A stretch of DNA of 64,000 bases from a virus (taxonomy: Duplodnaviria; Caudoviricetes). Positions 1 to 64,000 of this stretch are shown in pieces. Position 1 is the first letter of the stretch, and every line of letters begins with the position of its first letter. Both the position numbers and the translations under genes were made by a program. Under the pieces are notes generated by a model. That model did not search any database. It had not been told where the DNA came from and saw only the letters and a program-made list of their open reading frames with translations. The stretch is from the IMG/VR virus record IMGVR_UViG_3300007512_001664, positions 64,001 through 128,000 of that record; one strand, 5' to 3'.

Positions 1-396
1 GATCTGTCTTAACTCACCGGCCTTGTTTGTTATTCTGAGCATATCCTTATCTGCTGGGCATTTAAATACCCCAACAGAATGACCCACGTAAGGATAAAGG
101 GGAGTCTTTTTCAGAAACTGATCTTTATTTCCATATTTAGAGATATTTAAACTACCGGGTGCCCATGTATACTTAGAACATCTCTCATACTTCCAAGAAC
201 TTGAATATAATATTTTGTCACCGTGGTCATCGCTAAAGGTCATGTGAGCCATTTGTAGTTGTTTTTGATTACTAATGCAGGTCGCTCGTTGACTGATAGA
301 TTTTGCCTTATTAACTGCTGGTAACAGGAGCGCTGCTAGAAGTGCGATAATAGCAATAACCACTAGTAACTCAATTAGAGTAAATCCTTTTCTCAT
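1..396 (-). CDS. DUF1559 / prepilin-type N-terminal cleavage-methylation domain protein, second copy (partial, runs off the window start; missing from ORF track)
   Basis: Manual translation from CAT at 394-396: [50 protein letters not shown]...FKCPADKD. The start overlaps the stop of the upstream paralog (ATGA). Confidence 0.9.
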
Positions 397-1385
397 CGAT
401 AAGGGTTCCATGTTGGATGGCTACCCCAGCTATCGTTCCAATACCAGCCCCATGAATCATACATACCTCCATCTTTTTCTCGTAGATTCCAGTCCCTATT
501 GTATCGACCTATGCCTCCCATAACACCATACCAGCGATGATTGTTAGGATCTGGTATGATCGCTCTTTCTCTTAACCAAGCTAAGTCTCTATTATTAGGA
601 CTGATTATCTTATCTTGATTGGTTGTTGGGTTCATTGCATCAGCTGATATATTTATTGTATCCTCTTCTAGCCATCGCTTAAACTCGACATGAGCATCAA
701 CAAATGAAACCACTGATCCATTATTGTGATAAACACCTGGCCAATCTTGAGAGAAGAAGCTCTCACCTCCTTTGAGAGTTGGTGCTACTCTAAAGTTACC
801 AGCATTAATTGACTGAGCTGGCATTTCAATAAAAGTAAACAACTCACTAGGGCTGTATACGTCGTCATAGGTGTGATGAACTTTAAATTGTGTATCTGAC
901 AACCATGGCCAACCTGACCAACCACCGACAAATAGGTTTACACTATAAGAACGAGGCCTATTAACAATTTCAGGTTTAAGTGTACTAGAAATTGGTCCTG
1001 GTATACGAACAGTTGACTTATCACCTGGGCAATGATATATTCCCATACCAGCGTATGGTTTTAAAGGTGAAAAGAAAAGAGGTCGGTCGCTCTGTCCCCA
1101 TGCTCCATTGCCGCTCATACTGTCAGCGACCCATGCCCACATTCCAGTAGGTTCACCTGCCCAAGCTGATGCATAAGGAAATCTATCTTCATGATCGGCT
1201 GCAAATTCAGCGAACGCGAGATTAAGCTGTCGTTGGTTATTTATGCAAGCGGCCTGCCACCCGGTTTGTTTAGCAGAGCCTAGAGCTGGTAACAATAACG
1301 CAGCTAAAATTGCTATTATCGCTATTACTACCAGTAGTTCAATAAGTGTGAACCCCCTGGTTGCTTTCGCCGCAGGCGGGGCCAT
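393..1385 (-). CDS. DUF1559 family type IV pilin-like protein with H-X9-DG-type C-terminal motif
   Basis: Class III signal RG|[42 protein letters not shown], and C-terminal [16 protein letters not shown]. This architecture is typical of Planctomycetota/Verrucomicrobiota proteins. Confidence 0.92.
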
Positions 1386-1393
1386 ATTATAAG

Positions 1394-1399
1394 TATTTA
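1394..1399 (-). promoter_or_regulatory. T4-type late promoter (TAAATA) for the DUF1559 pair
   Basis: ATAAATACTT on the minus strand, 8 nt before the ATG at 1385. The same motif precedes the sheath, tube and baseplate genes. Confidence 0.7.
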
Positions 1400-1426
1400 T
1401 AATGATATCTCTTTGAAACAGTCTAT

Positions 1427-1648
1427 TTATTTACTTAAATATGTAGCTATAATGGAGCAAATAAACCCTATTAGTGCTCCGCCTACTGTTCCAATCATGG
1501 CTAATTTTGAAGTTTGAGTAGCTACTTGAAGCTCTATTTTTTTCTGATTGTCTTGTAAGCGACCTATATCCCCATCGAGTCTGTGTAACTCACTGAGTAC
1601 CAACCGCCTCCACTCGGCCCAAGATCCGTTTTCTTTAGGTTCATCCAT
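1427..1648 (-). CDS. small coiled-coil protein with C-terminal transmembrane helix (holin/XhlA-like architecture)
   Basis: 73 aa with a heptad-like middle region and hydrophobic [23 protein letters not shown] at the C-terminus. Confidence 0.5.
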
Positions 1649-1982
1649 GCGATATAAGAGTCACTTTCTTGTGTATAAGTTTACCATCACGCCGTAAGTC
1701 TGTTACTTTAACCATGTGCTCCGTGTCGTGTATCGTAATTGTTCTAGATCGTTTATTATTCGTTAAAACATCTATACCAAGAATAGTATTTAGACCCTTA
1801 TTGTGAATTTCTTCTTTATTCACATCAAATGACCTTTGAAAATAATCGTTACACCATTTGATTCTTCCAGCCTCTGATACTAACACAATAGAATAATCAG
1901 CCTTTGTAACGTAATCTATAAAATCGTTTTCATGCAGCTCTAGCTGATGAGTCAATTTCTCTAACTTCTTTAAATTAGTCAC
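1641..1982 (-). CDS. stand-alone PAS-domain protein
   Basis: SIVLVSEAGRIKWCNDYFQRSFDVNKEEIHNKGLNTIL matches the PAS pattern (i.v.d.dG.i...N..f...fg...ee..g). GTG start with TAAATA 7 nt upstream. Confidence 0.65.
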   Translation of the reverse strand: MTNLKKLEKLTHQLELHENDFIDYVTKADYSIVLVSEAGRIKWCNDYFQRSFDVNKEEIHNKGLNTILGIDVLTNNKRSRTITIHDTEHMVKVTDLRRDGKLIHKKVTLISHG

Positions 1983-2016
1983 TTGTAATTATTTATAGAA
2001 ACGCTATAATGTATTT

Positions 2017-2343
2017 ATGCGTTACGATAACGTTGTAGATAAAGAAAATTGCTTTTCTTGCCAAAAACCAATTGAAGGTAAATGGGATAGTCAAGTTCAC
2101 CTCGGGCTAGAAACAGGTGAGTTAGACGAGAATGGTATATACAAGCACTTCATTTACGACAAGCATATAAAATGCTCTCCAAGTCGGGCGCAACGGATTA
2201 TTCATCCTGCATATCCGCAGGTGTTTGATGACAGGGAGTCGTTTGACATGAGACTGTGGACTGAGGAGAAGCGAGATAAGTTTGTCAAGATGTATACCTA
2301 CGCTTGGGTTAGACTTCAAGAGAAATATAATCCTAACTGGTAA
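2017..2343 (+). CDS. hypothetical phage protein (CxxC near N-terminus)
   Basis: ORF track. TATAAT at 2005-2010 lies just upstream. Confidence 0.6.
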   Translation: MRYDNVVDKENCFSCQKPIEGKWDSQVHLGLETGELDENGIYKHFIYDKHIKCSPSRAQRIIHPAYPQVFDDRESFDMRLWTEEKRDKFVKMYTYAWVRLQEKYNPNW

Positions 2344-2383
2344 AAAGTCTTGCTCTTATAAATTAATTATATATAATATTGTT

Positions 2384-2572
2384 ATGGTTGTTACAACGGA
2401 AGGTGAATTTAAAGAATATGTGGAGGAGATGACTGGTAATAATACTTGTCATCGTCCAGATATTAGTTGCTATGATGTTTGTGATCCTTGTCCTTATGTA
2501 AAGTACTGTTTATGTGACATGAATACACGAACTAATTCTAAAAGATACCGTAGAAAATTGAAGTATAATTAA
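2384..2572 (+). CDS. small Cys-rich hypothetical protein (start revised from 2282 to ATG 2384)
   Basis: CHRPDISCYDVCDPCPYVKYCLC. The longer ORF overlaps the previous gene. Confidence 0.5.
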   Translation: MVVTTEGEFKEYVEEMTGNNTCHRPDISCYDVCDPCPYVKYCLCDMNTRTNSKRYRRKLKYN

Positions 2573-2586
2573 TAAATATTAACGAT

Positions 2587-2955
2587 ATGAAGAAGACATT
2601 ATTGACATTAGCCGTGATCGGCTTTTTATCAACAACTACCCACGCCGGCTTTCTTGATCATTTCGGGGCTGGTTTGAAACCTGTGCCTTATTTGAAAGTT
2701 CCTCTAGTTAAGTTAGCAGTTCCTGCTCCATCTCTTGCAGTTGGGCCTAGAGCTGGAACTGAAGTAGATGGTAAAGTCTCAGGTACTGGTGCTAGTGCAG
2801 CTCTTCCATGGATTCGTGGAGGAGTTAAGTGGCCTAGCTTGACTCTGGGAGCGGGAGACGCCAAGGTGACGATTGGTCCTAAGGCTGCTAAAGGAGACGC
2901 TGCTAAGAAGAAGGCCGCAGTGGCCAAAAAGAAGAGGGCTACTAAGAAGAAGTAA
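2587..2955 (+). CDS. secreted protein with Lys/Ala-rich histone-like tail
   Basis: Signal peptide MKKTLLTLAVIGFLSTTTHA, C-terminal KAAKGDAAKKKAAVAKKKRATKKK, and TAAATA 8 nt upstream. Confidence 0.65.
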   Translation: MKKTLLTLAVIGFLSTTTHAGFLDHFGAGLKPVPYLKVPLVKLAVPAPSLAVGPRAGTEVDGKVSGTGASAALPWIRGGVKWPSLTLGAGDAKVTIGPKAAKGDAAKKKAAVAKKKRATKKK

Positions 2956-2979
2956 CCTATTCTTAATCAATAAGTGGGG

Positions 2980-3008
2980 AAAGAGCCGACCTAGGTCGGC
3001 TCTTTTTT
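2980..3008 (+). terminator. intrinsic terminator
   Basis: AAAGAGCCGAC-CTAG-GTCGGCTCTTTTTT. Confidence 0.85.
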
Positions 3009-3045
3009 ATGTTTTTTCGTAAGGAATTCAATAAATAATATACGT

Positions 3046-3336
3046 ATGAAAAAGTTAACTAATGTCGGTGTAGTCTCCGCAGCAAATGTTTTAGGCGTGC
3101 TGGGAGCTCTTACTGGTCTAGTCAAGGTTACCATTTTACCTGTACTTGCTGTCATCGCAGCAGGTAACTTAGGTGATATAGATGCTGCTGTTAAAACAAT
3201 TGGTGAAGCTGCATCAAAAAATGTAGGTGATGTTGTTACATTTGCCGTGGTAGGATGGTTAGGTGGTGCTGTTTGGGCATGGCTGCTCAATTTATCATTG
3301 AAATGGACAAAGGGTCTAAGCTGGACAGTTAAGTAA
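3046..3336 (+). CDS. small integral membrane protein (2 TM)
   Basis: Two long hydrophobic segments, TAAATA 8 nt upstream, flanked by terminators. Confidence 0.65.
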   Translation: MKKLTNVGVVSAANVLGVLGALTGLVKVTILPVLAVIAAGNLGDIDAAVKTIGEAASKNVGDVVTFAVVGWLGGAVWAWLLNLSLKWTKGLSWTVK

Positions 3337-3353
3337 GAAACACTTAGAAAATC

Positions 3354-3388
3354 GAAAGAGCCGATCTTATTGGTCGGCTCTTTTTTTT
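3354..3388 (+). terminator. intrinsic terminator, same stem family as 2980-3008
   Basis: GAAAGAGCCGA-TCTTATTGG-TCGGCTCTTTTTTTT. Confidence 0.85.
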
Positions 3389-3403
3389 CGCGATAATTTA
3401 AAG

Positions 3404-3432
3404 TTGCATTTTTAATTATCGCATACTATAAT
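3404..3432 (+). promoter_or_regulatory. sigma70-type early promoter
   Basis: TTGCAT-17 nt-TATAAT, with the ATG 7 nt after the -10 box. Confidence 0.75.
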
Positions 3433-3439
3433 ATCCGCT

Positions 3440-3682
3440 ATGAAAGACTTCTTAAGTTACAAATCTATGATAACTCCGGGAATTATAAAGATCCTGAGCT
3501 ATCTCGGAATGGTGGGTGCTATTATTTTTGGTATTTTCGCCATAGCCGCGGAACCACTTACTGGTGTTGGGCTTGTTATTTTAGGACCAGTAGCAGTTCG
3601 TATTCAAGCTGAATTGATATTAGTCATGTTCGAGATTCATGCCGAACTCAAAAAGCTAAATCACGGCATTAGGAAAAAGTAG
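3440..3682 (+). CDS. DUF4282-like small membrane protein
   Basis: FLSYKSMITPGIIKILSYL...GPVAVRIQAELILVMFEIHAELKKL matches the DUF4282 pattern (F..fitp.iik.ly...Ri..El.iv.F.I.e.L). Confidence 0.7.
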   Translation: MKDFLSYKSMITPGIIKILSYLGMVGAIIFGIFAIAAEPLTGVGLVILGPVAVRIQAELILVMFEIHAELKKLNHGIRKK

Positions 3683-4495
3683 ATGAAAGATCTATTTCGT
3701 CCTGGTCCATTCGAATATAGAATGGGACTTAGTAAAGGGAAGGCTGAAGACTTCTTTAAACATGACCCAGAGGACGAAATAGTTCTAAAAGAACGAAAAC
3801 AAATACTTTCTGAACACCCAGAAAGACATTGTGATTTGTTAGACGAAGGTAGAGATTCCCTAGAGGAATTCAATGAATTGTTAGTACTGTGGGGAATCAT
3901 ACCTTCGTCTCTACCTTTAAAGCAATTAGGTGAATCAATTTCACCTGATATTCTTTTTATGAAAGGAGACACTCTCCTTGGAGGGTGTGTCTGTTTTCCG
4001 TCTTCATGGGCTTTTGAAGATAAAGTAGGGAAGTCTTTAGATTGGATTCATGGAGCAGTACCTACATTAAATGAAAAATTTGCTGATAAGATTGCGCATT
4101 TTATTAATAAGATACCTAGAGATATAGGATGGTTGCGGAGTAATTGGGGGCTCTCGGGAGATAATTTATTGAATCATCACCCTGCATTAAACTTACCACA
4201 ATTAACAGAGAGCACAAGTATGAATGATATTTGGTTTAGAGTTGAAAGGCAATTATTATTTTCTCTCCCTAAAACACAAAGTGTTCTATTTGGAATTAGG
4301 GTACAAAATTACCCTCTTTTTGAGGCTGTCGAAGATGAAGAAGTTAAGACTGGTCTACTCGAAGCATTAAAAACTATGCCAAAAGAAATCGCAAAGTATA
4401 AAAATATAAATCGAGTTCAAGATTCTATTATAAATCATTTAACAGGTACAACTATTATTTGTAGTAATCAATTTGATAGAATATTAAGTACGTGA
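3683..4495 (+). CDS. DUF3445 / heme-dependent oxidative N-demethylase alpha-subunit-like protein
   Basis: GCVCFPSSWAFEDKVGKSLDWIHGAVP, RSNWGL, WFRVERQLLFSLPKTQSVLFGIR are characteristic DUF3445 motifs. Confidence 0.82.
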   Translation: MKDLFRPGPFEYRMGLSKGKAEDFFKHDPEDEIVLKERKQILSEHPERHCDLLDEGRDSLEEFNELLVLWGIIPSSLPLKQLGESISPDILFMKGDTLLGGCVCFPSSWAFEDKVGKSLDWIHGAVPTLNEKFADKIAHFINKIPRDIGWLRSNWGLSGDNLLNHHPALNLPQLTESTSMNDIWFRVERQLLFSLPKTQSVLFGIRVQNYPLFEAVEDEEVKTGLLEALKTMPKEIAKYKNINRVQDSIINHLTGTTIICSNQFDRILST

Positions 4496-4794
4496 TCAAG
4501 ATTATCCCAATTCACTCTATTAATAGTTATACAAGGTTGCCTTTTCTGTACTTCAGATACTCGTAGACCATAAACCTGTTCATCAGGTTCAATTAATTCA
4601 GATATAAAATCATACAAACCCGTTTGTTTAACCCATTTATAATACAGGTCTTTGTTCTGTTTTTCAGTCTCTAATAGAAATTCTGTATCTTTTTTTAAAA
4701 ATATGGACACATATAAACAAACTGATCTCAAAGCGAGGTTTTCCGATGGTGGGGTAACTATTCCCTCATAAAATATAATTGGTTTAGACATCAC
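4468..4794 (-). CDS. hypothetical phage protein
   Basis: ORF track, 108 aa, convergent with DUF3445. Confidence 0.6.
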   Translation of the reverse strand: MMSKPIIFYEGIVTPPSENLALRSVCLYVSIFLKKDTEFLLETEKQNKDLYYKWVKQTGLYDFISELIEPDEQVYGLRVSEVQKRQPCITINRVNWDNLDHVLNILSN

Positions 4795-4936
4795 TCTTTT
4801 CTTTATCTTTTTTCTTGCACTTGTCGCAAATTACTCGCATTGATTTACGTTGTTGCAAGTAATATGTATCGGGCAATACTTCCCAGGTTAATTGATATTC
4901 CGGGAACGTTTTTTTACATATAGAACACTCGCACAT
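4784..4936 (-). CDS. 50-aa zinc-finger-like micro-protein (not in ORF track)
   Basis: Manual translation MCECSICKKTFPEYQLTWEVLPDTYYLQQRKSMRVICDKCKKKDKEKSDV gives two CxxC pairs. TAAATA lies 5 nt upstream. Confidence 0.6.
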   Translation of the reverse strand: MCECSICKKTFPEYQLTWEVLPDTYYLQQRKSMRVICDKCKKKDKEKSDV

Positions 4937-4937
4937 A

Positions 4938-4947
4938 TAAATATTTA
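4938..4947. promoter_or_regulatory. palindromic TAAATATTTA giving a late-promoter motif on both strands
   Basis: Perfect 10-bp palindrome between the divergent genes starting at 4936(-) and 5003(+). Confidence 0.5.
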
Positions 4948-5002
4948 AGATAATAAGGCTGGATGATTTTTCCGGAAACCTTATAATAAATGAGTTGTTG
5001 AT

Positions 5003-5965
5003 ATGAAAACGTTTAAAGATTTTTACGAAGATAATGAAATCGCAGTAAAATACCCTTTTGATTTAGGAAACATTGAACCTTCTTTTACTAATTTTCTAGA
5101 TCGGCTAGTTGACATGCGCGCGTCTATTAAAACAATATTAGATTTAGGTGCGTTTGATTTAGGTACACAGCGTACGTTTAGTACGGTTACTGATCCTGCG
5201 ATAAATGCAGCAGTAGATTTTCATGAAGCCCTACAAACATTTGTCAACAGAGATGAAAAGGGTCAAGGTCCAGGTAGTTTTCGACCAAGAGTATATGAAA
5301 CAGAAGAGTTCAAACAACACAATAATTACGATGAGTATGCACAACTAGAAAAATTAAAACGTTCAGCTTTTCGTGATAGGTTTATGGCGAGGAAGGCTGA
5401 AGATAATGAAGCACTAGCCGCAGCAGAAGCTGAGTATTCACGCATAGCGGGTGCGCAGGCAGAAACTGAGTACTGGAAAGCATATAGACAAGCTAAAGAA
5501 GAGGAAGATGAATATGTAGATATTTTACACAGGTCGCCTTTAAGTCGTGAAGCGTTAAAGAATGATGGTAGTGAGGAGTATAAAAACGCCGAAGCCGCAT
5601 ATAACCATCCTAATTTTGATGTAAATGTCTATCTTAATTTAGTTAAAAAGCAGATAGAAAATATTAGAGGAGCTCTGTCTGAAGCTGGCTCTGCCGAGAC
5701 AAAACCTTTCGGCATAATCCCCGGGGAACATTTCTTTCAATTTGGTCAATGGTTAGGATATTTTATTGAGTATACAGGGCCCGATCGCAGCAAGCCTAAT
5801 TGGCATTCATTTAAAGTAACAGTGAACGATCGCGAACGTCGTCTGTGGGTGTATGAAGATAATGGACAGCTAATGGGATGGATGAGGGGGAAAGGGACTG
5901 ATAAAATAACTATATTGGATGAGGATGATCTAGATCAATACCCAGGAATAACGAAAACACACTAA
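5003..5965 (+). CDS. putative internal head protein with T4 capsid-targeting-like leader
   Basis: N-terminus MKTFKDFYE|D resembles T4 IP leaders (MKTFKEF, MKTYQEFIAE). Acidic helical body. Confidence 0.6.
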   Translation: MKTFKDFYEDNEIAVKYPFDLGNIEPSFTNFLDRLVDMRASIKTILDLGAFDLGTQRTFSTVTDPAINAAVDFHEALQTFVNRDEKGQGPGSFRPRVYETEEFKQHNNYDEYAQLEKLKRSAFRDRFMARKAEDNEALAAAEAEYSRIAGAQAETEYWKAYRQAKEEEDEYVDILHRSPLSREALKNDGSEEYKNAEAAYNHPNFDVNVYLNLVKKQIENIRGALSEAGSAETKPFGIIPGEHFFQFGQWLGYFIEYTGPDRSKPNWHSFKVTVNDRERRLWVYEDNGQLMGWMRGKGTDKITILDEDDLDQYPGITKTH

Positions 5966-5996
5966 ATGTTTTGCAATTTAAAAAGATTATACTATA

Positions 5997-6206
5997 ATGA
6001 ATGACATGAGCTTGGAGCGAAGAGTATTTATTTGTTTTGTTATTGTGGTCGCATTTTTTTGTAGTGGGTGTTCGTCAACTAAATGGAAATGGTTACCACA
6101 AGAACCATATATAGACGACCAACGCAGAAGCGAGTATTCTCGACTAGATAAAGACCGTAAAGAAGTTGGTGGTGTTCAAATAACTGTATTAAAAGCGAGT
6201 TTCTAA
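5997..6206 (+). CDS. small lipoprotein (true start probably ATG 6006)
   Basis: RRVFICFVIVVAFFCSG|C lipobox-like signal. TTGCAA...TATAAT promoter at 5971-5998 overlaps the first ATG. Confidence 0.55.
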   Translation: MNDMSLERRVFICFVIVVAFFCSGCSSTKWKWLPQEPYIDDQRRSEYSRLDKDRKEVGGVQITVLKASF

Positions 6207-6602
6207 ATGGAAGATTTTGAAAAATTTGAATTTGAAATGGGTAAGTGGTTCATGAAAGCTGTAGCGTTTATAGGCCTATTCCTCGGAATAATGTTTACCT
6301 GTTGGGCTCACGGTGCTCCCGATAAGCCAATCGATGCTGATATGGAAGTAAAGGTACCTGGATTAGTTTGTCCTTCATGTGCTATCGGTATTAAAAGAAA
6401 TCTTAAAAGAGAAGTCAACGTTAAATATATTGCGTTTGATATTATAAAGGAATTAGTTCTTATTGACTTTGTTGAGATTGAAGGATTTATTCATTATTTA
6501 AAAAATGATAAAATTATAAAATTAGTTAAAGACGCAGGATATGAGGTTTCTTCTATTAAACGCCTCGATAATAATAAACCAAATCGTTATAATAAACCCT
6601 GA
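6207..6602 (+). CDS. exported heavy-metal-associated (HMA) domain protein, CopZ/MerP-like
   Basis: Hydrophobic N-terminal segment, then VKVPGLVCPSCAIGIKRNL (GMxCxxC-like HMA motif) and C-terminal IIKLVKDAGYEV. Confidence 0.75.
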   Translation: MEDFEKFEFEMGKWFMKAVAFIGLFLGIMFTCWAHGAPDKPIDADMEVKVPGLVCPSCAIGIKRNLKREVNVKYIAFDIIKELVLIDFVEIEGFIHYLKNDKIIKLVKDAGYEVSSIKRLDNNKPNRYNKP

Positions 6603-6640
6603 ATATTTACTTTAACGGTAAAGTTTCCTCACATTTCCAA

Positions 6641-6686
6641 AACTTTACTTAAGTAAAGTTCCTAAAGTCACTATTCCTTAAGGAAT
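6641..6686. repeat. two adjacent perfect palindromes (20 bp and 14 bp)
   Basis: AACTTTACTT-AAGTAAAGTT (6641-6660) and ATTCCTT-AAGGAAT (6673-6686) in an intergenic gap. Confidence 0.85.
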
Positions 6687-6712
6687 TTGACCACTATTTC
6701 TGGAGAAAAGGC

Positions 6713-6752
6713 TTGCTGTTTTCGCAAAAGCCGCCATAATATTGGTGTTGTT
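6713..6752 (+). promoter_or_regulatory. sigma70-type early promoter with conserved ATTGGYGTTG initial sequence
   Basis: TTGCTG...CATAAT-ATTGGTGTTG, with the same downstream motif at 24676-24691. Confidence 0.6.
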
Positions 6753-7137
6753 GATGAATACGATGAATGATTATTCCAAAATATCGGCTGAGAACGTAAG
6801 TTCCAGGATGGCGACAGTTAGCGGTGAAGAAGCTTTTATGTCTGATCCAAAATTAAATACACAAACAGGGACCCTCAAATGGGGTGAGCGTAGGTTAATG
6901 GAGAATAAAGACTTTGCATTTGGAGATGTGACGGTTTATTCTGTTCCAGTTGAGGGTGAGATTGATCGAAATAAAATCCATATTGCTCTAACTAAGAAGT
7001 TTCCAGCGCAATCAGGACAAGGACGTATGAGATGGTTTACCGGTTTCGCGGTTCTTGTTAAAGGTGAGCTCGGGTTTAAGAGATCTAAGTTTGAGAATTC
7101 TGTGACAGTCGAGGAGCACTACGCGCTAGCTAATTAA
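6742..7137 (+). CDS. hypothetical early protein (true start probably ATG 6754 or 6763)
   Basis: ORF track. First gene after the promoter. Confidence 0.6.
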   Translation: MVLLMNTMNDYSKISAENVSSRMATVSGEEAFMSDPKLNTQTGTLKWGERRLMENKDFAFGDVTVYSVPVEGEIDRNKIHIALTKKFPAQSGQGRMRWFTGFAVLVKGELGFKRSKFENSVTVEEHYALAN

Positions 7138-7148
7138 GCTAGCCGCAC

Positions 7149-7179
7149 TCTCGGGATAAGCTATAATTATTGTGTTGTT
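7149..7179 (+). repeat. 31-bp direct repeat, copy 1 (early promoter core)
   Basis: TCTCGGGATAAGCTATAATTATTGTGTTGTT, identical at 7919-7949. Confidence 0.92.
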
Positions 7180-7183
7180 GAAG

Positions 7184-7345
7184 ATGATAAGAGAACGAGA
7201 AACAGTTGGATTGCTCAAAGAGAAGCAAATGATCTTTCCGGAATGGATGCAGAAAGCTGTCAAGGGATTAAAGGATAGCGATTTTGTAACAGTCATAAGA
7301 CAGCACACGCCTTTCGGATCGTTTGTGCTTGGTATTGAAAAATAA
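7184..7345 (+). CDS. 53-aa hypothetical early protein (not in ORF track)
   Basis: MIRERETVGLLKEKQMIFPEWMQKAVKGLKDSDFVTVIRQHTPFGSFVLGIEK directly after repeat copy 1. Confidence 0.6.
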   Translation: MIRERETVGLLKEKQMIFPEWMQKAVKGLKDSDFVTVIRQHTPFGSFVLGIEK

Positions 7346-7347
7346 AG

Positions 7348-7913
7348 ATGAAACTGACTTACGATAGTAACTTCGAGCGTCGTAGAGATCCGAGAGGACC
7401 TCTAGCAAAGAAAAAAGTTTATGTTGAGGGTATCGCTGAACCAGTGGAGCTTAAATTCCAAGATTGGGAGAAGCTTCCGAGTGATATCAAATTAACAAAA
7501 GGAGAGTGCAATCAGCTTTACAACATTCTTACCTGGAATTTATCCAGTCCAGAATTTAAAGTAATGCAGATTATTCGTAAGCTAGAAAAACAAATATAAA
7601 AATGAAGAATATTACCTTAACATTTGAAAGAAACGGTAGAACGGTCTGGTCAGATGGAGATGATCATTACACGTATTATGTCCACGAACCAACCATGTCG
7701 AAGTGGGAAATTCTATGGCAGTACACTCAGTGCGGTCGACATATTGGATCAATCCGTAAGAGGATTGAAGACAAATGGGAATATCAAGGTGAGGTTTTTC
7801 GCTATGAGCGATTAGAGCAAGGATTGAAAGTCGAGGTTGATCTTCTTGAAGCCGATGAGACTTATGAATCAGTCTCTCGAGCTATGTCTACCCCACCACC
7901 GGTTCTAACTTGA
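7348..7913 (+). CDS. two hypothetical early proteins (7348-7599, 7602-7913)
   Basis: Tightly packed co-oriented ORFs from the track. Confidence 0.6.
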
Positions 7914-7918
7914 CGTAT

Positions 7919-7949
7919 TCTCGGGATAAGCTATAATTATTGTGTTGTT
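7919..7949 (+). repeat. 31-bp direct repeat, copy 2 (early promoter with TTGACG at 7910-7915)
   Basis: Identical to 7149-7179. TTGACG...TATAAT. Confidence 0.92.
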
Positions 7950-7953
7950 AGAG

Positions 7954-8166
7954 ATGAGAACTTACTTTGATGCAAGACACGGAGGGCCGTATGATAGAGG
8001 TACGGCGGATAGTTGGTACAGGCGCGCACGCAATCCTCACTTCTACGAAGGGCCATCATATGACTCGCCTATAGTAGAAGAAAAGGACATGACTCCATTT
8101 GAGATCAGCGAGTACAATGCTGGTTTTGATGAGAACGAGAGTGATCCAAACGCAAGAAAGAATTAA
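7954..8166 (+). CDS. small phage protein (HGGPYDRG.ADSWY motif; start revised to ATG 7954)
   Basis: MRTYFDARHGGPYDRGTADSWYRR. The ATG follows repeat copy 2 at the same offset as 7184 follows copy 1. Confidence 0.65.
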   Translation: MRTYFDARHGGPYDRGTADSWYRRARNPHFYEGPSYDSPIVEEKDMTPFEISEYNAGFDENESDPNARKN

Positions 8167-8177
8167 ACAAAGACTAA

Positions 8178-8492
8178 ATGACTAGACTACTTTCAATATT
8201 ATTACTCAGCGGTGTTGCGTTAACTGCAGCTCCAAAGTTAGAAATAAAACGAGTATATCAGAAAGTAGTTGAAGCTACAGGCGAGCCATATGGCTCTCCA
8301 GGTGGTATTTACTTTAAGTACACAGGCTTGGATCCTTTTATCATGTACGGTCTTGAGTACTCTTATGATATGAAAACGTGGGCGCATTTATATAATTTCG
8401 GTACGGTTGGAGACAATACAACTAGCCCACTATTTCATTGGTACGAGCTACCACCAGGCAAATGTTTCTTCCGAATAAAACAATTATGGTAG
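8178..8492 (+). CDS. secreted hypothetical protein
   Basis: Signal peptide MTRLLSILLLSGVALTA. Confidence 0.55.
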   Translation: MTRLLSILLLSGVALTAAPKLEIKRVYQKVVEATGEPYGSPGGIYFKYTGLDPFIMYGLEYSYDMKTWAHLYNFGTVGDNTTSPLFHWYELPPGKCFFRIKQLW

Positions 8493-11065
8493 TTAGTAGA
8501 TACAGTAATCAAGGTGAAAAATATATCGGAGTAAAATCAATGACAAGACCAACAAATCCATATTTCAGATCTCAGATGAACATGACGTACTTTGAGAAGT
8601 TTTTAGATGTTCTTCAGAATATAGAACCAAACGATAATAAATTTCGATCAAAGGATGAATATAAGATTGCGTATGATAGAGATACAAACCGTGATGGATC
8701 AAAATCTAAGTACGCTTATATTGACATACCGTGTGAAGATTTGTCGTTTGCTTTCTCAAAAGAGACAGGCAAGTTGGCCTTCATAGTAAACTACAAAGAC
8801 TGATGACGAGCCCATATTACGATACTTTAAGAAGAATGAATATAGAAAAGAGAAAAGAATTGCTCAAGAAGTGGAAAGAGCTACCTGAGCCAAAACCTAC
8901 GTGGGAATCCTTTAAGAGAAGAAGCCAATTTCAGAATAGTATATAAATGATTACACTAACAAAAGCCGCGCGCGTAGCGCAAGAAGTAAATGAAGAGGAA
9001 GCGAATGTTGAATACAGTGAGTGGGTATTGAAGTGGCAAGAGATTGAGTCAGATATGACGTTCAATGTGCCATGGAAGAAGCTCTACGAAAGAGTTGGAT
9101 TGACAAAGACGATGAGTGGTCCGAGCACTTGTCGTTGGACGATAGCCGAGAAGAAGTTCTGGGCTGAATATCTTAGATTTGTGACTGAGGTTTATCATTA
9201 TGGTGGAACTCTCGATGAATTAAAACGTAGAATAACTGATCAACGTATTTATAATAGTCGGACAGATAAGACAAGAAGATTTTGATTATGACTGAGATTA
9301 AAGACAAGGCAGCGTTCCTTTTTAAACACGCAAAAACACAGGTAAAAAAGCCACACGGCACTCACGGTGAACACGAATCCTTTACAGGTATACCAACAAC
9401 CGGTGAGCTTCCAAAAGATACAAAACAATGCGAACACATAATTGATAGTTGCCCAATTATTACAGCTGCTGGAGAACAGCGGCTTGGGGAAATTTATAGT
9501 GCTCTCTACAACCAATGGGAAGTAATTATAGAAAAGATACATGACCCGTACGTTTCACCCGATCAAGTTGGTACCGGACTTTGTGATAATGGAAGACAAG
9601 CTACGGCTGGAGTTTCGGATTTTTTCCGGGGATGTAAAATGCTTACATTGATTGCAAATACACCTGGCGCTAGCGTGGGAAGTATGCTGCCGAAAGTATC
9701 ATTCTCTGCTATTTCTAAGCTCGGAACGAAACTTCGTTTAGGGCCACCAAAGCCCCTAAGTAGTAAATCGAGCAATGAGACATCTAAGAAAAAGGTAACT
9801 CGGTCAACTCGAAAAAAGATTGTTAAGGGTGACAGCGATCTAGTTCCATGTCTAGTTGAGAGCAAGTATCTTAAGGAAAAGAAAATTTAAATGGATGTAA
9901 TAGAGATATACGGAGAAGATGCTATTTGCGGCGGTGAATGTGAATGCGGTGGTGCTTTGGAATATGAAGAAGCTATTGGCGGTTACGTTTGTGTTGAATG
10001 TGAAGCTGAACATTTTGAGTAAACATGACACTACAAGAAGCAGTTAGAATCGGAAAGGGGTTAGACTTCACGACTATTGAAGAGTGTGTAGATGCTATTC
10101 ATAGTCATGCACCTCAATTGTTCCCATATTCGAAGATCAATGACGAGCTTAGTGAGTTGTACGAAGAGTATGACAATTATAAAAAGCATCCTGAGACATG
10201 GATGACGGCTCTGTGTGGAATTGATGTTCCTGTTGTCCGTAAACTCGGCACGGCCGCGGCCCAGAACAAAAAGATAGAGTACGTACAAAGAGAAGATCAT
10301 AAAGCATGAGCATAAAAGATGTCAGAGCTAATTTAAACACAATCAATAGGATTGTTGATGAGCACTTAGACTTCTTGCTAGAGGTTAGGCAAGACGAAGA
10401 GATGTACAAAGACGATATTAATGACATTGGTAAGATGGCTAGTGATGTTTTATCTACCCTTTCGAAGCATAGCGATCTCTTGCATGCATTGTCTGGTGAT
10501 GAGAAAGAGCTTTGGACGTGTGAGAAATGTGGTGAGAGTACATTTGAGACTGATTACGATTACCTAGTGCACCCAAAGTTGCATTTAGACTGTGTATTAA
10601 AAGAGAACATGAATCATGAGTAATGATATGATAAATTGGGTTTGGTGTGAAGATTGCCTTGAATGGAAGAATGCAGGTGAGGATGTTGCTTTTATATCTA
10701 TCGGTGAGCATAAGACCGGCAAAGAGATAATGGCATTTACATGTGACAAATGTGGTAATGATAATGAAAACTTTATAACTTCATCAGAGATAATGCCGCG
10801 TGGTAGATAATTAATTATATGGAGTACATAGTTTTAATTGCCGTAGGGTGGTTTTGCTGGATGAGTACAATTTTAGTTAATGAAAAGAAAAAACGACAAA
10901 GACATGACAGACGATAATAAGTTCGTTCCAAGAAAAAAGCCAGTAATTAATGCTCGGTTTGCCCCGTATGAACAAGACATAAGTCCAGCTGCTACTGCCA
11001 ATGCACCGTTTGTACCATTAACGGTAGAAGATGCTTTAGCTCGACAGAAGAAAAAGGATAAATAA
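8438..11065 (+). other. run of small hypothetical early genes (8438-8803, 8947-9285, 9282-9890, 10025-10309, 10306-10623, 10616-10810, 10880-11065, plus an uncalled zinc-ribbon ORF 9891-10022)
   Basis: Co-oriented, abutting or ATGA-overlapping ORFs. CxxC pairs in 10616-10810 (CEDC...CDKC) and in 9891-10022 (CECGG...CVEC). Confidence 0.55.
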
Positions 11066-11067
11066 TT

Positions 11068-11295
11068 ATGATGTATGCAGAATTTACTGAAGTTATTAGA
11101 GGTGGGATTGAGCAAGGCAAGAAACGTAAAATTGTCATGAATCTAGAAAAAGTAATTTCGTTTAGAGCTGAACAGGATGGTACAATGTTAGAAACTCGAC
11201 GAGGTGACTTCTATGTTGAAGAAACATATGATCAAATAAAACGTGTCTTTAATAGTAAAAACGGAGTACCACCTGCACTTATACCAGTAAGATGA
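11068..11295 (+). CDS. FlbD-like small beta protein
   Basis: KIVMNLEKVISFRAEQDGTMLETRRGDFYVEETYDQI resembles the FlbD pattern (lN...I..ie...dT.i.l..g....V.Es.eei). Confidence 0.4.
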   Translation: MMYAEFTEVIRGGIEQGKKRKIVMNLEKVISFRAEQDGTMLETRRGDFYVEETYDQIKRVFNSKNGVPPALIPVR

Positions 11296-11834
11296 AACCA
11301 CAATTACTAAAACAAGAGCACATTAAAGAATTGTTACCACCTATTGGTACACTACCTGCAGGTAAATCACTATCGGGTCGAAGACATGTCTTATTCTCTG
11401 ATAGTGACTATGCTATGTTCACTGAGTCGTTCTTGACACGTGAGGGTTTTAATGGATTTAAGAAGTGGCTTAACTTCTGTGGCATAAAAGCATCTGCTCA
11501 AAAGCAATACTGGAAGCGTAATTATGATTGTGACAATTTAGCTAATGCTTTTAAGACTTATATGAATCTGTTACATGCAAAAGCTAATCCGCTATCATTC
11601 ACAGAAGGATTTAAGAAGAATCTAGAGAACGAGAGTGATGCACAAGGAGTTGCTATAGGTGTCATCTATTTTGAAATGAGAAATAAGAAGTCAGCTAGTC
11701 ATCATGCAATTAATGTAGCAGTTACAAACGGTCTTAGAAATGATCCTGCACTTATCTATATAGAACCCAACGGTGCAGGTAGAATTAAACTAACTAAAAG
11801 AGAAAGAGAATCAATATGGTACGTAAACTTTTAA
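11292..11834 (+). CDS. papain/transglutaminase-like cysteine protease domain protein
   Basis: YDCDNLA ... HAINVAV ... IYIEPN, a Cys-His-Glu arrangement like the DCDDFA/HA.N/iEPQ family. Confidence 0.6.
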   Translation: MKPQLLKQEHIKELLPPIGTLPAGKSLSGRRHVLFSDSDYAMFTESFLTREGFNGFKKWLNFCGIKASAQKQYWKRNYDCDNLANAFKTYMNLLHAKANPLSFTEGFKKNLENESDAQGVAIGVIYFEMRNKKSASHHAINVAVTNGLRNDPALIYIEPNGAGRIKLTKRERESIWYVNF

Positions 11835-11938
11835 AGAAACTATTTAAATTTAAAGAAGAAGAAGATATTCAAGAAGAGCTCTTCCCTAAACCCGTTTATG
11901 TGTACGAAGAAGGTGATGATGATTCTGATTGATGAATA

Positions 11939-12124
11939 TTGCTATATGTATTAATTATGAATAACAAAATACCACTAGAAGACATATTAGCCACTATTGA
12001 TAATTGGAAACTTGAAGCTAGTTCAAGTTATAATGATGGTTGGACCATTAACGGTTATAAAGAAAAGCTTGAAATACTCCGACAACACTTGGAAGTCAAA
12101 GAAGAACCAAGGTTAATAACCTAG
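11939..12124 (+). CDS. hypothetical protein
   Basis: ORF track. Confidence 0.45.
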   Translation: MLYVLIMNNKIPLEDILATIDNWKLEASSSYNDGWTINGYKEKLEILRQHLEVKEEPRLIT

Positions 12125-12157
12125 CCTAGCATAAATATTTATTAAGGAAAAGGTAAT

Positions 12158-12943
12158 ATGTCTACAATAACAGCAGGATCTCTTTTTAACAGGGAACAAT
12201 TAGACAGAGAGATAGATAGAATAAAGTCCGATACTACACTTAGCCTTACAGATCCATCGGATTCGTTAAGTGAACTAGAACAACTTCGTGATGATGCAAT
12301 TAGCGTTCAACAAAAAGTAGAACAGGGGTTAGCAGCACCTATTGACGCTGATGATGCTGCACATCGCTTAGCTCTTCTTAAATTATCAGGAGATGTAATA
12401 GCAAATATTAACGCTGAGCTTGGTGGTCAATCACCAGTCCCGGCGAGCCCTACAACTGCAGATTCTCAATGGAGGGGTACTACTCAACCAGCCGGCGCAC
12501 GAGTTAGAGATCAAGGGTATGGAGCAGATGCTGCAGTTCAACGGAACTCTGTACGAACAGACCCTTCTAATCTAACTGAAGCTTATAAAGTTATTAAGAC
12601 TAAAGAAGATATAGCATCTGGTATGAACCATAATGCTGTTGAACTTGACGTTGAACCTGATGAGGAATTAATAAAAGCTTATTATGAGCTAGTTAACTCA
12701 ATGAACGACAGAATAGAAGATACGTATGAAGATCAAAAAGAACTAGACATTCAGACTGGTGAAAATACTCCTCCTATTAAAATTAAGGTGTTAGGTTATT
12801 GTAAATCACCTCAAGTAAAGGCTGCTAAAACTCAAGAAGACGCAACTAGTACAAGTGGAGCCCTTCCCCCCACTGATAACATTCCAGGATACTCTGAAAG
12901 CTATATGAAACACTCAACCGCTAATCCTAAGAGATTCGGATGA
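12158..12943 (+). CDS. late acidic protein, probable head-associated
   Basis: TAAATATTTA at 12132-12141 and a purine-rich RBS upstream. Acidic and helical, with an internal LTE|A site. Confidence 0.5.
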   Translation: MSTITAGSLFNREQLDREIDRIKSDTTLSLTDPSDSLSELEQLRDDAISVQQKVEQGLAAPIDADDAAHRLALLKLSGDVIANINAELGGQSPVPASPTTADSQWRGTTQPAGARVRDQGYGADAAVQRNSVRTDPSNLTEAYKVIKTKEDIASGMNHNAVELDVEPDEELIKAYYELVNSMNDRIEDTYEDQKELDIQTGENTPPIKIKVLGYCKSPQVKAAKTQEDATSTSGALPPTDNIPGYSESYMKHSTANPKRFG

Positions 12944-13998
12944 TGGAGTCGTTTACAAAAAGTCTTGATAAAATCTATTATAATTTAGATGAATGGGGAC
13001 CGGTGTATACTGAAGCTTTATATCGAGGAGCGGATCCTGAATTAGATGATAATTATAAGAGAGGGTCAAAGGTCGGTTGGTTAGCGGGTCTAGCAGCAGC
13101 AGCTCTTTATCTCGGATACCCTGAGGTAACTAAAAGATCACCACAAGAGAATAAAGTTCATGCCGTACAAATATATAATGATGCTTTAAACAGTAAGAAG
13201 GAAAGAGATGAACTCTACGAAACAGCAAAAGAAATTGCTGCTATAATCTTTCAATTCCCTGAAGAACAAAGAGATGAAGTTTTTAACAGTGTCGGTATAG
13301 TACCGACTACTCATCGCCATGGATGGAATAGATCAAATAGAGACGGTGCTTCTGCAGAAGCACATCTTCAATCATCAATTATAAAAATTTATAATCATTA
13401 TCTAACAACAAACTGGGCAAAAAACGAAAGTACTATGAATACATTTAAAACATTTGAAAAGGAAATATCCAACTGGATAACAGAGACTGACAGCAAATTT
13501 GATCAAGATATATTTAATATCTTATCTGACATGGAAGCTGAGCTTGAGACGGGTGAATATTCTCAAGAAGAGACTGTTGATACTGTCAGTGATCGACTTC
13601 AGTCGGAATTAGGTAAAGAGATATCTACTGAAGAAGGAGCTCGTATTGAACAAAAGGTTGAAGACTTTTATGATATGCTAGGTCTCGAGGCTATCCCAGC
13701 TGATAGGCGATCAAGAGATTATTTGCTTCAACAGACACCAGATCCAGCTGGGTCATCTAAATCCTGGACCACAGGAACCAATGTAGCACCCAAAGTAGAA
13801 GGGCAACCATGGGTACATAGTGATGATGATTTTATAGAGTTTTTAAGGTGGTTAGTTAAGAAAGAAAATGACGAAGGTGATCTTCAATTCAGCGCACAAA
13901 CTATTGTTGATGTAGTAGAAAGACCAGACAAATATCAACCAGAGTACACAGAGTTTTTAGATTGGAAGCAAAGAGTAGATAATGATCCGTACCTATAA
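12940..13998 (+). CDS. putative internal head polyprotein with hydrophobic segment and internal CTS-like motif
   Basis: VGWLAGLAAAALYLGY segment and internal MNTFKTFEKEISNWITE. Confidence 0.5.
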   Translation: MMESFTKSLDKIYYNLDEWGPVYTEALYRGADPELDDNYKRGSKVGWLAGLAAAALYLGYPEVTKRSPQENKVHAVQIYNDALNSKKERDELYETAKEIAAIIFQFPEEQRDEVFNSVGIVPTTHRHGWNRSNRDGASAEAHLQSSIIKIYNHYLTTNWAKNESTMNTFKTFEKEISNWITETDSKFDQDIFNILSDMEAELETGEYSQEETVDTVSDRLQSELGKEISTEEGARIEQKVEDFYDMLGLEAIPADRRSRDYLLQQTPDPAGSSKSWTTGTNVAPKVEGQPWVHSDDDFIEFLRWLVKKENDEGDLQFSAQTIVDVVERPDKYQPEYTEFLDWKQRVDNDPYL

Positions 13999-14165
13999 TG
14001 TCAGATGAAAAAGACAACGAGGTTGACTATCATGAATTATACAGACACACTAAACGCAAACTTCTCAGACGGGATTATGTTCTATTTACCCTCGCCTCAA
14101 TTTTGATAATTACTATATTTTTTATATACATGTCACACATATCATCTAACTAAACCTACGTAAAG

Positions 14166-15047
14166 ATGAAAATTGATATAATTTATACTTATTATAATGG
14201 TGACAAGCTACTTGAAAGGTATATCGATCATTGGAATAATAATTTCAATAATGTTAAACATAAAATTAATTTTGTTATAGTAGACGATCATAGTATTGAT
14301 TCATATAAAGCTATAAACACAATAGAAAAAAAAGATATAAATTATAATTTACAATTATATTATGTAGAGGATGATATTTTATGGAACGAGATGGGCGCTC
14401 GTAATTTAGGTGGAAGTCAAACAACGTCAGATATCTTGTTATTTTTAGACTGGGATCATTTGATAACAGAAAATTTAATAAATGAAATCTTTACATGGAC
14501 TTTTAATAATCAAAGTCTTTATCTTTTTTATAAAGCGATGCTTCCGCCCCATCATCCCTTATGGGACGAGGATCCTATAACATTTAGAAAAGTAAAATTA
14601 AATGGTGCAAGCGAGGGTACGCAACACCCGCTTGTTGGTTGTGATTACGATGAATGGTTACAAAAAACAGTCGTTCAACTGAGAGAAAAAAAATCTAAAT
14701 TAAAGTCATTGGATCCTTCTGCTTTTTGTTTATCGAGAGAGTTATGGCATAAGGTAGGAGGGTTTGATGAAGATTTTGCTGGAGGATATGGAGAGTATGA
14801 TCGAACGTTCCGAAAAAATCTCTATAATTATAAAGCAAAAGAAATTACGATGAATAAAACTCCTCTTATCATACTTAAACAAGGTAGAACACGACGTGTT
14901 TTAAGAGCATCGATGGTCGAACGAAATGTTAAAGGTAATAATTACAAGAGAAATAGACAGCTTTATAAGAAAAAAGCTCATAGCTTTTATACTCCGAGCT
15001 CACCAATACGTTTTAAATATACTAAACAATATGAACATTTTATCTAA
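14166..15047 (+). CDS. glycosyltransferase (GT-A fold, GT2/GT7C-like)
   Basis: FVIVDDHS, GARNLG, LLFLDWDH (DxD), WHKVGGFDEDFAGGYGEYD. Confidence 0.85.
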   Translation: MKIDIIYTYYNGDKLLERYIDHWNNNFNNVKHKINFVIVDDHSIDSYKAINTIEKKDINYNLQLYYVEDDILWNEMGARNLGGSQTTSDILLFLDWDHLITENLINEIFTWTFNNQSLYLFYKAMLPPHHPLWDEDPITFRKVKLNGASEGTQHPLVGCDYDEWLQKTVVQLREKKSKLKSLDPSAFCLSRELWHKVGGFDEDFAGGYGEYDRTFRKNLYNYKAKEITMNKTPLIILKQGRTRRVLRASMVERNVKGNNYKRNRQLYKKKAHSFYTPSSPIRFKYTKQYEHFI

Positions 15048-15063
15048 ATATATATAGCATGAT

Positions 15064-16383
15064 ATGAGCTTCGAACCATTCATACAAAATAGAAGAGGAT
15101 TCTTATCTACATTAGCTAAAGGTATAGGAGTACTTGCTAGTCCAGATGCAGTAACAAATGTAGCTAAAGCAGCAGGAAGATCTACACCTAACCAACCTCT
15201 TAAAGCAGGTCTCGGTCATGTATATAGAGCACTCTTAAAAACTACTGGAGACTATCATGAGTATTCGCCGGGATTCAGTATTAAGCAAAGAGAGCATATA
15301 ACTCAGATAGCTATGGCCGCTCTACATAAAGTAGAAAAAGAGGATTGGTCAGATGAAGTTGTAGGCTTTAAGGATATGGTAGGTCACTTTCAATATTATT
15401 TTGATGAAGGAGAATCATTTGAAGATGCGTACACTGCGTTTGAAGATGATAATATGTTTGATATATATGATCTCGTAAAGAAATACGCATATGATTTAAG
15501 AACTGTCGGTTCAGTTGACACAAAAGATCTAACAGATCGTATGGTAAGAGAAATTTCAGATGGAAATGGGTTCGATGATTTTTGGGATACGCTGGCGATG
15601 AAACATGGTCCTAGAGAGCCCGGTGAACAAAGACCAGACGATAGAGATTATTTAGATAAAGATTACGCACAGGGCCCTCATATGAATAGCGCGCAAGTAA
15701 GCTTTAAAGATTTCCACAACCTTAACGAAGCATTCGATAAACCTTATTCATTTAATGTAGATAGCAGCGAGTACCCTCTAACAGTCTATAACTTTACAGT
15801 AGACGACGTCGACGATCCATATACCGTACAAGCCGTATTCGATCCAGTAGATACATTAGATCAATTTATAGAACCAGAGAGAGATAGCGCTGGTATCGCA
15901 AAGCAAGACCACCGCCAAGCGGTTAAACAGGCTGATCGATACATAGCATTTAAGTATCCCAGCGCTATTAAACCAGAATACGCTAAAGTTATTGAATATG
16001 GATTTTCAGATAAAGGATCTGGATCAATCGAGAAAACCGGGAAAGGCGGCCATAGTGCTACTCGTGTCATTGGTACTGTCATACAAATAGCTCAGCATTA
16101 TATGATTACCAGAGAGCCCAAAGTCTTACTCTTTACTGGCGCTAAAGATGAGAATAGAGGCCCTATCTATACTAAACTAACTCACTTGGCATTCAGATCT
16201 CTTAAAGATGGTGCACTGTCTGGTTATAACTACTTCATAGATGACCACCTTAAGGGAGATGTAAGATTTTGGATCTATAAAGAAAAGGATATACCTTACC
16301 TCGGTGACGAGAACTTCCAGGAATTCTTAACTAATGATCGATGGCATCAGCAAAACCCTGGCCTTGATAATGTATACGCATAA
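15064..16383 (+). CDS. late two-part protein: twin-arginine-like N-terminus plus internal CTS-like leader and second domain
   Basis: NRRGFLSTLAKGIGVLA at the N-terminus, internal VSFKDFHNLNE|A, and TAAATA at 15045-15050. Confidence 0.55.
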   Translation: MSFEPFIQNRRGFLSTLAKGIGVLASPDAVTNVAKAAGRSTPNQPLKAGLGHVYRALLKTTGDYHEYSPGFSIKQREHITQIAMAALHKVEKEDWSDEVVGFKDMVGHFQYYFDEGESFEDAYTAFEDDNMFDIYDLVKKYAYDLRTVGSVDTKDLTDRMVREISDGNGFDDFWDTLAMKHGPREPGEQRPDDRDYLDKDYAQGPHMNSAQVSFKDFHNLNEAFDKPYSFNVDSSEYPLTVYNFTVDDVDDPYTVQAVFDPVDTLDQFIEPERDSAGIAKQDHRQAVKQADRYIAFKYPSAIKPEYAKVIEYGFSDKGSGSIEKTGKGGHSATRVIGTVIQIAQHYMITREPKVLLFTGAKDENRGPIYTKLTHLAFRSLKDGALSGYNYFIDDHLKGDVRFWIYKEKDIPYLGDENFQEFLTNDRWHQQNPGLDNVYA

Positions 16384-16968
16384 ATGATACCTTTTAAACA
16401 GTATATTGCTGAGGCAAATCCTAAGTCTCTCATAGTTGTTGATGTTCAACCAGTCTATACTCATCTGATGCAAGATGAAGTAACTGCGATAACAGAGTTC
16501 ATAAACACAAAAGCTGAGAGAGTGCTAGCATATTTTAACGGTGAAGATGCTGGTGAGAGAGATACTTTAGAAGATGTTAAGCAGTGGTACCTTGATAATG
16601 GACTAGAGGAAGAGAGCTTAGCTAAGATAAACTTCCAAGAGAAAACATATGCATACCTTAGAGGGTGGATGGACGATGTGGAGGAGAGGGATATTATAAA
16701 GGTAGTCAGATATATGGTGACTAATAGAATACAACAGTCTGACCAGATAGGTAATAGTGCTATAGTTGAATTATTAGGAATAGATGTAGCTAGGGAAGTT
16801 GATGATATTGATCCTATATACATTCCTGATATTGATCTTTCATTAATTAAACAGTATAACAAATCGTATATTGGTGGTGGAGGGCGCCATGAATGTTTAA
16901 AAGAAATTACTCTTATGATGAATGCATTCAATATTAAATACAAATTAATCAACAATTTCATATATTAA
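16384..16968 (+). CDS. isochorismatase-like cysteine hydrolase with CTS-like leader
   Basis: MIPFKQYIAE|A leader, SLIVVDVQP (catalytic Asp motif), and GGGRHECL (catalytic Cys region). Confidence 0.65.
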   Translation: MIPFKQYIAEANPKSLIVVDVQPVYTHLMQDEVTAITEFINTKAERVLAYFNGEDAGERDTLEDVKQWYLDNGLEEESLAKINFQEKTYAYLRGWMDDVEERDIIKVVRYMVTNRIQQSDQIGNSAIVELLGIDVAREVDDIDPIYIPDIDLSLIKQYNKSYIGGGGRHECLKEITLMMNAFNIKYKLINNFIY

Positions 16969-17163
16969 ATGATCCAAGTAAGCTTACGTAAAGATGAGTC
17001 TATCGATAAAGCTCTTAAGAAGCTTAAAAAGAAATTAGATAGAGACAATATACTCAAAGAATGTCGAGATAGACGATATTTCGAAAAACCGTCAGCAAAA
17101 AAGAGACGTAAATTGAAAGAAGCTAAGTTCAAAGCTATGTTAGACGCACGTGATTTTGACTAA
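16969..17163 (+). CDS. rpsU: ribosomal protein bS21 (phage-encoded)
   Basis: ESIDKALKKLKKK...LKECRDRRYFEKPSAKKRRK bS21 signature, 64 aa. Confidence 0.93.
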   Translation: MIQVSLRKDESIDKALKKLKKKLDRDNILKECRDRRYFEKPSAKKRRKLKEAKFKAMLDARDFD

Positions 17164-17166
17164 ATA
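17161..17166 (+). promoter_or_regulatory. late promoter TAAATA
   Basis: Overlaps the bS21 stop codon, 5 nt before the GTG at 17172. Confidence 0.6.
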
Positions 17167-17171
17167 CTTAT

Positions 17172-17768
17172 GTGAAGTCATTTATCGATTTTATTAACGA
17201 GGCAGGAAAGTTTCCTACAGTTACATTAACTCAACCGTATTCGCAATCGCGTCCCGGAGCAGGAAAGCGGTTCCGTAATAAGAAAGACCCCAAAAGAGCC
17301 AATCAACAACAAGCTCTAAGAGATCAAGGCTATCGCTGGGATAAAGAAAAGAAAAAATGGGTTAAAGGCACTGTTCCTGTCAGTGCATCAACCGTGGAGT
17401 CTAAACAAGCCAAGTACATTGAAGAAGCCAAAAGAGGTCGTGAGAGTTATGAGACACGTAACCCAGATTTTGTTGATGCTTTATTAGATATTTTTTCTGC
17501 CCTCCAAGATCGAAACATAGAAAAAGGAATGACGTTAAATCGTTTTACAAATCAAGACGTTATTAAACTAATCGATGATCATGAAGTTTATGGTATTAAT
17601 GGCACTAATCCATGGCCTTCACAACATAAGGAGCGTTATATATCTAATCTTCGTCGTCTACTTGGAGTTGAAACACCCGGAAGAAAGCAAAGAAAAGATA
17701 CAGGAAAAGAGCAGGGTACTCATGATACAGGTGATGAATGGTCAGATTGGCTTAAACCGGAAGCATGA
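17172..17768 (+). CDS. putative internal head protein with CTS-like leader
   Basis: MKSFIDFINE|A leader followed by a basic segment. Confidence 0.6.
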   Translation: MKSFIDFINEAGKFPTVTLTQPYSQSRPGAGKRFRNKKDPKRANQQQALRDQGYRWDKEKKKWVKGTVPVSASTVESKQAKYIEEAKRGRESYETRNPDFVDALLDIFSALQDRNIEKGMTLNRFTNQDVIKLIDDHEVYGINGTNPWPSQHKERYISNLRRLLGVETPGRKQRKDTGKEQGTHDTGDEWSDWLKPEA

Positions 17769-26030: not shown

Positions 26031-26327
26031 ATGCCTATAGGACATAAAGAAGCCACGTGGGATGAGTCTCCAGATAAAACACCAGTATTGCAATACAATG
26101 TTAAAGTTTCACAAAGAGATCTAGAAGAGATAAGACATTTAGTAGATCGCAATTTCGCAGGTATGACAATAGCCTGGTTACCGGTATCACTAGCAGTGAC
26201 TAGAATTATACAGCAAATCAATGATCTAGACAAAAACGAAGACACTGCACTCGACAATTATGATAATGATGGTACTTGTCCGGTATGTAAGGCACCATCG
26301 ACAGAACAAGATGATCCATACGATTAA
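26031..26327 (+). CDS. hypothetical protein with C-terminal CxxC (start revised to ATG 26031)
   Basis: TTGCAT...TATAAT promoter at 25970-25997 lies inside the longer ORF call. Confidence 0.5.
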   Translation: MPIGHKEATWDESPDKTPVLQYNVKVSQRDLEEIRHLVDRNFAGMTIAWLPVSLAVTRIIQQINDLDKNEDTALDNYDNDGTCPVCKAPSTEQDDPYD

Positions 26328-26336
26328 ATATCTATA

Positions 26337-26783
26337 TTGAAGAAGTCTAAGAAAAAGCCGAAGATTATAATGCCATGGCCTGTATATAAGTATTCTACAC
26401 AGCCAGAGGTCAGCGATCTGGTATCTCCTGATATATTAGAGGAGATAACTAATGTCGAGGAGATAACTAATGTCGAAGAGATAACGGATGTTGAAGATAT
26501 AAAAAGTATCGAATCTCTAGATCTGGAGACAGTTGAAGATATAAAAGGTATTAATGCTATTGAATCTCTCGAGACAGTCGAATCTATCGGTAATATAATC
26601 AACGTCAAGACAGATGAGCTAAATGCCATAGAGGCTATTGATAGAATAGTTACTGTTGTTGAGGACGATATTAATAACATCGTAGATATTCAACCTACTA
26701 AGCTTGTCAATACTATAGCTAAGAAATGGAAACCTGGAGACAATCCATTACGGCGTAAAGAATTCAATGATCCACATCTTTAA
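26337..26783 (+). CDS. acidic repeat protein (EEITNV-type hexapeptides)
   Basis: 18-bp tandem units GAGGAGATAACTAATGTC x2 plus degenerate copies, 26439-26590. Confidence 0.65.
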   Translation: MKKSKKKPKIIMPWPVYKYSTQPEVSDLVSPDILEEITNVEEITNVEEITDVEDIKSIESLDLETVEDIKGINAIESLETVESIGNIINVKTDELNAIEAIDRIVTVVEDDINNIVDIQPTKLVNTIAKKWKPGDNPLRRKEFNDPHL

Positions 26784-26815
26784 TACCTCTCTAGATATCA
26801 TATAATAAGTGCAAT

Positions 26816-26891
26816 GCACGGCGACCGAGCAAGCGAACGGAGTGGTCTGCAAAACCATATATGCAGGGAGCGTTACCCTGGCCGTGCTCCA
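26816..26891 (+). tRNA. trnC: tRNA-Cys (GCA), 76 nt, CCA encoded, non-canonical D- and T-loops
   Basis: Acceptor GCACGGC/GCCGTGC, U73, CCA; D-stem CCG/CGG; anticodon arm GTGGT-CTGCAAA-ACCAT; T-stem CAGGG/CCCTG with loop AGCGTTA; TATAAT at 26801-26806. Confidence 0.85.
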
Positions 26892-27128
26892 AATTTAATA
26901 AACACGTATATGTTAGGAGAGCTGGAGGAATATCGTGATCGTCATAATCTATATGACATATGGAAAAACACGGAGAGACCTAAGCCTCGCTGGGAGCTCT
27001 TTACGAGAACCTTAATTGATAACCGATAATGAACCTATTTTTACAATTAGAGATAGATAAGTGGAAGTGGCGAATAAAAAGGCTTTTCGAGCCGGAAAGG
27101 TGTACGTGTTCAGTATGTTTAAAAAAAT

Positions 27129-27326
27129 ATGGCTAATAAATATTATACACAAATGGTAACATCTCGAGATATAAACGATGCGACGCAGACACGGTTCGTG
27201 CCGGGGAAAAAGCCGGATTTGCCGGATGAACGGCCGCCGGTATTTGCTGTATTTTTAATTCCTTTTATTTTATTGATAATAAAGATATGTGATCTATATT
27301 ATTGGATAACTTCCAGAAAAAAATAA
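27129..27326 (+). CDS. small membrane protein
   Basis: Hydrophobic VFAVFLIPFILLIIKI. Confidence 0.45.
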   Translation: MANKYYTQMVTSRDINDATQTRFVPGKKPDLPDERPPVFAVFLIPFILLIIKICDLYYWITSRKK

Positions 27327-27347
27327 TATTAGAATAAATAATAGTGT

Positions 27348-27860
27348 ATGGCATTCGAAGATAAAATTCTAAAAGAATCTAAGAGCAAACAAGCTAAGTT
27401 ATTGAGAGCTGCGAAGTTAGCTGCTAAGTCTCCTGATACAGGAGTTAAGATAGTAAAGAAGAGTGCTTATTACGTTATAAGAGACTGTGCTAAGATTACA
27501 GAACATTATCTCCCGCATTTTATATATTCACAAATAAAGAATCCTATTCAGATGTTAGAAGGGGTATTTACAAAGGCAGAATGCACAGATTTTCTTGGTA
27601 GAGCTAAAAAAGATTTAGTTACTAATCAATTACTAAATTTAATTATTTTAGATATAAAGAAACAAAATATACTAGAGTCAGCGACAACTGTTACACCTCC
27701 TAGTTTCGATGCTAGTGTATTTGATGAAGAAGATGAAGACGACATATATGGTGATTATGAGGCTGGTGGAGTAACTGCCGAAGCTGAACCAGAAGTAGTA
27801 GTTGAAGTTGAAAAAGACACATTACAATTGTTGTTAGATGCCTTCAAAGTTAAAAACTAA
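27348..27860 (+). CDS. late hypothetical protein, acidic C-terminus
   Basis: TAAATA 7 nt upstream; MAFEDKILKE|S. Confidence 0.6.
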   Translation: MAFEDKILKESKSKQAKLLRAAKLAAKSPDTGVKIVKKSAYYVIRDCAKITEHYLPHFIYSQIKNPIQMLEGVFTKAECTDFLGRAKKDLVTNQLLNLIILDIKKQNILESATTVTPPSFDASVFDEEDEDDIYGDYEAGGVTAEAEPEVVVEVEKDTLQLLLDAFKVKN

Positions 27861-28124
27861 AAGCGAATATAAGTGCCGGTATAATGAACTAGCTTGTCAA
27901 TTATTAGCTGGTAGTACTAATATGTATCAGTGTAAAACTGATCAAGAGCTTTCTGATTTAAATCAGAAATACATACAATTAGCTGAACAATTCATAAAAC
28001 GCATATCTTTACCCAAAAATTAGTAAAGAAAAAAAGTTGTATAAAAAGCTTGACGAAATCCCCGTTTTAGGATATCATATAGGGGTTCTTTGGTGATGTA
28101 GCCGGAGATTCAATAAAAATCAAT

Positions 28125-28577
28125 ATGTTTAAAAGCGTAGATATAATTAGGCGAGCTCTCCAAGAGCCGATAGACTTAATAAATGCGATAAACAATGATA
28201 ATAAACTACAAGGTTTATTAATTGAAAGTCAATTCTTTAAATTATTTGATGGAGAATTTACTAATTCTAATGGTTATGACGGTATTATAAACGGTAAAAA
28301 ATATGAAATAAAATTTACTAATTATGTAATGCCTAGTGGTTATTTAAGAATAAATTCATGTAATTATAATAAAAAAGGATTATTTGACTACATGACTGTT
28401 ATTGATGGTTTAAATGACATGGTATTTAGAGTGCCTCACGACGAGTGGTATGACCGTGGAGATTTTTCCGGATCAGAATTTCATTGGAGTAGTACGTACA
28501 ATAAATCTGATAAACAAAAAATAAGTAACACTAAATTACTTTTAGAATATCAAGTGTATCCGAAACAGGAAGCTTGA
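28125..28577 (+). CDS. putative PD-(D/E)xK nuclease-fold protein
   Basis: NGYDGIINGKKYEIKF (D...E-x-K). TTGACG-17-TATCAT promoter at 28050-28078. Confidence 0.5.
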   Translation: MFKSVDIIRRALQEPIDLINAINNDNKLQGLLIESQFFKLFDGEFTNSNGYDGIINGKKYEIKFTNYVMPSGYLRINSCNYNKKGLFDYMTVIDGLNDMVFRVPHDEWYDRGDFSGSEFHWSSTYNKSDKQKISNTKLLLEYQVYPKQEA

Positions 28578-28602
28578 CTGATTTATCATAAATACCTATA
28601 AT
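28574..28602 (+). promoter_or_regulatory. near-consensus sigma70 promoter
   Basis: TTGACT-17 nt-TATAAT. Confidence 0.8.
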
Positions 28603-28670
28603 AATGTCTGTTATGGCAATACGAATGCGAATTAAACAGAAGAATAAAGGATATCGGATAAGGGTATGGG

Positions 28671-28787
28671 ATGATGAAAAAACCAAGAGTCATAATAAGG
28701 TTCAATACAGGAACCAGAATACATCCTCCAAAAAGAGGTAAAGGGTCATATAATCGTAAAAAAAAATATAATGGCAGCAAAGATTAA
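28671..28787 (+). CDS. ArfA-like (alternative ribosome-rescue factor A) micro-protein, not in ORF track
   Basis: MMKKPRVIIRFNTGTRIHPPKRGKGSYNRKKKYNGSKD contains K-x-G-K-G-S-Y-x-R-K, as in E. coli ArfA KKGKGSYMRK. Confidence 0.55.
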   Translation: MMKKPRVIIRFNTGTRIHPPKRGKGSYNRKKKYNGSKD

Positions 28788-28936
28788 AAAACAACGAGTT
28801 TGGGAACGGATCCGGAAAGGTGTCAAGACACGTAAAACTGTGACTGTGACTAAACAACGAGTACCTCGACGAAAGAAGTGATTTCCAGAACAAAGTAGTT
28901 GATTAAATATTCAAGACAGTCTATAATAATGGAGTT

Positions 28937-29962
28937 ATGAGAGTTAACGATAGAAACGTAGCATTACAAGACATTAACGAACATTCGGCAATTGCGGTTG
29001 AGGGTGTTCATCAGATCTCAAGTAAAGATGAGCTTTATAGTAAAGCTGGTCTAGATTTCGAGGTAGAACAGGTCAATCTAGGTAAGGCCACTGGAAATGA
29101 GAATTTCGATAGGTTTTACGGATTGCGCAATAATAGGACCGGGCACGTATATGCTGTTACTGGTAAGAAGTACACTCCAATTCAGAATCATGAATTGATT
29201 GATGCATTTGACGAGGTTCGTAAAATGTACGGAGCAGATTATAAGGCTGCTGGTGTTATGCGCGGAGGTAGTCGAGTCTGGGTACAAGCTCAATTGCCGA
29301 AGGATTATACTTTCGAGATTCCTAATCGGAAGGGTGATAAGATTAATTCTATGCTTACCATGTTACTTGGTCATGACGGGATTATTTCAAATTGTATTTT
29401 CCCGACGTCGATGCGTGGTGCATGTAACAATCAGTTTGTAGCCATGACTAAGGAGTCTACACGTGATTATCGAATTCAGCATTATTCAAATTGGGGTGAT
29501 AGGTTGGATTTGGTTAAGTCAGTATTCGCTAAGAATATTAATAGTCTTAAAAACATGTACACTGATTTTGCTGCGCTTGATAGTAAAGCAATTTCTAAGA
29601 CCGAGCTTTATAACTTCTTGGGTGAGTTGTATCCGATGAAGGATGATGAAGATGAGAGGACTCTTAACAGGCATAACGACATTGCAGCGTTGTTCTCACG
29701 TGGTGCTGGTAATCTTGGTAAGTCACGCTGGGATGCATTTAATGCAGTGACCGAATATGTCGATCACCATCAGCATGCAACTCGAATGGCTAATGCCATT
29801 GAGAATAAGAATCACGAATATATTCAGAACCGAATTGGTAGTCTTAGCACTCCAGGAGGTCAGATGGATCGATTCAAGCGCCGGGCGTTGAACTTGCTGA
29901 CGACTACGGATAGGTTCCCAAAACCAGTCGTGAAGCAGGCGGAGCTTACAATAACAGCTTAA
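28937..29962 (+). CDS. DUF932/DUF945 family phage protein (TIGR03299-like)
   Basis: KYTPIQNHE, AAGVMRGGSRVW, LLGHDG, RGACNNQ, SRWDAFNAVTEYVDH. TTGATT-17-TATAAT promoter and GGAG RBS. Confidence 0.88.
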   Translation: MRVNDRNVALQDINEHSAIAVEGVHQISSKDELYSKAGLDFEVEQVNLGKATGNENFDRFYGLRNNRTGHVYAVTGKKYTPIQNHELIDAFDEVRKMYGADYKAAGVMRGGSRVWVQAQLPKDYTFEIPNRKGDKINSMLTMLLGHDGIISNCIFPTSMRGACNNQFVAMTKESTRDYRIQHYSNWGDRLDLVKSVFAKNINSLKNMYTDFAALDSKAISKTELYNFLGELYPMKDDEDERTLNRHNDIAALFSRGAGNLGKSRWDAFNAVTEYVDHHQHATRMANAIENKNHEYIQNRIGSLSTPGGQMDRFKRRALNLLTTTDRFPKPVVKQAELTITA

Positions 29963-30109
29963 GATTATAATGGGGTTAGGGATCCTCGGGAAACCGGGGA
30001 TTTCCTATCACCAAATCCTATAAAGGTTAGTAAAATTAAAAGGAGAGGCCCATTCGGAAACGCAGGAATTTAACGATTTGTAATATTGGAGATCTGACTA
30101 AATAATTAT

Positions 30110-30601
30110 ATGATCACGATTGATTTAACAGCTAAACCCCGAGTCAAGAGATGGCTGAAGGACAATAAAATCAATTTTAAAACATTACAAGCAACGGCTC
30201 AGATTTTTTTTAATCAAATTCAGCGTCGTAGTAAAGTAGACAGGCATTATAATTTAGAAGTTAAAACATGTCCGCATCATAGTAGTGGATATTATTTTGG
30301 ATTTAATGAGGTTCACGTTACTCAGCATTTGGATCAAAACGGTTGGAGTCAGGAGAAGAAATTTGATACATTTGCTGGCCATTTTCTTCATGAGTTTAGA
30401 CATTGGATACAGGATAATATGCTTAATGTAGCTGAACATCGATTAAATTATACTGATGAAGATAGTGAGAAAGAGAATGACAAGTATTATTACAATAAGT
30501 GGGAAGTTGATGCTCGAAAATTTGAGAGGATGTATAAAAAAGAATTTATAGATCTATATCACCTTCTTGATGGTTTAAACGAAAAGAAGCTTTTTTATTA
30601 A
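30110..30601 (+). CDS. putative zinc metallopeptidase (HExxH)
   Basis: FLHEFRHWIQ ... WEVDAR; TAAATA 5 nt upstream. Confidence 0.6.
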   Translation: MITIDLTAKPRVKRWLKDNKINFKTLQATAQIFFNQIQRRSKVDRHYNLEVKTCPHHSSGYYFGFNEVHVTQHLDQNGWSQEKKFDTFAGHFLHEFRHWIQDNMLNVAEHRLNYTDEDSEKENDKYYYNKWEVDARKFERMYKKEFIDLYHLLDGLNEKKLFY

Positions 30602-31596
30602 TGTATAAATTAGGAATTTTATTATTCGGTCAACCACGATATTATAGTATTGTTAAAAAATATTATGATGAAGCATTTTCAAACTGTGAAATAGATTACT
30701 TTATACATACTTGGAATGTTAACAGTGTCGTCGGTCGTAATCAAATACCTAGTAAGAGGGAAGATAATTACGACAACTTGATGGGCGTTCTTGGAGATAA
30801 GCTCTCCCAACATGTTGAGCCATTGACCTTTAAATATAATATAAATACGTTAAAGCACAGATTACAAAACATATACAACCCGTCATATATAGAAGTTAGT
30901 GATCATCAGAGACATTGCAAATGGATAAGTAAGTTAAACGATTTTCAACCACGTAAAGTAATTTCTTATCTGGGTCAATATGTAACGTTCTCAAGTAGTC
31001 CAAAAATAAAAAAATTAGAAAAGTATATTTTTAACAATGAACATGTACATCAATGGAGGTCGTTTGAGAGGGTTACTAAACTTTTAAAGCAGTCGGAAAA
31101 GGAATATGATTTGATGTTATGTGGTCGGTTTGATTTAATATTCGAACCAAAACCTGATATGGTTGAAAGACTGGTAGATTTAATCGAGAAGAATAAATCT
31201 GAGGATGATGAATTAATAGTATGTTCTATATCTGAAGAATCCAAAGATACATCTCTTAGCTCAATGTATGATTGGCTTTGGTTTGGGACCAAAAAAGGTA
31301 TGATTAGATTTGGTTATAATTTTACACGCAACCAAATAAACGATCCAAAACTGCCTGATAAAAATTATAGAGCAAGATGGGCTGATCAACTTAAATGGAA
31401 TAGAGTACCTGTTTATACAATGCCAGGGTCTCAATGGAATGAAACATGGGGACATGCAACGTTAATAAAGCCTTATTGTCCGGATTTTGATATTGATGCA
31501 ATAAAAAATTATAGCAAATATCATTCTCAAAATACACGTGGAGTGCTTAATAAGGTTGCACATCTAGAACAATATAACCCAGAAATTAAATATTAA
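30601..31596 (+). CDS. putative glycosyltransferase-like protein
   Basis: KLGILLFGQPR, DYFIHTW, YDLMLCGRFDL, DWLWFG resemble the K.A.l.sGq.R / D.fiHtW / YD.vir.RfD family. Confidence 0.55.
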   Translation: MYKLGILLFGQPRYYSIVKKYYDEAFSNCEIDYFIHTWNVNSVVGRNQIPSKREDNYDNLMGVLGDKLSQHVEPLTFKYNINTLKHRLQNIYNPSYIEVSDHQRHCKWISKLNDFQPRKVISYLGQYVTFSSSPKIKKLEKYIFNNEHVHQWRSFERVTKLLKQSEKEYDLMLCGRFDLIFEPKPDMVERLVDLIEKNKSEDDELIVCSISEESKDTSLSSMYDWLWFGTKKGMIRFGYNFTRNQINDPKLPDKNYRARWADQLKWNRVPVYTMPGSQWNETWGHATLIKPYCPDFDIDAIKNYSKYHSQNTRGVLNKVAHLEQYNPEIKY

Positions 31597-31600
31597 TACA

Positions 31601-31816
31601 ATGAGAAATATATCAGAATTCGAGCGTACAAAACCTACTCAAGCATATGCTGCTATTGATAGCGCAATTGCTAAGTACCGTCAAATAGTTAACGAGCATA
31701 CTTATCAAGGTAAGCAATTAATTATGGAGAGTGGCGACGCGCAACGCGCTTCATTAGCTCAGCAAGTAGTTAGTGATCTTGAGAATATAAAGAGAGTATT
31801 TCTAACCGGAAATTAA
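31601..31816 (+). CDS. hypothetical protein
   Basis: Last plus-strand ORF before the strand switch. Confidence 0.5.
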   Translation: MRNISEFERTKPTQAYAAIDSAIAKYRQIVNEHTYQGKQLIMESGDAQRASLAQQVVSDLENIKRVFLTGN

Positions 31817-34800
31817 GTAAAATCTATTCTTTTTATTTCGTCATAGTATGGAGTAACTTTCTGTAGTTCTAACTCCATACGATCCTCGATTTTATCTAGT
31901 AGTAATTGATCTGATATATCTGTGTGTGTTATTTCTACTTTATATTTGTTAGCAAGTTTTTCTGGATAATTAAATTTAAATAATTTATCAATAGTGTCAA
32001 TATATGTTCTCTGTCCTAACGGATAAGACCAAATTACGTCTTTGTCATCAATATGATAATTATAATGTGCTAGCATATCAAAATAATTCATAATCTTATT
32101 ATAGATTTTAAATCCCTTTATCTTTGCGTTATGCACAAAATATTTTTTCTCTTGTAGTAGTTTATTAGCCAGTGTTATATAATATGGAGTTGATACTGCA
32201 CCTACATATAATCCTGCTTCAAGTATATTTGTTAAGGCATATTTAGCAGGTGAAAAGTCTACTTTATTAGCTAATCTACCATTTACATATAAACACATAA
32301 ACCCTTTATTTAAAGATACGTTAATAAAGAAATGATTATATCCTGGGTTTAACGTAGAAAAGTCAAAATCAATTATTGACGTTTTTCTAGGGTACTTACC
32401 TGTACTTGAGAACTTCGGTCTTTTCTTTAATACAACTTTTAGTCTGTTTTTATTTGCTCCTGTCTTTTTTAAATAACCATATGATGTGACTGTCTTAGTT
32501 AGACTAAGAGAACCAATATCAATACCATGAAGTTTCTTACTGTAAACTATTTTTAATGTATCTGGATCGAGTTTTGATAGTCTAGTGCCTCCAATAAATT
32601 CTTGTATCAGTAATATATATTTTTTATATTCCCCTTCTTCGAAGTCATAAATTAAGTCTATATATGATGCACCTTCCGTCCATCTTAAACTACAAAATTC
32701 TCTAGTGCGGAGTAACTTGCGATCATTATCTAATATGGAAATAACATTCTCATCATGTAGTACAATTATGTTATTTATTTCGTCATTTATAACACTATGA
32801 ATTTTAGATCGTTTATCTAGACCAGATAATATTCTATCATTTTTATCGTCTTGTTGTATTTTTCTATAATCTGTTATATTTCTTTTCTTTAATTTTTTAA
32901 TGTGAGTTTGTTCGTTAGCTTGATCGGTCGGATCATCTTGTCTTATAACCCAAGGTATATTATTATTGTCAATTGTTACTTCATTTCCATTTCCAAACTT
33001 ATCAACATCAAATTTATATAGTACACCATCCTTTCTTATTAACTTACCCTTTCTACCTTTCGGTATTGGGAACTCTGTTCGTCCACCTTGACTAGCAGCA
33101 GGGCAAGCTGAACTCGCTGTTGTCCATGTAGAAGGTCTCCATTTACCTTGAACATCACCACCGAATTTATTTGTATTAGTATTGTAGGTAAAGTATTTAA
33201 ATTCGTCTACAGGTGCAAACAATACATCAATTTTATCTTCGTCAACATCAAAGTCGTCTATTTGAATATCTGAATCTTTTAAGTTTTCTATCTTACCAAT
33301 TAGATGGTTATTATTGTTAAAAATATATATTATATATTGTTTTCTTTTTCGACATTCTACATCTCTCTCTAATACGGAGTCATATGCTCTACTCGACACC
33401 TCCGTATGTCCTAGTACATAAAATTCAGAGAAAATGTCTTTACGAGCAATACCATCGATAGTAACTTCTTGGGAGCCTTCTTTTAAAATAATATAATCAT
33501 ATACTTCGAAATCATTATTTAAAAATAATAACTTACTATAGTATCTTTTACTTAAACTATTTTTATTTGTTGTATTGACAACAGGTAATATAATATTTGG
33601 TGTTACAAGATCAGTATTAAATATTCCTATTCCATCCTCCTGCAGGTTACCTAATAAGTGATAACAAAAAGGCTTATTATTGTCTTTAGTATGTAGCCAA
33701 AAATTCATACTAAAGTCACCTATTATGTCTGATTTATCTCTAGCAAAATTATTACCATCTAGAATTATCTCACGGTCTGTCTTAACAAATTTTTCAGTTA
33801 TTGGTACGCCTTTATAATTTAAATATTCGGCTTTTTTTGTTTTGGTATATTTACTATCAAATGCATCAAATAATTTTTCATAATCTTGATCACCAACATG
33901 ATAGTATCCATAATCGTTATTAGGCTCAAATGTTAAGTTAGACGACACATCAAATGTTTCTGTTGTTTCAGCTCCTGCAGCTGTTATTACTTTATAATGA
34001 GAGGTGCCTGATAATGCGGCAGAAAAATTAGAAGCTAGCGGGTTGTAATATCTATCTACCCATCTTGTATCTCCGTCGCTATTACCTGACAGCCAACTAC
34101 ATAGGTACGCTGGATTAGGAGAGTCGCTAAACGAATTATTTTTAATTACTTCTCTTCTTTTGAAAACTTTATCTGACATTAATGGATTAGTACCAGGTAT
34201 GGCACCTAAGTTTTCAATTTTAGAATCATTAATATTAAGTGATGTATACGGTGATATAGAGTTAGGTGTTGTAAAATATGTTAGCTTATTAGGTTTAAAG
34301 GTTAGGTCATATGTACCAATATTATACGACAATCCTATATTAGGGTATCCGTGCTGTTGATGAACACCTGCATGTATTTTTTCATAAACTCTATTATTAG
34401 TATCAGCTTCATAGTTGTAATGATTATTTTCAGAATAATACTCATGTAGAGTTGCTTGGTTTTTTAAAGGGAAGAAATCTACATGAGCAATAAAGTTATT
34501 TTGGCTATTGTCTTGATAAAAATTATAATTATTATTGAATACAAAATAATTGTTACTTACCGCTTCTACATTAGTTAATGATACCTTATCAGCGTTATAA
34601 TCTGATTTATATTTAACAAAGTTACTAGGTAGTGTTTTAAAGTCTTTAGTTAAAACATTTCTATTTATAGTGAAGAATCCAGCACTTAAATCTGCTACAG
34701 TATTTTGCCAAGCACCAGGAGCGGATAGATATAATAAATCAGATTTATTTATTAAAATATTTGCACGACCGGGTGCTGTAGTTCCGATACCAACATTAAC

Positions 34801-35433
34801 ATCAAAGTCTGTTGTTGGTTTATGATGTAAAGTTATTTTATCATTGTCAATAGTAAAACTAAGCCAGGCTCTATTATCAGTAAGTGGGGTAATAGTTATC
34901 CATTTTGCTGCTTCATCTTGATGGTATGGTGCACTTAAATGGTATGTGTTACTATTATATGTTTGAGTTATAAAAAGCGCCTCTCTTTTATTTAGTGGTT
35001 TATTAGAACGACCGTCATGATGAGTTGGAGTTGGAATGCTACTAATATGAAACGTATAGAAAAATTGGCTACTTAGAGTACTAAATTCTGATGCATCAAC
35101 AAAAACACTACTAACTGGGTCGCCGTCAGACGTGTAGCAATTCTTCAGATACTTATCTCCTTGTTTTATTGTTGTAGTAAATGAACTAACAGCATTAGTT
35201 GTAAATGGTATTTTAAGTTCTGCTATAGTAGATAATTCTGCTAACTCCGTTAATGAATATTGTGTATTGAAGTTTGTCTTTTTATCTTTTAAATTTTGAT
35301 TAAAATAATATTGATTTGTAATTAATCCGAAGTTAAAATTTTCTCTATATTTACGGAGTACTATAGTTGCATCGTGTATGTGACGATACTCAATTATCGG
35401 TAGAGAGCTACTATCAATAATTTGTACATTCAT
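31813..35433 (-). CDS. very large virion protein (1206 aa), probable ConA/LamG-like beta-sandwich regions
   Basis: DFSMNFWLHT ... YNHFFINVSLNKGFMCLYVNGRL ... IKGFKIYNKIM is LamG-like; located in the structural module. Confidence 0.55.
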   Translation of the reverse strand: MNVQIIDSSSLPIIEYRHIHDATIVLRKYRENFNFGLITNQYYFNQNLKDKKTNFNTQYSLTELAELSTIAELKIPFTTNAVSSFTTTIKQGDKYLKNCYTSDGDPVSSVFVDASEFSTLSSQFFYTFHISSIPTPTHHDGRSNKPLNKREALFITQTYNSNTYHLSAPYHQDEAAKWITITPLTDNRAWLSFTIDNDKITLHHKPTTDFDVNVGIGTTAPGRANILINKSDLLYLSAPGAWQNTVADLSAGFFTINRNVLTKDFKTLPSNFVKYKSDYNADKVSLTNVEAVSNNYFVFNNNYNFYQDNSQNNFIAHVDFFPLKNQATLHEYYSENNHYNYEADTNNRVYEKIHAGVHQQHGYPNIGLSYNIGTYDLTFKPNKLTYFTTPNSISPYTSLNINDSKIENLGAIPGTNPLMSDKVFKRREVIKNNSFSDSPNPAYLCSWLSGNSDGDTRWVDRYYNPLASNFSAALSGTSHYKVITAAGAETTETFDVSSNLTFEPNNDYGYYHVGDQDYEKLFDAFDSKYTKTKKAEYLNYKGVPITEKFVKTDREIILDGNNFARDKSDIIGDFSMNFWLHTKDNNKPFCYHLLGNLQEDGIGIFNTDLVTPNIILPVVNTTNKNSLSKRYYSKLLFLNNDFEVYDYIILKEGSQEVTIDGIARKDIFSEFYVLGHTEVSSRAYDSVLERDVECRKRKQYIIYIFNNNNHLIGKIENLKDSDIQIDDFDVDEDKIDVLFAPVDEFKYFTYNTNTNKFGGDVQGKWRPSTWTTASSACPAASQGGRTEFPIPKGRKGKLIRKDGVLYKFDVDKFGNGNEVTIDNNNIPWVIRQDDPTDQANEQTHIKKLKKRNITDYRKIQQDDKNDRILSGLDKRSKIHSVINDEINNIIVLHDENVISILDNDRKLLRTREFCSLRWTEGASYIDLIYDFEEGEYKKYILLIQEFIGGTRLSKLDPDTLKIVYSKKLHGIDIGSLSLTKTVTSYGYLKKTGANKNRLKVVLKKRPKFSSTGKYPRKTSIIDFDFSTLNPGYNHFFINVSLNKGFMCLYVNGRLANKVDFSPAKYALTNILEAGLYVGAVSTPYYITLANKLLQEKKYFVHNAKIKGFKIYNKIMNYFDMLAHYNYHIDDKDVIWSYPLGQRTYIDTIDKLFKFNYPEKLANKYKVEITHTDISDQLLLDKIEDRMELELQKVTPYYDEIKRIDFT

Positions 35434-35435
35434 TA

Positions 35436-36488
35436 TTAGAACATCCTTACACCAGAAAACGATGAACCTTTACCGATCTTTGGAGCATTAACGCCGGTTT
35501 TTCCGGTACTGCCAAACTTTATAAGAACCACATCATCGTTTGAAACTTCTTCGACGAGACTAAAATCATATATATATGTGGTACCTATCCTATTAGTCCG
35601 ATACCCTTTACGTACTTCAGTACCATTAATATATACTGTAATAGGAATAGAGTCAGCACTAGTACCGGCGTTTGCATATATTATCTCTATATACACATCA
35701 AAAGATATTGTACTTGTTAAAAATTGCGTTGCAGAAGGGTATGTCATTTTAAATGGATTCTGAACTATAGTTCCAATAGCTGGATCAATAGTAGTTCTAT
35801 TAAAGGCTAGATTTCCGCTAGCTGGTATTGTTATATCATTCCCTGTAACTGATACTTTAAAGTTTACAGAGTCAACTGTTGACGATGTTGTATCTAATAA
35901 TCTAGGTGGTATTGTGACAATATCTGTATCTGTTCCATCACTTCGAACTTCAAGGTCTGCTGGTATGCCGTCATACCATTCATGGTCATTCCTTTGATTG
36001 GAGTCACCAGCAGATGCCCATGATTTCACTTTGTATAAGCGTAATTTTGCCCCGGCTTTTAAAGTAACTTTTTGTTCGGTTTCTAATAGGGCTGTAATTT
36101 GACCTATTCTAGCTAATATGTTTTGTATGTCACTTCGGTTCCGGGCTACATTACCTGAAATATCTTGTAATGTTGTATACGCATTATAATTGCGTACACT
36201 TAGATCAATGGTACCTTGTAAGTCTGAATATGTAGGTTTATGATCTGTATCTGTATCTGATCTTAATATATTGAACCCACCAACTGAGAAAAATTGTTTA
36301 TTACCGGTGTTATCTCCGCGACCGGATATTAAATGATAAAAACTAATATTATCAAGACCGATGACAAAATCTCTAAAGTTTAATAGCTTAGTACCGTTGG
36401 TTGTTTCAACAAGCAACTTATCTGTTTTTAATATTTCCGTCCCGATATCTAAATCAGATATATTTACAATTTCGTCTTCTATAGCCAT
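35436..36488 (-). CDS. virion structural protein (tail/fiber-associated)
   Basis: N-terminal IVNISDLDIGTEILKTDKLLV fiber-attachment-like start; TAAATA 5 nt upstream. Confidence 0.5.
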   Translation of the reverse strand: MAIEDEIVNISDLDIGTEILKTDKLLVETTNGTKLLNFRDFVIGLDNISFYHLISGRGDNTGNKQFFSVGGFNILRSDTDTDHKPTYSDLQGTIDLSVRNYNAYTTLQDISGNVARNRSDIQNILARIGQITALLETEQKVTLKAGAKLRLYKVKSWASAGDSNQRNDHEWYDGIPADLEVRSDGTDTDIVTIPPRLLDTTSSTVDSVNFKVSVTGNDITIPASGNLAFNRTTIDPAIGTIVQNPFKMTYPSATQFLTSTISFDVYIEIIYANAGTSADSIPITVYINGTEVRKGYRTNRIGTTYIYDFSLVEEVSNDDVVLIKFGSTGKTGVNAPKIGKGSSFSGVRMF

Positions 36489-36503
36489 ATAATTATTTAG
36501 TCG

Positions 36504-37622
36504 TTAATAATCTACAAACGCAGTAATTGTACTTATTCCAGTTGATATAGTACTACAGCTTTGTGGATCAAACACATCTACCATGAAATAACCACCAATA
36601 GGTAATTGCGAAACAGATACACCTGTACCTACGTTAGTAAAATAGAAGTATTGTGCGTCTGCTAATGATGATCTTGTTCCTGTAATATCTAATAATGGTA
36701 CTGATATTACCTTTTCAGTTAGACTAATATCCTTAATAAAGTCTCCAGGGTTCCAGTTTATATAACCAGTCAAATGCATAAACGCTGAATTAGCAGTAAG
36801 AGGCACATATGCAGTATCTCCCGCTGCTAGTGATTGACCTGGCATGTATATATTCCCAGTGTCGGGATGTGCAGCACGAGTTCTATATTTCAGAGTAATA
36901 TTATCATTATCTTTTGGTTTTTTAGTAACTGGATTATAGACATCGTTAACTCTTACTATAATAGAATCTCCAGTATTAGATTCATTAGCATCTATTTGTA
37001 AGTATTCAGTTGTAAATCCAACGTTAAATGACTCAGAGCTAATAGTTTGACTATACGCCAATGCTGGATCAAATTCACTCCTTGCTACAGCGTTAATATC
37101 AATTAAATTCAATCCTAATACTTCAGGATTCTTATTAACAAATGTTAATAATAGTTTTTCATCTGTAGTATCTTTATTATTAAAATAATCTGTTTTAATT
37201 AAATTTATATCTTCAAATGTTTCAATACCAGGTTGATTCATTGTGAATTGAATATCAATCATGTCAACTTCGAGATCGTCTCTGTATAAAGTTAAATATA
37301 CATTTTTTGTTGAACTATCAACCGGTTCAGTTTCAATAACTTTAGTAAATGTAGTTGTAGATATTGGTGGTATTGAAGTTGTTGTTATTGGTCTGTTTAT
37401 TATTAATTCATCAGATCCATCCTGTTCAAAATCAACAATTATTTTATTAAGTTTTCTAGTTGCATGGTCGTCATATGCTGATAAACAAGACAAGGAAAAT
37501 GTTACATTAGTGGTACCAGTAAGCGAGACAGAAAACGTAGATACCGTACTAGTAGCAGTTGGAGTTCCATGCTTATGACCGCTGGAATTTCCTCCTGTTA
37601 CATTATATGTATACGTATTCAT
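36504..37622 (-). CDS. virion structural protein, Thr/Ser-rich
   Basis: Position in the module and beta-rich composition. Confidence 0.5.
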   Translation of the reverse strand: MNTYTYNVTGGNSSGHKHGTPTATSTVSTFSVSLTGTTNVTFSLSCLSAYDDHATRKLNKIIVDFEQDGSDELIINRPITTTSIPPISTTTFTKVIETEPVDSSTKNVYLTLYRDDLEVDMIDIQFTMNQPGIETFEDINLIKTDYFNNKDTTDEKLLLTFVNKNPEVLGLNLIDINAVARSEFDPALAYSQTISSESFNVGFTTEYLQIDANESNTGDSIIVRVNDVYNPVTKKPKDNDNITLKYRTRAAHPDTGNIYMPGQSLAAGDTAYVPLTANSAFMHLTGYINWNPGDFIKDISLTEKVISVPLLDITGTRSSLADAQYFYFTNVGTGVSVSQLPIGGYFMVDVFDPQSCSTISTGISTITAFVDY

Positions 37623-37640
37623 ATTATTCTATTTCTATGT

Positions 37641-40600
37641 TCATCCTTTCTCTTCGACACTTTCGCTCAAGGCGTTGTGAAGGCTGTCGTCGGCATCGCC
37701 CATAATTTTTTTATTTCGGCCTTCTTCGTCATGACGCCACTCCCAAGCTTCTTTATTCGTCCATGTTTTGCCAGTACTATGATCTTTATAGGCATATTTA
37801 TTATCTCTTTCTGGTGAACCATCACCTGCATGCCACATTGCTGCACCATGACCACCTGGCTGGCTAGCCTCCATTGCATGTTTTAAATAGTTACCGCGCA
37901 CAATGTAACAACCCTCAGGATCACATGATATTGTTATATCTTTACCAGCAGCATTCTTCTTAGTGACACAGTTTCTTCCCTGGTTCCAGATGATATTACC
38001 ATTCCAATTCCTATCTCCCCATTTGCGGAAATACGTTATACCGTCCGGAAAATTCTTTTTAACTTCTTCCTTGAGACCTACTAGAGAGTCTAGATTGTCC
38101 CGGGAATAATATTCAACTCTTCCAAATAATTGACCCCATTTATGACGGGTATATTCATGTTCATATGTTTCATACACTGTCCGGTCATTATCACCGGTTG
38201 GTTCGCTTAAATTAGATTTATACCCTATATAATCATGACAAGCTTGTGGTGTATCACCCACGCATAGGTTATTATATTCCTGAAGCAGGGCGTCAATTTG
38301 GTCCCACGTTTTAACCCAGCAATGACCTATTTTCCGTATAGGTTCAATTACCACAGGTTCGCCCTCATCACCCGATGTAGCTTCCTTACACGCACCAGCA
38401 GCTGTAGCTTGTTCAGCAGTAAGCCATACAGCTATTTTAACCCAGTCTTGACCTAACGCCTTACCCACTGGCTTATGTGAAACGGTAGCTTTATAATGTG
38501 TAAGTGCGAAGTTTCTAGGATTTATAAACTTAACATCATTTACAAGAATAGGTTGACTACTGTAACCTGTTTGTTTAGGATCTACTATATACGTGGTCGT
38601 TATATTTTGTGTAGTTTTCTCTTCACTACCAGCGGCTGTTTCCCACTGAATTAAATAACTTATTCCGTCTATCTCATATTCTCTAATCATGTCGTTAACG
38701 GCAGGATTATATGCATTGGAATTTAATTGACTCTTCGAAATTCTATTCCAACCTAGAATATACTGAGTCCTTCCGCTACCTTTTCTTTGACCTTCTGTAT
38801 CACCTTCCGTATCGAATATAGGCTCGAACCAACCAGCACATTCTTCGGGAGGTCGCAGTTTTGGTGGGTCGACTATTACTGGGTTTGGATCACCGGGAGG
38901 ACCAGGTATATCGTTTCTCCTTGTGTTAACAGCTGTCCACTTAGCTTCAATCTCAGTAGTTTTCCATTCCGGGACCGAGCATAAATCAATCCTGTCGAGC
39001 AGTTTTTCTCGTTTTATTAACATTGTAATATCGATAGGATCCGGGGTAGGAATAGTAACTAAATCTCTCCTTAAATTAGCAGACGATTCTTCTAGATATT
39101 CTACAGTAGTTATATTGTCTATTTTTTCTATTGCTTTAGTTGGGCGACCCATTCTTACACCTGTTACTTTAAATGAATGTAATTCGAAGTGACTACTAAA
39201 ATTCGATGTTGTAAATGATAGACCTACGTTAAGAGGGGCAGGTTCAAGTTTACCTGATTGATATGTACCACTATTACTAACATCAACTGGAGCTGTACTA
39301 CCTACACCAACTCCTGGTGCATATGTAGTACCAATACCAACAGCTGTAGTACCAATACCAATGCTGGGCAAAGCTTCAGGAGTATCAATACCAACGGACC
39401 ATGGCTGATAATATGATCCTTTATTATCTTTTACGCTATTTAAGTCAAACTCCATTATTGTATTGTAGTCTGTAGCGCTTGTAAGTTTATTATATATCGT
39501 GACTCGATTACCTTTATTAGTGAGATCAATTCTATAGTCTTGAAAATCAACATCAGACCCTGTAGCGTTAGCTGATTGCTGGTGCATGGAAACTGCGCTA
39601 GCAGCTACTGTTGATATTGACATACACGTTAATACCCTTGTAAAGGAATCTCTATTACCTCGAATACCTACTGAGCTTGGAGCTGTCTTATTAGTATGAT
39701 TGCCAGACCATTTTCCATGGCTCCATGTACCGGCTCCTCCACCAGCGGATAACCAGCCTTCTTTGCCATCAGCAGTAGTACAAAAATCTCCTCTAATATC
39801 AAACCCTACTCCTAAAAAACAATCAGCTGGTGCACCATAATTAGCACCATACATATTAGAATTATTAACAATTAAGCCTTCAACATTACCTGCGCTTAAC
39901 GGTATTCTACCAGAAGAAGCATTTTCTTCAATTTCGGTTGCCAAGGTAGATGCTTTTGCGTAACCTAATGTACTACCTACTCCCATTGGTTCAACAATAC
40001 CATTAGTAGGATTCCTATAAAAATATGCGCAAAAACCTTCACCGAACCCTGTTAGTCCACCGTTCGCAGTAGTAGCTATATCTATATATCTAGACGGGTG
40101 ACTATCAGAATTATTGGATTGAAGTGACCTATAAGCAGTCATTGTAGGAACCTGAAATGACTTTGCTGTAAAATCTACACGTATATCATAATTAGAATCA
40201 AATGCTGCGTATTTAGGGTTATACGTAATATAGCCTCCAGAATATTGAAATACAGATTGTTTAGTTGCAGTTAGACAAGTTTTTTCACTACTACCTGCAC
40301 CTGTACCTTTACGACAATAAGCCATTAAATTAAAACCTAAGCTATCGTTATAATCGACATGTGTCGGTGTAAGAGAATAATCCGTAACTCTCTCTTGATA
40401 AGCAGTGTCAATCTCTTCGTTCCATCTAAGTGGATTACCACCTATAATAAGATCAGAATTTAAATAACCACTTTTAAATGTAAATCGGTTGGTGCCCAAT
40501 TTGTCATTAGGTAAAAATGCTTCTGTATCTAATAAATAAAAATCAGTATCTATATATTGAAAAATATAATTTAATATTCCAAAACCATCAGCTCTTGCCG

Positions 40601-40943
40601 TGTATCTACCTATACATGTAACTGAATATCTATCAGATGTTTTATTATAATTTATAAGTGGTTTTGTAATAGAATTAAAATTCGTATCATCACCGTAATA
40701 GTTTTTCGGGAGTAAATCAAATAAATCACTCCTATTATCATCTTTAAATGTATCGAGATTTTTAGGATATATTACTGATTGATAATTTGTGTTTTTATCA
40801 ATTTTATATACTATAGGTAATGCACCATAAACTATATCAGTTGATCCTTGACATCTTTGACCAGAAATGGAGCTAACTTTGCACACAAACATTTCTCTTG
40901 TTTGGTCATTATAAAAAACGTCTGATTGTTTTGTTGTGAACAT
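37641..40943 (-). CDS. large virion protein with L-type (legume) lectin-like domain; candidate receptor-binding protein
   Basis: GEGFCAYF, GSTLGY, FLGVGFDIRGDF, SVGIRG, QDYRIDL, LNVGLSFTTS match the ConA-like lectin pattern; GIGTT repeats; TAAATA 6 nt upstream. Confidence 0.6.
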   Translation of the reverse strand: MFTTKQSDVFYNDQTREMFVCKVSSISGQRCQGSTDIVYGALPIVYKIDKNTNYQSVIYPKNLDTFKDDNRSDLFDLLPKNYYGDDTNFNSITKPLINYNKTSDRYSVTCIGRYTARADGFGILNYIFQYIDTDFYLLDTEAFLPNDKLGTNRFTFKSGYLNSDLIIGGNPLRWNEEIDTAYQERVTDYSLTPTHVDYNDSLGFNLMAYCRKGTGAGSSEKTCLTATKQSVFQYSGGYITYNPKYAAFDSNYDIRVDFTAKSFQVPTMTAYRSLQSNNSDSHPSRYIDIATTANGGLTGFGEGFCAYFYRNPTNGIVEPMGVGSTLGYAKASTLATEIEENASSGRIPLSAGNVEGLIVNNSNMYGANYGAPADCFLGVGFDIRGDFCTTADGKEGWLSAGGGAGTWSHGKWSGNHTNKTAPSSVGIRGNRDSFTRVLTCMSISTVAASAVSMHQQSANATGSDVDFQDYRIDLTNKGNRVTIYNKLTSATDYNTIMEFDLNSVKDNKGSYYQPWSVGIDTPEALPSIGIGTTAVGIGTTYAPGVGVGSTAPVDVSNSGTYQSGKLEPAPLNVGLSFTTSNFSSHFELHSFKVTGVRMGRPTKAIEKIDNITTVEYLEESSANLRRDLVTIPTPDPIDITMLIKREKLLDRIDLCSVPEWKTTEIEAKWTAVNTRRNDIPGPPGDPNPVIVDPPKLRPPEECAGWFEPIFDTEGDTEGQRKGSGRTQYILGWNRISKSQLNSNAYNPAVNDMIREYEIDGISYLIQWETAAGSEEKTTQNITTTYIVDPKQTGYSSQPILVNDVKFINPRNFALTHYKATVSHKPVGKALGQDWVKIAVWLTAEQATAAGACKEATSGDEGEPVVIEPIRKIGHCWVKTWDQIDALLQEYNNLCVGDTPQACHDYIGYKSNLSEPTGDNDRTVYETYEHEYTRHKWGQLFGRVEYYSRDNLDSLVGLKEEVKKNFPDGITYFRKWGDRNWNGNIIWNQGRNCVTKKNAAGKDITISCDPEGCYIVRGNYLKHAMEASQPGGHGAAMWHAGDGSPERDNKYAYKDHSTGKTWTNKEAWEWRHDEEGRNKKIMGDADDSLHNALSESVEEKG

Positions 40944-40960
40944 TTAAATTATTTACTATG

Positions 40961-43294
40961 TTATGAGCTCAAAACTAGAGTTTTGGAGCTTGCAGCGACT
41001 TTAAATATTTTATCTTCAAATTTATATCTCTCAGAAACTGTTTCTGCTGATGTTTGTATGTATATTGTGTCCTCTACAAGATCAAAATCTATAATATTAC
41101 TTGTTGATAATATGTTAGATTTTGTGTTACCCGTCGACGAACCATCTGTCCAGCCATCTGTATGCTTATTAAACACATTTACAAAGGCTGTTGATAATGG
41201 TTCAACTAATTGTGTTGCTACATTTCTTATATAAATCTCACCAGCTTTTACATATTGTTGATCAAATAATTGTATAGATGTAGAAGCAAAATTATTAAGG
41301 GATGTACTTTCAAATACAGTATTATTACTTGTATATATAGACGTTGTATCTATTGTATAATACGGTACTGTTGTTTCTGGGAAATATGTTGATACTAAAT
41401 CTGTACCAGTACCAGGATGATCTATGAACGATCCACAGTCAATACCAGATGCAGCTGAAACAGCATTACAAGATAGAACATTGGTAAAAATTGTATCACA
41501 TGTCTCAGCATGGAACGGTGCATTAAAATTATCTCTCGCACCGTTTGTACAACTAGTTCGACCTAGTAGATCAGCAGTACCATCATTTGCTAGTACAAAC
41601 GTATCATACATTCCTGTTATACTAGAATACAATGTACCGGTTGCGCGGTAATATGAAGCAGATATCGCTTGTAGCATTGTATCAAAAAATAAACCATCAT
41701 AATATTCAGCTGATGTAACACAAGGTGATGTAGTAGCAGCTGGTCTATCTACATTTGCACCATCTGCTTTTCGTTTTGGATATAAAGATTTTACAAAATA
41801 GAATTCATTACCATAAATATCACTTCTTACTTTTACTCCTGTTTTATTATAAATTAATAAATCATCTAATCTAGTTGATTCAGGATATACATTTAAATCT
41901 TCTATTGGGTATGTATCTTCGTTTAACCATGTAACATGGGTTGCGTCATCATTCCAAAAACTTATTACGTCTTCTTTTTTATTAATACCTGTGAACGAAT
42001 AATCTAAACTGTTTTCTTTACTTTGATATCCGTAGTTACGTAATAGTTTATTGTTATATATGTTTACACCAGACCTAAGATTATCATTTTTAAATTGAGC
42101 GTTTTTAGCTTTATATTTAAAAGGTGGTTTTCTTTTTCTATATATGTTTTTAACTACTTCTCCTGTTCTACTGTTTCTAATATCCCCGACGCATTTAACA
42201 CCTGATTCGAATTTATCTGGATCAGGTATAATGTATTCAGAACCACGTAGACTTGATAACTCTATTGAATAAGTTAAATTGCTTGAGTGAAATACGGTTA
42301 CACCAGTATTAAAGAAAGATAATTGCTGAGGATATATTTCATTATGTTTTATGTTAATTAATTTTTTAAATAAATTCGGGCTATATCTTTGAGAGAGGTT
42401 ATTTGTTGAATTAGAATGTTCAAATAATTTATTCACCTCTTTAGCTATACTGTTTATATAGTATAGGTCATTAGAGATATATTTTTGAATTAAATCTCGT
42501 TCAAGGATAAATTTTAAATTCTTTAATGTTTTTTCTTCATCTTTAAAATACCTAACCGGTAATCTTTCAAAATTTGAAAATGGTTGATTTATACCGAGTA
42601 TACTATTAGGCGCAGATATGTTATTTATTCTAACTTTTAAAGGTGTCTGGTCTTTATTAACCGTTAATACTTGACTAATATTAGGTACTTCTTCGAGAAT
42701 CTTTTGTGATATATTTAAAACGAGGTTTTTATCTACTTTATGAAAATTATATACAAACTCGTCTGATGCATATGTGTTTAAATTAACATTAAAATTATTT
42801 GCGATTTTTGGTATGTTTATATCACCGACCAATGTATTAGTACCTTCAGTGATAAATGTTTTATCGTTGAGCAGCCGTATAATGAAGTTTTTAAGATAAT
42901 TTGTTATTCCGACTTTTGAAGATTTAAGTTTGTTTTTTGTTTTAGTAAATTTTAAATCTTCTCTTAAGTCTCGAACATGTTTTAATTGATCTTTTATTAT
43001 TTCAGAATAATAATGTACTGCTAGTTCTAATTCATAAATGTTATTAGTTTTAATTCGGTCAAGAAACCTTACAACATTATTATCTATTGTACTGAGGTTT
43101 ATATTTGTAAGAAATTGGGTATATATATTTCTTACATAAAGATCATCATCAGTGTCTCTTTTTAATTTTTCTGTTTTCCATTCAGTAAGGTAATTATTAT
43201 ATAGAGTAGGTAGCTCTGATGCATTAAAAGTTTCTTCATAATGCTTTTTCCACTCTTTATATGATAATGGATTATGTGTGTTTAATGATACCAT
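40961..43294 (-). CDS. large virion/baseplate-associated protein
   Basis: 777 aa, abuts the PKD gene in the baseplate operon. Confidence 0.5.
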   Translation of the reverse strand: MVSLNTHNPLSYKEWKKHYEETFNASELPTLYNNYLTEWKTEKLKRDTDDDLYVRNIYTQFLTNINLSTIDNNVVRFLDRIKTNNIYELELAVHYYSEIIKDQLKHVRDLREDLKFTKTKNKLKSSKVGITNYLKNFIIRLLNDKTFITEGTNTLVGDINIPKIANNFNVNLNTYASDEFVYNFHKVDKNLVLNISQKILEEVPNISQVLTVNKDQTPLKVRINNISAPNSILGINQPFSNFERLPVRYFKDEEKTLKNLKFILERDLIQKYISNDLYYINSIAKEVNKLFEHSNSTNNLSQRYSPNLFKKLINIKHNEIYPQQLSFFNTGVTVFHSSNLTYSIELSSLRGSEYIIPDPDKFESGVKCVGDIRNSRTGEVVKNIYRKRKPPFKYKAKNAQFKNDNLRSGVNIYNNKLLRNYGYQSKENSLDYSFTGINKKEDVISFWNDDATHVTWLNEDTYPIEDLNVYPESTRLDDLLIYNKTGVKVRSDIYGNEFYFVKSLYPKRKADGANVDRPAATTSPCVTSAEYYDGLFFDTMLQAISASYYRATGTLYSSITGMYDTFVLANDGTADLLGRTSCTNGARDNFNAPFHAETCDTIFTNVLSCNAVSAASGIDCGSFIDHPGTGTDLVSTYFPETTVPYYTIDTTSIYTSNNTVFESTSLNNFASTSIQLFDQQYVKAGEIYIRNVATQLVEPLSTAFVNVFNKHTDGWTDGSSTGNTKSNILSTSNIIDFDLVEDTIYIQTSAETVSERYKFEDKIFKVAASSKTLVLSS

Positions 43295-45771
43295 TATAAG
43301 TCTAGTCCTTTTCTAATTTGATAATCTAAATTCTTATATACTACCCCACCGATAGGATCCCACGATGCACTTAGAGATGAAACTGATCTTGCAACAGAAT
43401 TGTATTTGTTATTATAGTCTATAATATTGTTTTGTACATTTTCATTAGAAACAACACTATAGGATGTAAACGGATAAAAATCATACAATAAATCTAATCC
43501 AGAGGCGCCAGTAACAGTTGTATCTAGCGGCCAACCCCATGTACTATAACCACTTAAAGTAGATGCATTATATGTAGATAAGTAGTACGTAGATAAAACA
43601 GGGTTAGGATGTACTATTTCACCATCGGCACTTAAGTTTGGAATTTGTTGAGGGTTAATAAAAATAAATTCATTATTAAACCTCTGTCTTGCAACAAACG
43701 GCTTGTTAGCGGTTACTACGTACGTAGATGTAGTAATCTTATTATCAAAATCTATATTCCTTCTATCTGCAGATGATGTATAAAATCGAGTATCGAAACT
43801 TCTATTATACCGTTCATAATCACCTAATAATTTAGTAATCTTTACACTGAACAAATCATACATTCTTCTTAGTTCAGGCGGAGCATCTGGTAATGATGTA
43901 TCAATATCTTCATTAAGAAAATGATAAAAAGATTCAAGCGATTTAACATTACAGAAATCAACATCACTATTATTCATAGTAAAGTTTGCAATTTTTTCAA
44001 AAATCGTTTTACCAAATGTTGTCGGGCTTGAGCTTGCCTCACCTACAAATGATGTGAAAATCCCGTCAAATAGTTTATCGTATTCATGTTGTAAGGATTG
44101 AAATCTGTAACTTTTTAATATATTTGAATAATCTACATCTTCATTAACTTTATAAATCTCTACATCGTTAGTAGATGGAAACACAGTAAAGGTATAAGAA
44201 CCCATAATTAGACTATCTCCGCCTATTGCGGTTCCCGAGCTAGTCCCGATTGTTACTGGGCCTAATGGACCACTGGGATCGTAATCTACAGTTGTTCCTA
44301 ACGAAGTAAGACCAGCAGTTATAGAGTCAAATGAATCTAATCTTCCTGTTATATTCAACGTCCATGTTCCGGACTCAAGAGGAGTAATATTAAAATATGC
44401 ATAACTACTTAAAGCCGTCACTGTCCCGTCATACGGAAAATACTCTGTACATAAACTGCTAATGTTAGATGTTGAAGTAGTTGTACCATCTGTCCATTCA
44501 TAAGCCAATTGTCTGTCTTGAGGTGGGTTATTAGCTCCTGCTAGTAAGTAAAACGTATTATAAAATTTTGCAATGTTTAGTTTTTTATCAGCTAGAGCCA
44601 CGAATACTTGAAACGGATCCCCTTGACGTTTGTATTGTATACTGGACATCTCTTTCATTCCAGTTGATGTAAATGATAACCGCTGAGTAAACGGTGTTTG
44701 AATTTTTACTGGTATACCAATAGTAGTACCTACGTTTTTATTAATAGTAGATTTGTCTTTAATTATTGGACGAGCAACATCTGTTTCTAAAAAGTTTCGA
44801 CCACTATTATTAATATCTGTTTCTATATCATCTACATAAAAGTTTTTTACTCTGTGCTTACTTGTATCTAGTCGTATTAATAAATTTACTTGACTAGTTG
44901 GTATGTCATCGAGATATTGAAACTTAATAGGTTTACGAACCCGTGGTGCTGATTCACCAATGTATTCATCTGTGCTTGAATATAAAAGATGAGCATCAGT
45001 ATTTTCGCTAGATAAAGCTTGTTTTTTTGTACATTCTTTTATTGTATTGTTAGTACCTACATAAAAATAATGCGGGTGTAGTATTGATTGTAACCCGTTA
45101 ACATTATTAATTATATTATTATTTTCATCATAATAAGCATTAAACGGTACTATATGACCGTACTTATTATTAAAATCAAAAGGTTTTGCTATACTACCGC
45201 TTGATGTAAAAAAGAATGTTGCAGGCTCATCTGGATCTGGTACGTCTTGCCAAGCTGCAGTAGTCTCCATATTAAATGTTTTACGTTCACCGGCGAATAA
45301 AGCTCTAGCATTTGCTCCATCAGCGTCTGTTATATTTCGAGTTTCTATAGCAAGACTTGTATTTGCATAATTAAAAATTGATATTGTTTCTGTAAATGTC
45401 GATTTATACGCATTACTGTCTTTATCGTATAAGAAAACCGTAACTGTATAAATACCCGGTACATTATATGTATGTGTAGCCCTAAATGCATCTGTACCAC
45501 TTAATGTATACCCATCACCAAAATCCCATTTTGCTATACGGTTAGATACTTTACTGTGAAATAAATTTGAAATATCAAGTTTAGCTAAATGGTCAGCAGC
45601 AGACAGAACAGGCTCTACTGTGAATTTTGATATACGAGTAAATCCAGCATGAGATGCTTTTAGTGGATGACTGTCAACACTATCTGGATTAGTTCCAGAC
45701 GTATTAACAGTCACTGTAAACGGAACTGGTAATACTTTAGGGCAATTATTACTATCTGTCGACGTACTCAT
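43294..45771 (-). CDS. PKD-domain virion protein
   Basis: AKWDFGDGYTLSGTDAFRATHTYNVPGIYTVTV (WDFGDG PKD signature). Confidence 0.75.
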   Translation of the reverse strand: MSTSTDSNNCPKVLPVPFTVTVNTSGTNPDSVDSHPLKASHAGFTRISKFTVEPVLSAADHLAKLDISNLFHSKVSNRIAKWDFGDGYTLSGTDAFRATHTYNVPGIYTVTVFLYDKDSNAYKSTFTETISIFNYANTSLAIETRNITDADGANARALFAGERKTFNMETTAAWQDVPDPDEPATFFFTSSGSIAKPFDFNNKYGHIVPFNAYYDENNNIINNVNGLQSILHPHYFYVGTNNTIKECTKKQALSSENTDAHLLYSSTDEYIGESAPRVRKPIKFQYLDDIPTSQVNLLIRLDTSKHRVKNFYVDDIETDINNSGRNFLETDVARPIIKDKSTINKNVGTTIGIPVKIQTPFTQRLSFTSTGMKEMSSIQYKRQGDPFQVFVALADKKLNIAKFYNTFYLLAGANNPPQDRQLAYEWTDGTTTSTSNISSLCTEYFPYDGTVTALSSYAYFNITPLESGTWTLNITGRLDSFDSITAGLTSLGTTVDYDPSGPLGPVTIGTSSGTAIGGDSLIMGSYTFTVFPSTNDVEIYKVNEDVDYSNILKSYRFQSLQHEYDKLFDGIFTSFVGEASSSPTTFGKTIFEKIANFTMNNSDVDFCNVKSLESFYHFLNEDIDTSLPDAPPELRRMYDLFSVKITKLLGDYERYNRSFDTRFYTSSADRRNIDFDNKITTSTYVVTANKPFVARQRFNNEFIFINPQQIPNLSADGEIVHPNPVLSTYYLSTYNASTLSGYSTWGWPLDTTVTGASGLDLLYDFYPFTSYSVVSNENVQNNIIDYNNKYNSVARSVSSLSASWDPIGGVVYKNLDYQIRKGLDL

Positions 45772-47630
45772 TAATATTCTACTATAGCTTTACTTTCCAA
45801 CACACTCATAACTTTAATTTTATCTTTTAAGGCTACTTCATTTTGTATGTATGGTATTTGATATGGTTTTAGTTTTAACGTTGTGTCAATAAATTTTATA
45901 TCCTTTCCGTTATATATAGGATTAAAAACACATAATGACAACCCCGGTATCTCTAGACCTGAATCTGTTCTTACTGTTTTAAAACCGACTAAACCTTTAA
46001 TGGCTTCAATTTCATTATTTAAATCTCTTACATTTATTGTCTCTCCTAATTTTACTTTTTTAATATATGACGCTATTATATTAAATACACTTGATTTTAA
46101 TTGGGCTTCATTAATTAATGTTCGAGAATCTCTATGTAAATGTATCTCAGTAGTGTTTCTAAATGCTGTACTAGAATTTTCTCCTGCAGATTTAAGTCCT
46201 ATATCAACATTTAAATAAACTGGGTCAAGAAAAGTAACCTCACTATTTAATAGTTTGTACTTTTTAATCTCTATTTGTATTTTTTCTTTCAATGCAGTTG
46301 GTAAGTAGTTAGACCGAGTGACTACGGATTTTTCTTTACGTAGCTTAGGGACAATAATTAAGTATATATTATTCGAATCAGCACTATCTGCATAAAAATA
46401 TTGATTCATTAATGCATTTGTATCTTTAGTGTAGTCTGTTAAACCTAATTCATCGTTTATGTATTTTAAATAATTGTTTGTATAATCACTATTATTAAAC
46501 ACTGCACAATCATATATAAAGCTTTTATAATTACGTTGTATAAAACTCTTATAATCAGCTTTGGTTGTTAATCTATATTCCGAACTAAAGAATCTAGGAG
46601 CGTTTTGTTTGATTTCTGATACAGATTCTGGTTCACCGAATTCCGTACTATCTTCAGTATTAGTTAAAGTAATATTAGGTGAAGCGGATATACTTACATA
46701 ATTAAGTGATGTATCTTTGACATCAGCAAATATTTCATCGAATTGTGTAGTATTGTAGATATTTATATTACTAGCGTTCAATGTATTTTTTGTTACTTTG
46801 CCTCGAGTACCGGATGATTTTATATAATATATTGCTACAGAATCACCGTCGTTTAATTTCTTACCGTTAATATTATTTCCAAATCTGAGTTCATATTTTT
46901 TATTTTCATTATATGTAACTTCAAAATGTCTATCATTTGGATTTGATAAAAATAAACTCGGTGTTCTGCTCCATTCATACCATTTACTTTGCTCATTTGT
47001 CTCCTTAACATAAACAAAAATATTAAAATGATCTATTAATACGTCTCCACCAGGATTTAAAAATATTGTTTCGTAATTTTCACCCAGTGGAGATATTACT
47101 GGATATTCTTCTACAGTACCTTCATACATTAATGTATTACCAACAGGGTCGATCGTTTCGACAGTAGTTGTTGTTTTTTCAAACGTTATATCTTCTATAG
47201 TAGTAAATGTTTGACCGCTACCGGTACTAAAGGTAAATTTCGGTATTGTATAATAACCTTTACTTAGTGCTGCTTTTCCTGTTACATTAATTGGTAATAT
47301 ACACGTTTGTGGTCCTGCGGGCTTGTAGCCTATTAACTTTACAATTCGATTTACATTTTCATATAACTCGGCATCAGCAAAATTACTCTCCGCGCTTGTT
47401 TGGTTTAAGTAAAATAATAATGTATGGTATGTGTATGCGAGTATGTCTATAAGCGCAGAAATATTACTACCTTCGAAATTCTGATCTGTAAAATTAATTG
47501 TCGAATCGCTGTTAAGACGATTAACAATTAAATCACGCATAGTTTGTGCGTCAAAACCAGCGTATGCGTTTGTAGGTAAATCGAACTCTGTTATATTAGA
47601 TCGTTTTGTATTTGTTGTATAATGACTCAT
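45771..47630 (-). CDS. gp6: baseplate wedge subunit, T4 gp6-like
   Basis: FTDQNFEGSNISALIDILAY, YELRFGNNINGKKL, ESVSEIKQNAP, RLTTKADY. Confidence 0.9.
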   Translation of the reverse strand: MSHYTTNTKRSNITEFDLPTNAYAGFDAQTMRDLIVNRLNSDSTINFTDQNFEGSNISALIDILAYTYHTLLFYLNQTSAESNFADAELYENVNRIVKLIGYKPAGPQTCILPINVTGKAALSKGYYTIPKFTFSTGSGQTFTTIEDITFEKTTTTVETIDPVGNTLMYEGTVEEYPVISPLGENYETIFLNPGGDVLIDHFNIFVYVKETNEQSKWYEWSRTPSLFLSNPNDRHFEVTYNENKKYELRFGNNINGKKLNDGDSVAIYYIKSSGTRGKVTKNTLNASNINIYNTTQFDEIFADVKDTSLNYVSISASPNITLTNTEDSTEFGEPESVSEIKQNAPRFFSSEYRLTTKADYKSFIQRNYKSFIYDCAVFNNSDYTNNYLKYINDELGLTDYTKDTNALMNQYFYADSADSNNIYLIIVPKLRKEKSVVTRSNYLPTALKEKIQIEIKKYKLLNSEVTFLDPVYLNVDIGLKSAGENSSTAFRNTTEIHLHRDSRTLINEAQLKSSVFNIIASYIKKVKLGETINVRDLNNEIEAIKGLVGFKTVRTDSGLEIPGLSLCVFNPIYNGKDIKFIDTTLKLKPYQIPYIQNEVALKDKIKVMSVLESKAIVEY

Positions 47631-47633
47631 GAG

Positions 47634-48116
47634 TTAAATGTATTTAAAAGTTCCTTCTGTTAATATTCCAGTTGATGTTGCTGATTTGTTACCTAACGGA
47701 GGAATAATAATGGACATGGTTATTTCATATTCATTATCATCTGGCCTAGCAACAACATTAACTGCTTCTACTGTTATACGAGGTTCATATAAAGGTAATT
47801 CTTCATATATTGTTTTACCAATAACATCTCCATTTTCTTTAGAAACATTATCAAATAAAAATACTTCTAAATCTAAGCCAAATGTAGGGTTTAAAATCTT
47901 TTGCCCTTTCTTTGTATTAAAGATGTTTTTAATAGAATTAAAAATAGCATTTTCATCATAGCTTAATCTAAAATCTATAGCATTTTTACTGATACCTACT
48001 GGAGTAGATGGTATATGACTATTAAGATCTAGATCTAATCTTAAATCTGCGTAAGAGAATTTACGATATGCATCTGCGTTCTCTCTATCTTTAAGTATGT
48101 CGAGCTTAATCGCCAT
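47634..48116 (-). CDS. gp25: baseplate wedge subunit, gp25-like
   Basis: SIKNIFNTKKGQKILNPTFG ... YEPRITV. Confidence 0.88.
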   Translation of the reverse strand: MAIKLDILKDRENADAYRKFSYADLRLDLDLNSHIPSTPVGISKNAIDFRLSYDENAIFNSIKNIFNTKKGQKILNPTFGLDLEVFLFDNVSKENGDVIGKTIYEELPLYEPRITVEAVNVVARPDDNEYEITMSIIIPPLGNKSATSTGILTEGTFKYI

Positions 48117-48123
48117 GTATAAT

Positions 48124-48156
48124 TATTTAATTTATAAGTGCTTAAAACAATAAATA
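48124..48156. promoter_or_regulatory. divergent pair of late promoters
   Basis: TAAATA on minus (48124-48129) before the gp25-like gene and on plus (48151-48156) before 48163. Confidence 0.65.
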
Positions 48157-48162
48157 ATTGAA

Positions 48163-48672
48163 ATGAGTAAGTTCGATACATTATTTGAAGAACAAATTGG
48201 TCAGTTTACTAGACCGGGACCTGTTGCTGGAGATTATGTTAAAATTAAAAGTACTTGCAAGTCATCTGATTGGTATAAAGGTCTAGGTGAAGCTAGGCAA
48301 AATTATGTAAATGAAATTTTAACATTAGTTGAGCAGGGCAAATATCTTATGCTTTCTACCATAAAAAAGAATTTATATGATACAAGAACCCCTAATCAAT
48401 CTGAAGCTACTGATTCACAAAATTGGGATAGTGCAGATATCGTTGTTGAAGTTAACCCAGGATTCTTTTCACATAATTTAACAATTCCTGTAGAGTTGTT
48501 AGAATTTGATATGTCATGGGAGGAAGCACGAGCAACTCGACCAGTTAAAGGAGAGCAAGGTGAAGTACAGCTGAAACCTGCAGAAGCAGAAGATAAAACA
48601 ATCGACGTAGGTCAGCAAACTAAAGTACCTGATGGTAATTATAACTTAGGTACGGCGAATTATTTACCTTAA
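48163..48672 (+). CDS. late hypothetical protein
   Basis: MSKFDTLFEE leader-like N-terminus; late promoter. Confidence 0.6.
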   Translation: MSKFDTLFEEQIGQFTRPGPVAGDYVKIKSTCKSSDWYKGLGEARQNYVNEILTLVEQGKYLMLSTIKKNLYDTRTPNQSEATDSQNWDSADIVVEVNPGFFSHNLTIPVELLEFDMSWEEARATRPVKGEQGEVQLKPAEAEDKTIDVGQQTKVPDGNYNLGTANYLP

Positions 48673-49577
48673 ACTCGTAAATCAAGTATACAAGAATAGA
48701 AGTTGATCTCCTGATCAATACATTGACTATTCTGGTAAAAATATTTAGAGACTGTAATTAAACAGTCTCTTTTTTTATCTATATCTATTTCTGCAGTATA
48801 CATATAATCAAATAACCGTTTAAATAGTTCGTCATAGTCATTATTAAATAATGCTTCGTTTTCAATTATATATTTGCGTATTAATACATATTTCTTTTCC
48901 TTCAAAAGATCCTTTAATCCATTAAAGAAATCTGTAACATTAAATACACTATCATCTTTACCACCTGATAAGTAATATTTTTGTAATGTATTAATACCTT
49001 TCCGGAAATCTGGATAACAACTATTAACAATAGAAGTGAATTGTTCTTTATTAATTTTTACCTCTTCAGCTTTAACGATAGATATTAATTTAGTTATATA
49101 ATCGTTTTTATTATAATTGATATCAAATACCTGACATCTACTTTGAAGAGCAGGTATGATTTTATGTTTATAATTTGCTGTTAAAATGAATCTTGTTAAG
49201 TCGTGATATTCTTCTATCGAATTACGTAGCGCTTTTTGCGCATCAATAGATAACCCGTCACACTCATCAAGTATTATAATCTTAATATTCCCAAAGAGAC
49301 TTTGGGTCTGCGCGAAGTTAAGAACTTTTGTACGTATAGTATCTATACCGTTTTCATCAGAGGCATTAATATAAAGATATTGACATTTAAGAACATCATT
49401 AACGATAATCTTAGCTAGAGAGGTCTTACCAATACCTGGCTTGCCTACAAATAGTACATTAGGTATATTTTTTTCCGACTGTACTGTATTAAAATAAGAC
49501 CTAGTATTTTTATCTAGGACTATTTCATCTAATGTACTCGGTCGATATTTTTCACACCAGATGTCAGAAATTGTCAT
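48669..49577 (-). CDS. gp44: sliding-clamp loader AAA+ subunit (T4 gp44/RFC-like)
   Basis: WCEKYRPSTLDE, GKPGIGKT (Walker A), INASDENGID, ILDECD, ALQSRC, YPDFRK. Confidence 0.95.
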   Translation of the reverse strand: MTISDIWCEKYRPSTLDEIVLDKNTRSYFNTVQSEKNIPNVLFVGKPGIGKTSLAKIIVNDVLKCQYLYINASDENGIDTIRTKVLNFAQTQSLFGNIKIIILDECDGLSIDAQKALRNSIEEYHDLTRFILTANYKHKIIPALQSRCQVFDINYNKNDYITKLISIVKAEEVKINKEQFTSIVNSCYPDFRKGINTLQKYYLSGGKDDSVFNVTDFFNGLKDLLKEKKYVLIRKYIIENEALFNNDYDELFKRLFDYMYTAEIDIDKKRDCLITVSKYFYQNSQCIDQEINFYSCILDLRV

Positions 49578-49579
49578 TT

Positions 49580-50335
49580 TTAATTATTAAACATGTATAT
49601 TGGATTAGGGGCGCTCAAATAATCATTATTATTTTCAGTTTGAAGTATTTTACATGATTTAAATCCGATTTCATCAATAAGATATTGTACAAAATTACTA
49701 TCTTGTTCTTCATAATTTTTAAAAGAAGCTCTTAATCTTATTTGAAAAAATGCAGTTTTACAATTGTCTTGAATATTTTTGAGCAGCTTAATTCCTCGCT
49801 CATTAAAAACTAGAGACTTTTTACCAGTATCACGCATCCATTTACTATAATGTTCTTTGTTTTTTTTCCATTCATCCAAAAAATGGTGCATTACATTAAA
49901 ACAAATACAATAATCATATGTTGTGTTTTTTTTCTTTACATTAAATATATCTTTGTTAATTTTTATTTTTTCGTGTCCTTGGAAAAACCGGTTTGCATCG
50001 GCGGCGATAAATTCAATATGATTTTTATCTAAATTATGATATTCGCGTAAAAAGTTATTTAGTTCAATATAATTTTTACTCTTATCAACACCTGTAACAG
50101 ATATCCCTTTACTACCTAATTCAAATGTATTCCAACCAACGTTACAGCCTATATCGATTAGTGTTTTATTTTCATTTAATTTAATTTCCGGGAGTATAAG
50201 GTTTAATCTGTTTTTAAAAGCTTTTATTTTTTTACGACCTGCACTAGACGCTGAAGGGAATCCCCACCACGGCTGATATCGTCCAGGAAATCGAGTTAAT
50301 AAAAAATATGTATTATCTTTGTCACTCATTGTCAT
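49580..50335 (-). CDS. class I SAM-dependent methyltransferase
   Basis: LIDIGCNVGW, TGVDKS, YDYCICFNVMHH. Confidence 0.8.
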   Translation of the reverse strand: MTMSDKDNTYFLLTRFPGRYQPWWGFPSASSAGRKKIKAFKNRLNLILPEIKLNENKTLIDIGCNVGWNTFELGSKGISVTGVDKSKNYIELNNFLREYHNLDKNHIEFIAADANRFFQGHEKIKINKDIFNVKKKNTTYDYCICFNVMHHFLDEWKKNKEHYSKWMRDTGKKSLVFNERGIKLLKNIQDNCKTAFFQIRLRASFKNYEEQDSNFVQYLIDEIGFKSCKILQTENNNDYLSAPNPIYMFNN

Positions 50336-50817
50336 CCTGTAGATCCAAATCCAGCACTTCCACGTTCAGTATCATCAACTTTATTAGTTTCTGTTACTTT
50401 TGCTGTAAAATGAGTATATAATACTATTTGTGCGATTTTACTTCCTTTAGGAAGTGTTACTTCAGTATCACTAAAATTATATAATTTTACTCCTAGATCA
50501 CCTCTATAACCATTATCAATAATACCTAAATGAGGTTGAATGTTATGCTTAAACCCTAAACCACTTCTAGGTTCTATTCTAAACCAAAGACCAGGTGTTA
50601 AGTACGCGAGTGTTAATCCTACCGGAACAACAACTGATCCTCTTCCAGGAACAATAACCTCTTCAACACTATATAGATCATACCCGGTATCACTGTTATG
50701 TGCTTGTTCTGGTAGCTTTGCATCTGGATGAGTTCTTACAAAACTCATTTTAAAATCTCCTGGAAAACGACCTCCAGTGGCTTTTAATTGTTCGTTAATG
50801 CTGCCTTTTAATTTCAT
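50332..50817 (-). CDS. dut: trimeric dUTPase
   Basis: TGYDLYS, IEPRSGLG, GIIDNGYRG, KIAQ, RGSAGFGSTG. Confidence 0.96.
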   Translation of the reverse strand: MKLKGSINEQLKATGGRFPGDFKMSFVRTHPDAKLPEQAHNSDTGYDLYSVEEVIVPGRGSVVVPVGLTLAYLTPGLWFRIEPRSGLGFKHNIQPHLGIIDNGYRGDLGVKLYNFSDTEVTLPKGSKIAQIVLYTHFTAKVTETNKVDDTERGSAGFGSTG

Positions 50818-50863
50818 ACGACAAATATAGTGTATATATTTCGTTTTTCAAGTAAATAATTTT

Positions 50864-51325
50864 ATGGATGACATTGATCCAGCGGATTTAATATCTCAAT
50901 TAAAAACTTTACCGAAAGATAATAAGAAAATACTTCAGCATGCTGAAGACAATATTGATTTGTCTAAAGAAGATGTTGAGGAATTTATAATTAAAAAATC
51001 ATCAAAATTAATTCAAGATTCATTAGAGTTAATAGATAATATGAAAGAAGTAGTTCATCATATGCCTGAAGCAGAAAATGTCTCTTCTCTTGCTGAGCTT
51101 ATTAAAGCATCTACTGGAGCTATAGAAACATTAAATAAATTAGTTGTTCAAGATAAAAAATCTAATACAACAATAAAGGCGAAGCAACTAGATATTGATT
51201 CTAAAAAGCAACTTCTAGCAGCTGAGAAACAAAGTGAATTAATGTTAAGTAGGGAAGAAGTTTTAGATCGTTTATTAAAAAAGGCAGATGTTATTGATAT
51301 TGATCAGGTAGAACCTAAGACTTAA
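50864..51325 (+). CDS. probable terminase small subunit
   Basis: Helical SLAELIKASTGAIETLNKL ... LMLSREEVLDRLL resembles small terminases of marine T4-like phages; late promoter. Confidence 0.45.
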   Translation: MDDIDPADLISQLKTLPKDNKKILQHAEDNIDLSKEDVEEFIIKKSSKLIQDSLELIDNMKEVVHHMPEAENVSSLAELIKASTGAIETLNKLVVQDKKSNTTIKAKQLDIDSKKQLLAAEKQSELMLSREEVLDRLLKKADVIDIDQVEPKT

Positions 51326-52181
51326 TATCATTCATAGTAAACCCTCGCCACGAGTCTTGAATTGCATTCATTAAATCATCTACTTCTTGCTCAGTGTTTT
51401 CAACTCTAAGAGTATGTACGACGGGAACAGCTTCTTGTTTATTAGCAATTTTGTTGCATGTTAACCAATATAACACTTTATATGTCCCACTTAAAATTCT
51501 TCCTATCTCTATCATAATATCACTATGTATTTCTCCTAAACGTTGATAGTGTATATAATCAGTAACGAGATTAGTCCCATGAGGAAGATTTGGTTGACCT
51601 TGTTCTCCGTAAATAACTTGTTGCATATTTCGTCCAAAAATAGCTTCCGCTCGTTTACTTAAACCTAATATATTTTTACGTGTATCAAAGTCTAACTTAT
51701 CATCTATTATACTATTATAAGGAAATGGAGTAACACTCGGGTCGTTTGGGTCACGTGCGGGTCCATCTGGTGTTGGATCGAATTCATCTGCATAGTGCAT
51801 ATTTCTACGTTGCGGTGTTAAATATTGAGTGAATAATAAACCGACGCTTTCTGATATAGTTTGAAGTATTGTATCTTCTATATTAGGTAGTCTTTGCTCA
51901 ACTAAATCTCTTACTAAAGGATGACTTTTACGGTACTTATCTAACCACCATGCAATAAATTCTCCGCTATTATCTAGTTCTGATATATCAACCGGGTTCG
52001 CATTTGCTAAATTTACCCAGAAGTCGGCTTCTTCTGTTATTGGGTCATTTGTATATTTTATATTATCATAATCTTTAGCTAAAGAATTAAAATCTATATA
52101 TTGTGGATCTAGTGTATTTGGATTTAAAAGATTACTATCCACTATATCTGGTATGCCTGTTTTTAATGGTACTGTACTCAT
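51315..52181 (-). CDS. hypothetical tail-module protein
   Basis: Last gene of the minus-strand tail operon. Confidence 0.5.
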   Translation of the reverse strand: MSTVPLKTGIPDIVDSNLLNPNTLDPQYIDFNSLAKDYDNIKYTNDPITEEADFWVNLANANPVDISELDNSGEFIAWWLDKYRKSHPLVRDLVEQRLPNIEDTILQTISESVGLLFTQYLTPQRRNMHYADEFDPTPDGPARDPNDPSVTPFPYNSIIDDKLDFDTRKNILGLSKRAEAIFGRNMQQVIYGEQGQPNLPHGTNLVTDYIHYQRLGEIHSDIMIEIGRILSGTYKVLYWLTCNKIANKQEAVPVVHTLRVENTEQEVDDLMNAIQDSWRGFTMNDIKS

Positions 52182-53563
52182 ATTTTTTCTTTATCTAATT
52201 TTCCACAAACAATTTTTGATTTAAACGTTCCCGGGCGAAGGACAGTTGTGTTTTGTAGTATAAACCATGATCCTGAAATATCTCTCATTTCTTGGTTAAG
52301 TGGAATCCCGGTTAGTTCAACGTTTATAAAATTACTACCTTTTAAATATAAATTACCATTTATTGGTATTGTTAATTTTTTAGACGTATTTATGAATTTT
52401 TGTTGCAGTGCTAATCGACCTGAATAATTATATTCATTTTTAATATTTTCAAAATTAGATAATACTGCTTTATTGGGTTTATTTAAATGAGATTCATCAA
52501 AGGCAATTGTTCTAGACGTATAATTATTAATACTTTCTTTTAATTTACCTACAGTACCTTCCTGGTTGAATAAGTTAAATTGTTTATTAGAAATATTATA
52601 TGAAGATACAGAATGATCTATTATCCAATCAGAACCAAGCCTAGAAGCTTGCGGTACAATGTTTATTGTAGATATATGAGCGGGTATAGGTTGATGGTTA
52701 TTCCAGATTGATCTGTTTGGTGGTATTCTATTAGTATATGGTTCTCTATTATCTTCTGTTTCTATTCGTATTAAACCAGTGTAATTTTTTGTTGACGCTT
52801 GTTTTATAAGCTTATCTAAAGAGTTAAGTTGATATAACCCTCTGTTTTTTGTTAGTATGCCCATATCATGAGTTTTAGATTCATATTTAGACATTAAATA
52901 GTTTAGACCTATAATTGCAGGTTCTTGATTTTTTAATGTGTATTCTACTTTTGAAGAACTTTCATCCCAATTCTTTAGATCAATAATTGACTGCGGTTTA
53001 GACTCTTTTTGGTATAGTGAGACTAATAAGTGTTTAATTGCATCACTAACTAAAATTTGTTTATCGTTTGTATTTTTTTGAGCAGCGGCTTCTACATAAT
53101 TATTTGTCGACCATGGTAATTTAGTATACATTAATGGTCCATAGTCTATATTTACAAAATAATAATTTAATACTTTTTTCTCGTCGTTAAGACCTAGTTC
53201 TACGTTTTGTACTATATATTGTTCAGCTAATATTGTAACTTTTTGATTTGTGGTAGGGTTATAAATTTGTTCAATAGTAATGTTAATAATTTCTGCTCCA
53301 CTACTAACCATATTGTAATCAAATGTTTTAAATGCTGCTATTGATTGAAATGTACTCTTTTCATTGGTGTTGTCTACTTGTAGTCTACCTCGCATAAACG
53401 GAGTAAGGTATGATGATTCAAATTGTAATTTCTTAAAATCCCTGCTAATAGTTTTAACTTGACCTTTATGATTTAAAAATTTAATTGTAACTAGATATTC
53501 AGTACCGTTAGCAGTAACTTTAAGCGGTTCATTAACTGATGGGTCTGGGACATTACTGGGCAT
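52178..53563 (-). CDS. baseplate hub-like protein (gp27-like, by position)
   Basis: Follows the gp53-like gene. C-terminal LTIPINGNLYLKGSNFINV ... SGSWFILQNTTV is typical of hub/late-control D folds. Confidence 0.6.
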   Translation of the reverse strand: MPSNVPDPSVNEPLKVTANGTEYLVTIKFLNHKGQVKTISRDFKKLQFESSYLTPFMRGRLQVDNTNEKSTFQSIAAFKTFDYNMVSSGAEIINITIEQIYNPTTNQKVTILAEQYIVQNVELGLNDEKKVLNYYFVNIDYGPLMYTKLPWSTNNYVEAAAQKNTNDKQILVSDAIKHLLVSLYQKESKPQSIIDLKNWDESSSKVEYTLKNQEPAIIGLNYLMSKYESKTHDMGILTKNRGLYQLNSLDKLIKQASTKNYTGLIRIETEDNREPYTNRIPPNRSIWNNHQPIPAHISTINIVPQASRLGSDWIIDHSVSSYNISNKQFNLFNQEGTVGKLKESINNYTSRTIAFDESHLNKPNKAVLSNFENIKNEYNYSGRLALQQKFINTSKKLTIPINGNLYLKGSNFINVELTGIPLNQEMRDISGSWFILQNTTVLRPGTFKSKIVCGKLDKEKI

Positions 53564-53569
53564 TATACT

Positions 53570-53938
53570 TTATATTAATTGTTTTTTTATTTCTGCTAGG
53601 ATGGTGTTTATATATGATGGTTTTATAAGTTTATAACCCTTACCAATTTCAGGATTAATAGTCGGGTTTTGTATCTTATTTACACCACATATAATCCACC
53701 ATAAATTTTGATCGCCATATACTTCATATGCTAATGTCGTCCATGGAATACTAGCAGTGGTATATTGTTCAATATATACTTCTGATCCTAGTTCATCTGG
53801 AAAGTTAATTTTTTTAATAATATTATAAAAAAAATAACCATCGCATTTATTCATATTAAATATATTTTCATACCTAGTATCACTAATTGGTGATAGAGTA
53901 TCAATATTATTCCTCTTTGTTTGTAAGTCAGTTATCAT
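53570..53938 (-). CDS. gp53: baseplate wedge protein gp53-like (LysM-like)
   Basis: WTTLAYEVYGDQNLWWIICGVNKIQNP. Confidence 0.85.
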   Translation of the reverse strand: MITDLQTKRNNIDTLSPISDTRYENIFNMNKCDGYFFYNIIKKINFPDELGSEVYIEQYTTASIPWTTLAYEVYGDQNLWWIICGVNKIQNPTINPEIGKGYKLIKPSYINTILAEIKKQLI

Positions 53939-55245
53939 TCGTCTGGTGTATTATCGCTGCCGCCGCGGCGGGTTTGTTGGTGTTTTTCAAGCGGTGATTG
54001 TTTATAAGAACCGTTCAGTTGTCCCTGAACTTTACTCATCTCCTCTGCAGTCGGTTCTCTAAATTCTTCAGTAGCATTTACAGCATTATTAAGACTATCA
54101 AAAAACAAGTTCTTCGTTTCTGGTGTAAGGCTAGTTAAGGTTAATTGTACCTCGTATCCTTCCGGAATAATAGATTCTGTTTGTTCACCTCCAATGTTTG
54201 CATGAAAGGGTCGTCTTACTCCGCAAAAATTTACATTAATCTTACTTAAATAACTCCATCGATAACTAAAAACACCCGGCAAGAAGGCTTGATATATAAC
54301 TGGTGGTGTTATTGCTGTTCTATTAATCCTGTTAGGTAAATTTTGATAAAGTAACAAATATATAAAAGTAAGATTATCGAGCGCGGTTGATTTACCGTCA
54401 TATACTGTGTTGTCTAAGTAAAAGTTTATGTTATAACTTGGCCCGGATTGAGGGTAATCGAATGTTTTAGCAAAATCAACACCTACAGCTGGTGAGAGTA
54501 AATTTGTAAGACCTGCCATCATATTAACACCTTTCATGAGCAAACCACTTGTATTTTCACCGCCCCATGAACTGCTTATTTCCTTATACGAGTCTTCTAA
54601 ATAAGGTATCTTATATTTAAAACCAGTGTAATGTATACCATATATTCTTTCATATTGTCTTAAATATGCTGGTCCAGATATAGGATCATTTCCTAGTGCA
54701 TATTGTCGTAGTGCTTCAAAGTCACTTGATATTGCGTTTGCTCCAGCTACCGCAGAGCTAAAGAAGTGATCACCCAGCAGATTGAAGTTACTTGCCAATA
54801 GATTTGCCCACCCTGATGGAGCGTTGGCGTCGACGCCGGCGTCTGACAACCCTTGCCCAATTGCACCCTGATCTGCTCCTGAAAATAATCTGTCACCTAT
54901 ATTAAGTAGTCCTGTTTTTTCTCTATTTACTAATTGATCTATAAAAAGAGCTATATTATTAAAAAACGCTGGATTTATTACTTCCATTTCCCTTAAGGTA
55001 ATAGTTGGTGTGTTATTTACAGTAACAGAATTTAATGACGATTTTGTCCACCGAAAACTCTTTACAATATTAAACACACCACCGTTAGTAGGTACCGCCA
55101 CCTTAGCCATATTTTTAGAATACCTTTGACTCTTAGCTACAGTTTGTATTGATTTAAGAAGCGTACTACCAGTAGCATTTATTGCTGGAGTAGTTCTTGG
55201 TTCAACTTCTTGAAATTTAAAATATTTTGATGTTGTTTTTATCAT
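53935..55245 (-). CDS. baseplate tail-tube cap/initiator-like protein
   Basis: LLYQNLPNRINRTAITPPVIYQAFLPG ... SKINVNF ... IPEGYEVQLTL tube-fold motifs; position. Confidence 0.55.
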   Translation of the reverse strand: MIKTTSKYFKFQEVEPRTTPAINATGSTLLKSIQTVAKSQRYSKNMAKVAVPTNGGVFNIVKSFRWTKSSLNSVTVNNTPTITLREMEVINPAFFNNIALFIDQLVNREKTGLLNIGDRLFSGADQGAIGQGLSDAGVDANAPSGWANLLASNFNLLGDHFFSSAVAGANAISSDFEALRQYALGNDPISGPAYLRQYERIYGIHYTGFKYKIPYLEDSYKEISSSWGGENTSGLLMKGVNMMAGLTNLLSPAVGVDFAKTFDYPQSGPSYNINFYLDNTVYDGKSTALDNLTFIYLLLYQNLPNRINRTAITPPVIYQAFLPGVFSYRWSYLSKINVNFCGVRRPFHANIGGEQTESIIPEGYEVQLTLTSLTPETKNLFFDSLNNAVNATEEFREPTAEEMSKVQGQLNGSYKQSPLEKHQQTRRGGSDNTPDE

Positions 55246-57422
55246 TATTTTATATTGGATAATGTGGGAGGTTTGCCGTAGTTTTGATTATCTGCTTGAT
55301 CAATGTGGTACTCATCACCAACCGTGTTCATCACCACAACCGGGCTTTGTGTTGCTCTGTTTTGTATTTGTTCGTGACGATCTAACCATTGTATAAGATC
55401 TTTTCTATTCGCATTTAAAAATTCTTGAAATATTCTTTGAGTATCGCCCTGTCTTTTTTGGAATTGAGCTGCTCCATAATCGGTCGAGAGCATTGTCTCT
55501 TTTTCTTGGTGGTGACGTGCCCAACCCTCAGCACCTACATGTTCCCTCAGAAATTCCGCTTGGCCTTGACCGTAAGCTCTAGCTAAGAGGAATTGGTTCC
55601 TGTCCGTCATGTAGGGTAGGTCAGATGCGTTAATAATACCTGCCTCGAACATTGCTTTTAACCTATTTCCTTTTATTTTATCGATGTCAGAGGACCTAGT
55701 ATAAGTTACACTTTTAATTCTATCTTGTCTTTCTGTTTTCACCTTGTCGCTCTCTTCGGCCTGTTTCATTTCCGCCCATGTCATTTCCTTTCCGTCATGT
55801 TTATATGCTTTAATAGTAGAAACCTCCTTAAGAGAGTCATCGATGGTTCTTAAATTTGTTAAGTTTTGTGTTAAAAGCTCCCCATTAGACATGTAACGTT
55901 TTTGACCGAATATTTGGTGCGAGGTAGGTGCAAATCCAGGGAACCCGTATGGGTAGTGAAGACCGTCATCATGTTTTTGTATAGTTTTTATTATCCTCAT
56001 CCGACTTTTATGGTACCTGTCATATGTATACCCAGCTACTGTCATTTGTCGGTTTTGAGCGACGTCGCTGGTTGGATCCATAAATTTAGACTCGTGCTTT
56101 TGTAAATCAGCATCAAATCCGAAGGCTCCTTGTAATATCGCTTCTGAACCTCTTTCGAGTGCCGCAGTAGGATTCAATAATACAAGACCGGCTTTTCCAA
56201 CAAGACCAGCATTATCAAATTCTTCTTTATATGATGAATACGCGTCTGGATCTGTCATGAGATCATGTGCATCTGATATTGTCATTCCTAATGTAATAAA
56301 TAGTCCAACAAGAGGTATTGCTCGAGCTCCCGTTTTTAATCCTATTTTACCGCCCATTTTGGTTGCGTTTTTTGCGAGGGTTTTATTAAATGCTTTGTTT
56401 TTCTTTCCGGGAACTCTCTTCGCTAGTTTACCAGTGTCCGCATCCTCAATACCTGTAATTTTACCGTTTGTAAAATGAAGTATACCAGCTTTTGTTATTT
56501 TAGTTCCATTATATCCTTTTAATCTCTGATATACATGAGCTGAACCTTCACCGACTCGCCGGTAATATCCACTCTTTCCCATTACTTGACCGAATGCACC
56601 TCCTACATATTGACCAGCACCTTTTGCAGCTCCCTTAATACCACGGCCCATACCACGGATCCGTTCCCGACCAAGTTTTGTTACTCCTAATCGTGTATAC
56701 TTAGCTAGACCGATTCCGCCGACACCGACAGCGGCTGTGGGTGCGAGTTTTCCTAACTCTCCAAAGACCCCAGTGCCTTCTCTACCCTCCCAGATTCCTC
56801 CAGGACCTCGAGGCCATCCGAGTTGACCGAGCCCACCTTCAGCATAATCACGACCTAAGTGCATTGCAAGTAATACAGGTACTGCAGTTGACAACCCCGC
56901 TACAGCTTTATACAACATTTGAGGAATTCCGAGCGCCGCTGCCCCTCCTCCATAAAGAAGAGACTTAAAGGGATTTTCAGACACCCATCCTAACATACCT
57001 TTATTAGATTTTTTTAATAAGGCTTCTAATTGACCTTTTGTGAGGGAGCTAGCTGGACCACTAACTGGAGCGCTAATACCTTTACCTTTAGTAGCTCCTG
57101 ACAGTCCAGGTCCGCCGCTAAGTTTCTTTAATTCCTGGAGTTGCTTTTTATTGAGGTCAACTAGGTCTGCGATGCCGCCTAATTTTGTATCTATACTCTT
57201 AAGGTGACCTTTTGTAGACTTACTAATAGAAGTATCTTTTAAGAGGAGTTTTGAAAGAGCGCTTTTTCCTCCAAATAATGTAATAAAGTCTTTGTTTAGT
57301 TTATCTATTGCCTCTTTCGTCTCTGAAGTATTAGTATCAACGTCACCAAGCCCAATAGATACATTTTCTAGAGCATCTGTTAGTTTATTTATTAGACTCG
57401 CACCTATAGATTCATTAGCCAT
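55245..57422 (-). CDS. tape-measure-like protein
   Basis: 725 aa, Gly/Ala-rich helical region with hydrophobic segments (GARAIPLVGLFITLG), located between the hub-assembly and baseplate genes. Confidence 0.6.
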   Translation of the reverse strand: MANESIGASLINKLTDALENVSIGLGDVDTNTSETKEAIDKLNKDFITLFGGKSALSKLLLKDTSISKSTKGHLKSIDTKLGGIADLVDLNKKQLQELKKLSGGPGLSGATKGKGISAPVSGPASSLTKGQLEALLKKSNKGMLGWVSENPFKSLLYGGGAAALGIPQMLYKAVAGLSTAVPVLLAMHLGRDYAEGGLGQLGWPRGPGGIWEGREGTGVFGELGKLAPTAAVGVGGIGLAKYTRLGVTKLGRERIRGMGRGIKGAAKGAGQYVGGAFGQVMGKSGYYRRVGEGSAHVYQRLKGYNGTKITKAGILHFTNGKITGIEDADTGKLAKRVPGKKNKAFNKTLAKNATKMGGKIGLKTGARAIPLVGLFITLGMTISDAHDLMTDPDAYSSYKEEFDNAGLVGKAGLVLLNPTAALERGSEAILQGAFGFDADLQKHESKFMDPTSDVAQNRQMTVAGYTYDRYHKSRMRIIKTIQKHDDGLHYPYGFPGFAPTSHQIFGQKRYMSNGELLTQNLTNLRTIDDSLKEVSTIKAYKHDGKEMTWAEMKQAEESDKVKTERQDRIKSVTYTRSSDIDKIKGNRLKAMFEAGIINASDLPYMTDRNQFLLARAYGQGQAEFLREHVGAEGWARHHQEKETMLSTDYGAAQFQKRQGDTQRIFQEFLNANRKDLIQWLDRHEQIQNRATQSPVVVMNTVGDEYHIDQADNQNYGKPPTLSNIK

Positions 57423-57445
57423 CTCTATAGATATTTAATTTAAAA

Positions 57446-58126
57446 TCAATAAAAAGAAGAGTAATCGGCTTCAAGTAATCGTATGTTAGTTACTTTTTCA
57501 AGCGTTTCAGATAGTGTTTTTGAAATAGTTCGAAGGTGTTCTATATCAAATAATAAAAATAATTCATATAATTCTTGTGTAGTTATATTATCAATAAGAT
57601 ATTCATGATTATCAATATCTATTGAATGTAGGAATCTAAAAACATCAAAAAAGATTATATCCATATCAGTGTTTTTGCTGTTACTATTTTCCAGTAAGAA
57701 CGTTAATATTGTATTCTCTTGTTGTAAGGTAGGTTGTTTAAATTTAATTTTAGGATGCATAGTACCTAAATTAAGTTTTAATTCTACATCATTTAATTTA
57801 TCTATACATTTTAAATCTTCTAATATATTAGAAGGTTTATCAGATGACTCTATATCGTTTTTCCAAAAATCTAGAAGAAATAATTTATCTCTATAAGTAA
57901 ACGTTCTTTCTGAATGTAGCTCGATTATGTGCTTGTTAATAAATTTAATATATTCAAGTACAAAAAGATTGTCTGTATTTTCCGACTCATTCGGAAGATT
58001 AGTAAAATGAGAATGTAATTTAGTTTGAAAATTTACATTTAATTTATTTAATGTTATTTCGTTACTATCTGGCAATATAACATTCGTTGTACATATATTT
58101 TTAAATTTATCTAATAGATCAGTCAT
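57446..58126 (-). CDS. baseplate hub assembly protein (gp26-like)
   Basis: IKFKQPTLQQE ... LHSIDIDN ... ELYELFLLF pattern; position. Confidence 0.5.
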   Translation of the reverse strand: MTDLLDKFKNICTTNVILPDSNEITLNKLNVNFQTKLHSHFTNLPNESENTDNLFVLEYIKFINKHIIELHSERTFTYRDKLFLLDFWKNDIESSDKPSNILEDLKCIDKLNDVELKLNLGTMHPKIKFKQPTLQQENTILTFLLENSNSKNTDMDIIFFDVFRFLHSIDIDNHEYLIDNITTQELYELFLLFDIEHLRTISKTLSETLEKVTNIRLLEADYSSFY

Positions 58127-58790
58127 CTTTATTAAGTTTTAAATTAATTACCTTTACATATGCATTTATTGAATTTATTGTAATATTATTAAAGTCTTGA
58201 TATGTAAAATTATATTGCTTCATAAGAAGTAGCTGTTGTTGTATTAAACTTTCATAGTCTTGAACGAAACATAAATATATTATATTTATAATTATATCTC
58301 TATGATATAGAAATCTACTATTGTAGTTTTTATTTACGTAATATACATACCCGTCATTTAATTTATCAATATACGTTTGTATGTATGGCATACTTTTTTT
58401 AACTAATGACAGGGGTATATGGTCGTAGTTGTTTGGATTAACGTCTAAAAATACATTTTGGTATTGAATTCTTTTAATACAGGAAGCAGGTAATGTTGAA
58501 TCTATTCGCGGGTAACCTATAGTAATTTTATAATTATCAATATGATAGATGTCTTCATTATCGTTAGGTAGGTTTTTGAGAAAGTCATCTTTATAAATTA
58601 TTAATTCCTTTTTATCTATATCTAATTTTACACAGTCATTAGTTTCTATAAATTTTTCTCTTTTACATTTATTTAAAAAATCTATAATATTTTTACTTGG
58701 AATTTTTTGTGTAATAAACGAAAATACTTTATCATATTGTTTATGTTTATAAAGTCTTGAAACTTCTAATACGTCATTATAACTTATCAT
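58119..58790 (-). CDS. baseplate hub assembly protein (gp26/gp51-like)
   Basis: ITIGYPR ... C-terminal YESLIQQQLLLMKQYNFTYQDF; position. Confidence 0.5.
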   Translation of the reverse strand: MISYNDVLEVSRLYKHKQYDKVFSFITQKIPSKNIIDFLNKCKREKFIETNDCVKLDIDKKELIIYKDDFLKNLPNDNEDIYHIDNYKITIGYPRIDSTLPASCIKRIQYQNVFLDVNPNNYDHIPLSLVKKSMPYIQTYIDKLNDGYVYYVNKNYNSRFLYHRDIIINIIYLCFVQDYESLIQQQLLLMKQYNFTYQDFNNITINSINAYVKVINLKLNKDD

Positions 58791-58796
58791 TTAATT

Positions 58797-60209
58797 CTAA
58801 TCACCACCTTCACCGCCTTTTTTCTTTTGTCGTTCTTGATATTGTTTTGTCCATTTATCTACTGTGACGGGATTGAAGGGTACTTCCACAGGAGGTATTG
58901 TAGATTTTTTAGAAGTAGCGCTCCCTTCACGCATATCTTTTCCTTTATCTTCTATTCTTTTCTTATTTCTCTGTATTGATTCATTAAACAATCTATTCGT
59001 TTCAGCAGCGGTACGTTCCGCGATTGCAATATCTTTTTGGCTTTTATACGATTGAAAATCTGGTTGCTTTTTCAATAAGTCGATAATAGCTTTATTATCC
59101 TTTTGATTTTGTATATTTTCACGAGCTTTTTGAATTCTTTCCTCTTGTTTTGGATCAACGAGAGGTTTTATCGGTCCACCTATAGGTGGTGCACCAAGGA
59201 AGGTACCTGTTGTATTTTGATCTGCAGTTGGATCTGGTTCCGGGAAGTTCGGTAACAACGGAGGTCGTTCAGGTAGAGGGTCATATTTCGGAAGACCAGT
59301 GGGGAATTGTTTTTTCTGGGCTTCTTCTAATGTTAAATCTTCATCACCAATCTTTTTATCACCAAGCTTTTTCCGTTCGGGTGGTGTTAATGGTAATTGC
59401 GGGGCTGGGTCTTCTGGTTTAATTATTGCCTCTTTTTGACCAAGATGTGGGAATTCATGTTCTGTTGGTTCCGGCATAAAATCTTCCATAATACCTTTTA
59501 CTAAGGTCGCGCCTCGTACTGGTATACGAACATCATATTTAGAGAACCTCCAACCTACTGCTATAGAACCTAATTTTGTATCACCGTCATATTCGGCGAC
59601 ATTAGCATCCTTTATTACATATGGTATACAATCTTTATATGTATAAATTTTAGTAATTAGTGGCTCATTATCATATGGATTGTCGTTTTGTTTTGATATA
59701 AAATATATAGATATATCTGTTGTTAACCGCTGATCTCCTAAGTTACCATATACACTATATAATTGAACCCACGATCTAAATAAACTATCTATAATACTTA
59801 CATTAGTTTCAGAAAATTGTATATCTAAATCATTATCAGGAAATTCTCTTGATTCCATAAAAGGACCAACTGGTAATAACCCGTTAATTAATGTACCTTT
59901 ATTATTTACAGATGTAGTTTCTGTAGTTAGATTAACACCTGTTGATAAAAACATCCAATTATTACCACCACCAAAAAACGGTTGGAATACTTGTTTAGTA
60001 GCTAAATCTAATCCAGTTGAGTGACCGGTACCTGGTCGTATACCTAAATTATCTACATTTAACTCTATAACAGTTCCTGGTAAGTCATGGATTTGTACAA
60101 GAAAGAAATTTTGTGCAGCAGGGAAAGTTGCAAACTCCTGTAACAGTTGATAGAACTTTTGTCTTAGATCTGTTACACCAGAACTTTGTAATTGAAGGCT
60201 CGTCGCCAT
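58797..60209 (-). CDS. tail-tube-fold protein (gp54-like) with long Pro/Lys-rich C-terminal extension
   Basis: LDIQFSETN ... DSLFRSWVQL ... YTYKDCIP ... IAVGWRFSKY, followed by a low-complexity tail. Confidence 0.6.
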   Translation of the reverse strand: MATSLQLQSSGVTDLRQKFYQLLQEFATFPAAQNFFLVQIHDLPGTVIELNVDNLGIRPGTGHSTGLDLATKQVFQPFFGGGNNWMFLSTGVNLTTETTSVNNKGTLINGLLPVGPFMESREFPDNDLDIQFSETNVSIIDSLFRSWVQLYSVYGNLGDQRLTTDISIYFISKQNDNPYDNEPLITKIYTYKDCIPYVIKDANVAEYDGDTKLGSIAVGWRFSKYDVRIPVRGATLVKGIMEDFMPEPTEHEFPHLGQKEAIIKPEDPAPQLPLTPPERKKLGDKKIGDEDLTLEEAQKKQFPTGLPKYDPLPERPPLLPNFPEPDPTADQNTTGTFLGAPPIGGPIKPLVDPKQEERIQKARENIQNQKDNKAIIDLLKKQPDFQSYKSQKDIAIAERTAAETNRLFNESIQRNKKRIEDKGKDMREGSATSKKSTIPPVEVPFNPVTVDKWTKQYQERQKKKGGEGGD

Positions 60210-60228
60210 ATGTAAATATTTAAGGCAA

Positions 60229-60819
60229 TTAACCTACTAAAGCACCGGCTAGTTTACCTATAGTATTTACAGTACCACGTATTGCAGCATCTCTCCTGAA
60301 GAATTGATAAGCCATAGCTATGGTAACTGTTGCAATTTCACCGTCACCTGCCATTGAATAACCAATTTCTCCACAATCAACCGGGAAAACACCGTGAAGC
60401 TTATATGTACGCATTGGTTCAAATTGAGTATTTAATTGAACTAATGTAATAGTACTATTATTATGAAGTACACCATCACCAGTAGTAGTTTCATCGTTAT
60501 AAGTTTCAGTTATCCAATTTTCCATTGCAATACGAGCATTAGTTGTCGCATCACAATAAAAGTCAATTGTATAAGAATCACTATTAGTATACGAAACAGT
60601 GCCTGGTACTTTAAACTCAAAACCATTATAAGGGACAGGTTTCGTGGCAATAGTTTTGCCTGGTAATACTGCTGTCGTAGCATATACTAGATCATTTTCA
60701 GTAAAAACAGGCACCCCCTTATTAGAAATATCTAATACACGAAATTGAAAGTCACGTGCGAAATCTCTTGTTTGCGCTACCTTATAAAAATCTTGAATTG
60801 TTTGTTTAATATCAGCCAT
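60229..60819 (-). CDS. gp19: tail tube protein
   Basis: TAVLPGKTI, FKVPGTVSY, ITLVQLN, YKLHGVFPVDCGEI, VTIAMAYQFF. Confidence 0.9.
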   Translation of the reverse strand: MADIKQTIQDFYKVAQTRDFARDFQFRVLDISNKGVPVFTENDLVYATTAVLPGKTIATKPVPYNGFEFKVPGTVSYTNSDSYTIDFYCDATTNARIAMENWITETYNDETTTGDGVLHNNSTITLVQLNTQFEPMRTYKLHGVFPVDCGEIGYSMAGDGEIATVTIAMAYQFFRRDAAIRGTVNTIGKLAGALVG

Positions 60820-60852
60820 GATGTTATAATTATTTAATGTTTACTTTAACTT

Positions 60853-63699
60853 TTATTGTCCAACTATCTCCTGAAAATTAACATCTGTGTTAACAGCGTA
60901 GAAGTTAACCAATATAAACTCTGCTGCTCGAACTGGCTTCAAATAGATATCTACTCTTAGCTCATTTTGATCAATAACACTAGCAGGGTTATTCCTGTCA
61001 TCACAAACAATAAGGTAATCATATACACCTTCTGTTTGTTTGCAGTTTTCAAACATAGGTGTTAATGTATTAACGACCTTGTTTCTTGTTAAGAACGTAT
61101 TAGGTTCAAAGATAAAGAATTTCAATGTCTCTCTTGTTCTTTTCTCTAAATCGAGGAACAATCGACGTACATTAATCCTATCAAATGCCGTAGGTGCTCG
61201 TTGTAATGTCTTTTGACCAAATATAACTATCCCTTCACCCGGGAACTGTGTAACAGGGTTAATTGCAATTTTATATAATTGATCTCGTTGACGTTGGGTC
61301 GGGCTTATTGCGATGTCAGATACACCAGTAACAACACCTCTATTAAACCCAGCTGGTGCATACCAAGGAGCAAACGCCGCATCGTTTTGTGCGTAAATCT
61401 TCGCAGCTACACCAGAGAACGGAATCCATACTTGAGCACCAGCTACAGAATCTTCTACTTTCGCCCAGTTGCCGTATGTTGTCGCAAAATTACTATTAGT
61501 AACACTAAATTGATGCCTCAAAGGCCAATATACGTGCTTACTAAAGTTCTTAGTTTTATCATCTAATACTTTTTGACCAGGTCCAGATCCTTGAACAACT
61601 AACGGGCGGAAGGCGTCAGCAATAAAGATATGATCTTTTCTTGTTTCACGTGCAAATGATTCAAATCTATTGAATACAGTTATATAATTATCCCTATAGG
61701 TTATTGCTGTACCGGCAGTGTTGTCTTTCATGTTAGGGTCTGGTGTATAGAATCCTGTACCTGCACTTGCATCACCAATATCTTTAAAAATAGTATCATC
61801 AAATGTTGATCCATTACCTATAGCATGAACTGTTCCTAATCCAGCTTCAATAGTAACGTCCATTTCAAACACATCAACGTTACTACCAATTTCAAACACT
61901 CTATCCAACTTATCTGGAATACTGCCAATATTTTTATTAGTTACATCATTAGTTGTACTACTATAAACACCTAACGGCCATAACCCTTGCTCTTTCGAAA
62001 AGTTAGCATGTGTCCTTAATCTCGTTGATATTGGTGCTGTTGCTATCGCAGGGTTGCCTGCTGAGTTGTTCGCGGCGCTAATTACACCCATAGCGGCTTG
62101 CAAGCAACCAGCATTTGTACTATTAGTATGAAGTGATCGTACGAATTTACTAGGTGCTCCTCCACTCGCTGTCCATGATCCACTCTTTGTACTAATATAC
62201 GGGTTTACTAAAACTTGAATATTAGGAGAACCAGATTCAACATTTTCAATGAAAAACGAGTTTTGTGGTCCACCGTTTTCGTTTTGAACCCTTCTAGAGG
62301 AATCTAATGAACCTGTATATCCTTCCGCTAAAAATTGAGTTAATTCAATTTCAGAATTTGAGAATGGAGTGTTTCTAATTTTAAAAATACCTAAATTAAT
62401 ACAGTCAATAAATTCAGGCCCTAGTTCCCATTTAGAGATATTTTCAAGAGATTTACTCACATTACTCTTTTCATCAGTTGCAGCGCCGGATAATGAAAAG
62501 TCATATCGGGATGTTGGAACAGTCGCAAAAGCAGCTGGAGTTTTATCTCCTGTTGATCCTGTAGTATAAATACGAGCACCAGCTGTATCATAAGGAGTGG
62601 ATGGGTTAGTACTAGAACTATCTGATATCGCAGCATAATAACCTTCAAAATTGTCGTTAGTATACGTAGCGCCTTTATTTAAAACAATAATACCTGCTTT
62701 ACCTAATTCAGTTGTATTACTAGTAAATGTATTATTAGTTCCTGCGGATAAGTTATTTGACCAAGTAATATTACCATCCTTTACTGCATTGAATTCGTCT
62801 TCGGTTAATTCAATTAAAGACGGATTACCAATAACATAATAATTAGACGAACTTAAAGATACTGTTGTACCGTTATCAGCAGCAAATGGCATATTACCAA
62901 AATTATGTGCGTCTTTACAAAACACCTCACCAGCCACTAATGTCGCACCTGTAGCAGTAAGAGCAGCAAATTCAGTAGCTCCCGACCAGGCAGAGGCAAC
63001 TGCAGTTAGGGTGGTAGAGAAAGAATCAGGTCCAGTGTTTGCACCGTTGCCTTTAGCGTCTCCTTTATGTCCAGATAACGCGGCATAAATGTTCGTGGTT
63101 GTAGATATATAATTTAAGTTATCGTTAGCGTCTTTTATGATTAATTCTACACCTAATTCTGAACCGGTGCCGCTGACGCCATATGAAAACCCTTGTGAAT
63201 TGTAGCCCGTTGGCGGCGCGGCCCAACCTGCGGAATCACCTGAAGGCGATCCTACTGTTGTACCATTGTGTTGTGCATTCGTGGAATCCCAGGCGGCGCT
63301 AGCCATACCAAATACAGATTTATTAACAGAGAGAGACCCGGTTGTAGAATTAAAGCCTGTAACTGTAGCTGTATTAAGCGCAGCGACTGGGTAAGCTAGA
63401 GCAGAGTACCTTCTCGCACCAGTACTGGTACCGTATGGTAAACGAGAACAAAAAACATTAGCATCACTGTTGAATACTTGGCGTGCTGAATGATAAAAAT
63501 ATCTCTCCGCGGCATTAGTTGGCTGGCCGTAAATTTCTTGAAATTCTGCGAATGTACCTACATTAAAAATCTCATCTGTTGGTCCCTGATCGGAGAATCC
63601 TGCAATAAATACACTTGTTCCTACTGCGGCAGCAGGTCGTTGTGTTAAATCGATTTCCCTTATTTCTACACCTGGTGATTGGATTGTTCGTCTACTCAT
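60853..63699 (-). CDS. gp18: contractile tail sheath protein
   Basis: IQSPGVEIREIDLT, PWYAPAGFNRG, RDQLYKIAINPV, IFGQKTL, FDRINVRRLF, YLKPVRAAEFI. Confidence 0.97.
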   Translation of the reverse strand: MSRRTIQSPGVEIREIDLTQRPAAAVGTSVFIAGFSDQGPTDEIFNVGTFAEFQEIYGQPTNAAERYFYHSARQVFNSDANVFCSRLPYGTSTGARRYSALAYPVAALNTATVTGFNSTTGSLSVNKSVFGMASAAWDSTNAQHNGTTVGSPSGDSAGWAAPPTGYNSQGFSYGVSGTGSELGVELIIKDANDNLNYISTTTNIYAALSGHKGDAKGNGANTGPDSFSTTLTAVASAWSGATEFAALTATGATLVAGEVFCKDAHNFGNMPFAADNGTTVSLSSSNYYVIGNPSLIELTEDEFNAVKDGNITWSNNLSAGTNNTFTSNTTELGKAGIIVLNKGATYTNDNFEGYYAAISDSSSTNPSTPYDTAGARIYTTGSTGDKTPAAFATVPTSRYDFSLSGAATDEKSNVSKSLENISKWELGPEFIDCINLGIFKIRNTPFSNSEIELTQFLAEGYTGSLDSSRRVQNENGGPQNSFFIENVESGSPNIQVLVNPYISTKSGSWTASGGAPSKFVRSLHTNSTNAGCLQAAMGVISAANNSAGNPAIATAPISTRLRTHANFSKEQGLWPLGVYSSTTNDVTNKNIGSIPDKLDRVFEIGSNVDVFEMDVTIEAGLGTVHAIGNGSTFDDTIFKDIGDASAGTGFYTPDPNMKDNTAGTAITYRDNYITVFNRFESFARETRKDHIFIADAFRPLVVQGSGPGQKVLDDKTKNFSKHVYWPLRHQFSVTNSNFATTYGNWAKVEDSVAGAQVWIPFSGVAAKIYAQNDAAFAPWYAPAGFNRGVVTGVSDIAISPTQRQRDQLYKIAINPVTQFPGEGIVIFGQKTLQRAPTAFDRINVRRLFLDLEKRTRETLKFFIFEPNTFLTRNKVVNTLTPMFENCKQTEGVYDYLIVCDDRNNPASVIDQNELRVDIYLKPVRAAEFILVNFYAVNTDVNFQEIVGQ

Positions 63700-63717
63700 A
63701 GTAAAAACCTTTACAAT

Positions 63718-63723
63718 TATTTA
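63718..63723 (-). promoter_or_regulatory. late promoter for tail sheath
   Basis: ATAAATAATT on the minus strand upstream of the sheath ATG. Confidence 0.7.
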
Positions 63724-63782
63724 TTGTTTCCTGTGAACATATTTTAGTTGATTTGGCGAAATAAGCAGTATAATATAAATAT

Positions 63783-64000
63783 ATGAAGGGCATCATTTTA
63801 GCTGGCGGGACTGGATCGAGAGTATATCCTAGTACAAAAACAGTTTCAAAACAGCTTTTACCTATTTACGATAAGCCTACAATTTATTATCCTCTATCAA
63901 CTTTAATAAAATTAGGTATTAAAGATGTGATGATTATCACTAATGGTATATCATATCCTCATTTATTAAGTATGTTTAATCAAGGAGATGGTAAGAGTAA
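63783..64000 (+). CDS. rfbA: glucose-1-phosphate thymidylyltransferase (RmlA/RfbA), partial, not in ORF track
   Basis: [52 protein letters not shown]. Confidence 0.92.

Follow-up and report, generated by a model that had tools for sequence, protein, structure and literature searches.

A marine T4-like jumbo phage, as judged from its gene content, was found to carry as an intact part of its genome two coupled genes, hereafter A and B, for prepilin-type proteins of the H-X9-DG/DUF1559 superfamily, and both genes are under strong purifying selection. We propose that this captured, duplicated and coupled pair remodels a prepilin-dependent apparatus on the surface of the host, and we hold the account as a whole to be about evenly poised between right and wrong. 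The window, i.e., the whole stretch of DNA analyzed here (64,000 nucleotides), corresponds to bases 64001-128000 of an IMG/VR record of 200,819 bp (IMGVR_UViG_3300007512_001664), which has direct terminal repeats (119 bp, as found in this analysis) and is rated 100% complete.

Gene A (positions 393..1385, minus strand) is an open reading frame of 330 aa for a prepilin-type H-X9-D(A) protein. Its class III signal peptide (1290..1385, minus strand) comprises an 11-residue leader ending in KATRG, a predicted cleavage site between G11 and F12, and the sequence FTLIELL at the beginning of the hydrophobic alpha1-N helix, with phenylalanine at position +1 and E16 at position +5; F12, L14 and E16 were invariant in 65 homologues. 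The most conserved part of the head was the H220-X9-D230-A231(-H232) motif (693..728, minus strand), in which H220, D230 and H232 were invariant in the 65 sequences and the nearly invariant G231 is replaced by alanine in gene A. A variable, indel-rich surface loop (residues 121-150; 936..1025, minus strand) directly follows a conserved CPGDK. In the alignment, a Trp-rich C-terminal tail (423..452, minus strand) was common to A, B and their nearest cellular relatives, and it was missing in more distant homologues from Verrucomicrobiota and Planctomycetota.

Gene B occupies positions 1..396 of the window (minus strand, start ATG at 396..394), which hold its first 132 codons, with 585 nt more to the left. 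The ORF track had missed this gene, as the initial annotation stated, because B extends beyond the left-hand end of the window. The full genome contains gene B intact (63416-64396, 326 aa), and its product is 45% identical to that of A. The class III signal peptide of B (322..396, minus strand) consists of the leader MRKG followed by FTLIELL, again with F at +1 and E at +5, and the head bears the canonical H-X9-DG motif, HIDGTALAFADG. Both products scored above the cut-offs of the two N-terminal profiles, namely PF07963 (32.2 bits for A and 30.2 bits for B; cut-off, 21.2) and TIGR02532 (32.0 and 32.3 bits; cut-off, 16.3). The stop codon of A overlaps the start codon of B in an ATGA (393..396, minus strand; TCAT on the plus strand), which was read from the sequence, is repeated in four relatives (L041, L003, L010 and L032) and couples the two genes in translation. 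The initial description of two ATGA-coupled paralogues with intact cleavage sites was thus borne out.

With regard to copy number, which was to be counted by extension to the left, a six-frame scan of the 200-kb genome for the class III motif returned two credible sites only, those of A and B; therefore, the phage has exactly two copies, both complete, and a larger set of pilins was ruled out. A complex prediction for the mature A and B proteins gave a score of 0.00, which speaks neither for nor against a complex. Upstream on the same strand (1427..1982, minus strand) lie genes for two proteins, one of 73 aa with a coiled coil and a tail anchor and one of 113 aa that is weakly PAS-like. Both are given here as context only; they were kept beside the pilins in one close relative only (L041). 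A conserved pilin-epimerase or pilin-PAS operon was likewise ruled out, since the flanks differ among relatives.

Several features that define type IV pilins were found: in both proteins, a short basic leader ending in glycine, F at +1 and E at +5, and a hydrophobic alpha1-N segment; in the model of A, a long helix on a beta-rich head. The AF2 model of A (pLDDT 87, pTM 0.85) predicted an alpha1 helix of 50 residues (14-63) followed by such a head. In an exhaustive VIA-align search, the top matches were almost all type IV pilins or pseudopilins, albeit weak ones (best Z 4.6 over 123 residues, rmsd 3.6 Å), and Foldseek against the PDB matched the N-terminal helix alone, with E values of 0.17 or weaker. 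Against the viral structures of BFVD, Foldseek returned no match at E ≤ 0.001. AFDB clusters named prepilin or DUF1559 matched A with E values of 1e-16 to 5e-16 and TM scores of 0.66-0.69, those named "DUF1559 domain-containing protein" at 5e-16 and 0.66.

The DUF1559 label that had been attached to the two genes held at the level of the superfamily, through full-length homology, the H-X9-D(G/A) motif and the fold, but not at the level of the curated profiles. A reached 13.9 bits with PF07596 (gathering cut-off, 23.3 bits) and 14.2 bits with TIGR04294 (cut-off, 19 bits). By hmmscan, neither A nor B matched PF07596 at E ≤ 0.01; for TIGR04294, the viral homologue P0034 reached 17.6 bits, and B and the cellular sister sequence P0077 gave no match at E ≤ 0.1. 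PF07596 did match 17 of the 65 homologues at E ≤ 0.01, and two homologues bearing it (P0066 and P0108) aligned over their full length. Because the curated thresholds were missed, we place A and B in the H-X9-DG/DUF1559 superfamily on the basis of homology and predicted fold. With the cellular H-X9-DG (TIGR04294) and DUF1559 (PF07596) proteins they share full-length homology, the fold, the class III signal and the invariant Cys, CP-D, R, GG, P, H-X9-D-x-H and W positions. The H and D of the motif are invariant in the 65 homologues, and B conforms to the H-X9-DG pattern in full. The phage genes differ in being virus-encoded, in falling below both curated cut-offs, in the DA that A has in place of DG, and in a longer C-terminus with the Trp-rich tail common only to the nearest cellular subgroup. 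We know of no H-X9-DG protein with an assigned function or a demonstrated filament.

Several independent lines of evidence place the pair in the phage genome. Tail sheath and baseplate wedge genes lie within the window, and the same genome encodes, outside the window, a DNA polymerase, a gp41-like helicase, UvsX, SbcC, a portal protein, a large terminase and a gp55-like late sigma factor (genome positions 157749-158189; phrog_234, E 1.6e-28). No tyrosine integrase was found in the phage genome, and together with the T4-like replication and late-transcription set and the terminal repeats this gives the phage a virulent-looking lifestyle. At least 54 IMG/VR contigs carry relatives of gene A with 57-96% identity. 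One independent contig of 53.9 kb (L041) was syntenic across both junctions, with gene A at the equivalent place; its flanking proteins were 63-100% identical to those of this genome, most of them above 85%, and its gene A product was 71-73% identical where most flanking proteins reached 83-100%. A 151-kb Tara contig has a gene A relative beside PhoH, PTPS and GCHY-1, and on a 333-kb ENA contig with rIIB the A+B tandem occurs again (90% identity for A and 81% for B). A mismatch-free contig of 1,209 nt, obtained from a different sample within the same study, joined the 5′ end of gene A to the neighboring genes, and linkage in Logan contigs was seen piecewise only, as these contigs are short. 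The stretch was present in whole or in part in marine metagenomes of 13 studies, and no RNA runs were among the sequencing runs listed for it.

These observations bear directly on the simplest alternative, namely, that the pair is a non-functional passenger, be it host DNA, a product of chimeric assembly or a decaying moron. The flanking genes do differ among most of the related contigs, as would suit a passenger, and accordingly the locus lies in a variable region. However, the complete record with its terminal repeats, the mid-genome location of the genes, the agreement of independent assemblies, the intact frames in all 43 viral copies of the tree described below, dN/dS values of about 0.06-0.10 and the phage-type start signal all stand against this reading, which we find scarcely credible. 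In particular, an assembly chimera at 1.4-2 kb, which the initial annotation had named as one result that would overturn its claim, was ruled out by the synteny of L041 across both junctions and by the 1,209-nt bridging contig. Contamination, chimerism and decay were rejected as well on account of the at least 54 contigs with gene A, the low dN/dS and the single viral clade.

Selection on the pair was estimated by the Nei-Gojobori method. The median pairwise dN/dS was 0.058 for A (33 distinct genes) and 0.099 for B (10 genes), values which are rough because dS, at about 1.1-1.2, is saturated, yet clearly far below 1. Variation in gene A was concentrated in the leader preceding the cleavage site and in residues 121-150 and 301-315. 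Among the 33 A-type viral sequences, column entropy was 1.0-1.2 bits at residues 121-150, compared to 0.1-0.4 in the core, and it was lowest at residues 211-240, the H-X9-D region being nearly invariant. The composition of the locus varied across relatives, in which the second gene of the pair was exchangeable for a short pilin of about 97 aa or was lost: in L041, gene B was swapped for an ATGA-coupled short prepilin of 97 aa, and in L018 four prepilins stood in a row, A and B plus two of about 95-100 aa.

Immediately upstream of gene A we found the exact octamer TATAAATA, the consensus of T4 late promoters (1394..1401, minus strand). As initially noted for its TAAATA core, it ends 8 nt before the ATG. 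No hexamer was more enriched than TAAATA within the 40 nt preceding genes (79 observed and 10.7 expected for 260 crude ORF calls, which also supplied the gene starts for the counts below), and 53 of these 79 occurrences ended 5-9 nt before the ATG. It lay 3-13 nt upstream of 63 of the 260 genes, compared to 3.4 expected from its genome-wide frequency, with 8 occurrences in antisense orientation. It preceded 1 of 28 genes of the replication block and 62 of 232 genes elsewhere (Fisher p = 0.004). This positional and orientational enrichment across the genome indicates that the copy before gene A is not a chance match. An artefact of AT-rich sequence or of ribosome binding is unlikely given the 63 sense and 8 antisense occurrences and the depletion in the replication block. 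A Shine-Dalgarno-independent translation signal is what the motif may be instead.

Both components of a T4-type late promoter, the TATAAATA element and a phage-encoded gp55 sigma, were thus present, and the two together fit promoters of this type. In T4, late promoters are recognized by gp55 acting together with gp33 and the gp45 clamp, and transcription starts about 6 nt after the octamer. If this geometry holds here, the observed spacing gives leaders of 0-4 nt, and mRNAs from the TAAATA promoters would be nearly leaderless and devoid of a Shine-Dalgarno sequence. The resemblance to the T4 system thus comprises the exact consensus before A, the gp55 homologue, the oriented enrichment and the near-absence from the replication module. 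The differences are that the motif here mostly lies 5-9 nt from the start codon, which leaves essentially no leader, that it also stands ahead of ribonucleotide reductase, and that gp33 was absent among the ten small proteins scanned. The pattern predicts a largely leaderless late transcriptome. As regards the phage-type late promoter claimed initially, a genuine oriented signal and the gp55-like sigma stood up, and the motif, going by its distribution in the genome, shows that gene A is tied into the expression system of the phage itself. Late expression of the pilin pair is plausible, the motif being found before baseplate, tail and endolysin-like genes and also before ribonucleotide reductase and sugar epimerases.

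Gene A has this promoter type in common with genes for tail, baseplate and endolysin-like proteins, which would also suit a late job unconnected with pili, e.g., in virion assembly, lysis or release, for which the N-terminal helix would be a mere membrane anchor. Such a role is very improbable in our judgment: the F+1/E+5 cleavage motif is strictly conserved, A and B are close homologues of a cellular family, and no likeness to virion or lysis proteins was found in PHROGs or BFVD.

The nearest cellular homologues, about 40-45% identical across about 82% of the length, came from Verrucomicrobiota, mostly from metagenome-assembled genomes of Limisphaerales/Pedosphaera type. A maximum-likelihood tree was built from 95 sequences, and its 43 viral members fell into one clade (SH-aLRT 96), divided into an A branch (33 sequences, support 99) and a B branch (10 sequences, SH-aLRT 100). 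The sister of this viral clade was a pair of tandem genes on a cellular contig of 234 kb with housekeeping genes, DUF1501 and a sulfatase, and the 90% cluster of one of these sister genes includes an NCBI protein labelled Limisphaerales. The whole group of viral and sister sequences was nested in Verrucomicrobiota. The phylogeny against host genes called for by the initial annotation therefore returned a single viral clade beside a Limisphaerales-type tandem pair, which is most simply read as one capture and a later duplication inside the phage lineage. The phage also carries a gene for DUF1552 (PF07586, 263 bits), a hallmark of the PVC group, whose product was closest to proteins of Limisphaerales (46%) and Pedosphaera (45%), with two planctomycetes at 42% and 40%. 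On these grounds, the host is probably a member of the Verrucomicrobiota.

In a wider scan of IMG/VR, 289 viral stretches with relatives were found, and distant viral relatives (29-38% identity) occurred on terminase-bearing contigs, including a 354-kb record rated complete. When the distant viral relatives were added to the tree, 6-9 switches between virus and cell were needed, with the caveat that host DNA may be present in some of the "viral" contigs of low completeness; capture of H-X9-DG prepilins thus looks recurrent. Among isolated phages, gene A had no match in 50,697 INPHARED phage records (tblastn).

No prepilin peptidase (Peptidase_A24) was found in the phage genome. The enzyme was present in 5 of 5 related Verrucomicrobiota genomes of host type, at one locus in each, and each of these five genomes contained 64-75 paralogues of the pilin pair (E ≤ 1e-10). 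The initial annotation had suggested that the phage may feed its own pilins into the pilus or type II secretion machinery of the host; dependence on host machinery is a reasonable expectation from this distribution of the peptidase, and the further step, that the proteins join a pilus, draws on analogy.

The single peptidase locus also invites a reading in which A and B act as dominant-negative "poison" subunits, which, being abundant, would titrate the host prepilin peptidase or cap and jam the assembly platform and so stop pili or type II secretion. A strong phage promoter would serve this end, gene A does lack the near-invariant glycine of the DG motif, and phage inhibitors of pilus assembly are known, a truncated phage PilA having been proposed to act likewise (PMC12952977). 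However, a competitor for the peptidase needs the N-terminus alone, whereas here purifying selection has kept the entire 300-aa head along with all the remaining invariant residues, and the nearest cellular relatives have an identical architecture. We therefore regard poisoning as quite improbable.

A different use of the same proteins would be metabolic. As substrate-binding proteins, tethered to the membrane or displayed on a pseudopilus, they could sustain or redirect nutrient capture during infection. There are analogies for this in the bindosome of Sulfolobus, in which sugar-binding proteins carry class III signals, and in the PstS of cyanophages, which serves phosphate capture during infection. 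The 64-75 paralogues per host-type genome would suit diverse specificities, and purifying selection together with the fully conserved H/D/H core would suit a fixed biochemical activity. The phage also carries the host-like DUF1552 gene and sugar epimerases, the Trp-rich tail could bind glycans, as its composition suggests, and PF07596 (SBP_bac_10 in Pfam) was once described as a solute-binding family (PMC2754498). On the other hand, no member of the family is known to have a binding activity, late expression would leave little time for a metabolic gain, and a second gene that can be replaced by a pilin of about 97 aa or lost would be odd for a defined transporter part. Taken together, we consider an auxiliary metabolic role rather unlikely, yet it is the leading rival to our proposal, sustained by the low dN/dS and the solute-binding history of PF07596.

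The remodeling of a host surface apparatus, which we prefer, would proceed as follows. Its starting point is what the data show: an ancestor in the phage lineage took a prepilin gene of H-X9-DG type from a Limisphaerales/Pedosphaera-type host among the Verrucomicrobiota, and the captured gene duplicated into types A and B, since retained as a translationally coupled pair under strong purifying selection. The pair would likely be transcribed from the phage-specific TATAAATA element read by the gp55-like sigma, giving a nearly leaderless transcript, and the precursors would insert into the host inner membrane via their class III signal peptides. Both precursors would be cleaved by the host prepilin peptidase, given that the phage has none of its own, and the mature proteins would assemble with, or take the place of, some of the 64-75 host paralogues in a pilus, a pseudopilus or another prepilin-dependent envelope apparatus. 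In the most speculative step, the altered display on the cell would lower adsorption of competing phages or of the phage's own progeny. Of the outcomes initially listed (superinfection exclusion, receptor masking and altered adhesion), we infer that receptor masking or replacement ranks first; superinfection exclusion of the classical, early-acting kind would sit poorly with late timing, should that be real.

A broader version of this proposal is that large phages infecting Verrucomicrobiota and other PVC bacteria acquired H-X9-DG prepilins on repeated occasions. The family would form a pseudopilus-tethered apparatus for capture at the surface or in the periplasm, which would also be a gateway that phages use or disable, and A+B would be a minimal, portable, two-subunit version of it. 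We consider this broader reading rather unlikely. If it were true, A+B would for the first time open the function of the largest PVC-specific family of paralogues to experiment.

Phage pilins that act as anti-phage receptor replacements are a recent subject, previously confined to Pseudomonas prophages and one archaeal provirus. Our results extend phage pilin capture to the large H-X9-DG/DUF1559 family and to a coupled gene pair; the carrier is a T4-like jumbo phage of virulent appearance, and marine Verrucomicrobiota, a group that has received little study, are added on the side of the probable hosts. The retention by a phage of just two selected members narrows which properties of the family matter, and the pair provides a host-prediction marker for an uncultured phage clade. 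Gene A is also common, as the at least 54 IMG/VR contigs with close copies, the 289 viral stretches with relatives and the 13 metagenome studies attest. Phage pilins as such are an already known kind, family 3433 of PHROGs being annotated as "pilin". With regard to the cellular family, two DUF1559 members are reported to be essential in Planctopirus (PMC10632474), and a search of the literature brought up no paper that connects phages with DUF1559 or H-X9-DG proteins.

Two known systems come closest to the pair described here. The haloarchaeal provirus SNJ2 encodes two tandem type IV pilins, which use the host secretion and assembly system and form filaments (PMC12426801). The likeness lies in two tandem virus-encoded pilins; the SNJ2 pilins differ in belonging to an archaeal temperate virus, in having filaments shown, and in bearing no sequence relationship to A or B. 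The second system is the prophage-encoded FimU (P-FimU) of F10-like Pseudomonas phages, which enters the pilus and was shown to block adsorption by replacing or masking the receptor; PilA-like genes were also noted in non-temperate phages, and a like effect was proposed for their products (PMC12952977). A and B resemble P-FimU and PilA in that a phage copy of a host prepilin-type protein, homologous to the host component, would rely on the host machinery. They differ in being a coupled pair of H-X9-DG-type proteins of 326-330 aa, neither FimU nor PilA. P-FimU-type defense depends on expression from a prophage, i.e., in the temperate state, in contrast to which the carrier here is a virulent-looking T4-like jumbo phage with a gp55-type signal and, probably, a Verrucomicrobiota host. 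Finally, P-FimU is highly diverse and driven by an arms race, unlike A and B, whose dN/dS, even with dS saturated, is very low.

The coupled prepilin-type genes A (window 393-1385, minus strand, 330 aa) and B (genome 63416-64396, 326 aa) were also encountered in related contigs. In the related viral contig L018 (L018:5980-8510 and L018:10530-11888, given for the array and a nearby Cys-rich ORF), four prepilin genes were arranged in tandem: A and B together with two shorter ones, each of about 95-100 aa and ending in a C-x-D-C-H motif; the nearby ORF, of 452 aa, looks TnpB-like by eye. A single short prepilin followed gene A in place of B in L027 and in L041, the latter a 53.9-kb IMG/VR contig syntenic with this phage. 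The same A+B pair was present, at 90% and 81% identity, together with rIIB and DnaE, in an ENA contig of 333,300 bp (L060), which is 1.6 times the length of this genome and could represent either a relative of larger size or an assembly that was concatenated.

Two genes downstream of the pilins, and 1.6 kb to the left of the window, lies a minus-strand gene for a 514-aa ankyrin-repeat protein (L058:16846-18390, i.e., genome 60846-62390). The protein also bears a class III nucleotide cyclase domain, though a weak one. It was likewise found near the pilin cassette in six related contigs, with 70-97% identity, and may be functionally tied to the pilins, for instance through second-messenger control of pili. 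Opposite the pilin operon, three small envelope-type proteins are encoded on the plus strand (window 2587-3682): one has a signal peptide and a Lys-rich tail, another is a membrane protein of 96 aa, and the third is a membrane protein of the DUF4282 family. In L041 all of them are 96-98% conserved. The plus-strand gene at window 3683-4495 encodes a 270-aa protein that matches PF11927, the family of haem-dependent oxidative N-demethylase alpha-subunit-like proteins, at E 1.7e-39, which is uncommon for a phage.

With regard to transcription, gene A is preceded, 8 nt before its ATG, by the T4 late-promoter-type element TATAAATA (window 1394-1401, minus strand). Across the whole genome, 63 of 260 genes carried an upstream TAAATA(A/T)TT signal, whose 3' end lay 5-9 nt from many start codons that lacked a Shine-Dalgarno sequence; further examples in the window precede the gene starts at 36488, 40943, 48116, 57422 and 60209. 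This spacing, together with a gp55-like sigma gene (genome 157749-158189), predicts from sequence a largely leaderless late transcriptome. A perfect TATAAT within the 8-nt spacer (window 1386-1391, minus strand) touches the ATG of gene A, is too near to serve that gene, and is probably mere AT-rich context.

The TAAATA signal was also observed at other genes. TAAATA-N5-ATG preceded the plus-strand gene for a DUF1552 protein (PF07586, 263 bits; L146:970-2214, i.e., genome 128970-130214), whose closest copies, at 45-46%, were from Limisphaerales and Pedosphaera; the DUF1552 family is characteristic of Planctomycetota and Verrucomicrobiota. Similarly, a plus-strand gene located 3' of the signal (L143:17949-19010) encodes a 353-aa protein in which an Mtd_N domain (Major tropism determinant N-terminal domain) scores 31.5 bits. 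This protein is a candidate receptor-binding protein, of the type on which diversity-generating retroelements act.

Follow-up and report, generated by a model that had tools for sequence, protein, structure and literature searches.

A small basic open reading frame (ORF) at 28671..28787 (+) is a real, selected protein-coding gene, and profile and alignment comparisons showed residues 15–38 of its product to be homologous to residues 27–50 of the ribosome rescue factor ArfA. The DNA analyzed (the window, 64,000 nt) comprises bases 64001–128000 of the complete 200,819-bp IMG/VR virus record of a marine phage, in which terminal repeats are present. The 38-aa product, which the initial annotation had reported as a basic protein with an ArfA-type motif, is present as claimed and contains ...RIHPPKRGKGSYNRKKK... 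The interpretation offered with it is supported in part. The preferred reading of the gene is a phage-encoded minimal ArfA-type factor that would recycle stalled ribosomes through a host release factor; on the sequence comparisons, this reading might equally prove right or wrong. The novelty of the locus itself is modest since it represents a previously uncalled member of a short ArfA-like family that annotation pipelines already label ArfA. The new details are a minidomain that is missing across the whole subfamily, a conserved overlapping upstream ORF, and an orphan 36-aa basic gene that is probably co-transcribed. The features of the locus are:

28574..28602, + strand: sigma-70-type promoter, TTGACT-17 nt-TATAAT, 11 of 12 consensus matches
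28613..28741, + strand: upstream ORF, 42 codons long, −1 frame with respect to the ArfA-like ORF
28660..28664, + strand: Shine–Dalgarno-like AAGGG, 6 nt before the ATG at 28671 and 9 nt before the ATG at 28674
28671..28787, + strand: ArfA-like gene, 38 aa, own TAA stop, conserved in seven distinct sequences
28713..28784, + strand: ArfA-homologous segment (ArfA residues 27–50, the A-site and mRNA-tunnel part), from Pfam, BLASTP, and hhalign
28731..28751, + strand: KRGKGSY core, within the ArfA-homologous segment
28771..28881, + strand: second tiny basic gene, 36 aa, overlapping the stop of the ArfA-like gene by 17 nt
28899..29962, + strand: DUF932 neighbor, with promoter TTGATT-17-TATAAT at 28899–28927 and gene at 28937–29962

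The small gene and its expression signals

Related loci were fetched using the neighboring DUF932 gene as an anchor, which gave 11 viral loci, eight of which include the upstream region. A small ArfA-like ORF occupies the same place in seven of these eight, and the second ATG of the ORF (at 28674) is the start that is kept in the relatives, from which the product would be 37 aa long. Within the 28 codons shared by the seven distinct sequences, the numbers of variable sites at codon positions 1/2/3 are 7/6/21, and pairwise codon differences amount to 194 synonymous and 93 nonsynonymous changes in the ArfA-like frame, while the two remaining frames give 22:260 and 25:263. The variation at third positions and the synonymous excess, found in the ArfA-like frame only, indicate purifying selection on that frame. 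Nonsynonymous changes are concentrated in two places, the very C-terminal end and the “x” of GSYxR. On a 1.9-kb TARA Oceans contig, a 38-aa protein with 87% identity has been called, and the motif [KR]G[KR]GS[YFW] occurs only twice in a six-frame translation of the whole 200-kb genome.

The one locus with an upstream region that lacks the ArfA-like ORF (L010) has unrelated sequence where the promoter and the ArfA-like cassette would be (L010:3600–4000), and its DUF932 gene is 86% identical to that of the window. The presence of unrelated sequence at the cassette site of such a close relative indicates that the cassette is accessory within the phage group. Among the INPHARED phages, a blastn search with 27000–31000 gave no match, nor did a tblastn search with the 38-aa protein and the family members P0098 and P0019, which is insensitive for short basic queries with the low-complexity filter on.

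Both expression signals named in the initial annotation, a near-perfect promoter and an AAGGG stretch resembling a ribosome binding site, were recovered from the sequence. The promoter at 28574–28602 is the best-scoring site within 27000–31000 and the sole exact match to TTGACT-17-TATAAT in the window, although at least one match was obtained in 13 of 100 shuffles. The conservation of the −35/−10 pair is stronger evidence for a promoter than this uniqueness: the −35 element, the spacer length, and the −10 element are kept in all seven related sequences (exact in six, TTGATT in the TARA contig). The site is probably a host-RNA-polymerase (early) promoter. The ribosome binding region is purine-rich but variable among the relatives, and AAGGG is missing in the TARA contig, in which the leader is deleted. 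Bacterial arfA is expressed from a non-stop mRNA (generated by an internal hairpin with RNase III or a terminator) and is thereby controlled by tmRNA. Such an arrangement is absent from the phage locus: the ArfA-like gene has its own TAA stop, a scan of 27000–31000 identified neither an arfA-type internal hairpin or terminator nor any terminator on the + strand, and the RNA fold of 28609–28900 has a z score of −0.41.

The start of the ArfA-like gene is overlapped by the upstream ORF at 28613, which is itself nearly leaderless, with an ATG ~10 nt past the −10 box. The ORF always stops at a TAA made by the Gly-Lys codons of the KGKGSY motif, and in six loci the distance from GTTATGGCA to the conserved ArfA-like ATG is exactly 61 nt, without a single indel or stop despite heavy divergence. 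The unique part of the ORF displays 43 synonymous to 161 nonsynonymous differences compared with 17:192 and 18:173 in the other frames, a weak coding signal, and in the overlap with the ArfA-like gene its frame displays a ratio of ~1:11, like noncoding sequence. Through an in-frame 54-bp deletion, the TARA relative has lost the bulk of the unique part but retains an intact, almost leaderless ArfA-like gene. The ORF has no Pfam or PHROG match, and the other ArfA-like loci that were inspected lack an upstream ORF of this type. It is probably a leader or regulatory ORF that is specific to this phage group and a candidate translational control element.

Among the outcomes that the initial annotation had listed as speaking against the gene is translation of the 28613 frame alone, which would make the ArfA-like frame a nongenic by-product. 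This is extremely improbable. Although the 28613 ORF is open, conserved in position, and begins near the 5′ end of the transcript in six loci, coding-type conservation within the overlap is limited to the ArfA-like frame, the ArfA-like ATG is invariant while the base that precedes it varies, the TARA relative retains the ArfA-like gene after losing most of the upstream one, and other family members stand alone. Fusion of the two frames by a programmed +1 frameshift, which would give a product the size of ArfA, was also considered and rejected, based on the invariant ATG, a short and nonconserved A-run at the junction, the deletion of the upstream part in the TARA relative, the stand-alone family members, and an upstream peptide that is unlike the N-terminus of ArfA.

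Homology to the ArfA tail

The search with the ArfA profile HMM that had been proposed as a check was run, and it supports the relationship by E value and by profile–profile comparison but falls short of the Pfam cut-off. PF03889 matches residues 15–33 of the window protein at profile positions 25–43 of 44 (E = 2.9e-5) with 23.9 bits, below the gathering score of 25.5 bits, and a six-frame search of the genome gave E = 3.1e-5 and 21.9 bits. The profile matches all seven close family members (best E = 1.7e-6), and a Verrucomicrobiota homologue scores exactly 25.5 bits; no NCBIfam model matches any of the seven members. By BLASTP, 10 out of 18 residues are identical to E. coli ArfA 28–45. An hhalign comparison of a 29-member family alignment with 12 enterobacterial ArfAs gave a probability of 95.1% (E = 3.3e-8) over 27 columns and pairs T15–D38 of the phage protein with Q27–A53 of ArfA. 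When a family profile built from seven phage proteins was searched against all PDB sequences, the E. coli ArfA chains (5MGP, 7OJ0, 5H5U, 5MDV, and 5U4I) were the only single-stretch match (E ~0.01), aligning RvHkPkkGKGSYiRkKk with RVEKNKKGKGSYMRKGK at exact spacing over 17 residues; the top rank was held by a designed repeat protein whose score sums eight repeats, each of them insignificant.

The matched part is the KGKGSY tail that occupies the empty mRNA channel in the solved ArfA–ribosome structures, in agreement with the initial annotation. Cryo-EM places His21–Glu30 of ArfA in the A site and residues 31–48 in the mRNA tunnel, and ArfA is active when truncated at Asn47 and inactive when truncated at Met40 (PMC5378476). 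By the BLASTP and hhalign alignments, the last residue of the phage protein corresponds to ArfA residue 50, and five basic residues follow the Tyr, indicating that the ribosome-sensing half is conserved and complete. The homology to this structurally defined tail argues strongly that the phage protein binds ribosomes.

Nothing in the phage protein aligns with ArfA residues 1–26 (Pfam positions 1–24 are unmatched and the hhalign alignment begins at Q27), indicating that the N-terminal RF2-activating minidomain (aa 2–20, including Ala18 and Leu19) is absent. In ArfA, this minidomain packs against helix alpha7 of RF2 and h69 and stabilizes the open, active form of RF2. Recruitment of a release factor (RF2) and rescue by the phage protein are suggested much more tentatively than ribosome binding because this minidomain is missing. 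A MAFFT alignment has the phage protein begin near ArfA residue 20, with six residues inserted, and pairs K-P-R-V-I with D-P-L-F-R (P5 with P23), with a conserved F/W at residue 11, a placement without statistical support. Pro23 of ArfA and the hydrophobic patch Leu24/Phe25 contact 16S A1492/93 and Trp319 of RF2. A complex prediction with E. coli RF2 and the family alignment gave a score of 0.02, which tells neither for nor against binding. AlphaFold2 modeling of the peptide with 29 relatives gave a mean pLDDT of 64 and no secondary structure, leaving a candidate beta-hairpin around NTG unsupported.

Family members, carriers, and neighboring genes

The homologue search used the 41-aa stop-to-stop frame as well as alignments. 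At E ≤ 0.1, the family profile retrieved at least 339 proteins of 35–72 aa from 5.8 billion sequences, with E values of 1e-18 to 1e-9 for the best of them. Common to these proteins is the signature (K)PRxx(V/I)x(F/W)NTGxR(V/I)HxPKKGKGSYxR, and the invariant residues R6, N12, T13, G14, R16, G23, G25, S26, Y27, and R29 are all present in the window protein. Many members carry a precomputed PF03889 match, JGI names several of them “stalled ribosome alternative rescue factor ArfA”, and NCBI names two 39-aa proteins from Verrucomicrobiota metagenome-assembled genomes (MAGs) “alternative ribosome rescue factor ArfA”. The description of the phage gene as unannotated thus holds for this record, in which it is uncalled, but not for its kind, given these database names and two papers with phage ArfA genes.

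The genes for the two named MAG proteins lie in a syntenic chromosomal neighborhood (thioredoxin, T2SS-F, PSCyt/PSD1, and DUF1501). The gene was found in genome G001 and five of its nearest relatives (6 out of 41 genomes searched) and in 1 out of 201 genomes sampled across the Verrucomicrobiota phylum. Among 185,579 species genomes scanned with a sequence pattern, its presence was confirmed in five Verrucomicrobiota/Limisphaerales MAGs only, together with one Vibrio match to the motif half alone. The Verrucomicrobiota carriers also encode RF1- and RF2-sized proteins and an ArfB-sized RF-1 protein. Their chromosomal copies (L015:8121–8200 and L016:8121–8200) use GTG as the start codon, and a GC-rich hairpin with a T-run lies past their stop codons; this hairpin is an ordinary terminator and not an arfA-type hairpin inside the ORF. 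Five other contexts that were inspected are phage-like arrays of small genes, two with DUF932 and one with rIIB. Overall, most contexts inspected are phage-like, and one Limisphaerales/Verrucomicrobiota clade carries the gene on its chromosome. A gene kept vertically on the chromosome of this clade favors a useful cellular function over a purely anti-host one. As to the host of this phage, the Verrucomicrobiota homologues are a hint only.

The 17-nt overlap with the stop of the ArfA-like gene indicates that the 36-aa gene is probably co-transcribed and translationally coupled with it. This gene is restricted to the window, L002, and L004, where it forms a ~125-nt insertion relative to L005–L008; its differences from L002 and L004 are mostly synonymous, and it has one relative only among 1.84 billion representative proteins. 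In L005–L008, which lack the 36-aa gene, the final codons of the ArfA-like gene (...KKVVDKE) overlap the −35 element of the DUF932 promoter (AGTAGTTGAT...TATAAT), and in the window the same promoter lies after the 36-aa gene. DUF932 genes are located within ~1.5 kb of the ArfA-like gene in three phage lineages (the other two at L028:4722–5633 and L039:4615–5508), on the same strand in the window and divergent in L028 and L039. This proximity could reflect a shared early-region synteny or a functional link.

Among other translation-related genes, the initial annotation had proposed a translation-support kit consisting of the ArfA-like gene, bS21, and tRNA-Cys. The bS21 gene is present at 16975–17127 (PF01165, 62 bits), but the tRNA-Cys was not found: ARAGORN and Rfam identified no tRNA in the window, in which Rfam found no family of any kind, and the whole genome has two tRNAs only, tRNA-Leu(taa) and tRNA-Thr(tgt), located at ~41.9 and ~46.0 kb in record coordinates, outside the window. 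The whole phage genome contains no tmRNA, and neither a phage-encoded RF-1 domain nor SmpB was found; without a release factor, SmpB, or tmRNA of its own, the phage depends on host factors for any activity of the protein. RegB was not found in the phage either, in a search run without a positive control. Elsewhere in the window (31813–57422, − strand), a single one of ten large, presumably structural proteins has a PHROG match (phrog_219, baseplate wedge subunit); the virion module is far removed from those of catalogued phages.

Possible functions and comparison with known systems

As a minimal ArfA-type factor, the peptide would be made early from the host-type promoter, and its basic tail (PKRGKGSYNRKKK...) would thread into the mRNA entry channel, which is empty after a ribosome has reached the 3′ end of an mRNA that was cut or truncated. 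Positioned in the A site, the peptide would aid a host release factor in hydrolyzing the peptidyl-tRNA, and the freed ribosomes would rejoin the pool for phage protein synthesis. Given the absence of the minidomain, the mode of any rescue would have to be closer to that of ArfT of Francisella tularensis, a stop-terminated protein of ~40 aa that recruits RF1 or RF2 to non-stop ribosomes (PMC6299226). By analogy, ArfT shows that 40 aa can suffice for the recruitment of a release factor.

Three other readings have to be considered. It is possible, if somewhat doubtful, that the protein fills the vacant channel with its ArfA-type tail and activates no release factor; it could compete with SmpB-tmRNA or ArfB, stopping the tagging and degradation of phage products, or otherwise modulate host ribosomes. 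Channel binding without rescue is consistent with the conservation of only the tunnel and A-site half of ArfA and the loss of the RF2-activating minidomain, and there are parallels in the A18T variant of E. coli ArfA, in which damage to the minidomain abolishes release while the binding of RF2 is retained (PMC5378476), and in the tails of SmpB, ArfB, and ArfA, which all enter the same channel (PMC6299226, PMC5378476). However, the invariant R6, N12-T13-G14, and R16 show that the first half of the protein is also strongly selected for something specific, a rescue blocker is not what one would expect a Verrucomicrobiota clade to maintain chromosomally, and the length of ArfT shows that so short a protein can be enough to recruit release factors. 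A further reading, which we consider unlikely, assigns the short FNTG-type proteins to a class of their own: rescue-site factors that are disseminated mainly by phages and that, after loss of the RF2-activating minidomain, would work in another mode, either ArfT-like recruitment of RF1/RF2 or blocking of SmpB-tmRNA, with gating of their synthesis by the upstream ORF in this phage group. Blocking SmpB-tmRNA would spare phage proteins made from cut mRNAs the tagging for degradation, and an upstream ORF that runs over the ArfA-like start and ends in the KGKGSY codons would replace the control by non-stop mRNA and tmRNA.

Finally, the protein might be a small basic nucleic-acid-binding protein that is unrelated to rescue and resembles KGKGSY by convergence or low complexity, which is quite improbable. 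The ArfA match is short (~19–27 residues), rich in lysine and glycine, and below the Pfam gathering score, and at E ≤ 10 the ArfA profile matches 10 out of 14 control genomes; at E ≤ 0.01, however, E. coli is the only one of the 14 that is matched, and the profile–profile comparison reaches 95%. The identity also covers nonbasic positions (R-V and G-x-G-S-Y-x-R) at exact spacing over 17 residues, and intermediate forms exist, such as g10 of phage RXM. The lack of a predicted fold, which would suit a nucleic-acid binder, is shared by ArfA, which is itself disordered off the ribosome.

A published survey restricts ArfA to the Gamma- and some of the Betaproteobacteria, assigns BrfA to the B. subtilis group, and lists ArfA in none of 211 PVC genomes (PMC11633108). 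In the present data, members of the truncated ArfA-like family abound in marine phages, and one Verrucomicrobiota clade has the gene fixed. If proteins of 35–50 aa perform rescue, infecting phages would provide ribosome recycling themselves at a time when the cell should be flooded with non-stop complexes from mRNAs cut by phage or defense nucleases, and an ArfA reduced to a form that lacks the RF2-activating minidomain would change the view of which parts the factor requires. If the proteins only plug the channel, they would represent a new kind of phage-made translation modulator.

Compared with E. coli ArfA (YhdL; PF03889; the five structures listed above), the phage protein is likewise small and basic, and it shares the RV-x-K-x-KKGKGSY-x-RK segment and a tail that extends past the equivalent of Asn47. 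It differs in being phage-borne, in its length (37–38 aa versus 72 aa, mature 52–55), in lacking the minidomain, and in ~six extra residues with the invariant NTG; moreover, with its own stop and no internal hairpin, the phage gene yields no tmRNA-controlled non-stop mRNA. The basic tails of B. subtilis BrfA, SmpB, and ArfB also probe the empty mRNA channel of non-stop ribosomes, but no sequence homology to them is detected or claimed, and ArfB has its own GGQ hydrolase domain whereas the phage encodes no RF-1 domain. ArfT, compared by description only, resembles the phage protein in size and in its basic tail (KKGGSTNKK) but shows no detectable match to the ArfA profile and is restricted, as far as known, to Francisella (PMC6299226).

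Two phage proteins have previously been assigned to ArfA by Pfam or annotation: gp30 of Pelagibacter phage HTVC027P, which contains a PF03889 domain and is highly expressed 3 and 12–15 h post infection (PMC12753301), and g10 of Citromicrobium phage vB_CbaS-RXM, annotated as ArfA in GenBank (PMC8953757). Both are phage-borne and carry a (K/R)G(K/R)GS(Y/F)-x-R motif like the window protein but are longer (58 and 60 aa), with different N-terminal halves and without the FNTGxRVH signature. Translated from its accession, RXM g10 carries ...FRQRKVRPLKGRGSYTRKGR and keeps the canonical ...P-A-F-R-Q-R... junction, which by sequence makes it an intermediate form nearer to canonical ArfA. The short ArfAs of the Limisphaerales/Verrucomicrobiota and of marine metagenomes belong to the same subfamily as the window protein: the Verrucomicrobiota copies differ in being chromosomal, in the terminator after the stop, and in having no overlapping upstream ORF, but the proteins are of similar length (35–50 aa), carry the same signature, and are 50–87% identical to the window protein.
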